Below are positions 1 to 64,000 of a DNA stretch of 64,000 bases, piece after piece. Below the pieces are notes generated by a model, which saw only the letters and a list, made by a program, of their open reading frames with translations, ran no database searches and was not told where the DNA came from. Position 1 is the stretch's first letter. Every line of letters starts with the position of its first letter. A program made the translations under genes and the position numbers. The DNA comes from an uncultured Gammaproteobacteria bacterium (GTDB lineage: Bacteria; Pseudomonadota; Gammaproteobacteria; CAWJPQ01): positions 136,512-200,511 of the forward strand of contig CAWJPQ010000006.1 of NCBI GenBank assembly GCA_963844825.1, read 5' to 3'.

Positions 1-182
1 GTTACGAACCGCGCATTCGCAGCGTAAAGGTGCAGACTCAGTCAGTGTTTGATCCGGAAGATCCCAGCATCCGGTTCCGGGTGGAAGCCACCCTGTGCGC
101 CCTTTCGGCAGACGAAGTGATCGTATTCGATTCGGCACTCAACCCCGTGACCCGTTCTGTCACGGTTGCGGAGACTGCGTAA
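1..182 (+). CDS. tssE: T6SS baseplate protein TssE (gp25-like), C-terminal fragment; 5' end lies outside the window
   Basis: Frame 3 reads YEPRIRSVKVQTQSVFDPEDPSIRFRVEATLCALSADEVIVFDSALNPVTRSVTVAETA*. It has a gp25/GPW-like 'EPRI' motif. The stop TAA is directly followed by the tssF ATG. Confidence 0.75.
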   Translation, partial: YEPRIRSVKVQTQSVFDPEDPSIRFRVEATLCALSADEVIVFDSALNPVTRSVTVAETA

Positions 183-2006
183 ATGAGTGATGAGTTACTC
201 CAGCATTATGAAAAGGAACTGGCCTTTCTGCAGAAGGCCATGTCGGAATTCGCCCAGCGCCACCCCAAGATCGGCAACCGCCTGCGCCTGGCCAACGAGC
301 GTCCGGAAGACCCCTTTGTGGAGCGGCTGCTGGACGGCGTGGCTCTGCTCAATGCCCGCATCCAGGACAAACTGAACGACGATTTTCCCGAACTCACCGA
401 CGGTCTGCTGGGCACCCTGTATCCTCACTACCAGCGCCCGATTCCATCCATGAGCATTGTCCAGTTCCAGGCGGCGGATGCGCTGGACGCCTGCGTTGAA
501 GTGCCTGCCGGTACGGAACTGGATACAGAAACCTTCGGCGGTGAAAGCTGCCGCTTCACCACCCGCTATTCCGTGGACATTCAGCCCATCAAAGTGGAAT
601 CCGCCCAGCTGATGGCGCGCCCGTTTGCAGCACCCGGCGCTAATGTGGTGAGCGGTGCCGACGCGGTGCTGCACATTCAGTTAAAGACCCTGTCGCCGGC
701 CCTGTCGCTGAGCGAATTGAAACCGGGGAAAATCCGGTTTTACCTGCGCGGACAACCCAAACATATCTATCCGCTCTATGAACACCTCCTCAACGGCGCC
801 GTCAAACTGGTACTGGCAAAAAATGAATCCGACCCGGCGCCGGTCTATGCAACCAGCAACAGTATCCGCGCCGTGGGTTTCGACATCGAGGAAGGCCTGC
901 TGCCTTATCCGGCCAACGCCTTTGTGGGTTATCGACTGCTAACGGAATATTTCGTCTTCCCGCAGAAGTTCCTGTTTGTGGACATTGACCTCTCCGCCCT
1001 GCCCGCCGGCACCAGCAGTGAACTTAATCTGTACATTTATATGAAACAGTCCGATGGCGAACTAGAACATTATATAAACGCCAGCACCTTCGCCTTGGGC
1101 TGCACGCCGGCGGTGAACCTGTTCCCCTATGTAGCCGATCCCATCACCTTACCGCATACCCAGTACGAATACCGCATCATTCCCGACGGCCGTCGCACCG
1201 GCGCCCTGGAAATCTATTCGGTGGATGCGGTGAATGCATCTAATTCCATGGGGCAGAAATTCGAATACACCCCCTTCTACGGAATCCAACATCGCCATAC
1301 CACCAAAAACCATGGCACCTACTGGTTCGAACGGCGGTTATCCGTGATCGAAGGGGAAAATAAGAACGAAAGGGCATCGGAAATCAATCTCAGCCTGGTA
1401 GACCTGGATTTCGACCCCAACCTGCCCAATGACGAAACTCTGGATATCCGCCTGACCTGTTTCAACCGCAATCTGCCGGGCAAGCTGCCCTCCGGCACCC
1501 AGCAGCCGAAACTGAACATGGTGGAAGGGGATGCGCCGGTGGCCTCTATCCACTGCATCAGCCAGCCCACCAGCACCCTGCGGCCGCCGCTGCGCAACCG
1601 GGCCCACTGGCGTTTGATGTCCCATCTGAATCTCAATCATCTGTCCCTCACGGCCGATGAAAACGGCGAGGCATTGAAGGAAATCCTGCGGCTGTATGAT
1701 TTCCGCGATTCCGATACCACCCGCAAGATGATCGAATCCATCGCCAAAGTAAGAACCCGCCCGATCATGGCCCCCATCACCGCGGGCAGGGGCACCGCCA
1801 TGTGCCGGGGCACCCAGGTGGAAATGGAATTCGATCCGCGCCTCATCGCCGGCGGCTCGGCCTATTTGTTTGCCAGTGTGCTGGAGCGGTTTCTGGCCCT
1901 ATACTGCTCACTGAACTCATTCACCCGTCTGATTGCTCGACTCAGCAACTTTGAGGAGGATATGAAGCGATGGCCTCCGCGCGCCGGCGAAAAAACACTG
2001 CTGTAA
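183..2006 (+). CDS. tssF: T6SS baseplate subunit TssF (ImpG/VasA family)
   Basis: 607-aa ORF. The N-terminus LLQHYEKELAFLQKAMSEFAQRHPKIGNRLRL is the typical TssF start. Length and tssE-tssF-tssG order fit. Confidence 0.95.
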   Translation: MSDELLQHYEKELAFLQKAMSEFAQRHPKIGNRLRLANERPEDPFVERLLDGVALLNARIQDKLNDDFPELTDGLLGTLYPHYQRPIPSMSIVQFQAADALDACVEVPAGTELDTETFGGESCRFTTRYSVDIQPIKVESAQLMARPFAAPGANVVSGADAVLHIQLKTLSPALSLSELKPGKIRFYLRGQPKHIYPLYEHLLNGAVKLVLAKNESDPAPVYATSNSIRAVGFDIEEGLLPYPANAFVGYRLLTEYFVFPQKFLFVDIDLSALPAGTSSELNLYIYMKQSDGELEHYINASTFALGCTPAVNLFPYVADPITLPHTQYEYRIIPDGRRTGALEIYSVDAVNASNSMGQKFEYTPFYGIQHRHTTKNHGTYWFERRLSVIEGENKNERASEINLSLVDLDFDPNLPNDETLDIRLTCFNRNLPGKLPSGTQQPKLNMVEGDAPVASIHCISQPTSTLRPPLRNRAHWRLMSHLNLNHLSLTADENGEALKEILRLYDFRDSDTTRKMIESIAKVRTRPIMAPITAGRGTAMCRGTQVEMEFDPRLIAGGSAYLFASVLERFLALYCSLNSFTRLIARLSNFEEDMKRWPPRAGEKTLL

Positions 2007-3109
2007 CCGACCAGCTGCAGGCGGAGCCCCAACGCTTCGCCTTCTTTCAGGCGGTGCGTCTGCTCGAGCGGGCGGCCCGGCTGCGGGCGCAGAAAACTGA
2101 ATCCTTTGCCCACGTGCCGGTAGCCCTAGGTGCCCCGCCCAACCGGGAAGGCATTCATTTCCGCGGCCAGGCCAGCCTGACCTTTCGCGGCTCCGACATC
2201 GACCGGGTGGAAATCACCAAAACCACCAACCAGGAAGACGACGACGCCCCGCAAAAACAATGGGAGATGCTGGTCAATATTTTCAGCCTGTTCGGCAGCA
2301 CCGGCATTCTCCCCTACCACACCAGCGAACTGGTGATCAAACGCCTGCGCCAGAAAGACCGTTCCCTGGTGGATTTTCTCGATGTGCTGAATCACCGCAG
2401 CACCTCGCTCTATTACCAGGCCTGGCACAAATACCGGCTGCCGGTGGTGTATGAACGGTCGCGTTGCGAAAACCGACGCGGACCGGACCTGTTCAGCCAG
2501 ATTCTTGCATCCCTGATCGGCCTGGGCAGCGGCGGCTTGGAACAGCGCCTGCCGCTGCCGGATGAAGCCCTGATGGGTTTCAGCGCCCACATGTCCCGCG
2601 GCACGCCGTCCGCCCCCACCCTGGCGCGCATTCTGCAACATTATTTTGAACTGCCCATTACCGTAGAACAGTTCATCGGCACCCGCCAGGTACTGCCCAC
2701 CGACATGCAAAGCCGGATACCGGCCTTGGGTCGCCTCAACGGCCAGAACAACGAACTGGGCATGAATGTGATTCTGGGGCGGAGCTGCTGGGATATCCAA
2801 AGCAAATTCCGCATCCATATCGAGCACCTCAGCTACCGGCAATTTGTCAGAATTGCGCCTCGCAGCCAGAAGATGGCGGCGCTGAAGGCCTTCGTCCGTT
2901 TTCTGGTGGGAACGGATTTCGATTTCGACATCGAGATCAATATCGACCAGAACGAGATCCCGAAAATCGGTCTGGGTCATAGCGTCGACGTCGATGGCAA
3001 ACCGGTGGAAGGAGGGGAACTGATGCTGGGCTGGAATTGCGGACTTCACCAGCCACCGGGCCGCCGGGACAATAAACCACGCATGATTCGCGTACTGGTC
3101 AGTGAATAA
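1970..3109 (+). CDS. tssG: T6SS baseplate subunit TssG (ImpH/VasB family)
   Basis: 379-aa ORF with the TssG N-terminal signature EPQRFAFFQAVRLLER. It overlaps the tssF stop by 37 nt. Confidence 0.9.
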   Translation: MASARRRKNTAVTDQLQAEPQRFAFFQAVRLLERAARLRAQKTESFAHVPVALGAPPNREGIHFRGQASLTFRGSDIDRVEITKTTNQEDDDAPQKQWEMLVNIFSLFGSTGILPYHTSELVIKRLRQKDRSLVDFLDVLNHRSTSLYYQAWHKYRLPVVYERSRCENRRGPDLFSQILASLIGLGSGGLEQRLPLPDEALMGFSAHMSRGTPSAPTLARILQHYFELPITVEQFIGTRQVLPTDMQSRIPALGRLNGQNNELGMNVILGRSCWDIQSKFRIHIEHLSYRQFVRIAPRSQKMAALKAFVRFLVGTDFDFDIEINIDQNEIPKIGLGHSVDVDGKPVEGGELMLGWNCGLHQPPGRRDNKPRMIRVLVSE

Positions 3110-3155
3110 CAACAAACCATAGCCTTATGAAAGGCGAAATACAGGGAATCTAGGC

Positions 3156-5822
3156 ATGATAAACGTAAACTTGAAATCCTTGGTCGATAAAATGTCCCCG
3201 CCGATGCGGGAATCGCTGGAAGGCGCAGCCGGACTCTGTATCGCGCGCACCCAATACAACGTGGAAGTGGAGCACTGGCTGCTGAAACTGCTGGAGGATG
3301 TCGATAATGACTTCAATGCCCTGCTGGAAAAGCACGGCCTGGACATCAGCAAGGTCGCCAAACAGCTCACCAACACGATGGAGAAATTCAAGAGCGGCAG
3401 TTCCCGGCAGGCGGCACTGTCCCCCGCCATCGTCGACGCCAGCAAGAATGCCTGGATGCTGAGTTCGGTGGATTTCGGCCACGGCATGATTACCAGCGGC
3501 CATTTGCTGGCAGCCCTGATGCTGGATGAACAATCCCGCCGCGCCCTGCTGGAATCCGCGCCAGAATTCAAAAATATCGCGCCGGAGTCCCTGCGGGAAA
3601 CCGCCCGCGCCGTTATCGGCACCACCGCTGAATCCTCCTCAGGCGCCCCTGCCGGCGGTAATGGCTCTCCCGGTGAAGCGGCCGCGGTACGCCCCAGCAA
3701 AACCCCGGCCCTGGACAAATACACCGTCAACCTCACCGAACGGGCCAAACAGGGCAAGATTGATCCGGTACTGGGCCGCGATGAGGAGATTCGCCAGTGT
3801 ATCGATATTCTCACCCGACGCCGTCAGAACAATCCCATCCTCACCGGCGAAGCCGGCGTGGGCAAAACAGCGGTAGTGGAAGGCTTCGCCCTGCGCATCG
3901 CCAACGACGACGTACCCGATCCCCTGAAAGGCGTTGCCGTCCACACCCTGGACCTGGGTCTGCTACAGGCCGGCGCCAGCGTCAAAGGGGAATTTGAAAA
4001 CCGCCTCAAGTCGGTGATCGAGGAAGTGAAAGGCTCCGTCCAGCCCATCATCATGTTTATCGACGAAGCCCACACCCTGATCGGCGCTGGCGGCAAGGAA
4101 GGCCAGGGTGACGCCGCCAACCTCCTGAAACCGGCTTTGGCCCGGGGCGAAATGCGTACCATCGCCGCCACCACCTGGGCCGAATACAAAAAATATTTTG
4201 AGCGCGACCCCGCCCTCACCCGCCGCTTCCAGGTAGTTAAAGTGGAAGAGCCGGACGAAGAAAAGGCCATCAATATGATGCGCGGCATCGCTAAATCCCT
4301 GCAGGATCACCACAAGGTACGCATCCTGGATGAAGCGATCGAAGCGGCGGTAAAACTGTCCCACCGTTATATTCCCGGCCGCCAGCTGCCGGACAAATCC
4401 GTGAGCCTGATCGACACCGCATGCGCCCGCATCGGCCTCAGCCTGACCGCAACGCCGGCGGCAATCGAGGATTGTCAGCGCCGCATCCAGCAATGCGGCG
4501 CCACCATCGAACTGCTGGAAACGGAAAACGTCACCAACAACGCACACGACGAGCGCCTCGCGGTTCTGCGTGCCGACAAGGCGGCTGCCGAAAAACAACT
4601 GGAAGAACTGCAAACCCAGTGGCAGCGCGAACAGGAACTCATCACCGAAATCCGCGCCATCCGCACCCAGCTTGAAGCAGATTTCCTGAAAGGAAAAGAA
4701 GACACCGCAGCCGCGCTCGACGACACTCGGCGCCGCGAACTGAAAGACAAGCTGCAGGCGCTGACCGAACAGCTGCAGGCCGCGCAGGGCGAAACGCCGC
4801 TGATGCAGGCGAACGTCGACGCCCAGGCGGTGGCAGCCGTCGTCGCCAACTGGACAGGCATTCCCGTGGGCAAGATGGTCAGCGACCTGATAGAAACCGT
4901 GCGCACGCTGGGCGAGCGCCTGAGCGGGCGCGTGATCGGCCAGTCCCACGCCCTTGAGGCCATCGCCCAGGCGATCCGCACCTCGCGCGCCGGCCTCACC
5001 GATCCGCGCAAACCGATCGGCGTGTTCCTCATGGTGGGCACCAGCGGCGTCGGCAAGACCGAAACCGCGCTGGCGCTCGCCGACATGCTCTACGGCGGCG
5101 AGCACAACATCACCGTAATCAACATGTCGGAGTTCAAGGAAGAGCACAAAGTATCGATGCTGCTCGGCTCGCCTCCCGGCTACGTCGGCTACGGCGAAGG
5201 CGGCGTGCTCACCGAGGCGGCGCGGCGCAAGCCCTACTCCATCATCCTGCTCGACGAGATGGAAAAGGCCCACCCCGGGGTACAGGATATTTTCTACAAC
5301 CTGTTCGACAAGGGTACGATCAAGGACGGCGAGGGCCGCGACATCGACTTCAAGAATACCGTCATCATCATGACCTCGAACGCCGGCGAGGACGCCATTC
5401 GCGCCATCTGCAACCAGCTCGAGGAGCGTCCCGAACCCGATGTGCTGCTAGACAACATCCGTCCGCACCTGCTGAAGCATTTCAAACCGGCATTCCTCGG
5501 CCGCACCAATCTCATCGCCTACTATCCGCTCGACGACGATAACCTCATGAAGATCTGCGCCATCAACATGCGCCGCATTGAAAAGCGGGTGCGTGCACAT
5601 TACGGCGCCGAATTCAGCTACGACGAAGAGGTGCTGCTGCACATCGTCGCTCGCTGTCAGGAAGCGGACACGGGCGCTCGCAACATCGAGAACATCCTGA
5701 ACCGCTCGCTGCTGCCCGAGCTGGCTGGCGAATGCCTCGATCGCATGGCGCGGCAGGAAAAGATCAATCGCATCAATATCGGCGCCACCGAGGACGGCGC
5801 GTTCACTTATCAGTTGAGCTGA
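3156..5822 (+). CDS. clpV: T6SS AAA+ ATPase ClpV (TssH)
   Basis: 888-aa ORF with a Clp-N-like N-domain and two Walker A boxes (GEAGVGKT, GTSGVGKT). It has a ClpB-like middle coiled coil and sits after tssG. Confidence 0.93.
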   Translation: MINVNLKSLVDKMSPPMRESLEGAAGLCIARTQYNVEVEHWLLKLLEDVDNDFNALLEKHGLDISKVAKQLTNTMEKFKSGSSRQAALSPAIVDASKNAWMLSSVDFGHGMITSGHLLAALMLDEQSRRALLESAPEFKNIAPESLRETARAVIGTTAESSSGAPAGGNGSPGEAAAVRPSKTPALDKYTVNLTERAKQGKIDPVLGRDEEIRQCIDILTRRRQNNPILTGEAGVGKTAVVEGFALRIANDDVPDPLKGVAVHTLDLGLLQAGASVKGEFENRLKSVIEEVKGSVQPIIMFIDEAHTLIGAGGKEGQGDAANLLKPALARGEMRTIAATTWAEYKKYFERDPALTRRFQVVKVEEPDEEKAINMMRGIAKSLQDHHKVRILDEAIEAAVKLSHRYIPGRQLPDKSVSLIDTACARIGLSLTATPAAIEDCQRRIQQCGATIELLETENVTNNAHDERLAVLRADKAAAEKQLEELQTQWQREQELITEIRAIRTQLEADFLKGKEDTAAALDDTRRRELKDKLQALTEQLQAAQGETPLMQANVDAQAVAAVVANWTGIPVGKMVSDLIETVRTLGERLSGRVIGQSHALEAIAQAIRTSRAGLTDPRKPIGVFLMVGTSGVGKTETALALADMLYGGEHNITVINMSEFKEEHKVSMLLGSPPGYVGYGEGGVLTEAARRKPYSIILLDEMEKAHPGVQDIFYNLFDKGTIKDGEGRDIDFKNTVIIMTSNAGEDAIRAICNQLEERPEPDVLLDNIRPHLLKHFKPAFLGRTNLIAYYPLDDDNLMKICAINMRRIEKRVRAHYGAEFSYDEEVLLHIVARCQEADTGARNIENILNRSLLPELAGECLDRMARQEKINRINIGATEDGAFTYQLS

Positions 5823-5868
5823 GGGCGTCGCCGGGCTACGGCACGGAACAAGCTGGAGATCAAACCGC

Positions 5869-7209
5869 ATGAGCAGAGCCACCATCAGCACCGGCGCCAT
5901 CAGCTGGAGGCGTGACGAGACCGATACCGGAAATTCCAGCGGCCCCTACCATATGCTACTGCTCGGCGACTTCAGCGCTGCGGCCAGCCGCACCGTCAAA
6001 CCGACGCCGCGGCTGCATCGAGTGGATCGCGATACGCTCGACAACGTGTTCTGCAAACTCGATGTGCGCCTGAAGCTGCCGTTCTCCGATGAGCCGCTGC
6101 ATTTCACCGAGCTCGACGAATTGCATCCGGATTTTCTGTACGAGCAGGTGGAGCTGTTTTCAGAAATGCGGGATCTGCAGCGGCGCCTGGGTAATCCCAA
6201 GACCTTTGCGACGACCGCGGCAGAACTCACCGCCGACGAAGCACCCGTCGCACCTTCGCTGGATGAATTGCTGGCGGCGGCGCCCGACGCCGACGCGGCT
6301 TCAACCCTCGACATCCCCAAACTTATTCACGATATCGTCGCGCCCTACGTGGTGCCGGCGCCGACACCGCAACAGGCCGCGCTACAGGCCTCCGTGCAAC
6401 AGGCCTCGGAGGAACTGATGCGCAAGCTGCTCCACCAGAGTGCCTTCCGCGCACTGGAGGCGAGCTGGCGCGGCCTCGACCTATTGTTGAGACGCCTCGA
6501 CGGTGACCGTGAACCGCGCCTGTTCCTGGTCGACAGCCCCGCCGCTCAATTGCGGCAACTGCTGGCCGAAGGCGGGGCGCTCGAGGAATTGCTGCAACGG
6601 GCCGGATTGGGCGATACCGCGCCGTTGCTCATGGTTGCGGACTATCGCTTCGGCGACAGCGTTACCGATCTCGAGGACGCCGCCGCGCTGGCGGAATTCG
6701 CCCGGCGCCGCAATTGTATCGCCGTCGCCGGCGGCAGCGAACGATTGGCGGGCTGCAGCGATCTGCACGCCGATCCCGATGACTGGCAGACACCCAGCGA
6801 CGGGGCGCCGACTGAAGCTTGGGAAATTTTTCGGGGCACACAGGGCGCGCAGCATCTGGCGCTGATCGCGCCGCGTTTTCTGCTGCGCCCGCCCTACGGA
6901 CGGCGCACCGCGACGACTGATCTCGATTTCGAAGAGTGGATGGCGGACAATCCCCGCGCGCTGCTCTGGGGCAACGGCGCCTGGCTGGCGGCCCTGGCGC
7001 AATGCAACGGCGACGATTCCATCGCCTCGCTGCCGCTGCCGCCGCTACCCGCGGGTGACGAACCGCGAGCATTGTGCAGCGCCGAGACACTGCTCAACGA
7101 CCGCGCCGCTTCGCGCCTGAAAACTGCCGGACTGATGCCGCTGCGCGCCGAGCGCGACAGCGACCGCGTGTATTTTACGGATTGGGTGAGTTGCTACCAG
7201 GAGCCCTGA
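5869..7209 (+). CDS. T6SS-linked sheath-like protein: TssB-like N-terminal region fused to a TssC-like core that lacks the TssC C-terminal region
   Basis: 446-aa ORF with a GGAGA SD upstream.
- Residues ~25-120: LLLGDFS...VDRDTLDNVF...FTELDELHPDFLYEQV...MRDLQRRL, resembling the TssB/VipA core.
- Residues ~175-446: LLHQSAFRALEASWRGLDLLL, LALIAPRFLLRPPYG, LLWGNGAW, ETLLNDRAASRLKTAGLMPL...SCYQEP, following the order of TssC/VipB motifs.
Motif comparison is from memory of VipA/VipB; no search was run. Confidence 0.55.
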   Translation: MSRATISTGAISWRRDETDTGNSSGPYHMLLLGDFSAAASRTVKPTPRLHRVDRDTLDNVFCKLDVRLKLPFSDEPLHFTELDELHPDFLYEQVELFSEMRDLQRRLGNPKTFATTAAELTADEAPVAPSLDELLAAAPDADAASTLDIPKLIHDIVAPYVVPAPTPQQAALQASVQQASEELMRKLLHQSAFRALEASWRGLDLLLRRLDGDREPRLFLVDSPAAQLRQLLAEGGALEELLQRAGLGDTAPLLMVADYRFGDSVTDLEDAAALAEFARRRNCIAVAGGSERLAGCSDLHADPDDWQTPSDGAPTEAWEIFRGTQGAQHLALIAPRFLLRPPYGRRTATTDLDFEEWMADNPRALLWGNGAWLAALAQCNGDDSIASLPLPPLPAGDEPRALCSAETLLNDRAASRLKTAGLMPLRAERDSDRVYFTDWVSCYQEP

Positions 7210-7334
7210 TGCACGGCCTCAATGATGGCAGCAAGCCTGCTCTCAAGGGCTGCCGTGCCGCTCGGATGAGCAACTTCTCTGCGGCAAGATACGGTTAGCC
7301 ATGGTTCATAACCGTTTGTATTATTAGTGAAATA

Positions 7335-7413
<79 letters not shown>

Positions 7414-7539
7414 TAAGATCGTTACTCAATACGGCACCGGTGGGACCATCGGTTAGCGGGTCGGCCACGGCGCGGTGTCTGTTTCTGCGAGGGGGATATT
7501 GTAAGGACTAACCGGTCAAACTTTCCAGTACTAAAACCG

Positions 7540-7902
7540 CTATCGCTTCAAGATATCGCGGATATCCTCGAGTTCGTGCCGCAGTTGGTGGATGATCTGC
7601 CGGCTGCGGCTCTTGTCCTGTTTGGCGTTGTCCCCTGACAGCTTCATCTTTGCCCCCCCGATGGTGAATCCCTGATCGTACAGGAGGTTGCGGATGTAGC
7701 GGATCATCAGCACATCCTCATGCTGGTAATAACGCCTGTTCCCGCGGCGCTTGATCGGCTTGAGCTGGGTGAATTCCTGTTCCCAGTACCGCAGCACGTG
7801 GGGCTTAACCGCGCACAGCTCGCTCACCTCTCCGATCGTAAAATAGCGTTTCCCTGGGATTAAGGGCAGGGTATCACTGGTGTTGTTCTCGGGTTCCAGC
7901 AT
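7540..7902 (-). CDS. MerR-family transcriptional regulator (the conserved gene downstream of ihfA)
   Basis: 120-aa ORF with the Mer[28 protein letters not shown]...RRGNRRYY. It overlaps the ihfA stop, with the usual pheST-ihfA-merR synteny. Confidence 0.88.
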
Positions 7903-8182
7903 AGGCCTCCACCCGTGCTTTCAATTTTTGGCCGGGATGGAAGGTGACCACGCGCCGCGCGGTAATGGGGATTTCCTCTCCGGTCTTCGGGTTCCGTCCC
8001 GGGCGTTGGTTCTTGTCACGCAAATTGAAGTTGCCAAACCCGGAAAGCTTTACGTGATGGCCGTCTTCCAGAGCCACCCGAATCTCCTCAAAGAAGATCT
8101 CCACCAGGTCCTTGGCCTCGCGCTTGTTCAGGCCCAACTCCTGAAACAGCTTCTCCGCCATATCTGCTTTGGTAAGAGCCAT
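7874..8182 (-). CDS. ihfA: Integration host factor subunit alpha
   Basis: 102 aa: [13 protein letters not shown]...[41 protein letters not shown], the canonical IHF-alpha sequence. Confidence 0.97.
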
Positions 8183-8185
8183 ATC

Positions 8186-10564
8186 TTATTCTCTCAATGT
8201 GGCACCATGATCCGTGTGCAGCCTGCTCAGAACAGCCTCTACCACCTGCTCCACTTCCATGTCCGTAAGGGTGCGCGAAAAATCCTGCAAGGTCAAGCCC
8301 AAAGCAATACTTTTTCGACCTAATTCAAGATGTTCGCCTTGATAGACATCGAACAACTGGAGGTTCTGGAGCAACCCGCCGGCCGCCGCGCGGACCGACT
8401 CGCACAGGGCCTGGGCCGGGACGGCATCGTCCACCACCACGGCGATATCCCGGCGCACCGACGGGTACTTGGACAGCTCCTCGAAGGCCGGGCGCCCGGG
8501 CGCCCCCAGGCCGTCCAGGGACAGCTCGAACAACAGGGGCCGCGGGCCCGGCAGGTCCAGCCGGCGCTGGACGACCGGGTGCAGGGCGCCCAGCCAACCC
8601 AGCCGGCGCCGCGACTGGCGATGATACAGGGCGGCGGACTGCCCCGGGTGCAGGGCCGGGTGAGGCTGCGCCTCCACCGTGAACAGCCCGGCCCCGCCCC
8701 ACAGGGCCAGGATCGCCTCCACGTCCCCTTTCAGGTCATAGAAGTCGGCATCCCGCCGCGGCCCGGCCCACTGCTCCGGATCCACGGGCCCGTAGGCCAC
8801 GCCGGCCACCATGATCTCCTCGACCACCTGCCCGCCCTGCAGCTCGTAGCGCGGGGCGATCTCGAACAGGCGCACCCGCGGCTGCTGGCGCTTGGCGTTG
8901 TACAGCAGGGCCTGGACGAGGCCCGGCCACAGGTTGCTGCGCATCTGGGCCAGGTCCTCGCTGAGGGGGTTTTTCAGCCGCGGGCTGTCGACCCCGGGGT
9001 TGAGCAGCGCCTGCAGGGCCGGGTCCACGAAGCTGTAGTTGATGACCTCCTGGTAGTCCCGGTCCGCCAGGAGCAGGCGCACGCGCTCGTTGAGCTGGGC
9101 GGGCCGGTGGGTCTTGATGACCGTGCGCTGGCGCGGGTGGGACCGGGGCAGACGGTCGTAACCGTACAGGCGGGCGATCTCCTCCACCAGGTCGGCCTCG
9201 ATGGCGATGTCGAAACGGTGCGCCGGCGGAGTCACAAGCCACCCGTCACCCTCGCGTGCGGTGGTCATGCCGAGCAGCGTCAGGTACTGGGTCACCTGGT
9301 CCTCGGGGACCTCGGCGCCCAGGGCGCGGGCAAGATAACTGTCCCGCAGGCGGATGGCGGCCGGCTGGGGCAGGTGGGCCCCGGCGGCGGCCTCGGTCAC
9401 CGGCCCCGGCGTGCCGCCGACGATCTCCAGCAGCAGGGCCGTGGCCCGCTCCATGGCCCGGGCGGGCAGCTGGGGATCGACGCCGCGCTCGAAGCGATAG
9501 GACGAATCGGACTGCAGGCCGTAGCGGCGCCCCTGCCCGGCGATGGCCGCGGGGCTGAAAAAGGCGCTCTCCAGGAACAGGGACGCGGTCGACCCGTCCA
9601 CGGCCGAGTCCTGCCCACCCATGATGCCCGCCACGGCCACCACCCGACGGTGATCGGCGATCACCAGGGTGCCCTCCTCGAGGGTCAGATCTTGTCCATT
9701 CAACAGGGTCACCCGCTCGCCGGGCTCGGCGTAGCGCACGCGGATGCCGCCGTCGAGCTTGGCCAGATCGAAGGCGTGCATGGGCTGGCCGAGCTCGAGC
9801 ATCACGTAGTTGGTGACATCGACCACCGCCGAGACGCTGCGGATGCCGCTGCGCCGCAGCCGCTCGCGCAGCCACCACGGGGTCCGCGCCCGGGGGTCGA
9901 TGCCCGTGATCACCCGGCCCACGTAGCGCGGACAGGCCTCGGGCGCGTCGATATCCACGGCCAGGGTGCCCTCCCCCGCCGCGGCCACCGCGGTCACCGC
10001 GTGGGGGGTCAGGGGCACGGCATTGACCGCCGCCACCTCCCGGGCGATGCCGGCGATGGACAGGCAGTCTCCCCGGTTGGGGGTGATGCCGATCTCGATG
10101 ACCGTGTCATCCAGCTGCAGCAGCTCGCGCAGATCGGTGCCGGGCCGGCTGTCTTCGGGAAGCACCAGCAGGGTATTCTCCTCCTCCGCCAGGCCCAGGT
10201 CCTCGCCGGCGCACAGGCGCCCCTGGGAGGTCACGCCCTTCAGTGTCGCGCTCTCGACCTTGCCCGTGGGAAGACTGGCCCCGGCGGGCGCCACCGCGGT
10301 GCACAGCCCCGCGCTCACGGGGGCGTCGGTGACGATGGCCAGGGGCTCGCCGGCCCCGATGTCCACCGTGCACGCCTTGAGGCGATCACTGTTCTCGATA
10401 TCCTTCACCTCGATCACCCGGCCCACGACCACACCCGCGAAGGGCGGGGCCGCCGCCGTCACCGCCTCCACTTCCAGGCCCGCCATGGTCAGCTGATCGG
10501 CCAGGACGGCGGTGGATACCGGCGGGTTCACCCAGGTGCGCAGCCATTGCTCGCTGAATTTCAT
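8186..10564 (-). CDS. pheT: Phenylalanine--tRNA ligase beta subunit
   Basis: 792 aa, starting MKFSEQWLRTWVNP. B3/4, B5 and anticodon-binding regions are recognisable. It sits downstream of pheS. Confidence 0.97.
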   Translation of the reverse strand: MKFSEQWLRTWVNPPVSTAVLADQLTMAGLEVEAVTAAAPPFAGVVVGRVIEVKDIENSDRLKACTVDIGAGEPLAIVTDAPVSAGLCTAVAPAGASLPTGKVESATLKGVTSQGRLCAGEDLGLAEEENTLLVLPEDSRPGTDLRELLQLDDTVIEIGITPNRGDCLSIAGIAREVAAVNAVPLTPHAVTAVAAAGEGTLAVDIDAPEACPRYVGRVITGIDPRARTPWWLRERLRRSGIRSVSAVVDVTNYVMLELGQPMHAFDLAKLDGGIRVRYAEPGERVTLLNGQDLTLEEGTLVIADHRRVVAVAGIMGGQDSAVDGSTASLFLESAFFSPAAIAGQGRRYGLQSDSSYRFERGVDPQLPARAMERATALLLEIVGGTPGPVTEAAAGAHLPQPAAIRLRDSYLARALGAEVPEDQVTQYLTLLGMTTAREGDGWLVTPPAHRFDIAIEADLVEEIARLYGYDRLPRSHPRQRTVIKTHRPAQLNERVRLLLADRDYQEVINYSFVDPALQALLNPGVDSPRLKNPLSEDLAQMRSNLWPGLVQALLYNAKRQQPRVRLFEIAPRYELQGGQVVEEIMVAGVAYGPVDPEQWAGPRRDADFYDLKGDVEAILALWGGAGLFTVEAQPHPALHPGQSAALYHRQSRRRLGWLGALHPVVQRRLDLPGPRPLLFELSLDGLGAPGRPAFEELSKYPSVRRDIAVVVDDAVPAQALCESVRAAAGGLLQNLQLFDVYQGEHLELGRKSIALGLTLQDFSRTLTDMEVEQVVEAVLSRLHTDHGATLRE

Positions 10565-10567
10565 GGC

Positions 10568-11599
<1,032 letters not shown>

Positions 11600-11610
11600 T
11601 TAGAGACTCG

Positions 11611-11868
11611 TATCCCCATTCCCAGAGGGAAAAGGGACGTTCGTTACCCCCTCTCCCTCCGGGAGAGGGTTGGGGTGAGGGGGGCAATGGACCGCAACAA
11701 ATCCTATGGATCCCCTCATCCTAACCTTCTCCCTAAGGGAGAAGGGACTCTTTACACCCTCTCCCCTCCGGGGAGAGGGCGGAGATGACGGGCGCATCCG
11801 CCTGCCGCGGTCCCTTTCTCACCCCCTCATCCTGGCCTTCTCCCCTCGGGGGAGAAGGAAGGCTTCAC
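11611..11868. repeat. REP/BIME-like palindromic repeat cluster (about 4 hairpin units)
   Basis: Contains units such as ccctctccctccgggagagggttggggtgagggg and cccctcatcctaaccttctccctaagggagaaggg. ORFs called here (PSPxGEG-type peptides) are artefacts. Confidence 0.85.
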
Positions 11869-11875
11869 TCCTAAC

Positions 11876-11909
11876 AAACAAAAAAGGGAAAGGTCTGCGG
11901 CCTTTCCCC
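11876..11909 (-). terminator. Intrinsic terminator downstream of rplT
   Basis: The minus strand reads GGGGAAAGG-CCGCAGA-CCTTTCCC followed by TTTTTTGTTTG. It lies about 55 nt after the rplT stop. Confidence 0.8.
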
Positions 11910-11965
11910 TTCGTAGTCTGCGCCCCTTCGGCCGGCGCAGCGGCGGCCCGCCGGTGCCGGCGGGC

Positions 11966-12325
11966 TCAGTTTGGCAGGTGGGCCTTGGCCTGTTCCGCCA
12001 GCGCGCCGAAGGTCTGAATGTCGTACACGGCGATATCCGCCAGCACCTTGCGGTCGATCTCTACCTCGGCCTTTTTCAGGCCGTACATCAGGCGGCTGTA
12101 GGACATGCCGAACTGGCGCGCGGCGGCGTTGATGCGCACCACCCACAGGCCGCGCATCTGACGCTTGCGCTGGCGACGGTCACGGTAGGCGTACTGGGCA
12201 GCCTTGGTGACGGCCTGGGTCGCGACGCGGTACACGTTCTTGCGACGGCCGCTGTAGCCCTTTGCCTGCTTGATGACCTTCTTGTGCCTGGCGTGGGCGG
12301 TAACGCCCCGTTTGACTCTTGGCAT
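11966..12325 (-). CDS. rplT: 50S ribosomal protein L20
   Basis: 119 aa, [24 protein letters not shown]... Confidence 0.98.
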
Positions 12326-12341
12326 GACTGACCTCGTTCAA

Positions 12342-12539
12342 TTAAATATAAGGCAAAAGACGCTTCACCATCTCGGTGTCAACGTCGGCGACGTAGGTCC
12401 CGGCGCGCAGGTGACGCTTACGCTTGGTGTCCTTTTTCGTCAGGATATGCCGGTGATGGGAATGCGCACACTTGACGCGCCCCGAGGCCGTGCTCTTGAA
12501 GCGCTTGGATGCGCCGCGATTTGACTTTAATTTAGGCAT
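12342..12539 (-). CDS. rpmI: 50S ribosomal protein L35
   Basis: 65 aa, [23 protein letters not shown]... Confidence 0.97.
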
Positions 12540-12570
12540 ATTGCTATCTCAATTTTATCCATCGTAATCG

Positions 12571-13085
12571 TTACTTCTTCGGCGCCAACAGCATCACCAT
12601 CAAACGCCCTTCCATCTTCGGGAACTGCTCCACCTGACCGATATCGGTCAGGTCGGCTTCCACCCGCTTGAGCAGCTTCAGTCCCGAGCTCCTGGTGGGC
12701 CATCTCCCGGCCGCGGAACCTCAGCGTCACCTTGGCCTTGTCGCCGTCGCTCAGGAAGCGCTTCAAGTTGCGCAGCTTGACCTGATAGTCACCCTCTTCG
12801 GTGCCGGGACGAAACTTCACCTCTTTGATGTGAATCTGCTTTTGCTTCTTCTTCGCCGCATGGGTCTTCTTGCTCTACTTCGAACAGGAACTTCCCATAA
12901 TCCATGACCCGGCACACAGGCGGGTCCGCCTGGGGGGCGATCTCCACTAGGTCCAGATCCTGATCCCACGCATAGTTCTGCGCGTCTTCCAGGGCGACGA
13001 TTCCCTTTTGCTCGCCGTTCTCGTCGATAAGCCTGACGTTGGTGGCCGAGATTTCTTCGTTTGTGCGATGCTCTTTTGCAGCGAT
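12571..13085 (-). pseudogene. infC: Translation initiation factor IF-3, interrupted by two +1 indels in this sequence; probable non-AUG (AUC) start
   Basis: IF-3 sequence is spread over three frames:
- [30 protein letters not shown]...[15 protein letters not shown]
- [64 protein letters not shown]
- [36 protein letters not shown]
Frame changes fall at about 12876 and 12682. Total length is 515 nt = 171 codons + 2 extra nt. Confidence 0.85.
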
Positions 13086-13097
13086 ATTACGTTCCTC

Positions 13098-15014
13098 CTA
13101 AACAGTACGGGCACGACCGGACACTTCGGCGGCTAACCGCTCACTGAATCCACTCAGGGGTAATACACCGAGGTCTTCGCCCTTCCGCGTACGCACAGCC
13201 ACTGTTTGGTCTTGCACTTCACGATCCCCCACCACCAGCAGGTAGGGGACACGTTGTAGCGTATGCTCGCGAATTTTAAAGCTGATTTTCTCATTTCTCA
13301 AGTCCGCTTGCGCCCTGAATCCCTGTTTTTTCAATTGATTCTCGATACTTGAGGCATATTCGTCCTGGCGGTCGGTGATCGTCAGCACCACCGCCTGGAC
13401 CGGGGCCAGCCATACCGGGAAGGCGCCGCTGAATTCCTCGATGAGGATCCCGATGAACCGCTCCAGGGACCCCAGGATGGCCCGGTGGAGCATTACCGGC
13501 ACCCGTTTGGCCCCGTCCTCGGCCACGTAATGGGCGTCCAGGCGCCCCGGCATGGAGAAATCCACCTGGATGGTGCCGCACTGCCAGACCCGTTCCAGGC
13601 AGTCCCGCAGGGAAAACTCGATCTTGGGCCCGTAAAAGGCCCCCTCCCCCGGCTGCAGGTCCCAATCCAGCCCCTTGGCGTTCAGGGCCTGCTCCAGGGC
13701 ATGCTCGGCCTTGTCCCACAGGGCGTCGTCGCCCACCCGGTTCTCGGGGCGGGTGGACAGCTTGACGATGATGTCGTGAAAGCCGAAATCGCCGTAGGCC
13801 CGGAACAGCAGGTCGATGAACTGGCTCACCTCCTGCTGGATATCGTCCTCGGCGCAGAAGATGTGGGCGTCGTCCTGGACGAAATTGCGCAGGCGCATCA
13901 GCCCGTGGAGGGTCCCGGAGGGCTCGTTGCGGTGGCAGGATCCGAACTCGGCCAGGCGCAGGGGCAGGTCCCGGTAGCTCTTGACGCCCTGGTTGAAGAT
14001 CTGCACGTGGCACGGGCAGTTCATGGGCTTGATGGCGTAGTGGCGGTTCTCCGCCTCGGTGGTGAACATGTCGTCGCCGAACTTGTCCCAGTGGCCCGAT
14101 TTCTCCCACAGGGACCGATCCACCAGCTGGGGGGTGTGGATCTCCTGGTAGCCGTGCTCGTCCATCAACTCGCGGATGTACTGCTCCACCTGCCGGTACA
14201 CCGCCCAGCCCTTGGGGTGCCAGAACACCATGCCCGGGGCCTCTTCCTGGGTGTGAAACAGGTCCAGCTGCTTGCCGATCTGCGGTGATCGCGCTTTTCG
14301 GCCTCCTCCAGGCGGTACAGGTAGGCCTTGAGGGCCTTCTTGTCGGGCCAGGCGGTGCCGTAAATGCGCTGCAGCATCTCGTTGCGCGAGTCGCCGCGCC
14401 AATAGGCGCCGGCCAGCTTGGTGAGCTTGAAGGCCTTGAGCCGGCCGGTGCTGGGCACGTGGGGGCCGCGGCACAGGTCGATGAACTCGCCCTGGCGGTA
14501 CAGGGAGATCTACCTCGTCCTTGGGCAGGTCCTCGATGATCTTGGCCTTGTAGGCCTCGCCCATGTTCATGAAGAACTCGATGGCCTCCTCGCGGGGCAT
14601 CACCTGGCGCGCCACCGGAAAGTCCCGGGCGGCCAGCTCCTCCATCTTCTTCTCGATGGCCTCCAGGTCCTCGGGGGTGAAGGCCCGCTTGTAGGCGAAG
14701 TCGTAATAAAAGCCGTCCTCGATCACCGGACCGATGGTGACCTGGGCCTCGGGGAACAGCTCTTTGACGGCCTGGGCCAGCAGGTGGGCGGTGGAGTGGC
14801 GGATGACCTCCAGCCCCTCGGGGTCGCGGTCGGTGAGAATCCGCACATGGGCGTCCCGGTCGACCTCGAACGAGGTGTCCACGGCCTTGCCGTCCACCTC
14901 GCCGGCGAGGGCGGCCTTGGCCAGGCCGGCGCCGATGGACTGGGCGATCTCGGCGATGCTGACCGGGTGGTCATAGCGGCGCACGCTGTTGTCAGGAAGA
15001 GTAATCGCGGGCAT
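13098..15014 (-). CDS. thrS: Threonine--tRNA ligase (single ORF, but with an internal ~76-codon out-of-frame segment)
   Basis: 638-aa ORF with normal ThrRS N- and C-terminal sequence. Between about 14511 and 14282 the ORF reads [18 protein letters not shown]... The expected ThrRS sequence ([57 protein letters not shown]) lies in another frame, in ORF 14165..14458. Confidence 0.9.
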
Positions 15015-15216
15015 GGCCTATCGCCCTACGAACCGGTGACCAACGCGGGTGCCGCAGGCGCGCTGCGCATGGGCGCGGGGCCGCCTCCCCGGACCTGCGC
15101 GTCCGGCGATCCTTGGCTGGCGTTTCTCATGCGCGGCTCGTGACTCAACTGCTCGGCGAATGGTGCGGTACTTTCAAAATAGACACCGCCGGTCGCGGCG
15201 GTGTCACGGAGAATAT

Positions 15217-15291
15217 TGGTAGGCGCGAGTGGGATCGAACCACCGACCACTACCATGTCAAGGTAGTGCTCTACCACTGAGCTACGCGCCT
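15217..15291 (-). tRNA. tRNA-Val (anticodon GAC)
   Basis: The reverse complement AGGCGCGTAGCTCAGTGGTAGAGCACTACCTTGACATGGTAGTGGTCGGTGGTTCGATCCCACTCGCGCCTACCA folds as a cloverleaf. Anticodon loop is UUGACAU. Confidence 0.92.
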
Positions 15292-15351
15292 AAAACCATT
15301 AAGATACTCGATCTGACGCCTTACATACAAGATAAGTGCCAAAAAATCGTA

Positions 15352-15510
15352 GAAATTGGGGACAGACCACGGTTTATTTTACCTGCGAGAAATCGGGGAC
15401 AGACCACGGTTTATCCTGAGTACACGGTAATATGCCCGCTGTAGGTAAAATAAACCGTGGTCTGTCCCAATTTCTCCCGCTCAGGATAAACCGTGGTCTG
15501 TCCCCAATTT
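15352..15510. repeat. Four-copy cluster of a 19-20-nt repeat GGGGACAGACCACGGTTTAT (2 direct + 2 inverted)
   Basis: Copies lie at 15357-15376 and 15395-15414 (forward), and 15450-15468 and 15486-15505 (inverted). Flanking bases pair copy 1 with copy 3 and copy 2 with copy 4. Confidence 0.9.
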
Positions 15511-15528
15511 CTCCCCGATTTCTCCCCG

Positions 15529-17558
15529 TTATCCTGTTTTTGACTCAGGCAGGCCCAGCCCGTACTCCTGAATCTGGCGAATCTCGTCCCGCAGCCGGGC
15601 CGCCTCCTCGAACTCCAGGTTCTGGGCGTGACGGTACATCTGCTGCTCGAGCTGCTTGATCTTCTTCACCAGCTTGTCCGGCGCCAGCGCGGCGTACTCC
15701 ACCACATGATCGGCCACTTTGGCGTATTCTTTGGCCGGGCGCAGGGCCGCGTTGTGGGCCCCTTCCATGATATCGCCCACCGCCTTTTGGATGCCCCGGG
15801 GGGTGATGCCGTGGGCCTGGTTATAGGCCATCTGCTTGGCGCGGCGCCGGTCGGTCTCGTCCATGGCCCGCCGCATGGAGCCGGTCACGGTGTCGGCGTA
15901 GAGGATGGCCTTGCCGTGGAGGTTGCGGGCGGCGCGCCCCACGGTCTGGATCAGCGATCGCTCCGAGCGCAGGAAGCCCTCCTTGTCCGCGTCCAGGATG
16001 GCCACCAGGGACACCTCCGGGATATCCAGCCCCTCGCGCAGCAGGTTGATGCCCACCAGCACGTCGAACTCCCCCAGGCGCAGGTCGCGGATGATCTCCA
16101 CCCGCTCCACGGTGTCGATGTCCGAGTGCAGGTAGCGCACCCGCACCCCGTTGTCGCTCAGGTAGTCGGTCAGGTCCTCGGCCATGCGCTTGGTCAGGGT
16201 GGTCACCAGCACCCGCTCCCCGGCCTTGGCCCGCAGGCGGATCTCCGAGAGCAGGTCGTCCACCTGGGTGACCGCCGGGCGCACCTCGACCTGCCGGGTC
16301 CACCAGCCCGGTGGGCCGCACCACCTGCTCGATGACCTGCCCGGAGTGCTCGTGCTCGTAGGGGCCGGGCGTGGCCGAGACGTAGATGGTCTGGGGCGCC
16401 AGGCGCTCGAACTCGTCGAAGCGCAGGGGCCGGTTGTCCAGGGCCGAGGGCAGCCGGAAAGCCGTACTCCACCAGGGTCTCCTTGCGCGAGCGGTCGCCG
16501 CTGGTACATGGCCCCCAGCTGGGGGATGGTGACGTGGCTCTCGTCCACGACCAGCAGGGCGTTGTCCGGCAGGTAGTCGAACAGGGTCGGCGGCGGCTCG
16601 CCGGCGCCTGCGCCCGGACAGGTAGCGGGAGTAGTTCTCGATGCCCGACGCAGTAGCCCAGCTCCTGCATCATCTCCAGGTCGAGCAGGGTGCGCTGCTC
16701 CAGGCGCTGGGCCTCCACCAGCTTGTTGACCGAGCGCAGCTCCTCCAGGCGCTCGCGCAGCTCCACCTTGATCTGCTCGATGGTGTCCAGGATGGTCTGG
16801 CGCGGGGTCACGTAGTGGCTCTTGGGATAGACCGTCAGGCGCGGCACCCGGCGCAGGATCTCGCCGGTGAGCGGGTCGAACCAGGACAGGGACTCGATCT
16901 CGTCGTCGAACAGCTCCACCCGAATGGCCTCGCGCTCGGACTCGGCCGGGTGGATGTCGATGACATCGCCGCGCACCCGGTAGGTGGCGCGGGTCAGCTC
17001 CATGTCGTTGCGGGTGTACTGCAGCTCGGCCAGCCGGCGCAGGATGACCCGCTGGTCGGTGCGGTCGCCGCGCTTGAGGTGCAGCACCATGCTCAGGTAG
17101 GCGCTCGGGTCGCCCAGGCCGTAGATGGACGAGACGGTGGCCACGATCATCGCGTCCCGGCGCTCCAGCAGGGCCTTGGTGGCCGACAGGCGCATCTGCT
17201 CGATGTGATCATTGATGCTGGCATCCTTCTCGATATAGGTATCCGTGGTGGGCACGTAGGCCTCGGGCTGGTAGTAGTCGTAATAGGAGACGAAGTACTC
17301 CACCGCGTTGTCGGGGAAGAACTCGCGCATCTCCCCGTACAGCTGGGCGGCCAGGGTCTTGTTGGGGGCCAGCACCAGGGTGGGCCGCTGCACGGCCTGG
17401 ATGACGTTGGCCACGGTGAAGGTCTTGCCCGAGCCGGTGACCCCCAGCAGGGTCATCCCCGCCTCGCCGTCGTTGATGCCCCGCACCAGGGCCTCGATGG
17501 CCGCGGGCTGATCGCCGGTGGGCTTGAATCCGGACTTTAGCCTGAATTGTTTAGCCAT
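15529..17558 (-). pseudogene. uvrB: Excinuclease ABC subunit B, interrupted by about five +1 indels between 16290 and 16650
   Basis: - N-terminal 330 aa: canonical UvrB ([10 protein letters not shown]...).
- C-terminal 290 aa: canonical ([18 protein letters not shown]...[13 protein letters not shown]).
- Middle: hops between all three frames ([12 protein letters not shown] / [14 protein letters not shown] / [14 protein letters not shown] / [34 protein letters not shown]...[10 protein letters not shown]).
The span is 2030 nt = 675 codons + 5 nt. Confidence 0.9.
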
Positions 17559-17694
17559 GGGTTTCTGGTTAAGATGCCATTAGAATACAGTACAGCGATG
17601 CGAATGGCGGATGCCGTTCACATCTGCAGGGCGGCCATCAGTGGATAATCAGCGGCATATATCGGCACGAATCACAGCACAAGTATAAACCACC

Positions 17695-18891
17695 ATGCAG
17701 GACATACCTCTGTCACAGCGAGTACAAAAGATCAAGGCCTCCCCCACCCTGGTGGTCACGGCACGGGCAACGGAACTCAAGGCCCAGGGCAAGGATATCA
17801 TCAGCCTCAGCGCCGGCGAACCCGACTTCGACACCCCGGAGCCCATCAAAGAGGCGGCCATCGCCGCAATCCGGGCCGGTGACACCAAGTATACACCGGT
17901 GGGCGGCACCCCCGCTCTCAAGCGGGCGGTGATGGACAAATTCACCCGGGAGAACGGCCTCGACTACACCCCCGACCAGATCCTCGTATCCGTGGGGGCC
18001 AAGCAAAGCTTCTACAACCTCGTCCAGGCGCTCATCAACCCCGGCGACGAGGTCATCATCATGGCCCCCTACTGGGTGTCCTACCTGGACATCGTCCTGC
18101 TCGCCGAGGGCGTGCCGGTGGTGATCAGCGCGGGCATCGACCAGCACTTCAAGGTTACCCCGGACCAGCTCAGCGAGGCCATCACCAGCCGCACGCGGCT
18201 GGTGATCATCAACAGCCCCAGCAATCCCACCGGCGCGGTCTACAGCCCGGCGGAGCTGCGTGCCCTGGGCGAGGTGATGCTCAACAACCCGAACATCATC
18301 GTGGCCAGCGACGACATCTACGAGCATATCCTGTGGACCGAGGAGCCGTTCTGCAACATCCTCAACGTCTGCCCGGACCTTTACGCCCAGACCGTGGTGC
18401 TGAACGGCGTCTCCAAGGCCTATGCCATGACGGGCTGGCGCATCGGCTACGCGGGCGGCCCCAAGGCCCTGATCGCGGCCATGGCCAAGGTCCAGTCCCA
18501 GAGCACCTCCAACCCGGCATCGGTCTCCCAGGCCGCCGCCCGCGCCGCCCTGGAGGGCGATCAGGCCTGCGTCAGGCAGATGCGCACGATCTTCAAGGAG
18601 CGCCATGACTTCGTGGTGGACGCCCTCAACGAGATCGCGGGCGTGAGCTGCATCCCGTCGCAGGGCACCTTCTACAGTTTCCCCGACATGCGCCAGGTCA
18701 TCGACGCCCTGTACGACATCGCCGACGACGTCCAACTGGCCGAGTACCTGCTCAACCAGGCGGGCGTGGCCCTGGTGCCCGGCTCGGCCTTCGGCGCACC
18801 CGGCCACCTGCGCCTGTCCTACGCCACCCATATGCAAAACCTGGAAAACGCCATGGAACGGATTCGCGGGGCGTTGGAGAACGGGGGGTAA
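17695..18891 (+). CDS. Pyridoxal-phosphate-dependent aminotransferase (aspartate/aromatic, class I)
   Basis: 398 aa with the PLP-lysine motif SKAYAMTGWRIGY. It is divergent from uvrB, as in many gammaproteobacteria. Confidence 0.9.
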   Translation: MQDIPLSQRVQKIKASPTLVVTARATELKAQGKDIISLSAGEPDFDTPEPIKEAAIAAIRAGDTKYTPVGGTPALKRAVMDKFTRENGLDYTPDQILVSVGAKQSFYNLVQALINPGDEVIIMAPYWVSYLDIVLLAEGVPVVISAGIDQHFKVTPDQLSEAITSRTRLVIINSPSNPTGAVYSPAELRALGEVMLNNPNIIVASDDIYEHILWTEEPFCNILNVCPDLYAQTVVLNGVSKAYAMTGWRIGYAGGPKALIAAMAKVQSQSTSNPASVSQAAARAALEGDQACVRQMRTIFKERHDFVVDALNEIAGVSCIPSQGTFYSFPDMRQVIDALYDIADDVQLAEYLLNQAGVALVPGSAFGAPGHLRLSYATHMQNLENAMERIRGALENGG

Positions 18892-19055
18892 GGGATGCAT
18901 TCCCCTCTCCCCTCAGGGGAGTAAGGAACTGTTCACGCCTCTTTGCTCAAGGGAAAGGATATATTTTCATTGAGCGAGGGACGGCGAAAAGTGGACAAGT
19001 CCACAGCAAGCGCAACGACTGACACCATCATGCCACCAAGGACGGGAGCAATGAT

Positions 19056-19664
19056 ATGGACACCTTCGACCAGCGCCGCCGCGCGCCCGCACGGCCCTCT
19101 TTGCTTCATGCAGCCGCCATTCCCCTTGCCGGGGGCTTCACCCTCATCGAGCTGCTGATCACCATCGCGGTGGCGGCGCTGCTGGCGGGCGTGGCGGTCC
19201 CGTCCATGCGGGGCCTGCTGCTCGATCAGCGCATGAGCAGCCAGATCAACACCCTGGTCGGCCACATCAACTTCGGCAAGAGCGAGGCGGTGATGCGCAA
19301 TCGTCAGGTGGTGATCTGCAAGAGCGCCGACGGGCAGGTATGCGATGCGCGGGCGGACTGGGACGAGGGCTGGATCCTGTTCGTCGACAACGACCGCAAC
19401 GAACACCGCGCCGCCGGCGAACCCCTCCTGCGCCGGCACGGGCCTCTGCCCGCCGGTCTGTCCCTGCACTACGCCGGGTTTCCGTCCAGTCGCTACATGA
19501 GCTTCGCACCCACGGGCATTACCAGGGTCAACGGCACGTTTGTCTTTTGCGACGGACGCGGCCCCGAAAAGGCCCGGGCGGTGGTCGTCTCGAAAACGGG
19601 CCGCGCCCGCACCACCGCCCGCAAGGCCGGCGGCGCTCCCCTGGTCTGCCCGCAGGGTGGGTGA
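19056..19664 (+). CDS. GspH/FimT-family minor (pseudo)pilin
   Basis: Prepilin-type N-terminus G/GFTLIELLITIAVAALLAGVAVPS followed by a FimT-like body (INTLVGHINFGKSEAVMRNRQVVICKS). The annotated ATG gives an unusually long leader, so the true start may be downstream. Confidence 0.8.
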   Translation: MDTFDQRRRAPARPSLLHAAAIPLAGGFTLIELLITIAVAALLAGVAVPSMRGLLLDQRMSSQINTLVGHINFGKSEAVMRNRQVVICKSADGQVCDARADWDEGWILFVDNDRNEHRAAGEPLLRRHGPLPAGLSLHYAGFPSSRYMSFAPTGITRVNGTFVFCDGRGPEKARAVVVSKTGRARTTARKAGGAPLVCPQGG

Positions 19665-19707
19665 TGCCCGCCGATGGCGGGATCCTCCCGGGCGATAAGG
19701 CGCCTCC

Positions 19708-20919
19708 TCAGAGGCGCATCACCTGATCCGCCCACTCCACTGCCTCGGTATAACACTCGGGCACGCGGGTGCGCGTCGCCTTCAATGTGTCGGCCAGGGA
19801 GGCGACCGACTCCCAATCGCCGCGCTCGTAGGCGATCACCAGGCGGTATACCTTGCCGAGCGACGCCCCGTCATCCAGCAGCGCCTCCTTGACTTCCTTG
19901 GACAGGGATAACTCGTTCAGCAACTCGGGCAGGGGGCGGTCAATCAATGCGTCGATCAGCGAAAACATCCCCATGAGGAACAGGTCCAGCTCCTTGTCCT
20001 TGATTTTCGCCTCCTGGCCGATGAGCTCGCAAAATCTGGCCCTTATCAGTGACGCCAGCAACAGCTCCGGCGGCTTGTCCTCCGCCATGTTGGTAAAGGC
20101 AATCATCGAGACCCACTTCCTGACCGGCTTTTCGCCCAACCGGATCAAGGCCGCCTTGATAGTCTTGACCTCCGTTCGCCAGCCGAACCAGGCGGAATTC
20201 AGGTAACGGAGCAACTTATAGGACAGGGACACGTCGTGCTTGATGATCTCCTCGAGACTGTCCATGTCGAGATCCGGCCTGTTGATTTCCTTGAGAAGAT
20301 GCAGGTAATTGACCTTGAACCCGGGAACGTCCCGGCTGGAGATGATCTCGGGCTCGCAGATGAAAAACCCCTGGAAGAACGCGTAACCGCACTCATAGGC
20401 CTCATGGAACTCATCGTGGGTCTCTACCTTCTCGGCGATGAACTGGATCTGCCTGCCCGCATACCGGTTGATGAGTTCCCTGCGCTCTTCGCCGGCGGTT
20501 ATCTTGAAATCAACCTTGATGTAATCGGCGAGTTCGATCAGCGGATCCAGAGATTCACGATAGACAAAATCATCCAGAGCAAGCTTATAGCCCGCCTTTT
20601 TCAGATTCGCACAGGCAGCGACGACCTCCTCGTCGGGTTCGATGTCCTCGAGGATCTCCACGATCGTGGTTTCGGGGGGGAAGATTGTGACCTTCTCCTC
20701 GACCAAGGCCCGGCGCGAGAGGTTGACGAAGGCCTTTTTACCCGAGGTCAGGTGCTCCAGGCCGAAGACGAAAAAGATGTCCCGCAGGACGTCCAGGGCG
20801 GCCTGCTCATAGTCGGCCGCCTGCACGGGTCCGCCGGTGGCGGATCGAAACAACAGCTCATAGGCGATCGCCTGCTGCGCGCGGTCGAAGATGGGTTGCC
20901 TGGCAACGAATAAATCCAT
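19708..20919 (-). CDS. EAL + HDOD domain signalling protein
   Basis: 403 aa. N-terminal EAL-type region (ARQPIFD...YELLFR, EILEDIEPD, LALDDF, IKVDF). C-terminal HDOD-like region (SLSYKLLRYLNSAWFG...). Confidence 0.85.
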   Translation of the reverse strand: MDLFVARQPIFDRAQQAIAYELLFRSATGGPVQAADYEQAALDVLRDIFFVFGLEHLTSGKKAFVNLSRRALVEEKVTIFPPETTIVEILEDIEPDEEVVAACANLKKAGYKLALDDFVYRESLDPLIELADYIKVDFKITAGEERRELINRYAGRQIQFIAEKVETHDEFHEAYECGYAFFQGFFICEPEIISSRDVPGFKVNYLHLLKEINRPDLDMDSLEEIIKHDVSLSYKLLRYLNSAWFGWRTEVKTIKAALIRLGEKPVRKWVSMIAFTNMAEDKPPELLLASLIRARFCELIGQEAKIKDKELDLFLMGMFSLIDALIDRPLPELLNELSLSKEVKEALLDDGASLGKVYRLVIAYERGDWESVASLADTLKATRTRVPECYTEAVEWADQVMRL

Positions 20920-21209
20920 GAGGGAGACCTGCGGCCACTGCCTACATCATACTTTCCATGATCCACGCCTCTTGAGGCGTGCCCGATTGCCATGCGCCTC
21001 CTGGCAGCCCGCTGCTTGGACTACGGCGCAAGAACCGGAACCAACGAAGACACGGCATGGATTCACAATTCCCTTCGAGGTTGATCCTGCACCTCCGTCT
21101 CGAATGTATAAGAGTCACTGGGGTTTATCAACTACTGTGCATCGGGATATTCTGGGGTCCGGGGAGGTTATCGCCCGTTGGGACAGGAAATTTAGATACG
21201 GGCCATACC

Positions 21210-22352
21210 TCAATTGCCGTGGAGAAAGTCGATGACCTCGCCGTGCCGGCGCATGGTGTCTGAATATCCTAATTTTATTAATTCCTTGCAGAAGGGCTTT
21301 TCGAAGAGCAGGTAGCTCATGAGGCTGGAGCCCTTGTGCCCGTAGGCCCCCATGCCGCGCAGCAGGAAGCGCATCGACCGGGGGAGCTCGCGGGCGTGGC
21401 GGTGGGCGATGTGATCGAGGTTTTCACTGGGGAAGATGGACAAGACCTTAACCGGTCGCAGGGACACCCCGCCCTCCTCCAGGTGGTGATCGGGGATCAG
21501 GGTCAGGGTGTTGTTGATTCGCCGGAGGCGTTCCAGGTCGACCTCCAGACTGTCGAGAAAAATACTGTTCAAGACATGACCCGCGATCTCCGCAATGGAA
21601 GGATACCCGTTGACTATGGGCTGCGCCGCCGGCCCACCAGCGGTGTTATGGGTGCCGACCACGAACAGGCGGTCGGCACCCAGGTGCAGGGCCGGGCTGA
21701 CCGGGGCAATCTCGCGCATGGTCCCGTCGCCGAAATACTCGCCGTGAAGCTGTACCGCCTCGAAGACGAACGGTATCGCCGACGAGGCCATCAGGTGGTC
21801 GATATTGATGACGCCCGGCCGCCCGAGGCGCCTGGCCCGATCCCAGTCCTCCAGGCCTTTGATGCCCTGGTAAAAGGTGATCGAGTGCCCCGAGGTATAG
21901 CTGGACAGGGTAACCCCCAGGGCATGGAGGGCGCCGGCCTCGATGGAGCGCCGGATGTCGCGGCAGTCGAGGTATTCACTCAGCAGCCGGCGCAACGGCC
22001 GGCGGTCAAGCAGGGCATGGGGGTTGTGCTTGCCCAGACCGCCCATCAGCATGGCCAGCCCCCAGCGCATCCCGTTCCATACGACACCCGGCATGTCGGC
22101 GCGAAAGACCTGCCCGACGGTGAAATTGGACCACAGATAGGCGAGGGTCCGCACGCCCTCGCGAAACTGCCGTGCCGAGGCCGCCAGGGCCGCGCCGTTG
22201 ATCGCCCCCGCGGAACTGCCGGTAATCACGGGAAAGGGATTGGGCGCCCGCTTGGGCCACAACCGATTGATCGCGGTGAGCACCCCGACCTGATAGGCGG
22301 CCCGCGCGCCCCCGCCGGACAGCACCAGGCCTACCCTTTCTTTATCACCCAT
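21210..22352 (-). CDS. Patatin-like phospholipase
   Basis: 380 aa with oxyanion box SGGGARAAYQVG, nucleophile elbow GSSAG and a downstream GDG Asp motif. Confidence 0.9.
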   Translation of the reverse strand: MGDKERVGLVLSGGGARAAYQVGVLTAINRLWPKRAPNPFPVITGSSAGAINGAALAASARQFREGVRTLAYLWSNFTVGQVFRADMPGVVWNGMRWGLAMLMGGLGKHNPHALLDRRPLRRLLSEYLDCRDIRRSIEAGALHALGVTLSSYTSGHSITFYQGIKGLEDWDRARRLGRPGVINIDHLMASSAIPFVFEAVQLHGEYFGDGTMREIAPVSPALHLGADRLFVVGTHNTAGGPAAQPIVNGYPSIAEIAGHVLNSIFLDSLEVDLERLRRINNTLTLIPDHHLEEGGVSLRPVKVLSIFPSENLDHIAHRHARELPRSMRFLLRGMGAYGHKGSSLMSYLLFEKPFCKELIKLGYSDTMRRHGEVIDFLHGN

Positions 22353-22424
22353 CGCCTCATACTTCCCGCTTTGTCAGCCTAGGCCTCACGCTGCGAATTC
22401 TGTGCCAACATCCCCGTAACCCTT

Positions 22425-22565
22425 GGGGTCGGACCTATCTAACCTATTGTATTACTGGAAAATCAACAGCCACAATCGGCGTTTTTTGAGCTTAAATGCC
22501 CCTTTTTGGCCCCAGTTTGATAGGTCATGGGCCCCACTCTCAACACATCGACGCTGTATAACTGC
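22425..22565. repeat. Solo copy of the terminal ~140 bp (3'-side end) of the Y1-transposase element
   Basis: It starts with the terminal motif ggggtcggacctat and aligns along its length with 22566-22700 and 26451-26590 (shared ...ggcgttttttg.gcttaaa.gccc.tttt.gg...cagtttgatag). Confidence 0.8.
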
Positions 22566-23494
22566 GGGGTCGGACCCGCGTAACCGGATGTATCGAATAA
22601 ATTTTAGCGCCAGAAATAGCCGTTATTTTGGCTTAGAGGGCCCATTTCCGGGTCAGTTTGATAGCTCTCATCGGGCTCTCGCAGCACATGCCCGCCCTGA
22701 GCCCGGCTGACCTCCCGCCCGCGTCGGGCCACACCCAGCCGCCGCTTCACATCTTCAACAAACGACTCGCTGCCAATGGCAACACTGCCCGACCACCGCG
22801 GCTGCCGGGACAACTGGCCGTGTTGCAGGCCCTCCTCTAGCCAGCGCCGGTGCGCCTCGACCAACTGCCGGGGCTCGCGCAGCCCGCATAAAGCAGCCAG
22901 GCTTACCGTATCGATGACCCGGTAGCGATTCGGGGGCGCTTGAATCTCACAATAACCGCCGTGGGGCCACGCCCCCGGATGCGCCACGACGCCCGCCCGG
23001 ACCATGTTGAGATCAATGTACACCAGGCAACGGATCAGGTGTTCACCGGCCTCAACGGCGGTAGCATGGTAGCGGTCTTCCCAAAAAGCCCCCTTTCGCC
23101 CCTTGCGCCGGTTGTACTCCTGGCCCGTGCGGCCGGCGATCAGCTGGATGCTCTTTGGCAGAGCGTCGTCGCCCGTATCCTTGACAAGCAAGTGAATGTG
23201 ATTGCAGGTAACCACGTAATTCAGGACGCACAATCCAAACCGCTTCTTGGCCTCAAACAGCCAATAGCGCCAACGGGTACGGTCCTTGGCATATCTCAGG
23301 AGGAACTGTTGCCGGTGACAGCGGTGCGTAATGTGCCAGACATGACCCGGCACGAAGTAACGATGGGCTCTGGGCATGGCGCTTCATCCTTAAAGTAATC
23401 TTTTTGTCCTTAAAAAGATGCCTCTAAGCTTAAAATGCCCCGCGTTGAGGAGCAAACGCCATGGAAATTCAATGCGTTATATAGGTCCGACCCC
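22566..23494 (-). mobile_element. Intact insertion element with 12-14-bp terminal inverted repeats (GGGGTCGGACC...) carrying a Y1/HUH transposase
   Basis: Left end is ggggtcggaccc at 22566. Right end is ataggtccgacccc at 23481-23494. A subterminal hairpin atctttttg-tcctt-aaaaagat lies upstream of the transposase start. Confidence 0.8.
22604..23377 (-). CDS. Y1 HUH transposase, COG1943 / REP-associated tyrosine transposase (RayT)-like
   Basis: 257 aa starting MPRAHRYFVPGHVWHITHRCHRQQFLL. HUH motif is NHIHLLV. Candidate catalytic Tyr lies in GRTGQEYNRRKGRKGAFWEDRYH. Confidence 0.85.
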   Translation of the reverse strand: MPRAHRYFVPGHVWHITHRCHRQQFLLRYAKDRTRWRYWLFEAKKRFGLCVLNYVVTCNHIHLLVKDTGDDALPKSIQLIAGRTGQEYNRRKGRKGAFWEDRYHATAVEAGEHLIRCLVYIDLNMVRAGVVAHPGAWPHGGYCEIQAPPNRYRVIDTVSLAALCGLREPRQLVEAHRRWLEEGLQHGQLSRQPRWSGSVAIGSESFVEDVKRRLGVARRGREVSRAQGGHVLREPDESYQTDPEMGPLSQNNGYFWR

Positions 23495-23900
23495 CCGCCT
23501 GGCCCGCCTAAGTGGCGCGCAGGCGGCATTGCCTTCAACGGCGGCAACAACCCGTGGTCTTTGACTGATGTCAATTCGGTCCCCGAATGGGCGATTACAA
23601 TAGCCTTGGTATGGCACAGGCGGCGAACAGCTTCGCCGGGTACGGACGGGAGACGATTTTTATCGGATTGTTAAAGGGCCGGACGGGCCGCCGCTGTGCG
23701 GCTGGAGGGAGACCGGCCCGGCGCCCGTAGGGTCAATGGAACTTAAGCCTGCCGCCCGACTCGTACAATTACAGTTTATTTCAACACATCACCGTTCATT
23801 AAACCCTGGGGTGTGCATCAGCTGAGGCGCGCTCCCGGGCGCTTGAGGTCCGTGAACCTGCGGCCCCCGAGCCGGCGCGTGGCGACTGAAGGAGAACCAA

Positions 23901-26438
23901 ATGGCAGACAACGCCAAGGACAAGCGCGATGAAGCCGCGCACCGTGATGCTTCGTCGGACCGCAACAAGCTCGAGGAAAAGGGCATCGACGAGGTCTTCA
24001 AAGACCTTGACAGCAGCAAGAAGGGACTCAGCGAAGAGCAGGCCCAGCAGCGTCTGGAACGCTACGGACCCAACTCGCTGCAAGAGAAGCGGGTCAATCC
24101 CCTGCTCAAATTCCTGGGCTATTTCTGGGGCCCCATCGCGTGGATGATCGAAGCGGCGGCGGTGCTCTCCGCGGTGATAGGGCACTGGGCGGACCTGACT
24201 ATCATCCTGGTGTTGTTGCTGTTCAATGCGGTGGTGGGCTTCTGGGAGGAATACCAGGCCGGCAACGCGATCGAGCAACTCAAAAAGACCCTTGCCCTGA
24301 AGGCGCGCGTGCTCAGAGACGGCGCCTGGCGTGAGATCGACGCCAAAGACCTCGTGCCCGGCGACATCGTGCGCCTGCACCTCGGGGCAATCGTTCCCGC
24401 GGACATCAAGCTCATTGAAGGCGATTACCTGAGTGTCGATCAGTCGGCCCTGACCGGCGAGTCGCTGCCGGTGGATAAGAAGGCCGGCGATGTCGCCTAC
24501 TCGAGCTCCATCACCAAGCAGGGCACGATGGTCGGTCTGGTCGCCGCCACCGGGATGCATACCTTCTTCGGCAAGACCGCCCAGCTCGTGGGCGAGGCCG
24601 AGCACGTCTCCCACTTCCAGAAGGCGGTGACCACCATCGGCCGCTACCTCATCTACATGAGCCTTGCGCTGGTGGCGATACTGGTCGGCGAGGAAATCTA
24701 CCGCTCGGCGCCGATCTTTCGCCTGATCGAGTTCGCCCTCATTCTGACAGTGGCGTCGATCCCGGTGGCCATGCCCGCTGTCCTCTCGGTGACCATGGCG
24801 GTGGGCGCCATGGCCCTGTCGAAGATGAAGGCGATCGTATCGCGCCTCGATGCCATCGAGGAAATGGCCGGAATGGATGTCCTGTGCTCGGACAAGACCG
24901 GCACCCTGACCCAGAACAAGCTCACCCTCGGCGACCCGGTATGCTTCGGCGACACCTCCGAAAAAGACCTGATCCTCGCCGGCGCCCTCGCCTCGCCCAC
25001 CGACGACCGGGACGCTATCGACCAGGCCGTGGCCAAGGGCCTTGAGGATGAAAGCGCCCTCGACGGATACACCCAGAACACATTCACACCGTTCGATCCG
25101 GTGAGCAAGCGCACCGAGGCGCAGATCACCGACTCCCAGGGCGGCACCTTCAAAGTCAGCAAGGGCGCGCCCCAAGTCATCCTGGACATGGCCCGGCCCG
25201 ATGACGATCTCAGAAAAAAAGCCGAGGCGCAGGTCAACCAGTTCGCCGAGCAGGGTTTTCGCACCCTCGGTGTGGCGCGCAGCGATGACGGCGAGCACTG
25301 GACCTTTCTCGGCCTGCTGCCCCTGTCCGACCCGCCCCGCGAAGACGCCAAAGAGGTCATCGAGCAGGCGCAGCGGCACGGGCTCACGGTCAAGATGGTC
25401 ACCGGCGACAACATTGCCATCGGCCGGCAGATCGCCACCGAGATCGGCCTGGGCGGCAATATCCTCGCGGCGGATGCCCTCGTGAAGGACGGCAAGGGCG
25501 AGAAGCTGGACCTCGATTCGGTGCGCAGAATCGGCGAGGCGGACGGCTTCGCCCAGGTGGCCCCGGAACACAAGTATGCCATCGTCAAGGCGCTGCAAAG
25601 CCAGGATCACCTGGTGGGCATGACCGGCGACGGCGTCAACGATGCCCCGGCCCTCAGCCAGGCGGACGTGGGGATCGCCGTGTCGGGCGCGACCGACGCA
25701 GCGCGCTCCGCCGCGGCACTGGTGCTCACCGCTCCGGGGCTGGGGGTGATCATAAACGCCGTGGAAGAGGCGCGCCGCATCTTCGAGCGCATGAATTCCT
25801 ACGCGATTTATCGCGTCACCGAGACCATCCGCATCATGATCTTCGTGGTGCTGACGATCGTGCTGTACCGGTTCTACCCGATCACCACCGTGCTGATCAT
25901 CCTGCTGGCCCTGCTCAACGACCTGCCGATCATGACCATCGCCTACGACAATACGTGGCTGAGTCCGGTCCCCACACGCTGGAAAATGCGGCGGGTACTC
26001 ACCGTGGCATCGACCCTCGGCCTCATCGGTGTGGTGGAGACCTTCGGCCTGCTCGTCATCGCGATGCACTTCTTCAACCTCAGCCAATCGCAAATCCAGT
26101 CCCTGATCTTCCTGAAGCTTGCGGTGGCCGGACACCTGACGCTGATGGTCGCGCGCACCAAGCGCCGCTTCTTCCAACCGCCCTATCCCTCTTTCATCCT
26201 GCTCGGCGCGGTGTTGAGCACCCAGACCGTGGCCGCCATGATCGTCGGCTTCGGGCTATTCGTCGCGAAGGTCCCCTGGGTCGACGTCGGCCTGGTGTGG
26301 ATCTATGCCCTGGCATGGATGCTGGTCGAGGACGAAGCCAAATTGCTCGTCTACCGCTACCTGGAGCCGGCCGAAGCCGAGAGGCAACAGGCCCAGGCCC
26401 CGCCGCGGGCCGGGGCACAGCAAGCGTCCCACCGATAA
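23901..26438 (+). CDS. Plasma-membrane-type proton-efflux P-type ATPase (P3A subfamily)
   Basis: 845 aa with a strong SD (AAGGAG). P-type motifs present: TGES, CSDKTGTLTQNKLT, TGDN, GDGVNDAPAL. The N-terminal half closely parallels plant AHA-type H+-ATPases (LLKFLGYFWGPIAWMIEAAA..., DQSALTGESLPV, HTFFGK). Confidence 0.88.
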   Translation: MADNAKDKRDEAAHRDASSDRNKLEEKGIDEVFKDLDSSKKGLSEEQAQQRLERYGPNSLQEKRVNPLLKFLGYFWGPIAWMIEAAAVLSAVIGHWADLTIILVLLLFNAVVGFWEEYQAGNAIEQLKKTLALKARVLRDGAWREIDAKDLVPGDIVRLHLGAIVPADIKLIEGDYLSVDQSALTGESLPVDKKAGDVAYSSSITKQGTMVGLVAATGMHTFFGKTAQLVGEAEHVSHFQKAVTTIGRYLIYMSLALVAILVGEEIYRSAPIFRLIEFALILTVASIPVAMPAVLSVTMAVGAMALSKMKAIVSRLDAIEEMAGMDVLCSDKTGTLTQNKLTLGDPVCFGDTSEKDLILAGALASPTDDRDAIDQAVAKGLEDESALDGYTQNTFTPFDPVSKRTEAQITDSQGGTFKVSKGAPQVILDMARPDDDLRKKAEAQVNQFAEQGFRTLGVARSDDGEHWTFLGLLPLSDPPREDAKEVIEQAQRHGLTVKMVTGDNIAIGRQIATEIGLGGNILAADALVKDGKGEKLDLDSVRRIGEADGFAQVAPEHKYAIVKALQSQDHLVGMTGDGVNDAPALSQADVGIAVSGATDAARSAAALVLTAPGLGVIINAVEEARRIFERMNSYAIYRVTETIRIMIFVVLTIVLYRFYPITTVLIILLALLNDLPIMTIAYDNTWLSPVPTRWKMRRVLTVASTLGLIGVVETFGLLVIAMHFFNLSQSQIQSLIFLKLAVAGHLTLMVARTKRRFFQPPYPSFILLGAVLSTQTVAAMIVGFGLFVAKVPWVDVGLVWIYALAWMLVEDEAKLLVYRYLEPAEAERQQAQAPPRAGAQQASHR

Positions 26439-26450
26439 ACAAGCAACCCC

Positions 26451-26992
26451 GGGGTCGGACCTACGTAATCGATTGTTTTATTGCGCAATCAATGCCAAAA
26501 ACAGGCGTTTTTTGCGCTTAGAAGGCCCTTTTTTGGGTCAATTTGATAGCCCTAAGCCGGTTATCGCAACACCTGCCATGGTGATCTCGCCTTGTCTCGC
26601 GCCTCTGAGCCGTCCCACCCAGATGCTGTCTCACGGCATCAACAAACGACCCGCCCCCGGCTGTTACCCTGCTCTTCCCGACCGACTGCCCGTTGGAAGT
26701 CATGGCAAGTGACGAAGTCATTGAACACGCAAGGCTTAAACGGCTGCTTGGCTTCAAGCAGCCACTTGCACCGGTCGGTACTTGCGATAGGTCGCGGATC
26801 TCAGGAGAAATTACTGGCGGTGAGTTGAGCAAGGTGCGGGGCTAACCCGGCCCAGAGCAACGAGGGCTCTGGGCATGACGCTCCATCCTTAAGGCAATCT
26901 TTTTGCCCCCAAAAAGATGCCTCTAAGCTGAAAATGCCCTGCGCTGAAGAGCAAATGGAGTTATAATTCAGTGTATTAGGTAGGTCCGACCC
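26451..26992 (-). mobile_element. Internally deleted, non-autonomous copy of the Y1-transposase element (transposase remnant only)
   Basis: Same termini as the intact copy: ggggtcggacctac at 26451 and taggtccgaccc at 26981-26992. It retains the MPRA start (ATG at about 26877) and the homologous C-terminal coding remnant (SFVDAVRQHLGG... versus SFVEDVKRRLGV...). The HUH core is missing. Confidence 0.8.
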
Positions 26993-27010
26993 GCTACCTT
27001 TAAATACAGC

Positions 27011-27086
<76 letters not shown>

Positions 27087-27185
27087 ACATGTCAGTCGAA
27101 CGCGCGGCTTATAGTACTGGGGCGGCAGGCATCGGTCAATACAATGGCGTGAATTGATTGATTTTATTCATGGGTTGGAGGAACA

Positions 27186-27800
27186 ATGGACTGGGATGGC
27201 GCGGGCGTGGAGATTTTTGCTTCGGGGTCGATGTCTCCCACAGAACAGGTGCACAGCATGGCGAACCGGGACAAAGTCAGCGACGAAGAAAGCGAGCTGT
27301 TCCGCCGGATGGTGGATGGGGTCACCCCTTTGAACCACGACCGCGTGCAGCACCCGCGCAAAAGGGTCCCGCCGGTGCCCAAGCAGTCCCTCGAGGACGA
27401 GCGCCGGGTCATCGAGGACATGCTGTCCGACGTCATCGACCCGGCGGACGTGGAGAGCGGCGACGAGTTGCTGTTCCACCGCCCGGGGATCCAGCACGGG
27501 GTGCTGCGCAAGCTGCGCCGGGGCCAGTACAGCATCGACGCCGAGCTCGACCTGCACGGCATGACCTCCCGGGATGCCCGCCAGGCCCTCGCCGAGTTCC
27601 TGCGCCTGTGCGGCTTCAACAGCGCCAAGTGCGTGCGGATCATCCACGGCAAGGGACGCGGCTCCGCCCAGGGCCGGCCCGTCCTCAAGAACAAGGTCAA
27701 CCACTGGCTGCAGCAGCGGGACGACGTGCTGGCATTTTGCTCGGCGCGGGCGGTGGACGGCGGAACCGGCGCCATCTACGTATTGCTCAAGCGCCAATGA
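27186..27800 (+). CDS. Smr-domain protein (SmrA/YdaL-like endonuclease)
   Basis: C-terminal Smr domain ELDLHGMTSRDARQALAEFL...VRIIHGKGRGS...LKNKVNHWLQQRDDVLAF. The start is uncertain, with internal Met candidates. Confidence 0.85.
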   Translation: MDWDGAGVEIFASGSMSPTEQVHSMANRDKVSDEESELFRRMVDGVTPLNHDRVQHPRKRVPPVPKQSLEDERRVIEDMLSDVIDPADVESGDELLFHRPGIQHGVLRKLRRGQYSIDAELDLHGMTSRDARQALAEFLRLCGFNSAKCVRIIHGKGRGSAQGRPVLKNKVNHWLQQRDDVLAFCSARAVDGGTGAIYVLLKRQ

Positions 27801-28003
27801 GCCCCTCCCCGGCTTGAACAGCCCTCCCCCAGCACAGGTCCCGGCTTACCATGCGTCCCCGCGGCGACTACCACGGCCTCCTTTAAATATCCGGCGGACG
27901 GACAAATATTGTTTGTCAGACATGGCATAATAGTCCCTTGCCGACGGGCAGGTTCAAAACTTTATTGTTTATAATTCATTAAATTATTACACTTTCATCA
28001 TAA

Positions 28004-31000
28004 ATGACATTAGCAGCAGCCGGACAGGATCCCGTCCCCGCCGGGGGCACGACGCCGTTTCAACCCATCGTCCCCGGCCGCCCGGGGACCACCACCCACT
28101 GGGGGCGCCTCTATGGCAGCAGCTACGGCCTGGTCATCAGCGCGGCCGCCCGGCGCCATCAAGGCCCGGTGATCCTGGTTACCCCGGATACGGCCGCCGC
28201 CGAGCACCTGATCCACGAGATCCGCTTTTATACCGACGGCGACGACCTGCCCGTCAGCGGTTTTCCCGATTGGGAGACCCTGCCCTACGACGTGTTCTCC
28301 CCCCATCAGGACATCATCTCCCAGCGCCTGCGCACCCTGTATCAGCTGCCGTCCTGGCATCAGGGCATCCTGGTGCTCCCCATCACCACCTTGCTCCAGC
28401 GCCTGCCGCCGCGCACCTATCTCAACGCCTACAGCCTGATCCTGCGCAAGGGCCAGGCCCTGGACGTGGACAACATGCGCCGGCGCCTGGAGGCCGCGGG
28501 CTATCACTGCGTCTCCCAGGCCGGCGAGCACGGGGAATTCGCCGTGCGCGGCTCGCTGATGGATATCTTCCCCATGGGCAGCGACGTGCCCTACCGGATC
28601 GATCTGTTCGATCAGGAGATCGAGACCATCCGCACCTTCGACCCGGAGACCCAGCGCTCCATCGATACCCAGGACGAGGTGGAACTGCTGCCGGCGCGCG
28701 AGTTCCCCATGACCGACGACAGCATCAAGCACTTTCGCCAGGCCTTTCGCGACACCTTCGAGGGCGACCCCCAGCGCAGCATCATTTACCGGGACATCAG
28801 CCAGGGCCTGGGCTCGGCGGGCATCGAGTACTACCTGCCCCTGTTCTTCGACACCACCGAGTCCCTGTTCGACTATATTCCAGGCCAGGCCCTGCTGGTG
28901 GTGACCGAAGGGGTCCAGGAGGCGGCCGAGGCCTTTCGCCGCCAGGTGGAAGAGCGCTACGAGCAGGGACGCTACAACCCGGAGCGCCCACTGCTGCCCC
29001 CGGCACGCCTGTACCTCGACATGGAGACCTTTGATCAGGCCGTCGCGGGCTTTCCCCGGGTGGAGCTGCAGCACTATGAGGAGACTCAGCAGGGGACCGG
29101 GCGCGACGGCGCCGTCAACTACTGCACCGCCGCCCCGCCCCTGCTGCGCCAGGACGGACGGACCCCGCACAGCGCCGCGGCCCTGAAGGAGTTTGTCAGC
29201 GGTTTCGGCGGCCGGGTGCTGTTCGCCGCGGAGTCGCCGGGTCGACGTGAGGTGATCAAGGAGATGCTCCACGGGGCCGAGGTGTACCCGGCCGCGGTCT
29301 CCGGCTGGGGGGAGTTTGTTGCGGGCGACCAGCCCATCGCCATCACCGTCGGCGAGCTGGATCAGGGCCTGGTCGTCGAGGAGCCGCGCCTGGCGGTGAT
29401 CACCGAGTCCCAGCTCTACGGCGAGCGGGCATCCCAGCGCCGGCGGCGCAAGCGCCCGGCACGGGACGGCGACGCGGTCATCCGCGACCTGACCGACCTG
29501 AACATCGGCGCGCCGGTGGTGCACATCGACCATGGCGTGGGGCGCTACCAGGGCCTGCAGACCCTGGCGATCGGGGGCGTGGAGACCGAATTCCTCACTC
29601 TTGAATATGCGGGCGGCGACAAGCTCTACGTCCCGGTCTCCTCCCTGCACCTCATCAACCGCTACACCGGCGCGGCCGCCGAGGAGGCGCCCCTGCACAA
29701 GCTCGGCAGCGGGCAATGGCAGAAGGCCCGCCAGCGCGCCGCCCAGCGCGCCTTTGATGTGGCCGTGGAGCTGCTGGACGTCTATGCCAAGCGCGAGGCC
29801 CGCAAGGGTCATGCCTTTCATATGCCCGACGAGCAGTACAGCGGCTTTTGCACGGCCTTCCCCTTCGAGGAGACCCCCGATCAGGAACAGGCCATCGAAC
29901 AGACCATCAAGGACATGGCCGGCGACAGGCCCATGGACCGGCTGGTATGCGGCGACGTGGGCTTCGGCAAGACCGAGGTGGCCATGCGCGCGGCGTTCAT
30001 CGCCGTGCAGAGCAACAAGCAGGTGGCCGTGCTGGTCCCCACCACCCTGCTCGCCCAGCAGCACTACCAGAACTTCAGGGACCGCTTCGCCGACTGGCCG
30101 GTCAAGGTCGAGCTGCTGTCGCGCTTTCGCACCAAGGCCCAGCAGGACGAGGTGCTGCGCGGCATTGAAAAGGGCACGGTGGACATCGTCATCGGCACCC
30201 ACAAGCTGCTCAACAGCAACGTCAAGTTCAAGAACCTGGGCCTGATGATCCTGGACGAGGAGCACCGCTTCGGCGTGCGGCAAAAGGAAAAGCTCAAGGC
30301 CCTGCGCTCGGAGGTGGACGTGCTGACCCTGACCGCCACGCCCATCCCCCGCACCCTGAACATGGCCCTGTCGGGGATGCGCGACCTGTCCATCATCGCC
30401 ACCCCGCCCCAGCACCGCCTGGCCATCAAGACCTTTGTCAGGCCATGGGACGCCTCGCTGATCCGCGAGGCCTGCCTGCGCGAGATCAAGCGCGGGGGTC
30501 AGGTCTATTTCCTGCACAACGAGGTGCGCAACATCGACAAGGCCGCCCGCGACCTGCAGGCCATCGTCCCCGAGGCGACCATCCGCGTCGCCCACGGCCA
30601 GATGCCCGAACGGGAGCTGGAGCACGTCATGCTGGATTTCTATCACCAGCGCTTCAACATCCTGGTGTGCTCCACCATCATCGAGTCGGGGATCGACGTC
30701 CCCAACGCCAACACCATCATCATCAACCGCGCGGACAAGTTCGGCCTCGCCCAGCTCTATCAGCTGCGCGGGCGGGTGGGCCGCTCCCATCACCAGGCCT
30801 ATGCCTTTCTGATCATCCCCCCGCGGGGCGCCATGACCCCCGACGCCATCAAGCGCCTGGATGCCATCGAGTCCCTGGAGGAGCTGGGCTCGGGCTTCAC
30901 CCTGGCCACCCACGACCTGGAGATCCGCGGGGCCGGCGAGCTGCTCGGCGACGAGCAAAGCGGGCACATGCACGAGGTCGGGTTCACCCTCTACATGGAG

Positions 31001-31516
31001 CTGCTGGAGCGGGCGGTCCAGTCCCTCAAGGCCGGCCACCAGCCGGACCTGGACAAGCCCCTGAGCTTCGGCACCGAGGTGGACCTGCGCGTGCAGGCCC
31101 TGATCCCCGAGGATTACCTGCCCGATATCCACACCCGGCTGGTGATGTACAAGCGCATCGCCTCGGCCGCCTCCGACGAGGAGCTGCGCGACCTGCAGGT
31201 GGAGATGATCGACCGCTTCGGCCTCCTGCCGGAACCGACCAAGGCCCTGTTCCACATCACCCACCTCAAGCTCAAGGCCCAGCCCCTGGAGATCCGCAAG
31301 ATCGAGGCCGGCCCTTCCGGCGGCCGCCTGATCTTCGGTGAGCAGCCCAAGGTGAACACCGATAAGCTCATCGCGCTGATTCAGCGCCAGTCCAACATCT
31401 ACAAGCTGGACGGCAAGGAAAAGCTTCGCTTCAGAATCGACCTGCCCGAGGTCGATGAGCGCATGGAGTTCGTGGAGCGCCTGCTGGAAGAGCTGACACC
31501 GGCGCCGGGCGGGTAA
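28004..31516 (+). CDS. mfd: Transcription-repair coupling factor
   Basis: 1170 aa. UvrB-homology N-region, RNAP-interacting domain (VVHIDHGVGRYQGL), SF2 translocase motifs (GDVGFGKTEVA, DEEHRFG) and a TRG motif region. Confidence 0.97.
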   Translation: MTLAAAGQDPVPAGGTTPFQPIVPGRPGTTTHWGRLYGSSYGLVISAAARRHQGPVILVTPDTAAAEHLIHEIRFYTDGDDLPVSGFPDWETLPYDVFSPHQDIISQRLRTLYQLPSWHQGILVLPITTLLQRLPPRTYLNAYSLILRKGQALDVDNMRRRLEAAGYHCVSQAGEHGEFAVRGSLMDIFPMGSDVPYRIDLFDQEIETIRTFDPETQRSIDTQDEVELLPAREFPMTDDSIKHFRQAFRDTFEGDPQRSIIYRDISQGLGSAGIEYYLPLFFDTTESLFDYIPGQALLVVTEGVQEAAEAFRRQVEERYEQGRYNPERPLLPPARLYLDMETFDQAVAGFPRVELQHYEETQQGTGRDGAVNYCTAAPPLLRQDGRTPHSAAALKEFVSGFGGRVLFAAESPGRREVIKEMLHGAEVYPAAVSGWGEFVAGDQPIAITVGELDQGLVVEEPRLAVITESQLYGERASQRRRRKRPARDGDAVIRDLTDLNIGAPVVHIDHGVGRYQGLQTLAIGGVETEFLTLEYAGGDKLYVPVSSLHLINRYTGAAAEEAPLHKLGSGQWQKARQRAAQRAFDVAVELLDVYAKREARKGHAFHMPDEQYSGFCTAFPFEETPDQEQAIEQTIKDMAGDRPMDRLVCGDVGFGKTEVAMRAAFIAVQSNKQVAVLVPTTLLAQQHYQNFRDRFADWPVKVELLSRFRTKAQQDEVLRGIEKGTVDIVIGTHKLLNSNVKFKNLGLMILDEEHRFGVRQKEKLKALRSEVDVLTLTATPIPRTLNMALSGMRDLSIIATPPQHRLAIKTFVRPWDASLIREACLREIKRGGQVYFLHNEVRNIDKAARDLQAIVPEATIRVAHGQMPERELEHVMLDFYHQRFNILVCSTIIESGIDVPNANTIIINRADKFGLAQLYQLRGRVGRSHHQAYAFLIIPPRGAMTPDAIKRLDAIESLEELGSGFTLATHDLEIRGAGELLGDEQSGHMHEVGFTLYMELLERAVQSLKAGHQPDLDKPLSFGTEVDLRVQALIPEDYLPDIHTRLVMYKRIASAASDEELRDLQVEMIDRFGLLPEPTKALFHITHLKLKAQPLEIRKIEAGPSGGRLIFGEQPKVNTDKLIALIQRQSNIYKLDGKEKLRFRIDLPEVDERMEFVERLLEELTPAPGG

Positions 31517-31862
31517 CCCCTCCCCCTCACCCCGCCCTCTCCCCCAAGGGGGGAGAGGGGGAGAAACGGATCATCGCCCGTTCGGCGCGAAGGAAGACAA
31601 GGGGATTGAGCAAGGATTTGCCGCAGGCGCTTTTATACTCCCCCTCACCCCAACCCTGAGGGCGAGGCAGCAAGCAATTGTTTCTCGCTTCGGCGGATAG
31701 TCAGGATGCGGTGATCAAAAGGAGTTGTTGCAGCGGGCTATTACTGCCCTCCCCAGCTCTCTACCCTGAAGGGCATACTCCCGGTGGAACGCCCGCCCCG
31801 CGGCGGACCGTCTTATCCCTTCTCCCCCCCTTGGGGGGGGAGAAGGCTAGGATGAGGGGGGG
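31517..31862. repeat. REP/BIME-like repeat cluster (about 3 units) between convergent mfd and mshN
   Basis: cccctcaccccgccctctcccccaaggggggagaggg, ccccctcaccccaaccctgagggcgagg, cccttctcccccccttggggggggagaaggctaggatgagggg. Confidence 0.85.
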
Positions 31863-31872
31863 CTATCCGACT

Positions 31873-33093
31873 CTACCGCGTCGCCAGCTTTTCCCTTACA
31901 AACCTTTTCAGCTGTGGTGACAGCGAGCCGGTGCGCTGGGCCCTGCGATAGGCGCGGCGCGCCTCGTCCGGCGCGCCCGTCGCCTCCATGGAGATGCCCA
32001 GCCCCAGCCACCACACGCCGTTGCGCGGCTGGCGGGCGACCAGTTTTCGATACAGGGCACCGGCCCGGCCGTAGTCGCCGAGGCGCTGGTACACGGCGGC
32101 CAGGAGCGCATGGTAGGACGGGTCAGCGGTCATGGCCGGGGGGTGACCTTCCAGGAGCTTCCTGGCGGCACCGTTATCCCCCTGGAGGACATCGACGCGC
32201 GCCCGCAGCTCGATAAGGGACGGGTCTTGCGGTGCGAGCCGCAATCCCTCGTCGAGCAGGGCGCCGGCGGCATGGAGCTGGCCCGCCTTGATCATCAAGC
32301 CCGCCAGGGCGCGGCGGCTCGCCGCGTGATCCGGCTCGACGGCCAGGGCGGCGGCGAGCTTGTCCCGGGCCTCCTGCGCCCGGCCCTGCCTGATCAGGGC
32401 AAGGGCCGCCCGGTGCAGGTGCGAGGCGCGTTGCTCCGGCGTCGTCACGGGGAAATGTTTGGCCACCCGCCCCTTGCTCCGCTGCGCGGCGCCCGCCGCC
32501 TTGGAATGAGCCGCCCGCCGGCGCGCGGCCCCTTGATGCGCCCTGCCGCCCCCGTCGCCCTCCGGGTTCCGTGCGGCCGGCGTCGCGGGGTGGGGCCTTG
32601 GGTTACCCGCGCCCGCCGCGCCGGGTCCGGGCGCCTCACGGGCCGGGGGCGCGCCGCCCTCCCCGTCGGCGGCATCGTCCTGCCCCCGGGCGATGCTGCC
32701 GATCAGCGCCAGGCCGGCGGCCGGGTCCGGGGCCTTCGCGGCCACCACGGTGCGGGCGGGCGTCGTGCCGCCGCCGTCGCTGGGAGCGGCGACAGCGGGC
32801 GGTGCCTGCGGCTGCCGTTCGCCGCCGGCCGGCGGCGCGGCGACGGACCCCGGGCCGTGCGCGCTCCGAAGCGCACCGTCACCGCCGGACGGCGCACCAC
32901 TGAAATAGAGGCCGTAGACCGCCACCAGGGCCGCCGCGGTCACGCCGGCGGCGAGGTAGCGCCCCCCAGGCAGACGCGGCGCCCGCGACAACTCGGGACG
33001 CCAGCCGATGCCCGACAGCACCACGCCTTCGGGAGGTGCCTGGCTCCCCTTGCGCTTCTCCAGATCCCTGAGCATATCGTTAATCAGACTCAT
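31873..33093 (-). CDS. mshN: MSHA-type pilus biogenesis TPR protein MshN-like
   Basis: 406 aa. N-terminus MSLINDMLRDLEKRK plus a TM segment, an Ala/Pro/Gly-rich linker and C-terminal TPR repeats. It lies downstream of the mshM-like gene. Confidence 0.7.
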   Translation of the reverse strand: MSLINDMLRDLEKRKGSQAPPEGVVLSGIGWRPELSRAPRLPGGRYLAAGVTAAALVAVYGLYFSGAPSGGDGALRSAHGPGSVAAPPAGGERQPQAPPAVAAPSDGGGTTPARTVVAAKAPDPAAGLALIGSIARGQDDAADGEGGAPPAREAPGPGAAGAGNPRPHPATPAARNPEGDGGGRAHQGAARRRAAHSKAAGAAQRSKGRVAKHFPVTTPEQRASHLHRAALALIRQGRAQEARDKLAAALAVEPDHAASRRALAGLMIKAGQLHAAGALLDEGLRLAPQDPSLIELRARVDVLQGDNGAARKLLEGHPPAMTADPSYHALLAAVYQRLGDYGRAGALYRKLVARQPRNGVWWLGLGISMEATGAPDEARRAYRRAQRTGSLSPQLKRFVREKLATR

Positions 33094-33124
33094 GTCCTTC
33101 TCCGCGGTGGGGTCATGTCATGGA

Positions 33125-33570
33125 TTTGAGCGGGCGGGTGACGATCTTTTCTCCCCTGCCGGGGAGAAGGTCGGGATGAGGGTGATCGGCAGACGGGTAC
33201 CCCATCAATACGCCCCTCACCCCTGCCCTCTCCCCGGAGGGGAGAGGGGGCAAGACGCGGCACCCTCTCAGTGCGGGAGGATGTCTCACCCCCTTCTCCC
33301 CTGCAAGGGGAGAAGGTCGGGATGAGGGGTGATCGATAGACGGGTACACCATCAATACACCCCTCACCCCTGCCCTCTCCCCGAGGGGAGAGGGGGCAAG
33401 ACGCGGCACCCTCTCAGTGCGGGAGGCTGTCTCACCCCCTTCTCCCCTGCAAGGGGAGAAGGTGGGATGAGGGGTGATCGATAGACGGGTACCTCATCAA
33501 TACGCCCCTCACCCCTGCCCTCTCCCCGGAGGGGCAGGACGGGCCTCTCGGTGCGGGAGAGTCGCTGAAT
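33125..33570. repeat. Higher-order tandem repeat: ~145-bp composite REP unit x about 3
   Basis: The unit start ('ctcccctgc') recurs at about 33151, 33296 and 33442. Each unit holds two hairpins (cttctcccctgcaaggggagaagg..gggatgagggg and cccctcacccctgccctctccccgaggggagaggg) plus conserved spacers. Confidence 0.9.
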
Positions 33571-33608
33571 ACCGTTGCTCGCCCAGGGATACTCATCCAT
33601 CGCCCGCC

Positions 33609-34568
33609 TCAAGGCAGGCGCGCCACCACTTGGTGTGTGACGTCAAGGCCGCCGTGGTGGGCGATGAAATAGGAGCCGATGAGCGTCCCCAGGGTGACCA
33701 GCACCGCGAAAGAGCCATAGGCGAGCCTCATGCGCGGCGGGGGCGGCGGGGCGGCGGGTTGAATGCTCTCGGTGTCGTCCACCGCCTGGCGCACGTGCCG
33801 GCGCCGGATCATCGCCTCACCCTTGCCGTAGGCGGCCATGAGCGACTTGTTGCACAGGATATTGACCAGCCTCGGGATCCCCCGGCTGGAGCGGTGCAAT
33901 TCCCTGATCGCCCCCGAGCTGAACAGGCGCCGGCCGGTGTAACCGGCGCTGCGCAGGCGGTGGCTCACATAGGCCTCCACGCAGTAGCGGTTCAGGGGGT
34001 TGAGGTGATAGGAAAAGGTGATGCGCTGACGCAGTTGCTGATAGACATTGCGCGACAGGCGCTGGTCGAGCTCGGGCTGGCCGAAGAACACCACCTGCAG
34101 CAGCTTCTGTTTCTCGGTCTCCAGGTTGGTCAACAGGCGGATGCACTCCAGGCTGCTGTCGGGCATCGCCTGGGCCTCGTCCACGCACAGCACCACGCGC
34201 TTGCCGGCGCGCTTGAGTTCCATGAGCCGGTGGGTGATGCGCTTGAACAACAGGTACAGGCCGTCATAGCGGTCCGTCTCCAGCCCCAGTTCCTCGGCAA
34301 CGGCCATCAGCAACCCCGTGGGGTACAGGAACGGGTTGGGGATGTAGAGCGTCTCGAAGCGCTCCCCGAGGGTGTTGATCAGCTTGCGGCACAGCACGGT
34401 CTTGCCCGTTCCCACCGCCCCGGTGATCTTGATGAACCCCTCGCCGCCGCTGAGGGCCACGAGCAGCACGTTGAGGGCCTCCTGGTGACTGGCGTAGTTG
34501 CAGAAGAAATTGGTATCGGGCGTCAGGCGAAAGGGCGCATCATTGAGTCTAAAATGTTCGAGATACAT
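33609..34568 (-). CDS. mshM: ExeA/GspA-family AAA ATPase, MshM-like
   Basis: 319 aa starting MYLEHFRLNDAPFRLTPDTNFF. Walker A is GAVGTGKT. Matches the MshM/ExeA N-terminal pattern. Confidence 0.85.
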   Translation of the reverse strand: MYLEHFRLNDAPFRLTPDTNFFCNYASHQEALNVLLVALSGGEGFIKITGAVGTGKTVLCRKLINTLGERFETLYIPNPFLYPTGLLMAVAEELGLETDRYDGLYLLFKRITHRLMELKRAGKRVVLCVDEAQAMPDSSLECIRLLTNLETEKQKLLQVVFFGQPELDQRLSRNVYQQLRQRITFSYHLNPLNRYCVEAYVSHRLRSAGYTGRRLFSSGAIRELHRSSRGIPRLVNILCNKSLMAAYGKGEAMIRRRHVRQAVDDTESIQPAAPPPPPRMRLAYGSFAVLVTLGTLIGSYFIAHHGGLDVTHQVVARLP

Positions 34569-34849
34569 GGCGTTCCATCCCTTTGAGAAGTCCGTTCAGG
34601 TTGACCGTCACAGCGCCGCCCTTCCCCCTGGGGGGAAGGGTATGATCAATGCGTCTCGGCGTCTGTGATTGTTGGAAGCGCACGGCGGCTTGTCCATCCG
34701 TGCGCTCCCCGATATTCCATGACCCATCCCTGGGCCCAGTCCAGTCCATTGTACCTGGACGGCCGTTTGGCCGCCGCAATTGGGGTGCCTGTCCGAGGGG
34801 ACGTGCCGCTGATTCCCCGGAGAGGCGCCCGGGAGGGCGATGCGGACCA

Positions 34850-36325
34850 TCAGTGCCCACCCTCCGCGATATTCCTTGGCCCATCCCTGGGCCGGGTACT
34901 TTCCCTGACCGGTTGGCCGACCACCGTCGGCCGTAACAAAATAACCAGTTCGCTCCTCGATTCCACGTGCCGGGTGTGGCGAAACAGGCGCCCGAGCAGG
35001 GGGATATGGCCCAGGACCGGCACCACAGACTCCTCGGGGGTGCTCCGATCCTGGAGCATGCCGCCGATCATCACCACCTGCCCGCTCTTGGCGCGGATGA
35101 CGCTGTCCGATTCGCGGATGCTGCTCAGCGCCAGGGGCAGCTCCTCGGTCTTGTCCGCCACGGTGAAGCTCTTGGTCTGGTCGCGCACCTCGCTGACCGC
35201 CGGATGCATATGCAGCATCACCTCCCCCTTGCCGCTGATCTGCGGCGTCACCTCCAGGGCGATGCCGGAGAAAAAGGGCCTGAGGGTCACCCCCCGGGCG
35301 CCCGCCCCCGGGACATCGGTGACGAAAAACTCGTCCGTACCCGCCTTGATCACCGCCTTTTGATTATTGAGCGTGGAAAGCCGCGGGCTCGACAGCACCC
35401 GCACCTGCCCCTGGGTCCCCAGGGCGCGGATCAGCGGGGCGAAGTCATGGCGTGCCAGGGCCATGGTGACCCCCCCCGACGAGGTCCCCGTGCCCTTGCC
35501 GGCGGCGCCCGCCGGGGCCACGGTCCCCCAGTCGATGCCCGCCTGGGAGCGCTCGTTCAGGCGCACCTCCAGGACCTTGGCCTCCAGCCGCACGGACCGC
35601 CGCGCGGCACGCTGGATCGCCGCCAGGTACCGCCCCACGCGGCGCAGCCCGGCCGGATAGGCCTGCACCATGACCATGCCGGCCCCGGGATTGACCGTGA
35701 CCTTGCGCCCGCCGCCGGCCCCGAGCATGCCGGTCAGGGTCCCCTCGAGGCCCTTCCAGAAGTCGGCCTCGGAGCTGGTGTCGACGGTGCCGTCCGCCCC
35801 GCCGATCCGCAGCCGGGAGGCACCGCGGCGTTTGACGTCCAGGTAGCTGACCTGAAAGATGCGCGAGTGCACCCGCGGCGGAAATACCTTGTACAGGTGA
35901 CCGTCGCGCTCATATTCGTAGCCGTAGATATCCCGAACCAGGCGCATGACCCTGGGCACCGTCACGCCCTTCAGGTTCAACGAGACCCGGCCGGTCACCC
36001 CGGGGTGCACCACCACGTTATAGGGCGTGCCGTCCACCAGGCTCATGAAGAACCGCCCGGCCGGCAGGTCCACGGCCGACACATCGAAGCGCGGTCCCGC
36101 GGTCCCGCCTCCACCGCCCGGCCCGGGTCCCCCGCCGCCGGCGATGTTCAGGGGCGGCAGCAGGGCATCAGAGACCGCCGGCGGCACGGCCGGGGGTCCG
36201 TGGGCGGGCGCCGGCGCCTGTGCCGCGGGCGGCACGGGCGCCGGGGGGACCGCCGGATCGGCGGCGCAGCCGGCAAGCAGCCACGCGGCCCCCAGCCACC
36301 CCGCCAGCCGCCAGGCCCGCCTCAT
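34850..36325 (-). CDS. mshL: Secretin, MshL-like (lipoprotein signal)
   Basis: 491 aa with lipobox LLAGC. Secretin C-domain: LSTLNNQKAVIKAGTDEFFVT...ALEVTPQISG...VVPVLGHIPLLGRLFR...SELVILLRPTVV. Confidence 0.9.
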   Translation of the reverse strand: MRRAWRLAGWLGAAWLLAGCAADPAVPPAPVPPAAQAPAPAHGPPAVPPAVSDALLPPLNIAGGGGPGPGGGGGTAGPRFDVSAVDLPAGRFFMSLVDGTPYNVVVHPGVTGRVSLNLKGVTVPRVMRLVRDIYGYEYERDGHLYKVFPPRVHSRIFQVSYLDVKRRGASRLRIGGADGTVDTSSEADFWKGLEGTLTGMLGAGGGRKVTVNPGAGMVMVQAYPAGLRRVGRYLAAIQRAARRSVRLEAKVLEVRLNERSQAGIDWGTVAPAGAAGKGTGTSSGGVTMALARHDFAPLIRALGTQGQVRVLSSPRLSTLNNQKAVIKAGTDEFFVTDVPGAGARGVTLRPFFSGIALEVTPQISGKGEVMLHMHPAVSEVRDQTKSFTVADKTEELPLALSSIRESDSVIRAKSGQVVMIGGMLQDRSTPEESVVPVLGHIPLLGRLFRHTRHVESRSELVILLRPTVVGQPVRESTRPRDGPRNIAEGGH

Positions 36326-36684
36326 CGCTCACCCCCCCGGCGCGCCGGCGCCTTGACCGTGTGCTGCACCAACGGGACCGCCTGTTCGCCGCCGGGGCCC
36401 TTCAATATCACCTGGCCGGCGCTGATCTTCACCACCGTCATGCCGTCGATGCGGCCGCCCTCGCGCACCACCCGGCCGTTGATGACGGCCACCCGCCGCC
36501 GGGGCGAGACCAGGGTGGAGGTCAGGTCCCAGGGGCGCTGGGCCTGCCCGTCCCGGGCCTGATACGCGGGCGGGCGGGTGGGGTCGGCCAGCTGGCCCTG
36601 GGCCGCCACCGCCATGCAGCAGGCCGCCGCGCAGGACAGGCCCACCAGGGACACGCGCCGACGGGTGCTCACGCGCCGATCCAT
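36322..36684 (-). CDS. mshK: MshK-like pilus biogenesis protein
   Basis: The last 120 codons of the long ORF 36322..37284. Signal-like segment VSLVGLSCAAACCMAVAA, then LADPTRPP...RRVAVINGRVVREGGRIDGMTVVKISAGQVILKG, typical of MshK. The upstream part of the ORF is a GC-rich read-through overlapping mshJ. Confidence 0.7.
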   Translation of the reverse strand: MDRRVSTRRRVSLVGLSCAAACCMAVAAQGQLADPTRPPAYQARDGQAQRPWDLTSTLVSPRRRVAVINGRVVREGGRIDGMTVVKISAGQVILKGPGGEQAVPLVQHTVKAPARRGGER

Positions 36685-37319
36685 CCCGCCTCCATGCTCA
36701 TGGTGTACACCACCAGGCTCCCCTCGGCCTCGGGGTAATCCTTGACGTCGTAGTCCAGATCCCCCCAGAAGAACCGCCAGGGCAGCCCCTCCAGGGCCTT
36801 GAGATACCGCAGGGTCTCCAGATACCCCCCCTTGAACCGGATGCGCACCCCGTGCATGAACACATGATGCACGCCCTCCTCCTGGGCGGCCTCGGCGTGC
36901 TTGTCCACCAGGGGCTTGGGCGCCAGGCTCTCGATACTGACCAGGGTCAGCCGGGTGTTGCGGGTCAGGATGCTGTGCAGGACCGTCCTCATCCGGCGCG
37001 GATCGATCATCTCCCCCTTGAGCTGCTTGATGCGATGGTCCAGCTTGTCGATGTCGAACTCGAGCCCGGCGATACGGGCGCGCTTGTCCGCTGCGGGGGA
37101 CGTACCCCCCTCCTGCTGCGCCCCCGGCCCCCCCGCCTGCAGGCCGGCGATCTGATGCTGCTTGCGCACCGCCTCCAGCTGCAGGCTGCGCTGGTGCCGG
37201 ACCAGGGGCGCCATGAGCGCGGCATACCAGACCAGCACGATCACGGCGAGCACCGCCATGAAGGCGGTCAGCCGCCCCGGCCACGGGAGGGCGTTCAATC
37301 GTGCGGTCGTATGTCCCAT
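36669..37319 (-). CDS. mshJ: MshJ-like (PilO/GspM-type) pilus assembly protein
   Basis: Single TM (LTAFMAVLAVIVLVWYAALMA), a coiled coil and a PilO-like C-domain. Start chosen at the internal Met (MGHTTARLNAL), because the longer ORF overlaps the upstream gene. Confidence 0.65.
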   Translation of the reverse strand: MGHTTARLNALPWPGRLTAFMAVLAVIVLVWYAALMAPLVRHQRSLQLEAVRKQHQIAGLQAGGPGAQQEGGTSPAADKRARIAGLEFDIDKLDHRIKQLKGEMIDPRRMRTVLHSILTRNTRLTLVSIESLAPKPLVDKHAEAAQEEGVHHVFMHGVRIRFKGGYLETLRYLKALEGLPWRFFWGDLDYDVKDYPEAEGSLVVYTMSMEAGWIGA

Positions 37320-37332
37320 CACGCCCACGGCC

Positions 37333-37950
37333 TCAATCCTCCGGCGCGCCGGTCTTGACGGCGAAGTCCACCGCCGTGGCGGCATGGGCGCGGCGCGTCA
37401 TCTTGAAGGTGCGAAAGGCCCTGCCGGCATAGACCGGCTCCCCGGACAGGCGCTTCAGGTAGCGGGGCACGAGCTTCGGGTCCAGGGCACTGCCGGCCAG
37501 GGACAGGTCGCTGCCGCCGTGGCCGATGGCGATGTGCCGCAGCCAGACCCCGGACTGGGTCTGGCGGGCAAGGCCCTCCAGGTAGGCGGAAAAGCCCCCG
37601 GTAGTGCCCGTCGAGGGGCCCGCCAGGAGATTGAGCACATGCCCCTTGGCCCGCTTCTCCTCGGTCAGACGCGCGATCCGCCGGTCCAGGTCGGCCGCCT
37701 CCGGACCCTGCCCGGCCTGCTCGCGGCGCTGGGCGGCCGCGGCCTGTTGCTGGGAATAGTCGGCCTCGAGCCGCGCCACCCGCCCCTCGAGGGCCGCGAC
37801 CTGGCTCCTGTGCACGAAGTAGTAGGCCAGCAGCCCGGCCACCGCCAGCAGGGTCAGGCTCACCAGCAGCTGCGCGGGCAGGACCACCTGCCGGCGGCGA
37901 AAGCCCCGATCGAGCAGGTTGACTTGCTGGTGATCGTGAAGGTCACTCAT
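37333..37950 (-). CDS. PilN-like fimbrial assembly protein (MshI C-terminal-type module)
   Basis: N-terminus QVNLLDRGFRRRQ followed by a TM (LLVSLTLLAVAGLLAYYFV) and a coiled coil, the PilN hallmark. Start taken at MSDLHDHQQ. Confidence 0.7.
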   Translation of the reverse strand: MSDLHDHQQVNLLDRGFRRRQVVLPAQLLVSLTLLAVAGLLAYYFVHRSQVAALEGRVARLEADYSQQQAAAAQRREQAGQGPEAADLDRRIARLTEEKRAKGHVLNLLAGPSTGTTGGFSAYLEGLARQTQSGVWLRHIAIGHGGSDLSLAGSALDPKLVPRYLKRLSGEPVYAGRAFRTFKMTRRAHAATAVDFAVKTGAPED

Positions 37951-38995
37951 GTCGCAGGGCCGCCCCAACGGTTAACAAACAATGCCTCAGCCGGTTGTCG
38001 CGCAGGTGGACCAGAGACTGCAGCCGCCGGTCGAGCTCCAAAGGCTTTACTGCGATGTTGACCCCGGCCCCGACGTATTCCGCAAAACCTGGCACCAGAT
38101 CGTCCACGGGCGTCATCACCATGGACGTGATGGGCGGATTCAGGCAGTGGCGCTCGTAGTAGTCCAGCGCCCGCTGCACCTCCAGCACGACGCCGTCCAG
38201 GGCGTTGTCCAGCGCCGAGGTCCGGCGCCCCTCCTCCGCCATGTCCTGGGCGCGAAGGCGCTGCAGGTGCTCGATCCCCACGTGAATCTCCCGCGCCAGG
38301 TACAGGGTGCCGCGGTGCGTCAGGGTGAGCCGGCCGCTGTGCCGGCCCATATGAAGCAGCGCCACGCCGTCCCAATCCTCCGGCAGCAGCTCCGCGGCAT
38401 TGCGCATGGCAAGCTCCGGCACATCGATGACATCCAGCTTCAGGCCCGCGCCCTCGATCAGCTCGATGCGCCGGCTGATCGCGGCCGCATGGGCCACCAC
38501 CACGTAGAGCATCCGCCCCCCGTGCCCGCGCAGGTTGCGCCCCGGCACATCGAACACATCGATCACCGCCTCCTCGACGGGAAAATCGATCAGCTCCTTG
38601 ACCCGCCAGCGCAGGGCATCGTGCATCTCGTCCGGCGCCACGTTGGGCGCGTCCACCAGGTGCAGGCTGTAGGTGCCCGGCTCCATCACGGCGGAGCAGC
38701 GGGCCCGCTTCAGGCCGTGGCTGTCCACCAGGGAACTCAGCAGTGCCGGCCACTCCTCCTTGTTGTAACAGGGCTTGTAGTCGCACACCTCCATGCCCGG
38801 CGGGTCGTACGCGCGGTCCACATACGCCAGGCACACGCCCTCGTCCGTCACGCCCACCGCCGCCAGGCCCGTGGGCCCGGGCGCGGGTTTGAACAAGGAA
38901 AACAGAGAGAAGTGTGATGTCGCCGCCGTGGGATGAGGTGGCCTCTTGTGCGGCTTCTCTGAGACGCCAACTGCGGTTGCGCCGGTCTCAGTCAT
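37943..38995 (-). CDS. mshI: PilM/MshI-like actin-fold pilus assembly protein
   Basis: 350 aa. First gene of the msh-like operon, with a PilM-like pattern (GLAAVGVTDEGVCLAYV...VIDVPELAMRNAAELL...). Start is uncertain. Confidence 0.65.
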   Translation of the reverse strand: MTETGATAVGVSEKPHKRPPHPTAATSHFSLFSLFKPAPGPTGLAAVGVTDEGVCLAYVDRAYDPPGMEVCDYKPCYNKEEWPALLSSLVDSHGLKRARCSAVMEPGTYSLHLVDAPNVAPDEMHDALRWRVKELIDFPVEEAVIDVFDVPGRNLRGHGGRMLYVVVAHAAAISRRIELIEGAGLKLDVIDVPELAMRNAAELLPEDWDGVALLHMGRHSGRLTLTHRGTLYLAREIHVGIEHLQRLRAQDMAEEGRRTSALDNALDGVVLEVQRALDYYERHCLNPPITSMVMTPVDDLVPGFAEYVGAGVNIAVKPLELDRRLQSLVHLRDNRLRHCLLTVGAALRHE

Positions 38996-39276
38996 CGACG
39001 ACGTCCTATCCGGTTAAGTGGCTTGCTCTTTTCCCATGCCAGTGGCCTCGACAGGCATCAACCACTAGAAATTGGTCCGACCAGCAATTCTCGGCACAAT
39101 ATACTGTGTTTCCAGGGGCAATGCAAAAATCCTCTGCCGCGGGGAGGGGCGTATGACCCGTGAGGGATCGGGGTAATCAGCCCCCCGCTCCCTCCGGGAC
39201 AGGATCGGGATGAGGGCGTCCATAAGGGATTTCCGGCAGCGGCGTTCGTCCCCTCGGCCCAAGCTCCCCCGGAGAA

Positions 39277-39303
39277 AGAAAAAATGCCTGCCCGCTCAGG
39301 CAG
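39277..39303 (-). terminator. Putative intrinsic terminator overlapping the stop of the exonuclease gene
   Basis: The minus strand reads GCCTG-AGCGGG-CAGGC followed by ATTTTTTCTTTC. Confidence 0.55.
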
Positions 39304-40096
39304 AAGAGGCAACGGCGGCGGCGGCCGCGTCCCACGCCTGGAGGAACGCGGTCAGGTGGGGTTTGTCTTCGCTGATCAGGGTTTCCCTGATGCGCTGACA
39401 CTCCTGCTGGTGGGCCTCTTCACGCAGGCGCCCGCGGATCAGCTCGTAGCGCAGGTAGATCAGGTAGGTATTGAGCACATCCGTCTCGCAGTAATTGCGG
39501 ATGTGCTCGATCTCGCCGTTCTGGTAGGCCTCCCAGACCTTGCCGCCGTCCATGCCCATCTTGCCCGGCAGGCCCAGCAGGGTCGCCAGCTCGTTCAGGG
39601 GTACCGAGGCCCGGGGCTGATAGGCGGCCAGGACATCCATCAGATCCGTGTGACGGGAGTGAAACCGGCTCAGGTAATTGTTCCAGCGAAACGAGGTATC
39701 GTCGTCGCCGGTCTCCCAGTACCGGGGGCAGGCCACCCCGTGATGCAGGGACCGGTAATGGAGCACCGGCAGGTCGAAGCCGCTGCCGTTCCAGGACACC
39801 AGCACGGGGGTGTACCGTTCGATGCCGTCGAAAAAGCGCCGGATCAGCTCCCGCTCACCGGCCTCCGGCCCGCCCAGGGACCACACCTTGAGGGTCTCGG
39901 CGCTGCGCAGCACCGCGGAGATCGCCACGATGCGGTGCATGTGCAGACGCAGGAAGTCCGAGTCCCCGGTCTCCTCCCGGCGCTTGTGGGACAGGACCCG
40001 GACCACGTCCTCGTCGGACAGCCCCTCGAGCTCATACAGCCGGCGCCCCGCCTCCACGTCGGGGATGGTTTCGATATCGAATACGAGTACGTTCAT
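39296..40096 (-). CDS. 3'-5' exonuclease related to the PolB exonuclease domain (DNA_pol_B_exo2-like)
   Basis: 266 aa. MNVLVFDIETIPD (ExoI DxE), VSWNGSGFDLPVL (ExoII), YCETDVLNTYLIYL (ExoIII YxxxD). Confidence 0.8.
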   Translation of the reverse strand: MNVLVFDIETIPDVEAGRRLYELEGLSDEDVVRVLSHKRREETGDSDFLRLHMHRIVAISAVLRSAETLKVWSLGGPEAGERELIRRFFDGIERYTPVLVSWNGSGFDLPVLHYRSLHHGVACPRYWETGDDDTSFRWNNYLSRFHSRHTDLMDVLAAYQPRASVPLNELATLLGLPGKMGMDGGKVWEAYQNGEIEHIRNYCETDVLNTYLIYLRYELIRGRLREEAHQQECQRIRETLISEDKPHLTAFLQAWDAAAAAVASSA

Positions 40097-40164
40097 GGTG
40101 GCGGCGGTCCCTTTTTATCGTTGCACGCAATGGGCGGGCGAGTTGATTGAACCAGTCTGTTGAT

Positions 40165-40476
40165 CCCCTCACCCTAACCCTCTCCCTGAGGGAGAGGGGA
40201 CCAAGGTCGTGGATTCTTCATCCCCTCTCCGTGAGAGAGGGGGCCAAGATCCTGGACTCTTCATCCCCTCTCCGAGGGAGAGGAGGCCAAGATCCTGGAC
40301 TCTTCATCCCCTCTCCCTGAGGGAGAGGAGGCCAAGATCCTGGACTCTTCATCCCCTCTCCGTGAGAGAGGGGGCCAAGATCGTGGGCTCTTCATCCCCT
40401 CTCCCTGAGGGAGAGGAGGCCAAGACCCTGGGCTCTTCATCCCCTCTCCCTCAGGGAGAGGGTTAGGGTGAGGGGA
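40165..40476. repeat. Tandem array of 7 REP-type hairpins with 43-45-bp periodicity
   Basis: Hairpin starts at 40165, 40222, 40265, 40308, 40353, 40396 and 40441. Unit is cccctctcc(N)tgag(N)gagagg(N)ggccaagatcctggactcttcat. The outermost units carry inverted tails cccctcaccctaaccc / gggttagggtgagggg. Confidence 0.92.
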
Positions 40477-40699
40477 TCATATAGAATCCCTGCAACCCTG
40501 CCCCCCGCGCCGGACTTTCCCGGCGCAGCATGTCTCTCATCAGTGGAAACTATCTTATCAAAAACGCCGAGCCCCTGAACGCGGCATCCGCGCAGGCGCA
40601 TAACCACAAAGCCATTCATAAAACAAGGGTGTCACCCGCCGTCCGTTTCTGCATAATGGACACCTCCGATACCACTTATTCCAGGAAAAGCCATCACTG

Positions 40700-43021
<2,322 letters not shown>

Positions 43022-43029
43022 GGAAAATA

Positions 43030-43150
43030 AAAATAGGGGACAGACCACGGTTTTTTGAACCAGCCGGGAAAAAATACGGCTGGTTCAAAAAACCGTAAAA
43101 ACCGTGGTCTGTCCCCTATTTTTAAAAACCGTGGTCTGTCCCCTATTTTT
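43030..43150. terminator. Bidirectional terminator-like structure built from the GGGGACAGACCACGG repeat family
   Basis: Forward copy at 43036-43050. Inverted copies at 43101-43116 and 43128-43143. Central hairpin gaaccagccg...cggctggttc. A/T runs lie on both sides. It fills the whole tex/cysM convergent spacer. Confidence 0.75.
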
Positions 43151-44041
43151 CTAGCTGCCGAACACCCCGGTGGACAGGTAGCGGTCGCCGCGGTCGCAGA
43201 CGATGGACACGATCACCGCGTTTTCCACCTCCTGTGACAGACGCAGGGCGGCGCTCAGGGCCCCGCCTGAGGAGATGCCGGCGAAGATGCCCTCCCGGGC
43301 CGCCATGGCGTGGGTGGTCTGCTCGGCCTCTTCCTGGCTGACGTCGATAATCCGGTCCACCCGCGCCGGCTCGTAGATCTTGGGCAGGTACGCCTCGGGC
43401 CAGCGGCGGATCCCCGGGATACTGGCCCCTTCCTGGGGCTGGACCCCCACGACCCGCACCGCGGGATTGACCTCCTTGAGGTAGCGGGACACCCCCATGA
43501 TGGTGCCGGTGGTGCCCATGGAGCTGACGAAGTGGGTGATGGTCCCCCGGGTGTCGCGCCAGATCTCGGGGCCGGTGCCCTCGTAATGGGCGCGCGGATT
43601 GTCCGGGTTGGCGAACTGGTTGAGCACCTTGCCCGCCCCGCTCGCCTCCATCTCCCGGGCCTTGTCGATGGTGGCCTCCATGCCGCCCTCGCTGGGGGTG
43701 AGGATCAGCTCGGCGCCGAAGGCCTTCATCACGGCCCGGCGCTCCATGCTCATGTGCTCGGGCATGATCAGCACCATGTGATAGCCCTTGATCGCCGCCG
43801 CCATGGCCAGGGCGATGCCCGTGTTGCCGCTGGTGGCCTCGATCAGCGTATCCCCGGGCTTGATCTCGCCGCGCTCCTCGGCGTGGCGGATCATGCTCAT
43901 GGCGGGCCGGTCCTTCACCGACCCCGCCGGATTATTCCCCTCCAGCTTCAGCAGCACCACGTTGGAGGTCTCACCAGGGAGGCGCTGCAGGCGCACCAAA
44001 GGCGTATTGCCGACGAACTGCTCGATGGTTGGATAATTCAT
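43151..44041 (-). CDS. cysM: Cysteine synthase B
   Basis: 296 aa. VGNTPLVRLQRL...LKLEGNNPAGSVKDRPAMSMI...IEATSGNTGIALAM, close to E. coli CysM. Confidence 0.93.
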   Translation of the reverse strand: MNYPTIEQFVGNTPLVRLQRLPGETSNVVLLKLEGNNPAGSVKDRPAMSMIRHAEERGEIKPGDTLIEATSGNTGIALAMAAAIKGYHMVLIMPEHMSMERRAVMKAFGAELILTPSEGGMEATIDKAREMEASGAGKVLNQFANPDNPRAHYEGTGPEIWRDTRGTITHFVSSMGTTGTIMGVSRYLKEVNPAVRVVGVQPQEGASIPGIRRWPEAYLPKIYEPARVDRIIDVSQEEAEQTTHAMAAREGIFAGISSGGALSAALRLSQEVENAVIVSIVCDRGDRYLSTGVFGS

Positions 44042-44068
44042 GGCGATGATTCTATCCGAAAACGCGCC

Positions 44069-44117
44069 AAAAGGGGTCAGTACCCTTTTGATAACAAAAA
44101 GGGTACTGACCCCTTTT
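44069..44117 (-). terminator. Intrinsic terminator (perfect 20-bp inverted repeat) between the 594-aa gene and cysM
   Basis: aaaaggggtcagtaccctttt-gataac-aaaagggtactgacccctttt. Confidence 0.8.
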
Positions 44118-44122
44118 CGTGT

Positions 44123-45907
44123 TTAAAAGCCCAGCCCCTTCAGCTTCTCCTTCAGCTTTTCCTTGCCCTTCTCCTCCTGGGATTTCACGGCCGACTGCAG
44201 CTGCGCCTTGAGCATATCGTTGAGCCGGCCGAGGCGAGTCTGCAGCGTGCCCTGGGTGTCCGTCAAGGCGGCCACCTGATCCTTGTACGGCCCCGCCGCC
44301 TGTTCCACCTGCCCATTGAGCCGCGCCCTCAGCTTCTGTTCCAGCTCGCTCTCCTTGCCCTTGAGCTTGGCCAATACCGCCCCCTTGATTTGCTCGTCGA
44401 GGTTGGAGCTCAAGGACAGGCTCGGGGACTGGAGCGTGCCCGCCGCCTTGCCCTGGACGGTGAACGTCTTGATCCCCGACAGGGCGTCGACGACCTGCGC
44501 CGCCGCCCCCTGGGTGGCGGTGCTGGACCATTGGGCCGCGGCAAAGCGGCTGTCGACCGCGGCGTCCAGGGCGCCGCCGCTGAGCTTGGCATTGCCCGTG
44601 ATGTCCACCTGTGCGGCGGCCAGGCTAAGCGGCAGGGCGTCAGCCTTTGACAAGGGCACGTCGGCGACCCGCCAGCCGGCGACGGACCACTTCACCAGGT
44701 CCGTGGCGGCCTTGGGATTCACGTGGTCGAAGGTCCCCGATACATGCACGGCCTTGGCACGGGGAAGGTCCCGGCCCGAGCCGTCGAGGCGCATGGGTCT
44801 GCCGAGGACCTGGGGCTGGGGCGTCACGTCGGTGAGCGTCACGGCGATCTTTCCCATGGGCAGCTCGGTACTCGCCCTGGCGTGGCGCACCAGGAAATCG
44901 GGCAGCGGGTGGGTGGTCGGGAAGCGCACGAAGTGTCCCTCCCCGCGCTTGGGGCGCAGCGGCTGCGGCGCCGCCTCGCCGGAGGGCAGCAGGCGCTCCA
45001 GGCGGCCGTACCAGGTCTGTATGGTATCGAACCACTGCTTGGCGTTGTCGCCGAACAGCAGCCTCGTGAGATTGGAAACGCCCGCGGCGCCAAGCCCGTA
45101 GCGCTGGCGGATTCTCGCCAGGTCCTCCCCCGGCGCATCCTTGAGGGCGGCGAATTGGCTCGACAGGGTCTGCTTGGCCTCCGCGATGCGCTCGCGCGCC
45201 GCTACCACCGCGTCCCTGTCATGCTGGATGTCGTCCTTGAGCTTTTGCAGCTGGGTCCGGCGCTGCTGCAGATCGCCCAGGGAGGAAATCTTGCCGCCGG
45301 TCAACTCGTTCACCCGCTGTTCATAGGCCTTGAGCTTCTTGTCGTCGGGCAGGGACTTGACCGCCTCCTCGACGCGGGCGCGCTGGGTCTTTTCGCTGTC
45401 CTTCAGATCATCGATGCGCGCGGTGGTGGTCAGCTTTTCGCGGGCCAGGATCTCATCGACCGTCGGGAGCTTGCCCTTGGCCGTCTGCAGGGCCCCCGAC
45501 AGGCGCTCCCCAACCGACGGCTTCGCCGCTTCCGGCGCCTTGCGGATCGCCCCCGAGGTCTTGCGCGGCGTATTGAAGCGCACCCCCTCGCCGGTCAGCT
45601 CGTCAATGATGACCTGGCCGAACAGCAGCTTCACCGGCTCCACGGTGCCGCTGGCCGAGGCGACCTCCACCAGGTTCTGCATGGGCTGTTCGGGGTTGGC
45701 GACCTGCAGCCCCCTGAGGTGAAAACCCATGGGAAAGAGGGTCAGGTCCGCGCTGTGCAGTTCCACCCGCGCACCCACCAGCTTGGTCCCCACGGTCTCG
45801 ATCGAGGCCTTGAGCAGCCAGCCCGACACCAACCACCACACACCCGCGACGATGAGCACCAGGGCCAGGAACCCCAACACCCCCGCGGGCCGGATCCAGC
45901 GCATCAT
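44123..45907 (-). CDS. Uncharacterised membrane-anchored coiled-coil protein (resembles the TIGR03545 family)
   Basis: 594 aa. N-terminal TM (VLGFLALVLIVAGVWWLV) and a long coiled-coil middle. The 4-nt overlap with the upstream small membrane protein suggests translational coupling. The family assignment is from memory, not searched. Confidence 0.5.
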   Translation of the reverse strand: MMRWIRPAGVLGFLALVLIVAGVWWLVSGWLLKASIETVGTKLVGARVELHSADLTLFPMGFHLRGLQVANPEQPMQNLVEVASASGTVEPVKLLFGQVIIDELTGEGVRFNTPRKTSGAIRKAPEAAKPSVGERLSGALQTAKGKLPTVDEILAREKLTTTARIDDLKDSEKTQRARVEEAVKSLPDDKKLKAYEQRVNELTGGKISSLGDLQQRRTQLQKLKDDIQHDRDAVVAARERIAEAKQTLSSQFAALKDAPGEDLARIRQRYGLGAAGVSNLTRLLFGDNAKQWFDTIQTWYGRLERLLPSGEAAPQPLRPKRGEGHFVRFPTTHPLPDFLVRHARASTELPMGKIAVTLTDVTPQPQVLGRPMRLDGSGRDLPRAKAVHVSGTFDHVNPKAATDLVKWSVAGWRVADVPLSKADALPLSLAAAQVDITGNAKLSGGALDAAVDSRFAAAQWSSTATQGAAAQVVDALSGIKTFTVQGKAAGTLQSPSLSLSSNLDEQIKGAVLAKLKGKESELEQKLRARLNGQVEQAAGPYKDQVAALTDTQGTLQTRLGRLNDMLKAQLQSAVKSQEEKGKEKLKEKLKGLGF

Positions 45908-46422
45908 GACGGACCACCCAACGAGAGGCTGGAATACAGGTGGTAGAAGCGGCTCGCCTTGACGATCTGCATCACCCGGGACTTTTGCACCCAGGCCAAC
46001 ACGTGACCCCGGTACTGCACCACCAGGTACCGGCTGAGGAAAAAGACCGGCGCCGCCAGCACCACGGCGCTCACCAGGCTGCCCAGGGTCAGGGTGTTAT
46101 TGAAATGGGCCAGACGCCACAAGTCGCTGTTGTACATCCAGGTCCACAGGCCCCGGAGGGGCCCGGCGGCCAGCAGGGATGCGCCGAGACGGTCCATCAA
46201 CGGATCGAACAAGTAGGCCACGCCGGAGAACAACATCCAGAACAGGAAAAAGGCCGACAGATTGACGCGGAAGATGAACACGAGCAGGACCACCAGGATA
46301 TTGTGCAGGCTCCACAGGGGCGTGAGGCCGACGATCATGCCCGCGGTGATCCCCCACGCCAGCTGTGCCGGGTGCGATTCTGAATTGAGTGCCTTGAGCA
46401 ACCTGACGAGAATCTTGAGCAT
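45904..46422 (-). CDS. Small polytopic membrane protein, DUF2062/TIGR03546-like
   Basis: 172 aa with about 4 hydrophobic segments. N-terminus LKALNSESHPAQLAWGITAGMIVGLTPLW is typical of DUF2062-type proteins. Confidence 0.5.
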   Translation of the reverse strand: MLKILVRLLKALNSESHPAQLAWGITAGMIVGLTPLWSLHNILVVLLVFIFRVNLSAFFLFWMLFSGVAYLFDPLMDRLGASLLAAGPLRGLWTWMYNSDLWRLAHFNNTLTLGSLVSAVVLAAPVFFLSRYLVVQYRGHVLAWVQKSRVMQIVKASRFYHLYSSLSLGGPS

Positions 46423-46735
46423 GGTGTCCTCGTGCCGGCGTGGCGATGGAAAAGACGGCGCAGCGGGTGGCGGTCGGATCGAAAAGCGCTACTATCCGAA
46501 TGCTATTGTGTTTCCGCACCCGATGCAAACACAACCCCGCAAAGGGGGGTGGGCGTCCGGCTACGGCCCCTGAAACACACCCTCTACCCATAGTTGTGTC
46601 TTGGCCCGATTTTTTGGCTAAAATGACATCACTTACGGCACCAGCGCCTTACGGGCCTGTCACCCTGCCCCGCTCACCCCCCCCGGACCGCCATGCGCTG
46701 CCCGCCGGGGAAACGACAACAATTAGGGACCAAGC

Positions 46736-47788
46736 ATGAAATTCAACCCGGTTAAATGGGCGTTTGTCGGCTGTTTGTCATTCATCCTCGGCGCGTGCGG
46801 CGGCGCAAGCGGCGGCACGGGCTCGCCCGCCCCGTCCACCACCAGCACCGCCGTGACGTATACCTCCACCGCCACGGCCGGCGAGCTCCTCGATTACACC
46901 ATCGACACCAGCAAGCTGACCTATTCCTACACCATCACGAACAGCCAATTCGGGTTGGACGGCCAAGGCGGCTCTGGGACACTCGTTGACAACGGCGACG
47001 GCACCTACTCCCCGACGGGTATGCCCAAGGCAAAGATATTCCCGGTACAAAACGGCATGCTGGTGGGTGAGGTCAAGCTCACCATCAACGGCACCGACCG
47101 GGTGATCCCCCTGATCGGGTTCAAGAATCTCGTCACCGCCCTGGCGGATATCCAAGGCACCTACAACTACGTGGAGCGTGTCTGCACGAGCGCCGCGGCG
47201 AGCCGCCAGTGCGGCTCCAATTACGGCACCTTCCACATCAATGCCGACGGCACCTGGACAAGCTGTTCCAAGGCGGATTACGACATCTCGAGCACCTGCA
47301 GCCAGCACCCACGCTCGTCCGGTACGCTCAACTCACTGGGCGGCGGGAAGTGGCAGGTCATGTCGGCCAGTTTCGAGATCGGCACGGGCATGGTGTTCAA
47401 GGCGCCCAACGGGCAGAAGGTATGGGTCATCGATCTGAGCCGGGCGACCGCCCAGGGCGGCGCCGGCATCGGCATCCTGGCGGGCTCCTCCAAGAACGCC
47501 GTGAGCTCGAGCGACACCAACGGGACATGGATCGTCGGCGGCACCACCGGCGCCGTTCAGTACGACGGCACGCTCAACGTCAGCGGCGACAGCTATACCG
47601 CGGCCGGCGTCCTGCTGTCGGGCACCGGCAGCATCCCCGTCAGCGGCTCCGCCACCCTCAGCCACAACGCCCCCTGGAACGGGTTCGTCGAGACATTGGG
47701 GGGCGGCTTCGCCCTGCTCGCCGGCACCGGCATGTACGCGGGCGTCGATCCATCCCTCGGCAGCATCGAGGTGGGGCTGCGCAAGTAA
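46736..47788 (+). CDS. Hypothetical lipoprotein
   Basis: 350 aa with lipobox SFILGAC. The mature part is Thr/Ser/Gly-rich and beta-rich. No family recognised. Confidence 0.7.
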   Translation: MKFNPVKWAFVGCLSFILGACGGASGGTGSPAPSTTSTAVTYTSTATAGELLDYTIDTSKLTYSYTITNSQFGLDGQGGSGTLVDNGDGTYSPTGMPKAKIFPVQNGMLVGEVKLTINGTDRVIPLIGFKNLVTALADIQGTYNYVERVCTSAAASRQCGSNYGTFHINADGTWTSCSKADYDISSTCSQHPRSSGTLNSLGGGKWQVMSASFEIGTGMVFKAPNGQKVWVIDLSRATAQGGAGIGILAGSSKNAVSSSDTNGTWIVGGTTGAVQYDGTLNVSGDSYTAAGVLLSGTGSIPVSGSATLSHNAPWNGFVETLGGGFALLAGTGMYAGVDPSLGSIEVGLRK

Positions 47789-47807
47789 CCGTCGGCCGCC
47801 CAACCGG

Positions 47808-48620
47808 TCAAAAATGGTAGGACACGCCGGTGACCAGGGTGCTGGCGGTGTCGGCGTCGATCAGCGGGCTGTTCCTCAGCCGCGCCGGCAGAAAGCTGGT
47901 ATTGAAAAAGGCGAACACACTCCATCGGGTGTGGGCGATCGGCGCGAAGACACTGATGCCGATCTGGGGGAGAACCGCCGCCCCGGGCCGGTAGTCAGGG
48001 GCCCCGCGGGCCACCTCCGCGGCAAGCGTACCGTAGTAATAATCCGTGAAGTTGGCGCTCAGCCAGCGCGCACCCAGCCACGGCGAGATGCGGGTGCGCC
48101 CAAGGCGAAACGGGTATTCATAACGGAAATCGAGTTCCTGGCCGTTGCTGCGGCCAAGGATATCGGTGAGCGCCGTGAGACCGAGCGCGCCGCCGCCTCC
48201 GAGGCCCACGCGCGCGTTGAAGCCGGCATCGACACTGTCCCGCCGGCCTTCCAGTCCCGGCACACCCTTAACATCGGAGGCGTCGAATGAGGAGAACCGC
48301 GGCTGCACGAGCACGTCGAAGGTGAAGCGCCGGCTGCGGGTCACATGCACGCCAAAGCGTATCCCCTGCAGGAACACGTATTTGCCCTCATAGCCCACGG
48401 CCGGCACGACCAGCACCCGGCTGCCCTTGCCGCGATAAGGCCGGTCGACCAGCAGGAGCAGTGCCCCCAGGCTCCAGCCCTGTTGGCTTACATAAGATGG
48501 CGCCACCTGCTCGGCCGCCGGATAGGCCGCCACCGGGAACATTAACAGGATGGCCAGCGTCCAGGCACCGAACACACCACTTGTCCTGGAGAGGATTCCG
48601 GCCCTTTGAGAATTACCCAT
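47808..48620 (-). CDS. MipA/OmpV-family outer-membrane protein
   Basis: 270 aa with a signal peptide. MipA-like motifs (PYRGKGSRVLVVPAVGYEGKYVFLQG) and a terminal aromatic residue (...GVSYHF). Confidence 0.8.
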   Translation of the reverse strand: MGNSQRAGILSRTSGVFGAWTLAILLMFPVAAYPAAEQVAPSYVSQQGWSLGALLLLVDRPYRGKGSRVLVVPAVGYEGKYVFLQGIRFGVHVTRSRRFTFDVLVQPRFSSFDASDVKGVPGLEGRRDSVDAGFNARVGLGGGGALGLTALTDILGRSNGQELDFRYEYPFRLGRTRISPWLGARWLSANFTDYYYGTLAAEVARGAPDYRPGAAVLPQIGISVFAPIAHTRWSVFAFFNTSFLPARLRNSPLIDADTASTLVTGVSYHF

Positions 48621-48681
48621 GAAGATGCAGCTTCCTTTGCTCCCTCCCTTCGCCGGGAAGATGCGCTTCTGTTAACAGACC

Positions 48682-49584
48682 CTAAGTCATCAACTCCGTC
48701 ACCACCTCGCTCAACGCCTCCCGCCATGGCCGCGGATGGATGCCCAACGCCGCTTCAATGCGCCCGCAGTCCAGTACCGAATTGACCGGTCGCCGGGCGG
48801 CGGTAGGATACTCCGCCGTGGAGAGGGGCGTCACCGTGATCTTGCGGTCCCAGTGGGCCGCCGCGAGCACGAACACCGCCTCGGCCAGCCCATGCCAGGT
48901 GGTGGCGCCGGCACCGGCGTAGTGATACGTCCCCCATGGAAAATCATCCCCGCCCTCGAGGATGCGGTTCACCAGGGTGATAACCGTCCCTGCGATGTCC
49001 CCGGCCGATGTGGGACAGCCGTGCTGATCGGCGACCACCCGCAGTTCCTCGCGCTCGCGCCCCACCCGCAGCATGGTCTTGACGAAGTTGGTGCCATGCA
49101 CGCCGTACACCCACGAGGCGCGCACAATGAGATGGCGCCGCAGACGCTCGCGCACCTCCCGCTCACCGGCCTCCTTGCTCTTGCCGTAGACGTTGATGGG
49201 ACACACCGGGTCGTCTTCGGTATAAGGCCCCATCTTGCTGCCGTCGAAGACATAATCGGTGGACAAATGAATCAACGGCACCCCGGCCACCGCACAGGCC
49301 TGAGCCAGGTTGATCGCCCCGTCCCGATTGACCGCAAAGGCCGACTCCGCCTCCTCCTCGGCCTTGTCCACCGCCGTGTAGGCGGCGGCATTCACCACCA
49401 CCGCAGGCCGCGTATCGATAATCTCCTCGTGAATCACATGCGCCCGCGTAATATCCAGATCCTCGTGGGTACCGCCCAGCAGCGGCAGCCGGCACCCGCC
49501 CCCGCGGCGCATGAGCTCCCGGCCCACCTGGCCGTTGGCACCGGTGATCAGGATGTGGGAATTGGGCGGAAAGTGGTTGGACAT
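48682..49584 (-). CDS. rfbD: dTDP-4-dehydrorhamnose reductase
   Basis: 300 aa with the GANGQVG Rossmann motif and an RmlD-type pattern (STDYVFDG, YGKSK). Confidence 0.92.
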   Translation of the reverse strand: MSNHFPPNSHILITGANGQVGRELMRRGGGCRLPLLGGTHEDLDITRAHVIHEEIIDTRPAVVVNAAAYTAVDKAEEEAESAFAVNRDGAINLAQACAVAGVPLIHLSTDYVFDGSKMGPYTEDDPVCPINVYGKSKEAGEREVRERLRRHLIVRASWVYGVHGTNFVKTMLRVGREREELRVVADQHGCPTSAGDIAGTVITLVNRILEGGDDFPWGTYHYAGAGATTWHGLAEAVFVLAAAHWDRKITVTPLSTAEYPTAARRPVNSVLDCGRIEAALGIHPRPWREALSEVVTELMT

Positions 49585-49595
49585 AAGAATGTATC

Positions 49596-49866
49596 CTGCG
49601 ATTTCACTCCCTTTCTCAGGGAGAAGGCATTCCTCACCCCCTCTCCCTCAGGGAGAGAGGGTGATGGGAGCAATAACACTAAATTACAAAATATCCTATT
49701 GATCCCCTCATCCTAACCTTCTCCCTGAGGGAGAAGGTATTCTTTGATCCCTCCCCCTCAGGAAATTACGCCCTTTAGGGTAGGAGGCCGGGGTGAGGCA
49801 GTAATTACACCCATCGCTGCCCCCTCACCCTTTTCATCCTAGCTTTTTTCCTCCGGGAGAAGGAAC
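49596..49866. repeat. REP/BIME-like repeat cluster
   Basis: ccctttctcagggagaagg, ccccctctccctcagggagagaggg, cccctcatcctaaccttctccctgagggagaagg, ccccctcacccttttcatcctagc...ctccgggagaagg. Confidence 0.85.
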
Positions 49867-49883
49867 TCTTTGCCCGCCATGAC

Positions 49884-50219
49884 TCAGGGATGCGACCTTT
49901 TCAACACCCTATGGATCTCCTGCAGCGTGCCATCAATGTCTCCGAGTACCTGGTTGTTCCAGAACCTTAGCACGCTATAACCAACCGCACCCAAGTAGTC
50001 TGAGCGCTGCGCGTCCTGTCTTCGCTGATCCATATGCTGCCCGCCATCCACTTCAATGACCAGCTTCGCCTCGATGCATACAAAATCAACGATGTATGGT
50101 CCGATGACTTCCTGTCGGCGAAATTTAAAACCACACAGTTGCCGATCGCGCAGGCACCGCCATAACCTGTGCTCCGCATCGGTGCAATTCTTTCGCAGTT
50201 CCTTTGCGAATGCTTTCAT
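49884..50219 (-). CDS. DUF559 (Vsr-like) endonuclease-domain protein
   Basis: 111 aa from the internal Met (MKAFAKELRKNCTDAEHRLWRCLRDRQLCGFKFRRQEVIGPYIVDFVC...VIEVDGGQH...LRFWNNQV). The longer ORF (to 50393) runs into a REP unit and is rejected. Confidence 0.85.
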   Translation of the reverse strand: MKAFAKELRKNCTDAEHRLWRCLRDRQLCGFKFRRQEVIGPYIVDFVCIEAKLVIEVDGGQHMDQRRQDAQRSDYLGAVGYSVLRFWNNQVLGDIDGTLQEIHRVLKRSHP

Positions 50220-50259
50220 GCTGGATGTCTCCCTCGGAGGAGCCCTCCTCGCCACCTGT

Positions 50260-50320
50260 CCCCCTAGCGAAGAGGGATTCTTCACCCCCTCTCCCTCAGG
50301 GAGAGGGCTGGGGTGAGGGG
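50260..50320. repeat. REP unit pair upstream of the DUF559 gene
   Basis: cccctagcgaagagggattcttcaccccctctccctcagggagagggctggggtgagggg. Confidence 0.8.
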
Positions 50321-50402
50321 AGTAATATCCTGCTATGGTGAGCCAGAACGTAGCCCATGTCGAGACCCGCTCAAGGCACAATGCGTCGGGCAAGCAGGCG
50401 AG

Positions 50403-50957
50403 CTATTCCACCCGCGGAAGTCTTCCCGGCTCCAAATCCCGCAGCCTCGGCGCCGCCGCGTCCTTGTCGGACAGGATTGGATCGCTCACCGGCCAGTCGA
50501 TGGCGATGTCCGGGTCATCCCAGGCAACGCCCGCCTCGGCGGCGGCGTTGTAGTGGTCGGTGCACTTGTAGGCGAGCAAGGCCGTGTCGCTGGTGACGCA
50601 AAAGCCGTGGGCGAAACCCACGGGGACATAGAGCTGGCGCTTGTTGTCCCCGGACAGACAGGTGCTGAACCACCGGCCGAAGGTGGGCGAGCCCTGCCGG
50701 ATGTCCACCGCCACGTCGAACACCTCCCCTTGCAGCACCTGCACCAGCTTGCCCTGGTCATGGGGGTGCTGAAAGTGCAGGCCGCGCAGGGTGCCGCGGC
50801 TGGAAAACGACAGGTTGTCCTGGACGAAAAGCCGGGGCAGCCCCGCCTCGGCGTAGCGCTGCGCCTGATAGGTCTCCATGAAAAACCCGCGCTGGTCGCT
50901 GAAGACCCGCGGTTCCAGGATCAGCACCCCCGGCAGGGGCGTTTGCTCAATCTTCAT
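50403..50957 (-). CDS. rfbC: dTDP-4-dehydrorhamnose 3,5-epimerase
   Basis: 184 aa. DQRGFFMETY...RGLHFQ...KLVQVLQGEVFDVAVDIR, a canonical RmlC. Confidence 0.95.
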   Translation of the reverse strand: MKIEQTPLPGVLILEPRVFSDQRGFFMETYQAQRYAEAGLPRLFVQDNLSFSSRGTLRGLHFQHPHDQGKLVQVLQGEVFDVAVDIRQGSPTFGRWFSTCLSGDNKRQLYVPVGFAHGFCVTSDTALLAYKCTDHYNAAAEAGVAWDDPDIAIDWPVSDPILSDKDAAAPRLRDLEPGRLPRVE

Positions 50958-50966
50958 CGCCGCCCC

Positions 50967-51839
50967 CTATTCGTCGCGATCCAGCATGTGGAGCAGGTAT
51001 TTCCCGTAGCCGTTCTGGACCAAAGGCTCGGCCAGGCGGCGCACCTGCTCGGCGCCGATATAGCCCATGCGCCAGGCGATCTCCTCCGGGCATGCGATCT
51101 TCAGGCCCTGGCGGGACTCGATGGTCTCGATGAACTGACTGGCCTGCAGCAGCGACTCGTGGGTACCGGTGTCGAGCCACGCCGTCCCCCGGCCGAGCAC
51201 CTGCACCTGCAGCTCGCCGCGCGCCAGGTACGCCCGGTTGACATCGGTAATCTCCAGCTCCCCGCGCGCCGAGGGCTCCAGGTCGGCGGCCATGGTCAGC
51301 GCGTCGTTGTCATAAAAATAAAGACCTGTCACCGCCACGTTGGAACGGGGCGCTCTGGGCTTTTCCTCGATACCCACGGCCCGCCCCGCCCCATCGAAGG
51401 TCACCACCCCGTAACGCTCGGGGTCGCGGACATAGTAGCCGAAGATGGTGGCGCCGCGCTCGCGGGCCGCCGCCGCCTGCAGGCCCTCCGCCAGCCCGTG
51501 GCCGTAGAACAGGTTGTCGCCCAGCACCAGGCACACCCGGTCCGCCCCGACGAACGGCGCGCCGATGATCAGGGCCTGGGCCAGCCCCTCGGGACGGGGC
51601 TGCTCGGCATAGGTGAGCGAGATCCCCCATTGCGAACCGTCACCGAGCAGGCGCTCGAACTGGGGCAGGTCATGGGGGGTGGAGATCAGCAGGATGTCGC
51701 GGATCCCCGCCAGCATCAGGGTGCTCAGGGGGTAGTACACCATGGGCTTGTCGTACACCGGCAGCAGCTGCTTGCTCACCGCGCGGGTGAGGGGGTACAG
51801 GCGCGTGCCGCTGCCGCCGGCGAGGATGATGCCCTTCAC
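50967..51839 (-). CDS. rfbA: Glucose-1-phosphate thymidylyltransferase (GTG start overlapping the rfbB stop as GTGA)
   Basis: (V)[17 protein letters not shown]... is a canonical RmlA. The upstream extension of the ORF to 51899 overlaps rfbB and is rejected. Confidence 0.93.
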
Positions 51840-52897
51840 GAGCCCCGCCCCAGTCCCAGGCGCTGGCCCTGATAGCCCCCGCCCAGCAGCTTCTCCCACC
51901 AGGCGCGGTTATCCAGGTACCAGGCAACGGTCTTGCGCATGCCCGACTCGAAGGTCTCCTCGGGGCGCCAGCCCAGCTCGCCCTCGATCTTGGCGGGGTC
52001 GATGGCGTAGCGCTGATCGTGCCCGGGCCGGTCCGCCACGAACTCGATGAGCCGCTCGTGAGGCGCATGGGGCGAATCGGGCCGCAGCTCGTCCAGCAGG
52101 GCGCAGACGGTCCGCACCACCTCCAGGTTGGTGCGCTCGCTGCGGCTGCCGACGTTGTACGTCTGGCCGGGACGGCCCTTGTCCAGCACCAGGCGCAGCG
52201 CCCGGGCGTGGTCGTCCACGTACAGCCAGTCCCGCACGTTGTCCCCCTTGCCGTAGACCGGCAGGGACTCGCCGCTCAGGGCCTTGATGATCATCAGGGG
52301 AATGAGCTTCTCAGGGAAGTGATAAGGGCCGTAGTTATTGGAGCAGTTGGTCATCACCACCGGCAGCCCGTAGGTATGGTGCCAGGCGCGGGCCAGATGA
52401 TCCGCCGAGGCCTTGCTCGCCGAGTACGGCGAGTTGGGCCGGTAGGGGGTCTCTTCGGTGAACAGGCCGCCGGCATCCAGGGACCCGAACACCTCGTCGG
52501 TGGAGATGTGATGAAAGCGAAAGGCCGCCCGGCCGTCCTGCCCCAGCCCGCTCCAGTATTTGCGCGCCGCCTCCAGGAGGGTGTAGGTCCCCACGATATT
52601 GGTCTCGATGAACGCCGCCGGCCCGTCGATGGAGCGGTCCACGTGGGACTCGGCCGCCAGGTGCATCACCGCATCGGGGCGGTAACCCTCGAACAGGTCC
52701 CGCACGGCCGGCCCGTCGCAGATATCCACCTGCTCGAAGTGATAACGGGCGTCCGAGGCCACCTCCGCCAGGGACTCCAGGTTGCCGGCGTAGGTGAGCT
52801 TGTCCACATTGACTACCGTGTGTCCGGTGTCACGGACCAGTTGGCGGACAACCGCGGAGCCGATGAACCCCGCGCCGCCGGTGACCATGATGCGCAT
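51836..52897 (-). CDS. rfbB: dTDP-glucose 4,6-dehydratase
   Basis: 353 aa. [14 protein letters not shown]...[11 protein letters not shown], a canonical RmlB. Confidence 0.96.
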
Positions 52898-52974
52898 CTA
52901 TGTTTTCCCCGTGCTGCGGCGTGTCATGGTTGTGACTGAATGCATGTTTCGAGCCAAATTTCTTGCTCCCCCCT

Positions 52975-53620
52975 TTCCTCCGGGGATGAGGGTTTAGGGT
53001 AGGGGGGAACGATAAAAGTCCGCCAGCCGGCTCCTTGACCCCCTCATCCTAACCTTCTCCCCCAAGGGGGAGAAGGAATGTGCCGGCCGACGGCGGCAGG
53101 ATGCCTCTTGTCTTCCCCCCTCTCCCCTGCGGGGAGAGGGTTGGGGTGAGGGGCGCAACCATCCGCCGCAGCAGTCCATTGATATCCCCTCATCCTAGCC
53201 TTCTCCCCTTGAAAGGGGAGAAGGGACTGTCACCCCCTCTCCCCTCGCGGGGAGAGGGTTGGGGTGAGGGGAACAATTATGCGCCGGCAGACCTGCCCCC
53301 TGACCCCCTCATCCTTGCTTCTACCCCTAAAGGGGTAGAAGGGACAAGGAATTTTCCTTTTCACCCCCCTCTCCCTCAGGGAGAGGGTTGGGGTGAGGGG
53401 AACAACCATCCGCCGGCAGCCTGCTCCCTGACCCCCTCATCCTTGCTTCTACCCTAAAGGGTAGAAGGGACAAGGAATTTTCCTTTTCACCCCCCTCTCC
53501 CTCAGGGAGAGGGTTGGGGTGAGGGGGAACAATTATGCGCCGGCAGCCTGCTCCCTGACCCCCTCATCCTTGCTTCTCACCCCGAGGGGGAGAAGGGACA
53601 AGGAATTTTCCTTTTATAGG
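52975..53620. repeat. Higher-order tandem REP array (about 4.5 composite units of 117-148 bp)
   Basis: Unit starts ('ccccctcatcc') lie at 53039, 53187, 53304, 53432 and 53559. Each unit holds hairpin cccctcatcct.gcttct.ccc/ggg.agaaggga, spacer caaggaattttccttttca, hairpin ccctctccctcagggagagggttggggtgagggg, then spacer aacaa..at.cgccggcag.ctg. Confidence 0.92.
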
Positions 53621-53625
53621 GTGCC

Positions 53626-54507
53626 CTACCGCTGCACCGTCTCCGACAAAAACGCCTTGAAGTCCTCCTTCAGCTCCGGGTGCTTGAGGGCGTAGTTCAC
53701 CGTGGCTTCCAGGTAGCCCAGCTTGTTGCCGCAGTCGTAGCGCCGGCCCAGGAACTCATAGGCGAAGACCGGATCGTCCTTGAGCAGCTGCTCGATGGCG
53801 TCGGTCAGCTGGATCTCGTTGCCGGCGCCGAAACCGGTCTTCTCCAGCAGGCCGAAGATGCGCGGGGACAGGATGTACCGCCCCACCACGCCCAGGGTGG
53901 AGGGCGCCTCCTCGGGCTTGGGCTTTTCCACGATCCCCTCGACCCGGCTGAGCCGGTCCCCCATGGGCTTGGCCGTCACGATGCCGTACTTGTCCGTATG
54001 CTTGGGATCCACCTGCTCCACGCCCAGGATGCTGCCCTGGTGTTTGTTGAAGACATCGACCATCTGGGCCAGGCAGCCCTTGTTGTTGTCGGTGTCGATC
54101 AGGTCATCGGCCAGCAGCACCGCAAACGGCTCGTTGCCCACCACCGCCCTGGCGCACAGCACGGCGTGACCCAGCCCCAGGGGCTTGGACTGGCGGATGT
54201 AGCAGGCGGTGACGGAATCCGGGATGAGCTTGCGGATCTGATCCAGGGCCTCGGTCTTGCCCCGGCCCTCGAGCTCCGCCTCCAGCTCATAGGAGATATC
54301 GAAGTGATCGGCGATGGCGCGCTTGCCGCGCCCGGTAATGAAGATCAGCTCGTCGCAGCCCGCCTCGATGGCCTCCTCCGCCGCGTACTGGATGAGCGGC
54401 TTGTCCACGATGGGCATCATCTCCTTGGCGGTGGCCTTGGTGGCGGGGAGGAACCGGGTCCCCATGCCGCCCACGGGAAAGACTGCTTTGCGTATTCTGG
54501 TTGTCAT
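53626..54507 (-). CDS. galU: UTP--glucose-1-phosphate uridylyltransferase
   Basis: 293 aa. [35 protein letters not shown], a canonical GalU. Confidence 0.95.
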
Positions 54508-56363
54508 GCGTTTACCTGCTTGAATCGAATTACGTTGTCCGGTACCGCTGTCGTCTCGTGCAGCTCGGGGACGATGGTCTTGATCAGTGTCGCAATTCGG
54601 CCCTCGTCATACAAGTGGCAGGCCTCCTCGAGTGAGTGCACCGACTGCTTCAATTGCTCCCACTCGATGTCGCGATGGCGCGCCAGCAGGATTTTGGCGT
54701 GTTCCGTGTTGCTCAGCCGCTCCTCCTCGTAGAAAAGCTCTTCATAAAGCTTCTCACCCGGCCGCAGCCCAGTATAAACGATCTCAATGTCCTCATGGGG
54801 CACCTTCCCCGACAGACGGATCATCTGCTCGGCGAGGTAGCCGATCTTGACCGGCTCGCCCATGTCGAGGACGAAGATCTCACCGCCCTCCCCCAGGACC
54901 GCGGACTGCATGATCAGCTGGCAGGCCTCGGGGATGGTCATGAAGTACCGGGTGACCTCCGGGTGGGTCACGGTCACCGGCCCGCCCCCGTCGATCTGCT
55001 TCTGGAAGAGGGGGATGACGCTGCCCGCCGAGCCCAGGACGTTACCGAAACGCACCGTAATATAGCGGGTCGCCGAGCGATCGTTGATGGTCTGGCAATA
55101 GAGCTCGGCGATGCGTTTGCTCGCCCCCATCACGTTGGTGGGATTCACCGCCTTGTCCGTGGAGATCAGCACGAAGGTGCCGCACCCGTGGCGATCGGCC
55201 CCTGCGGCGATGGTCTTGGTCCCCATGACGTTGTTGACGACCGCCTCGCGCGCCTGGCCCTCCAGGATGGGGACATGCTTGTACGCCGCGGCGTGGAAAA
55301 CGATCTCCGGGCGGTGACGGCCCAGCACGTGTTCGACGGTCGCCTCGTCGCAGACATTGCCCAGGCAGGGATGCAGCTTGAGCTGGGGGTAGAGGCGGCG
55401 CAGCTCCATTTCGATGTTGTACAGGTTGAACTCGCACTGCTCCAGCAGCACCAGGGCGGACGGGCCGAAACGGCCGATCTGCCGGCACAGCTCCCCGCCG
55501 ATGGACCCGCCCCCGCCGCTGACCAGGACCACCTTGCCGGCGACCCCCTGGCTGACGCCCTGCCAGTCCAGGGACACGGGCTCGCGGCCCAGCAGGTCTT
55601 CGATGGCCACCTCCCGCAGCTCCTTGATGCCGGAGCGCCCCGAGACCAGGTCTTGCATACGCGGCAGGGTCCTGAAGGGCAGCCCACAGCCCTCGCAGAC
55701 CTCCACCACCCGCTGCATCTGGGCGTTGGTCACCGACGGCATGGCGATGATCACCACATCCGGGGCGATGTCCTGGATCACCTGGGGCAGGTCCTGGATG
55801 GTCCCCAGCACCGGGATCCCGCGCACCTTGGCGCGGCGCAGCTTGCGGTTGTCGTCGAGAAATCCCACGGGCAGGTAGCCGTCATCGCGCAGCATGTCCC
55901 TGGCGAGCATCTCGCCGCTGGCGCCCGCCCCCAGGATCAAGGCCCGCTCGCGCCCGGACATATTGATCACGTTCAGGCCGTGCTCCCTCCACATCCGGTA
56001 ACTGAGGCGCGGGACCGACAACAGCAGGGTGAGGAACACCGGGTAGAGCACCAGCGCCGAGCGCGGCACCCCCTCGAGGCGATTGACCAGGAACAGCGCC
56101 AGTCCCGCCACCAGGGAGCCCCCGAACACCGCGCGGATGATGTTCCAGAAATCAGGGACGCTGGCAAAGCGCCATAGCCCCCGATACAGCCCCGTGATCC
56201 GCAGCACCGCCCCCTGGGCGACGACCACCACGGGCAGGCTGGCCAACAAGGCGGCGACGGCCGCATCCGGCATAGCGAAGTTGTAGCGAATGAGGTAGGC
56301 CAGGCACCAGGCGATGCCCACCATGAACAGATCATGAAGCGTGATGATGAACCGCCGGGTCAT
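54504..56363 (-). CDS. Membrane-bound nucleotide-sugar 4,6-dehydratase/epimerase (CapD/WbpM/PglF family)
   Basis: 619 aa. Four N-terminal TM segments, then two Rossmann regions ([11 protein letters not shown]; [14 protein letters not shown]) and a YGASKR catalytic motif. Confidence 0.9.
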
Positions 56364-56419
56364 GATGATGGATTCCCTGTCATGTAGATATGGCTCCTTT
56401 TCACCGAGGGTGCCGGGAT

Positions 56420-56716
56420 TCCCTCCCCATCAGGGATGGATACCCTTCAGGGTGGAGGCCGGGACGAGGGAAGCGGCAGATCTGCGCCACTAATCCGTTT
56501 TCATATCCCCTCATCCTAACCTTCTCCCCTTAAAAGGGGAGAAGGAACTGTGCCCCCTCTGCCCCATGGGGAAAAAGGCCGGAGGTAAGGTAAATGAGGG
56601 GACGCTGCGATAAATCCTGCCTCTGATCTCCTCACCCTGATCTTCTCCCTTGCAAAAGGGGAAGAAGGAACTGTACCCCCTCTCCCCCATGGGGGGAGAG
56701 GGCCGGGGTGAGGGGG
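56420..56716. repeat. REP/BIME-like repeat cluster
   Basis: cccctcatcctaaccttctccccttaaaaggggagaagg, ccccctctgccccatggggaaaaagg, ctcctcaccctgatcttctcccttgcaaaaggggaagaagg, ccccctctcccccatggggggagagggccggggtgaggggg. Confidence 0.85.
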
Positions 56717-56728
56717 ATCCCGGAACAT

Positions 56729-57781
56729 TCAACCCTTCACCCGCGAGTTAATCCGCCACCGCCGCTGCACCGCCCGCCACATCACCCAGGCGCCGATCAT
56801 CACCAGCACCAGCACCCAGGGCTGAAGCGCCGGGTAACGGGCCGCCAGCGCCGCCAGCGGCAGCAGTACCGCCACGTTGAGCAGCAGCACCGTCAGGGTG
56901 ACCCTGCGGTGAGGCATGCCCACCTGCACCGCCCGCTGATAGGCGTGACTGCGATGGGCAGTATACCATCGCTCGCCGTCGACGATCCGCTTGAACAGAG
57001 TATAGGTGGCATCTCCGACGAAAACCGCCAACAGGATCACCCATACGAATACCGGCAGGGCCCCGCTTCGCTCGCCCGCCACGGCCATGACACCGAAGGT
57101 ATAGCCCAACAGGCCGCTGCCCACGTCCCCCATGAAGATCCGCGCCGGCGGCCAGTTCCACACCAGGAATCCCAGGGCCGCCGCGGCCACGACCGCCGCC
57201 GCCAGGGCCAGGCCCCACTGTCCGGCCGACCCCAGCAGCAGCGCCGCCCCGCCGCCGACGGTCACCGCCTCGACACCGGCCAGACCGTCGATGCCGTCCA
57301 TGAAGTTATAGAGATTGGTGAGCCACACGATGCCGAGCAGGGCCAGGATTGTCCCCCACCCCCCGAGCGCCGCCTCCGCGCCGCCGAGGCGCATGGCGGG
57401 CATCCCGCCCAGCCAGTAAAGGGCCCAGCCGGCCGCGGCGGCATGGACCAGCGCCCGCCAGGCGGCGGGCACGGGACGGTGGTCGTCAAGCCAGCCGACG
57501 GCGGCCACGGCCGCGCCGCCGCCCACCAGGGCCGCCGCCACCGCCCCGCCGAGCACCCCCCAGCCGCCCAGGACCGCCACGGTCGCCAGGAAGATCACCA
57601 CCATCGCCAACCCCCCGCCGCGGGGGGTGGGCACGGTGTGGGAGCTGCGCTCGTTGGGCACATCCAGCAGGGCGCGGCGCAGGGCATAGGAGCGGACCAG
57701 CCCCGTCAGCACCAGCGACGCGACGAACACCGACAGCAACAGCACGCCGGTCCCCGCGGGGCCGAGGGGGGCCGGGGTCAT
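56729..57781 (-). CDS. Polyprenyl-phosphate N-acetylhexosamine-1-phosphate transferase (WecA/WbpL, MraY-like glycosyltransferase family 4)
   Basis: 350 aa with about 10 TM segments. Motifs NLYNFMDGIDGLAG and IFMGDVGSGLLGY. Confidence 0.88.
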   Translation of the reverse strand: MTPAPLGPAGTGVLLLSVFVASLVLTGLVRSYALRRALLDVPNERSSHTVPTPRGGGLAMVVIFLATVAVLGGWGVLGGAVAAALVGGGAAVAAVGWLDDHRPVPAAWRALVHAAAAGWALYWLGGMPAMRLGGAEAALGGWGTILALLGIVWLTNLYNFMDGIDGLAGVEAVTVGGGAALLLGSAGQWGLALAAAVVAAAALGFLVWNWPPARIFMGDVGSGLLGYTFGVMAVAGERSGALPVFVWVILLAVFVGDATYTLFKRIVDGERWYTAHRSHAYQRAVQVGMPHRRVTLTVLLLNVAVLLPLAALAARYPALQPWVLVLVMIGAWVMWRAVQRRWRINSRVKG

Positions 57782-57838
57782 GGGCCTGTTGAAACCGTCA
57801 CGTAGTCACCTTCACTGATCCCCCGGCCGGCATGGCTA

Positions 57839-58822
57839 TCACTCGTCCTCCAGTGAACGGTTATACGCCTGCGCCGTGGCGCGCAGGCCCTCGTCCAACG
57901 AATAGGGCGGATGCCAATCCAGCTCATGCTGTATCCTGGCACTGTCAACGCGCAGCGACCCCTGCAGGCGGCGCACCGCCGCCCGTTGGCCGGTGAGCGA
58001 CCCCATCATCCGCAGCAGGGCCGCCGGCACCGGGATCAGGCGCGCCGGATGGCCCAGGGCCTTTGCCAGGCGCCGCACCAGCTCGGGGGTGGACAGATCC
58101 TCCCCGTCGCTGACCAGGTAGGTGCGCCCGCACGCCGCCGGATGGGTCAGGCAGCGGATCAGGGCGCTGACCAGGTTGCCCACGTAGATCAGGCTGCGCG
58201 CGTTGCGAATCGCGCCGAGGGGCAGGGGCCGTCCCCGGTCGATGGCCCGCATCAATTCGAGGAAATTGCCCTTGACCCCGGGGCCGTACACCAGCGGCGA
58301 ACGCACGATAACCAGTTCCAGCTCCGAGTTGCCGGCGATCTCGCGCAAGACCTGCTCCGCCTCCCATTTGCTCTGACCGTAGGGCTCGCCGGGGGCCGGC
58401 GGGTCCGTCTCGAGGAACACATGGTTGGGGCCGGACGTGTGTTCGCCGTGGACCTTGACCGAGCTGACAAAGACCAGCCGCCGCACCCCGGCGGACGCGG
58501 CCGCCTGCGCCAGACCCATGGTGGCCGCGACATCGACCCGATGATCTCCGTCCGGGGGGACGCCGTCCGGGTCCGTCAGGTCCGGCCGCGCGGCGAGGTG
58601 CACCACCTCGTCCACCTCCGCCAGCGCCGTCACCCAGTCCGTGTCCGAGGCGAGGTCGCCCACCGACACCACCTCGCACCCCGCACTTTTCAGCTCGTCG
58701 CCGTCGGGCCCGCGGCGCACCGCCGCCCGCACGTCAAACCCCCGGGCCAGCAGCGCCCGGCAAAGATGGTTTCCCACAAACCCATTGGCGCCGGTAACGA
58801 GTACGGTATTGTTATGATTCAT
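57839..58822 (-). CDS. NAD-dependent sugar epimerase/dehydratase (SDR family)
   Basis: 327 aa. VLVTGANGFVGNHL Rossmann motif and a YGQSK catalytic motif. Confidence 0.85.
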   Translation of the reverse strand: MNHNNTVLVTGANGFVGNHLCRALLARGFDVRAAVRRGPDGDELKSAGCEVVSVGDLASDTDWVTALAEVDEVVHLAARPDLTDPDGVPPDGDHRVDVAATMGLAQAAASAGVRRLVFVSSVKVHGEHTSGPNHVFLETDPPAPGEPYGQSKWEAEQVLREIAGNSELELVIVRSPLVYGPGVKGNFLELMRAIDRGRPLPLGAIRNARSLIYVGNLVSALIRCLTHPAACGRTYLVSDGEDLSTPELVRRLAKALGHPARLIPVPAALLRMMGSLTGQRAAVRRLQGSLRVDSARIQHELDWHPPYSLDEGLRATAQAYNRSLEDE

Positions 58823-58896
58823 GCCTCAGCAACCCACGAATACGCCCCGCCCGGGCGGCCTGTTCCGGCCCCATGCCTGCAGGCCGTGGTGCGCCG

Positions 58897-60027
58897 CTAT
58901 GATAACAAATCCGCGTAAAGCCCGAGGGTGTCCGCGACCACCCTGTCCAGGGCGAATTCCTCCACCGCCAGGCGCCGCCCGGCCCGGCCCATCGCCCGCC
59001 GGCGCTCGGGGTCTTCAATCAATTGCTGCAGGGCATCGGCCAATGCCGCCTCGTCCCGCGCCGGCACGAGCAAGCCGTTCACACCGGACTGCACGATCTC
59101 GCGACAGCCCGGCACGTCCGTCGCCACGATCGCCCGCCCGCAGGCCGCCGCCTCGACCAGCACCTTGGGCAGCCCCTCCCGATATGACGGCAGACAAACC
59201 ACATGGGACTTTGCGAACACCCCGGGCATGTCATCACAGCGGCCCCACCATTCCATGAGGCCCGAGGCCTGCCACGCCTTCAGTTGCGCCGGCGGCACCG
59301 CGGCCGGGTTGTTGGGGTCGGTATCGCCCACCAGGACGAAGCGCGCCTCGATACCTCTGTCCCGAAGCCGCTTGACGGCGCCCACAAACTCGCCGATGCC
59401 CTTGTCCCATAGCATTCGCGAGGCGAACAATACCACCGGCGTGCCGCCCGGTTCCGGCTCGGGCGCGAATAGCGTCATATCCACCCCCGAGCCGCGGATC
59501 AGCACCGGCTGGCCGGGACGCACCAACCGTTGGTCGCGGAAGAAGGCAAGGTCGTCCGGGTTCTGAAAGATCACCCGGGAGCGAGGGTGGCGCAGCGCCA
59601 GACGATAGACCGCCTTCACCGCCGCGCGCAGCGCGGCCGCCTTCGCCGAACGGGCGACGAACAGGTACCCCAGCCCCGTAACGGCATGGACCACGGCGGG
59701 CACCCGCGCCAGGCGCGCCGCGAGCCCCCCGTACAGCACCGGCTTGATGGTCACGTGATGGACGATGTCGGGCCGCAGCGCGCGGTACAGCCGCAGCAGG
59801 GCCAGAAAGCTGCCCGCCTCCTGGAAAAGACGCGTGCCGCTGCGCACCAGGGGAATGGGATGAAAGGCGAAGCCTCTGTCCCTGATCCGCGCCGCGCCCG
59901 CGTCGTCGGGGGTCGCCACGTGGACCTCGTAGCCCGCCTCCCGCGCCGCCTCGGCCAGGGGTAATCGATGGGAAAGAAAAAACGGCCCGTCGTTGACGAC
60001 AAACAGGAGCTTGCGGTGCTGGGTCAC
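58897..60027 (-). CDS. Glycosyltransferase, GT-B fold (CAZy family 4-type, Glycos_transf_1 domain)
   Basis: 376 aa. N-terminal KLLFVVNDGPFFLSHRL and a C-terminal EGLPKVLVEAAACGRAIVATDVPGCRE motif. Confidence 0.85.
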   Translation of the reverse strand: MTQHRKLLFVVNDGPFFLSHRLPLAEAAREAGYEVHVATPDDAGAARIRDRGFAFHPIPLVRSGTRLFQEAGSFLALLRLYRALRPDIVHHVTIKPVLYGGLAARLARVPAVVHAVTGLGYLFVARSAKAAALRAAVKAVYRLALRHPRSRVIFQNPDDLAFFRDQRLVRPGQPVLIRGSGVDMTLFAPEPEPGGTPVVLFASRMLWDKGIGEFVGAVKRLRDRGIEARFVLVGDTDPNNPAAVPPAQLKAWQASGLMEWWGRCDDMPGVFAKSHVVCLPSYREGLPKVLVEAAACGRAIVATDVPGCREIVQSGVNGLLVPARDEAALADALQQLIEDPERRRAMGRAGRRLAVEEFALDRVVADTLGLYADLLS

Positions 60028-60129
60028 GGGTGATTGTTCGTCGCTTGTGGTCCGTTCATCATTATTTTTCAGGCACCGGGCAGACAGGCGATGGATCGAC
60101 GGCGAATAGAATAGATGAACCGTCTCTGC

Positions 60130-60375
60130 ACCCCCTCATCCTAACCTTCTACCCTGGAGGGCATAAGTCCCCCAAGGGAAAGAAGGAACAAAGAGCCACT
60201 GTCTTAACTCCCTCTCCCCTTCGGCGAGAGTAACCGTCTTAGCCCCCTCTCCCCTCTGGGGAGAGGGTTGGGGTGAGGGGTGGGAACCCGGCACGATGCC
60301 TGCGCGAGCTCCCTGACCCCCTCATCCTCACCTTCTACCCTGGAGGGCATAAGTCCCCCAAGGGGGAGAAGGGAG
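60130..60375. repeat. REP/BIME-like repeat cluster
   Basis: Two copies of ccccctcatcct.accttctaccctggagggcataagtcccccaaggg.agaagg flank ccccctctcccctctggggagagggttggggtgagggg. Confidence 0.85.
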
Positions 60376-60410
60376 AAGATGCCGTTCACGCCCTGGGGTG
60401 AAGAAAGCAA

Positions 60411-62474
60411 TCAAACCCGCCCAGCCGTGGTGACCCGCGGTGTGCGGGACGCCGGCGGCGCGTCGTCGCCGGCCGCATCCTGGGCGTCGCGCCAGGCCTG
60501 GAACATCAGCACATCCCACAAGTGACCGCTCCAGTTGCGCCCGCCGCTCAGGTGCTCCTGCCACTTGGCGTGCACGTGGTCGGGGTCGAAAAAGCCCTCC
60601 ACCCGCAGCCGGCGCGGGCTGAGCAGCTCTTCGGCCCACTCGCGCAGGGGCCCGCGCAGCCACGCGTCGATGGGCACGCCGAACCCCATCTTGGGCCGCT
60701 CCACCAGGGCCTGGGGCAGGTAACGGTACAGCACCTGGCGCAGCAGCCACTTGCCCTGGCCGTCGCGGATCTTCATGTCCAGGGGGACCCGCCAGGCGAA
60801 CTCCACCACCCGATGGTCCAACAGGGGCACCCGCGACTCCAGGCTCACCCCCATGCTCGCCCGGTCCACCTTGACCAGGATGTCATCAGGCAGATAGGTC
60901 ACCGTGTCCAGGTACATCATGCGCTGGGTGAAATCGGGCAGGTCCGCCCAGCGGGCCTTGTCGGTCAAGGGGGTGGGTGCCTCGCGGCCGCCCGGCACCA
61001 CCGCCTCGGGGTGCAGCCAATGGGAGACCAGATCCAGGTACATGGCCTCGGGGTCGGTCACGCCCAGCACGTTGGCCAATTTGTGGAGCTTGTCGCCGGC
61101 CCGGGGCTGTCTGAGCTTGGCCGGGAGCAGCGGGCCGAGCCTGGCGAACAGGCCGTCCCACCCTCCGGGCGGGCACATCCGGATCGAGGCGGCGGCGGCG
61201 ACCCGCATGGGGCGCGGCATCCAGCCGATGTTGTTCCAGATATTGCGCCCCCAAAAGTAACGGTTGTAACCGCCGAACAGCTCGTCGCCGCCGTCCCCGG
61301 ACAGGGAGACCGTCACATGCCGGCGCGCCAGCTGCGACACCAGAAAGGTCGGGATCTGGGACGAATCGGCGAACGGCTCATCGTACAGGGCGGGCAGGCG
61401 CGGGATCACCGCCATGGCCTCTTCCGGCGTGACATACAGCTCGGTATGCTCGGTGCCCAGGTGCTCGGCCACCGCCTTGGCATGGCTGCGCCTCGTCGTA
61501 GCCCTCCTCGTTGAAGCCGATGGTGAAGGTCTTGACCGGCCGCTCGCTCTGGGCCTGCATGAGGGCCACCACGGTACTGGAGTCGATGCCCCCGGACAGG
61601 AAGGCGCCCAGGGGTACGTCCGAGACCATCTTCTGCTGCACGGCCTGGCGCAGCAGGGCATCCAGCTCGGACACCGCCTGGTCATCGTCCATGGCCAGGG
61701 GATCGGCGATCCCCGCTTCGGCCACCGCCCGCATGGACCAGTACTCCACCGGGTGGTACGCCTGGCGCTCGTCGCCGGCGTAGGGGGAGAAATTCTTTCT
61801 CATCCCCGAGGCCTCGTCCCGCACCGTCAGCAGGCACGCCGGGGGCAGCTTGTACACGCCCTGATAGATCGTGTAGCGGCGCCGGCACATAGTTGTGCCG
61901 CATATACAAGCGCCAGGGCATTGCGGTCGATCTCGCCGCGCCAGGCGGGGTGCGCGCGCAGCGCCTTGAGCTCGGAGCCGAACAGAAAATGCTCGGCCGA
62001 ACCAGCCATAGTAAAGGGGCTTCTCGCCCATGCGGTCGCGGCCCAGGTGCAGGACGCCATGAGGTGCTTGTCCCACATGGCAAAGGCGAACATGCCGGTG
62101 AACCGCTTCAGGGCGCCCTCCACGCCCCACTGCTCGAACGCCGCCAGCATCACCTCCGTATCCGAGTGGCCGCGAAAACGGTGACCCAGCTTGGCCAGCT
62201 CTTTTTGCAGGTCCTGAAAATTGTAGATCTCGCCGTTGTAGACGATGTGATAGCGCCCGCCGGCGGAGGTCATGGGCTGGCGGCCGGTGATCCCCAGATC
62301 GATCACCGCCAGGCGCCGGTGGGACAGGGCAACCCCCGCGGCCGGGTCGGTCCACGCCGCCCCGTCGTCGGGTCCCCGGTGGCGCAGCCGGTCGGCCATG
62401 CGGTTGACGATGGACAGCGCCGTCTCCCGGTCGGTGGCCGCCGATGAATCAAAAAATCCCGCTATTCCGCACAC
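60411..62474 (-). pseudogene. Asparagine synthase (glutamine-hydrolysing)-like amidotransferase of the polysaccharide cluster, interrupted by about 5 single-nt indels
   Basis: GTG start then Cys2: (M)CGIAGFFDS, an Ntn amidotransferase. Sequence then hops frames:
- ...FAFAMWDKH
- VLHLGRDRMGEKPLYYGWFG
- FLFGSELKALRAHP...
- YMRHNYVPAP
- YTIYQGVYKLPPACLLTV...SGGIDSSTVVALM...GFNEEGYDEA
- HAKAVAEHLGTEHTELYV... to the end
Frame changes fall near 62055, 61995, 61905, 61878 and 61487. Confidence 0.85.
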
Positions 62475-63676
62475 TGCGCCCCCAATACTCTGTCGTATAA
62501 ATCCTCGTACTGCGTCACTACCGCCCCCAGGCTGTAGTGCTGTTCGATACGCCGGCGCGCCGCCAGGCCCAACGCCCGCCGGGCCTCGGCCGGCAGGGCC
62601 AGCAGCTCCCCCCACGCCCCGGCCAGGGCCCCGGGATCGCGCGGCGGCACCACCCGCCCCGTGTCGGCCACGATCTGCGCCGAGTCACCCACGTCGGTGA
62701 CCACGCAAGGGACGCCGCAGGCCATGGCCTCCCCGACCACGTTGGGAAAACCCTCCCCCCAGGAGGAGGAAGCGGCGATGTCCAGGGCCGCATTGATCCT
62801 TTCCATATCGGCACGTCTTCCCAACAAATGACAGTTGCCCCTGACGCCCGCCTCCTCGATCCAGTGGATCAACTGGTTATTCTGCCAGCTCACACCCTCC
62901 CCGCACAGCACAAAGTGCGCCTGCGGCAGGCGCTCGTGCAGCAGCCCCGCCGCACGAACAAAATTGCGATGGTCCTTCTGAGGGTCGAACCGGGCCGCCA
63001 GACCGATCAGAGGCACGTCTTCGCCGAGGCCCAGTTCTTCCCTGACTTCGGTCCGAACCCGCGCCGAAGGCGCGAAGGTGTCGAGATCGAAGCCGTTGGG
63101 GATGACCACCATCTTCTCCCGGGCGTAGCCGAGCGCCTCGTGGGTACGCCGCGCCGCCTCGGACCCGCAGACAATGGCCGCCGGCAGCCGGCGCGAGAGA
63201 CGGGCGGCCCCCCGTGCCGTCAGGATCGTGCCGCGCCGGGTGCCGGGGCGATCCAGATTGCTCTGGCGAATTCCCCATACGACCGGCATGCCCCCCGCGA
63301 ACTTCGCCGCCAGCCCGCCCACCACGTCGGCGTGATACATCCATGTCTGGACCAACCCGGGGCGGAGCCGGCGCAACAGGGCGGCCAAGCGCAGCACCCC
63401 CACGGGATTGGGCACGCCGCGGGTCATGCCGAGGGCGTGCACGGGGATCCCAAGTGCCCGGATCTTATCGCCCACGGCGCCGTCCCGGGTGAGGGACACC
63501 ACCGCCGGCGAAAAGCGCGCCCTGTCGGCGCGGCTCAGCAACTTGTACAGCATCATCTCGGCGCCGCCGGTATCCAGGCCGCTGATGACATGGACCACGC
63601 CGATCATAGGGGCACCGACGGGAGCGTCAGGTGCCATCCCCGGCGGCGCAACCGCAGCGTGACACGGATCATTCAT
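62462..63676 (-). CDS. Glycosyltransferase, GT-B fold (CAZy family 4-type, Glycos_transf_1 domain)
   Basis: 404-aa ORF. GVVHVISGLDTGGAEMML N-motif and EGFPNVVGEAMACGVPCVVTDVGD C-motif. The true start may be the internal Met at 63607. Confidence 0.85.
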   Translation of the reverse strand: MNDPCHAAVAPPGMAPDAPVGAPMIGVVHVISGLDTGGAEMMLYKLLSRADRARFSPAVVSLTRDGAVGDKIRALGIPVHALGMTRGVPNPVGVLRLAALLRRLRPGLVQTWMYHADVVGGLAAKFAGGMPVVWGIRQSNLDRPGTRRGTILTARGAARLSRRLPAAIVCGSEAARRTHEALGYAREKMVVIPNGFDLDTFAPSARVRTEVREELGLGEDVPLIGLAARFDPQKDHRNFVRAAGLLHERLPQAHFVLCGEGVSWQNNQLIHWIEEAGVRGNCHLLGRRADMERINAALDIAASSSWGEGFPNVVGEAMACGVPCVVTDVGDSAQIVADTGRVVPPRDPGALAGAWGELLALPAEARRALGLAARRRIEQHYSLGAVVTQYEDLYDRVLGAQCAE

Positions 63677-64000
63677 TACCCTCCAACAGGACCTTCATGT
63701 ACTCGCGGGTAATCGTATCAACGGAAAATTGCCCCGCCCTGTCGCGCAGCATCCCGGGGTCACGCGGCGCGTCCAGCGCCGCCAGGATCGCGCGAGCGAG
63801 CGCCGGGACATCCCCCACCGCCACCAGGTCACCGTACTTCCCGTTTTCCAGGATCTCCGCCGGCCCGCTCGGGCAATCGGTACTGACAACCGGGACGCCG
63901 CAGGCTAAGGCCTCGATGATCACGTTCGACAGGCCTTCCCACTGCGACGACAGGACAAATACGCTTGACCGCGCCATCCAGGCCATTGGGTTCGCCACAA
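63669..64000 (-). CDS. Glycosyltransferase (GT-B fold), C-terminal fragment; 5' end lies outside the window
   Basis: ...VFVLSSQWEGLSNVIIEALACGVPVVSTDCPSGPAEIL... is a typical Glycos_transf_1 C-terminal motif. Confidence 0.8.
   Translation of the reverse strand, partial: VANPMAWMARSSVFVLSSQWEGLSNVIIEALACGVPVVSTDCPSGPAEILENGKYGDLVAVGDVPALARAILAALDAPRDPGMLRDRAGQFSVDTITREYMKVLLEGNE

What the first reader, a model, noticed from the sequence alone, without database searches (positions are those of the whole stretch)
5869..7209. 446-aa ORF combining TssB-like and TssC-like sheath motifs in one truncated polypeptide
The last gene of the T6SS operon is not one of the 13 core components as such.
- Residues ~25-120 follow the TssB/VipA core pattern: hhhhGDFxx ... 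VDRDxFDxV ... L.F..LD(D/E)F.PD.h..QV ... LR..L. Here that is LLLGDFS, VDRDTLDNVF, FTELDELHPDFLYEQV, MRDLQRRL.
- After an Ala/Pro-rich linker, the rest follows the order of TssC/VipB landmarks: LLHQSAFRALEASWRGLDLLL (VipB: ILHNSQFQAMESAWRGLKLFV), LALIAPRFLLRPPYG (LGLTAPRFLLRVPYD), LLWGNGAW (YLWGNTAF), and ETLLNDRAASRLKTAGLMPL...VSCYQEP (EVLITDRKEFELAEEGFIAL...SIQKP).
- The ORF stops exactly where VipB continues for more than 100 further residues.

So it would lack both the TssC N-terminal ClpV-binding helix and the C-terminal part that helps interlock sheath subunits. A fused, C-terminally truncated sheath protomer could act as a sheath cap, terminator, nucleator or regulator rather than a polymerising subunit. 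I do not recognise it as a named Tag/Tss family.
Basis: partly seen in the sequence, partly recalled or inferred. Interest (0 to 1): 0.7.

Follow-up and report, generated by a model that had tools for sequence, protein, structure and literature searches.

The report
Single-chain sheath-like T6SS accessory protein
The last gene of this type VI secretion operon encodes a fusion of the two sheath proteins (TssB and TssC) that lacks the inner domain linking sheath subunits together. It belongs to a large, widespread family that nobody seems to have studied, and it may cap or regulate the sheath.

Summary
ORF 5869-7209 (446 aa) follows tssE'-tssF-tssG-clpV and has its own ribosome-binding site.

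- **Architecture.** Profile comparison aligns residues 10-138 to TssB 18-152 of 172 (99%, E 8.5e-18). Residues 124-445 align to TssC 15-374 of 496 (E 1.4e-75). The last ~120 TssC residues are missing. These form PF18945, sheath domain 1, which holds the handshake acceptor strands and the C-terminal donor strand.
- **Structure.** AlphaFold gives a confident fold (pLDDT 88.9) whose best PDB matches are VipB/TssC chains.
- **Family.** The stop is a family trait, not an artefact. More than 150 clusters at 50% identity share the same length and end point, across several phyla. They usually sit in T6SS loci that also carry normal tssB and tssC.
The TssC N-terminal ClpV-binding helix is not lost. A matching motif (SLDELLA, residues 130-136) sits in the linker and co-varies by clade with the cognate TssC helix.
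- **Literature.** No named Tag/Tss family or paper in the held library describes this protein.
- **Best mechanism (inferred, about 0.35).** It is a sheath protomer that cannot polymerise. It docks by its TssB-type N-terminal arm, most likely capping the distal sheath end, and ClpV removes it.

Novelty: new variant of a known kind. Interest 0.6.

The parts
3..179 (+). 3' end of tssE (baseplate sheath initiator), cut by the window edge
   Evidence: tblastn with TssE of L065: 76% identity over 58 aa, E 6.7e-24
183..2006 (+). tssF
   Evidence: Pfam T6SS_TssF 721 bits, full length
1970..3109 (+). tssG
   Evidence: Pfam T6SS_TssG 293 bits
3156..5822 (+). clpV (tssH), the AAA+ ATPase that disassembles the sheath
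   Evidence: Pfam Clp_N, AAA, AAA_lid_9, AAA_2 and ClpB_D2-small. Same position as clpV in L065 and eight other gammaproteobacterial loci
5855..5858 (+). Shine-Dalgarno-like GGAG, 10 nt upstream of the ATG
   Evidence: Read directly from the sequence
5869..7209 (+). 446-aa fused sheath-like protein: TssB-like module, linker, then TssC-like module without sheath domain 1
5869..5940 (+). N-terminal arm (aa 1-24): conserved tip MSRATISTGxI followed by a variable tether. Positional equivalent of the TssB N-terminal donor strand
   Evidence: pLDDT below 50 for residues 1-24. Tip conserved, tether variable. The tip lies about 30 aa upstream of GDFSG; the TssB strand 'RVHITYDVE' lies about 27 aa upstream. 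hhalign starts at residue 10, aligned to TssB 18
5944..6231 (+). TssB-like module (aa 26-121): two beta strands and the long helices
   Evidence: Pfam PF05591 over residues 26-109. hhalign to TssB at 99% probability. Model strands 28-33 and 49-52, helices 95-108 and 110-121
6232..6312 (+). Ala/Pro-rich linker (aa 122-148) joining the TssB-like and TssC-like modules
   Evidence: Variable in length and sequence across the family. pLDDT 69-75
6256..6276 (+). SLDELLA motif (aa 130-136), counterpart of the TssC N-terminal ClpV-binding helix
   Evidence: Helix 131-136 in the model. Conservation L131 86%, D132 73%, L135 82%. Co-varies with the cognate TssC N-terminal motif by clade. Compare the EAEC TssC2 peptide ATDDCLEEIINNTRA (PMC5048182)
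6313..7206 (+). TssC-like module (aa 149-446), equivalent to TssC residues ~40-374. It ends where sheath domain 1 would begin
   Evidence: Pfam VipB 87.8 bits. hhalign E 1.4e-75. Foldseek: VipB/TssC chains, about 304 aligned columns, E ~1e-13
7336..7412 (-). tRNA-Pro(GGG) flanking the T6SS cluster; probable island border
   Evidence: ARAGORN and Rfam. Identity with L001 stops at 7382, inside the tRNA 3' half

Best explanation
**What it is (confidence about 0.9)**
- A T6SS accessory protein derived from the sheath.
- One chain carries a TssB-like module and a TssC-like module. Together they rebuild sheath domains 2 (middle layer) and 3 (outer helical layer).
- It lacks domain 1, the inner layer. 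In TssC, domain 1 holds the two acceptor strands and the C-terminal donor strand of the inter-subunit 'handshake'.

**How it most likely works (inferred, about 0.35)**
- It keeps a TssB-type N-terminal arm, so it can plug into the open acceptor sheet of a normal TssB/TssC protomer.
- It offers no acceptor sheet and no C-terminal arm of its own, so nothing can be built on top of it.
- Donor arms in the sheath point towards the baseplate, so open acceptor sites are found on the distal-most ring.
- The protein would therefore bind the growing distal end as a cap or terminator, or as a brake on unproductive polymerisation.
- It also keeps a ClpV-recognition-type helix matched to that of the cognate TssC. 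After firing, ClpV would strip it off and recycle it along with the sheath.

**Shown versus inferred**
- Shown: domain content, family-wide conservation, linkage to T6SS loci, motif co-variation.
- Inferred: docking by the arm, position at the distal end, ClpV binding.
For: - **Domain content.** hhalign matches TssB 18-152 and TssC 15-374. PF18945 is absent from all 120 listed relatives but present in the neighbouring canonical TssC genes.
- **Fold.** AF2 model with pLDDT 88.9 and pTM 0.89 and a disordered N-terminal 24 residues. The best structural matches are VipB/TssC chains.
- **What the missing part does.** In TssB1C1, domain 1 is TssC strands beta11-12 plus donor strands TssC beta13 and TssB beta1. 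Domain 2 is two TssB strands plus five TssC strands. Domain 3 is the outer helices (PMC5807055).
- **Direction of the arms.** Each sheath subunit sends its linkers to the ring nearer the baseplate, TssE is proposed to accept those of the first ring, and the composition of the distal end is unclear (PMC5813253).
- **N-terminal arm.** Conserved tip and variable tether, at TssB-like spacing.
- **ClpV-type helix.** Conserved, and co-varies with the cognate TssC helix in gamma-, alpha- and deltaproteobacterial and acidobacterial loci.
- **Genomic context.** The gene lies in T6SS loci that also have normal tssB and tssC, most often directly after clpV.
- **Selection.** It is a distinct clade with 10 invariant residues over 120 sequences.
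Against: - There is no experimental or complex-prediction evidence for any interaction.
- Only one of the two donor arms is present, and its sequence is only loosely TssB-like.
- TssA, the accepted distal-end factor, coexists with it, so a second cap is not obviously needed.
- Some copies are orphans far from any T6SS gene.
- The motif co-variation rests on only about 4 independent clades.
- Without domain 1 the protein cannot contact the Hcp tube as sheath subunits do, so a lattice position is not guaranteed.
Confidence: 0.35

Rival explanations
1. ClpV-directed regulator or adaptor. The soluble sheath mimic displays a permanently exposed ClpV-binding helix. It either recruits or primes ClpV at the apparatus, or competes with the sheath for ClpV and so tunes disassembly. 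It is never part of the sheath lattice.
For: - clpV is the commonest immediate upstream neighbour: 12 loci plus the window.
- The helix motif lies in a flexible, variable linker and co-varies with the TssC helix.
- Orphan copies suggest it can act in trans.
Against: - This does not explain why complete domains 2 and 3 and a conserved N-terminal arm are kept; a peptide or a small domain would be enough.
- In Acidobacteriota the gene sits before tssB, not next to clpV.
- Single TssC helices bind ClpV-N weakly, Kd about 26-39 uM (PMC5048182), so a monomer would compete poorly.
Confidence: 0.2
2. Baseplate-proximal element. The N-terminal arm inserts into the sheath-like acceptor sheet of TssE, or of the first sheath ring. 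The protein then acts as a placeholder, collar or initiator adaptor that controls when sheath polymerisation starts or when contraction is triggered.
For: - TssE is proposed to accept sheath linkers (PMC5813253).
- The gene is co-operonic with tssE-tssF-tssG.
- From general knowledge, not tested here: extracellular contractile injection systems use specialised sheath paralogues next to the baseplate.
Against: - The baseplate-proximal sheath paralogues I know of keep the handshake domain; this protein lacks it.
- Nothing in the data favours TssE over TssC as the acceptor.
Confidence: 0.15
3. Assembly chaperone for free TssB/TssC. It occupies the acceptor sheet or lateral surfaces of unpolymerised protomers and so prevents tube-independent formation of contracted tubules in the cytoplasm.
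For: - Same structural logic as the cap model: donor arm present, no acceptor.
- TssB/TssC purified from E. coli form tubules (PMC5807055), so cells may need to suppress this.
Against: - ClpV is already credited with this role (title of Kapitein 2013, cited in PMC7896307).
- Most T6SSs manage without this gene.
- It would have to be made in amounts comparable to the sheath proteins, which is unknown.
Confidence: 0.15
4. A decaying or functionless remnant of a sheath gene duplication or fusion.
For: - The window's subclade is a reduced form. It lacks a ~12-residue insertion and the C-terminal 'LxGxW' tail present in most relatives.
Against: - The ORF is intact and has a ribosome-binding site.
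- The predicted fold is confident.
- 10 residues are invariant and about 34 nearly invariant over 120 sequences from several phyla.
- More than 150 full-length clusters at 50% identity exist.
Confidence: 0.03

Closest known systems
Canonical T6SS sheath heterodimer TssB/TssC (VipA/VipB, HsiB1/C1; PDB 3J9G, 5N8N, 5URW)
   Same: - Homologous over TssB 18-152 and TssC 15-374.
- Same fold for the TssC part: Foldseek E ~1e-13 over about 304 columns.
- Keeps the GDFSG, LEASWRGL, PRFLLRLPYG and LWGN landmarks, an N-terminal arm and an N-terminal-helix-type motif.
   Different: - One chain instead of two.
- No domain 1 (PF18945), so no acceptor strands, no C-terminal donor strand and no tube-facing layer.
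- Scores far below the NCBIfam equivalog cut-offs: 67.5 against 271.5 for TssC, 18.2 against 97.25 for TssB.
- Forms a separate clade.
- Coexists with normal tssB/tssC.
Second full-length TssC paralogue of group 5 T6SS (A. tumefaciens TssC40/ImpD, Atu4340)
   Same: - An extra sheath-family gene in a T6SS operon whose role is unexplained.
- TssC40 is needed for Hcp secretion and is not redundant with TssC41 (PMC3702570; PMC5813230).
- Gammaproteobacterial relatives of this locus carry such a paralogue as well: TssC_b, 42-47% identical to the second tssC of Rhizobium and Azospirillum plasmids.
   Different: - The TssC40-type proteins are not fused to TssB. The gammaproteobacterial TssC_b keeps the C-terminal domain PF18945; I did not check this for TssC40 or the Rhizobium copy.
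- The Rhizobium etli group 5 cluster has no member of the fused family.
TssA / TagA / TagB / TagJ ('firing coordinators' acting on the sheath ends)
   Same: They are accessory factors that bind sheath components and act at the sheath ends or recruit ClpV (PMC13584744). This is the kind of job proposed here.
   Different: - No sequence or fold relationship.
- TssA (ImpA_N) and TagJ (ImpE) are encoded alongside the fused gene in the same loci, so it does not replace them.
Tail or sheath terminator caps of phages and extracellular contractile injection systems (T4 gp15, Afp16/Pvc16). Comparison from general knowledge, not tested here
   Same: Functional analogy only: proteins that finish the distal end of a contractile sheath so that it cannot grow further.
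   Different: Unrelated folds. The protein here is itself a sheath paralogue. T6SS has no recognised terminator homologue.

Membership tests
TssC / VipB, sheath large subunit (TIGR03355; PF05943 + PF18945) | N-terminal sheath domain PF05943 present | tested here: met
   87.8 bits against a gathering score of 27, residues 176-375
TssC / VipB, sheath large subunit (TIGR03355; PF05943 + PF18945) | C-terminal domain PF18945 (sheath domain 1 with the handshake strands) present | tested here: not met
   No Pfam hit. The ORF ends at the equivalent of TssC residue 374 of 496. No relative has PF18945
TssC / VipB, sheath large subunit (TIGR03355; PF05943 + PF18945) | Reaches the NCBIfam equivalog cut-off | tested here: not met
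   67.5 bits against a cut-off of 271.5
TssC / VipB, sheath large subunit (TIGR03355; PF05943 + PF18945) | N-terminal ClpV-binding helix | tested here: inconclusive
   A motif of the right kind and position is present and co-varies with the cognate TssC. Binding was not testable
TssB / VipA, sheath small subunit (TIGR03358; PF05591) | Reaches the Pfam or NCBIfam cut-off | tested here: not met
   PF05591 19.9 bits against 24. TIGR03358 18.2 bits against 97.25
TssB / VipA, sheath small subunit (TIGR03358; PF05591) | Homology to TssB over most of its length | tested here: met
   hhalign 99% probability, E 8.5e-18, TssB 18-152 of 172. Most relatives have a PF05591 hit
TssB / VipA, sheath small subunit (TIGR03358; PF05591) | Separate ~170-aa polypeptide that pairs with TssC | tested here: not met
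   Fused in one 446-aa chain
Polymerising contractile sheath subunit (functional class) | Both donor arms (N- and C-terminal) and the acceptor beta-sheet | tested here: not met
   Only an N-terminal arm is present. The acceptor sheet and C-terminal arm lie in the missing domain 1
Named T6SS accessory (Tag/Tsm/Tsa) families | Matches a described Tag family | tested here: not met
   None of the TAGs tabulated in the 2026 review is sheath-derived. Four text searches found no description
T6SS-associated gene (genomic definition) | Recurrently encoded in T6SS loci | tested here: met
   33 of 49 genome loci have a T6SS core gene within 10 kb. The position after clpV is conserved in gamma- and alphaproteobacterial loci

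The most novel reading that the evidence does not exclude
This family could be a dedicated T6SS sheath terminator or cap. Built from the sheath fold itself, it would set sheath length or stability at the distal end and would be recycled by ClpV through a TssC-type helix. No such terminator has been recognised for T6SS.
Probability: 0.3. Interest if true: 0.8.

Novelty: new variant of a known kind. Interest (0 to 1): 0.6.

Why it matters
- **Open questions it touches.** How T6SS sheath growth is ended and stabilised at the distal end is only partly understood. TssA and TagA are implicated, and the composition of the distal end was called unclear in PMC5813253. What extra sheath paralogues do is also unexplained (PMC5813230).
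- **A natural experiment.** This protein is a single-chain sheath protomer stripped of the handshake domain but keeping a donor arm and a ClpV-type helix. It separates docking from propagation.
- **Easy to test.** The family is large and spans several phyla, so a conserved role is likely. A knockout with sheath imaging would test it directly.
- **Annotation.** Pipelines currently label many members 'contractile sheath large subunit' or 'ImpC'. That is misleading and can inflate tssC counts in T6SS surveys.

Tried and rejected
- **Frameshift or assembly artefact joining tssB and tssC.** Rejected. The architecture and end point are shared by 120 aligned relatives and more than 150 clusters at 50% identity.
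- **Replacement for TssA.** This was suggested by its position before tssB in Acidobacteriota. Rejected, because TssA and TagJ are present in the same loci.
- **Identity with A. tumefaciens TssC40/ImpD.** Rejected. The TssC40-type gene corresponds to the full-length paralogue TssC_b, and the Rhizobium group 5 cluster lacks the fused gene.
- **Missing domain 1 supplied by the downstream 205-aa gene seen in some relatives.** Not pursued. That gene is absent from the window and has no Pfam hit.
- **First genome scan with the 28-sequence alignment.** Failed for lack of a conserved stretch; repeated successfully with 14 sequences.
- **tblastn of the protein against plasmids.** No match at 1e-5.
- **Organism identification by exact-sequence look-up.** No names returned.
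- **Literature searches for natural TssB-TssC fusions or TssC-like accessory proteins.** Nothing relevant found.
Full report
**1. The observation**

The ORF at 5869-7209 (+) is intact, 446 aa, and starts at ATG. A GGAG lies 10 nt upstream of the ATG, and the gap after the clpV stop is 46 nt.

Upstream on the same strand lie the 3' end of tssE (3-179), tssF, tssG and clpV. No other T6SS gene occurs in the 64-kb window. Downstream come a tRNA-Pro on the minus strand, a convergent MerR gene, then pheT and thrS.

**2. Both sheath signatures are real**

| Test | TssB-like part | TssC-like part |
|---|---|---|
| Pfam | PF05591, 19.9 bits (gathering 24), residues 26-109 | PF05943, 87.8 bits (gathering 27), residues 176-375 |
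| NCBIfam | TIGR03358, 18.2 bits (cut-off 97.25) | TIGR03355, 67.5 bits (cut-off 271.5) |
| hhalign, 120-sequence family profile against cognate-type alignments built from related loci | residues 10-138 to TssB 18-152 of 172, 99%, E 8.5e-18 | residues 124-445 to TssC 15-374 of 496, 100%, E 1.4e-75 |

- PDB chains of TssC/VipB match at E 4e-15 to 1.6e-10.
- The AlphaFold model is confident: pLDDT 88.9, pTM 0.89. Only residues 1-24 are disordered.
- Its best structural matches are VipB/TssC chains: 3J9G, 5URW and 5N8N, E ~1e-13, about 304 aligned columns.

**3. What is missing and what is kept**

In the P. aeruginosa TssB1C1 sheath (PMC5807055):
- Domain 1, the inner layer, is built from TssC strands beta11-12. 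These accept two donor strands, TssC beta13 and TssB beta1. This is the 'handshake'.
- Domain 2 is a seven-stranded sheet of two TssB strands and five TssC strands.
- Domain 3 is the outer helices.

The ORF ends at the equivalent of TssC residue 374, so the whole of domain 1 (Pfam PF18945) is absent. None of the 120 listed relatives has PF18945, whereas the canonical TssC genes beside a relative do. Domains 2 and 3 are complete within a single chain. The model has two TssB-type strands, the TssC-type strands and the helices.

Two further elements are retained.

- **An N-terminal arm.** It has a conserved tip (MSRATISTGxI) followed by a variable tether of about 12 residues. The tip lies about 30 residues upstream of the GDFSG motif. 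The TssB donor strand 'RVHITYDVE' lies about 27 residues upstream of the same motif.
- **A short helix motif in the linker.** It reads SLDELLA (residues 130-136), with L131 conserved in 86%, D132 in 73% and L135 in 82% of sequences. It lies about 60 residues upstream of the LEASWRGL anchor, as the ClpV-binding helix does in TssC. It also changes in step with the cognate TssC helix:

| Clade or locus | Cognate TssC helix | Fused-protein motif |
|---|---|---|
| Gammaproteobacteria | SLLE[LM]AI | [DV]LD[SMD]LL |
| Acidobacteriota L029 | LSLLDQIVERGR | GDLLDHIVQQSQ |
| Alphaproteobacteria L042 | GEFAALLEKEFRP | SDFQALLGDSP |
| Alphaproteobacteria L053 | MDFAPLLERS | SDFARLTGRA |

For comparison, the EAEC TssC2 helix is ATDDCLEEIINNTRA (PMC5048182).

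**4. It is a family, not an accident**

- A word-indexed search found 232 relatives. The best 120 are 443-572 aa long, nearly all carry PF05943, and most also carry PF05591.
- All aligned members end at the same point. Ten residues are invariant over 120 sequences.
- An exhaustive HMM search of 1.84 billion representatives gave 8,904 hits (3,459 at E ≤ 1e-30). The top 150 clusters at 50% identity all cover the full profile at E below 1e-150, with lengths of 467-634 aa, nearly all 477-551. Weaker hits will include ordinary TssC, so I do not give a family size.
- In a distance tree the fused proteins form their own clade, apart from both TssC paralogues.
- The window's protein belongs to a small, reduced subclade of 443-467 aa. 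It lacks a ~12-residue insertion and the C-terminal 'LxGxW' tail found in most members.

**5. Genomic context**

Members occur in:
- Gammaproteobacteria (Microbulbifer, Ketobacter, Hahella, Exilibacterium, Aliikangiella);
- Alphaproteobacteria (Salipiger, and alphaproteobacterial MAG loci L045 and L053);
- deltaproteobacterial/Myxococcota MAGs;
- Acidobacteriota, Planctomycetota, Verrucomicrobiota and Gemmatimonadota.

Of 49 genome loci, 33 have a T6SS core gene within 10 kb.

| Group | Gene order ('fused' = this gene) |
|---|---|
| Gammaproteobacteria (nine loci; same as the window) | tssA-tssB-tssC_a-tssC_b-tssE-tssF-tssG-clpV-fused |
| Acidobacteriota | fused-tssB-tssC-hcp-(tagJ-tssA)-tssE-F-G-clpV |
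| Alphaproteobacteria | clpV-fused-vgrG-DUF6931-PAAR-fha-tssK-L-M |
| Microbulbifer | fused-fha-tssJ-K-L-M-tagF |

- Normal tssB and tssC are present wherever the contig is long enough. TssA and TagJ coexist with the gene, so it does not replace a core part.
- Eight loci with at least 8 kb of flank on each side have no recognisable T6SS neighbour. In Hahella and Agarilytica MAGs the neighbours are housekeeping genes. Some copies are therefore orphans.

**6. Mechanism**

Shown:
- a single-chain sheath protomer with domains 2 and 3;
- an N-terminal arm and a TssC-type helix;
- no domain 1;
- conserved and linked to T6SS loci.

Established background: each sheath subunit sends its linkers to the ring nearer the baseplate, and TssE is proposed to accept those of the first ring. 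The distal-most ring therefore exposes open acceptor sites. The composition of the V. cholerae distal end was left unresolved (PMC5813253).

Inference: a protein with a donor arm but no acceptor sheet and no C-terminal arm can dock onto an open acceptor but cannot be extended. Its most natural place is the distal end, as a cap, a terminator or a brake on polymerisation. The retained, co-varying helix suggests that ClpV handles it as it handles sheath subunits.

I put this at about 0.35. The rivals are listed here.

| Rival | Confidence |
|---|---|
| Soluble ClpV adaptor or decoy | 0.2 |
| Baseplate-proximal placeholder acting on TssE | 0.15 |
| Chaperone preventing tube-independent polymerisation | 0.15 |
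| Decaying remnant (contradicted by the conservation) | 0.03 |

**7. Comparison with what is known**

- The protein belongs to the sheath superfamily, but it fails the defining features of both TssC and TssB. It has no PF18945, it scores below both equivalog cut-offs, and it is one fused chain.
- It is distinct from the second full-length TssC of group 5 systems (A. tumefaciens TssC40/ImpD). That protein is essential for Hcp secretion and still unexplained (PMC3702570; PMC5813230).
  - It corresponds instead to the TssC_b paralogue found in the gammaproteobacterial relatives.
- The August 2026 review of T6SS accessory genes lists no sheath-derived TAG. Four full-text searches found no description. 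The held library does not cover most subscription journals, so an overlooked report is possible.
- Public annotation recognises only the domains: 'contractile sheath domain-containing protein', or misleadingly 'large subunit' or 'ImpC'.

**8. Verdict**

- Novelty: new variant of a known kind.
- Interest: 0.6.

Noticed in passing
window 7336-7412 (-), with window 1-7400 and L001: A tRNA-Pro(GGG) gene lies 127 nt after the ORF. A second assembly carrying the identical protein (L001) is 99.5% identical to window 5348-7382, then diverges inside the 3' half of the tRNA into unrelated genes (MlaA). The T6SS part also has lower G+C (0.57-0.62) than the rest of the window (0.59-0.72, mostly about 0.65). 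Together these suggest that the T6SS cluster is a genomic island inserted at tRNA-Pro.
   Followed up: partly
L065 696-3785 and L003, L006, L007, L010, L012, L013, L048, L051: The gammaproteobacterial relatives of this locus carry two full-length TssC paralogues in tandem: TssC_a of ~496 aa and TssC_b of ~493 aa. Both have PF05943 and PF18945, and the fused gene is present as well. TssC_b is 42-47% identical to the second tssC of Rhizobium and Azospirillum group 5 clusters, the ImpD/TssC40 type whose role is unexplained. The window starts at tssE, so whether it has both paralogues cannot be seen.
   Followed up: partly
L009, L016, L014, L031, L035, L038, L040, L049 (around position 10000-11500 of each): These copies of the fused gene are orphans, with no recognisable T6SS gene within 8-10 kb. 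In L009 the neighbours are pyruvate formate-lyase and a PtsP-like enzyme. In L016 they are purK and a GNAT acetyltransferase. I did not check whether these genomes have a T6SS elsewhere.
   Followed up: partly
L065 11629-12246; also L003, L004, L013, L062: A ~205-aa gene with no Pfam hit recurs directly downstream of the fused gene in several relatives. Its N-terminus reads MPSKKMKTQNGNSCAAHC. It is absent from the window. It might be an effector or an immunity gene.
   Followed up: no
family alignment A1/A3, C-terminus: Most family members end with a conserved 'LxGxW' tail that has no counterpart in TssC. They also carry a ~12-residue 'GW' insertion. The window's subclade (443-467 aa) has lost both.
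   Followed up: no
L064 and L015 (Microbulbifer), 9177-9998 of L064: In Microbulbifer a 273-aa gene with a weak Y1 transposase-like Pfam hit sits immediately upstream of the fused gene, in the same orientation. A weak homologue (257 aa, minus strand) also turned up within the first 30 kb of the window in my phmmer screen.
   Followed up: no
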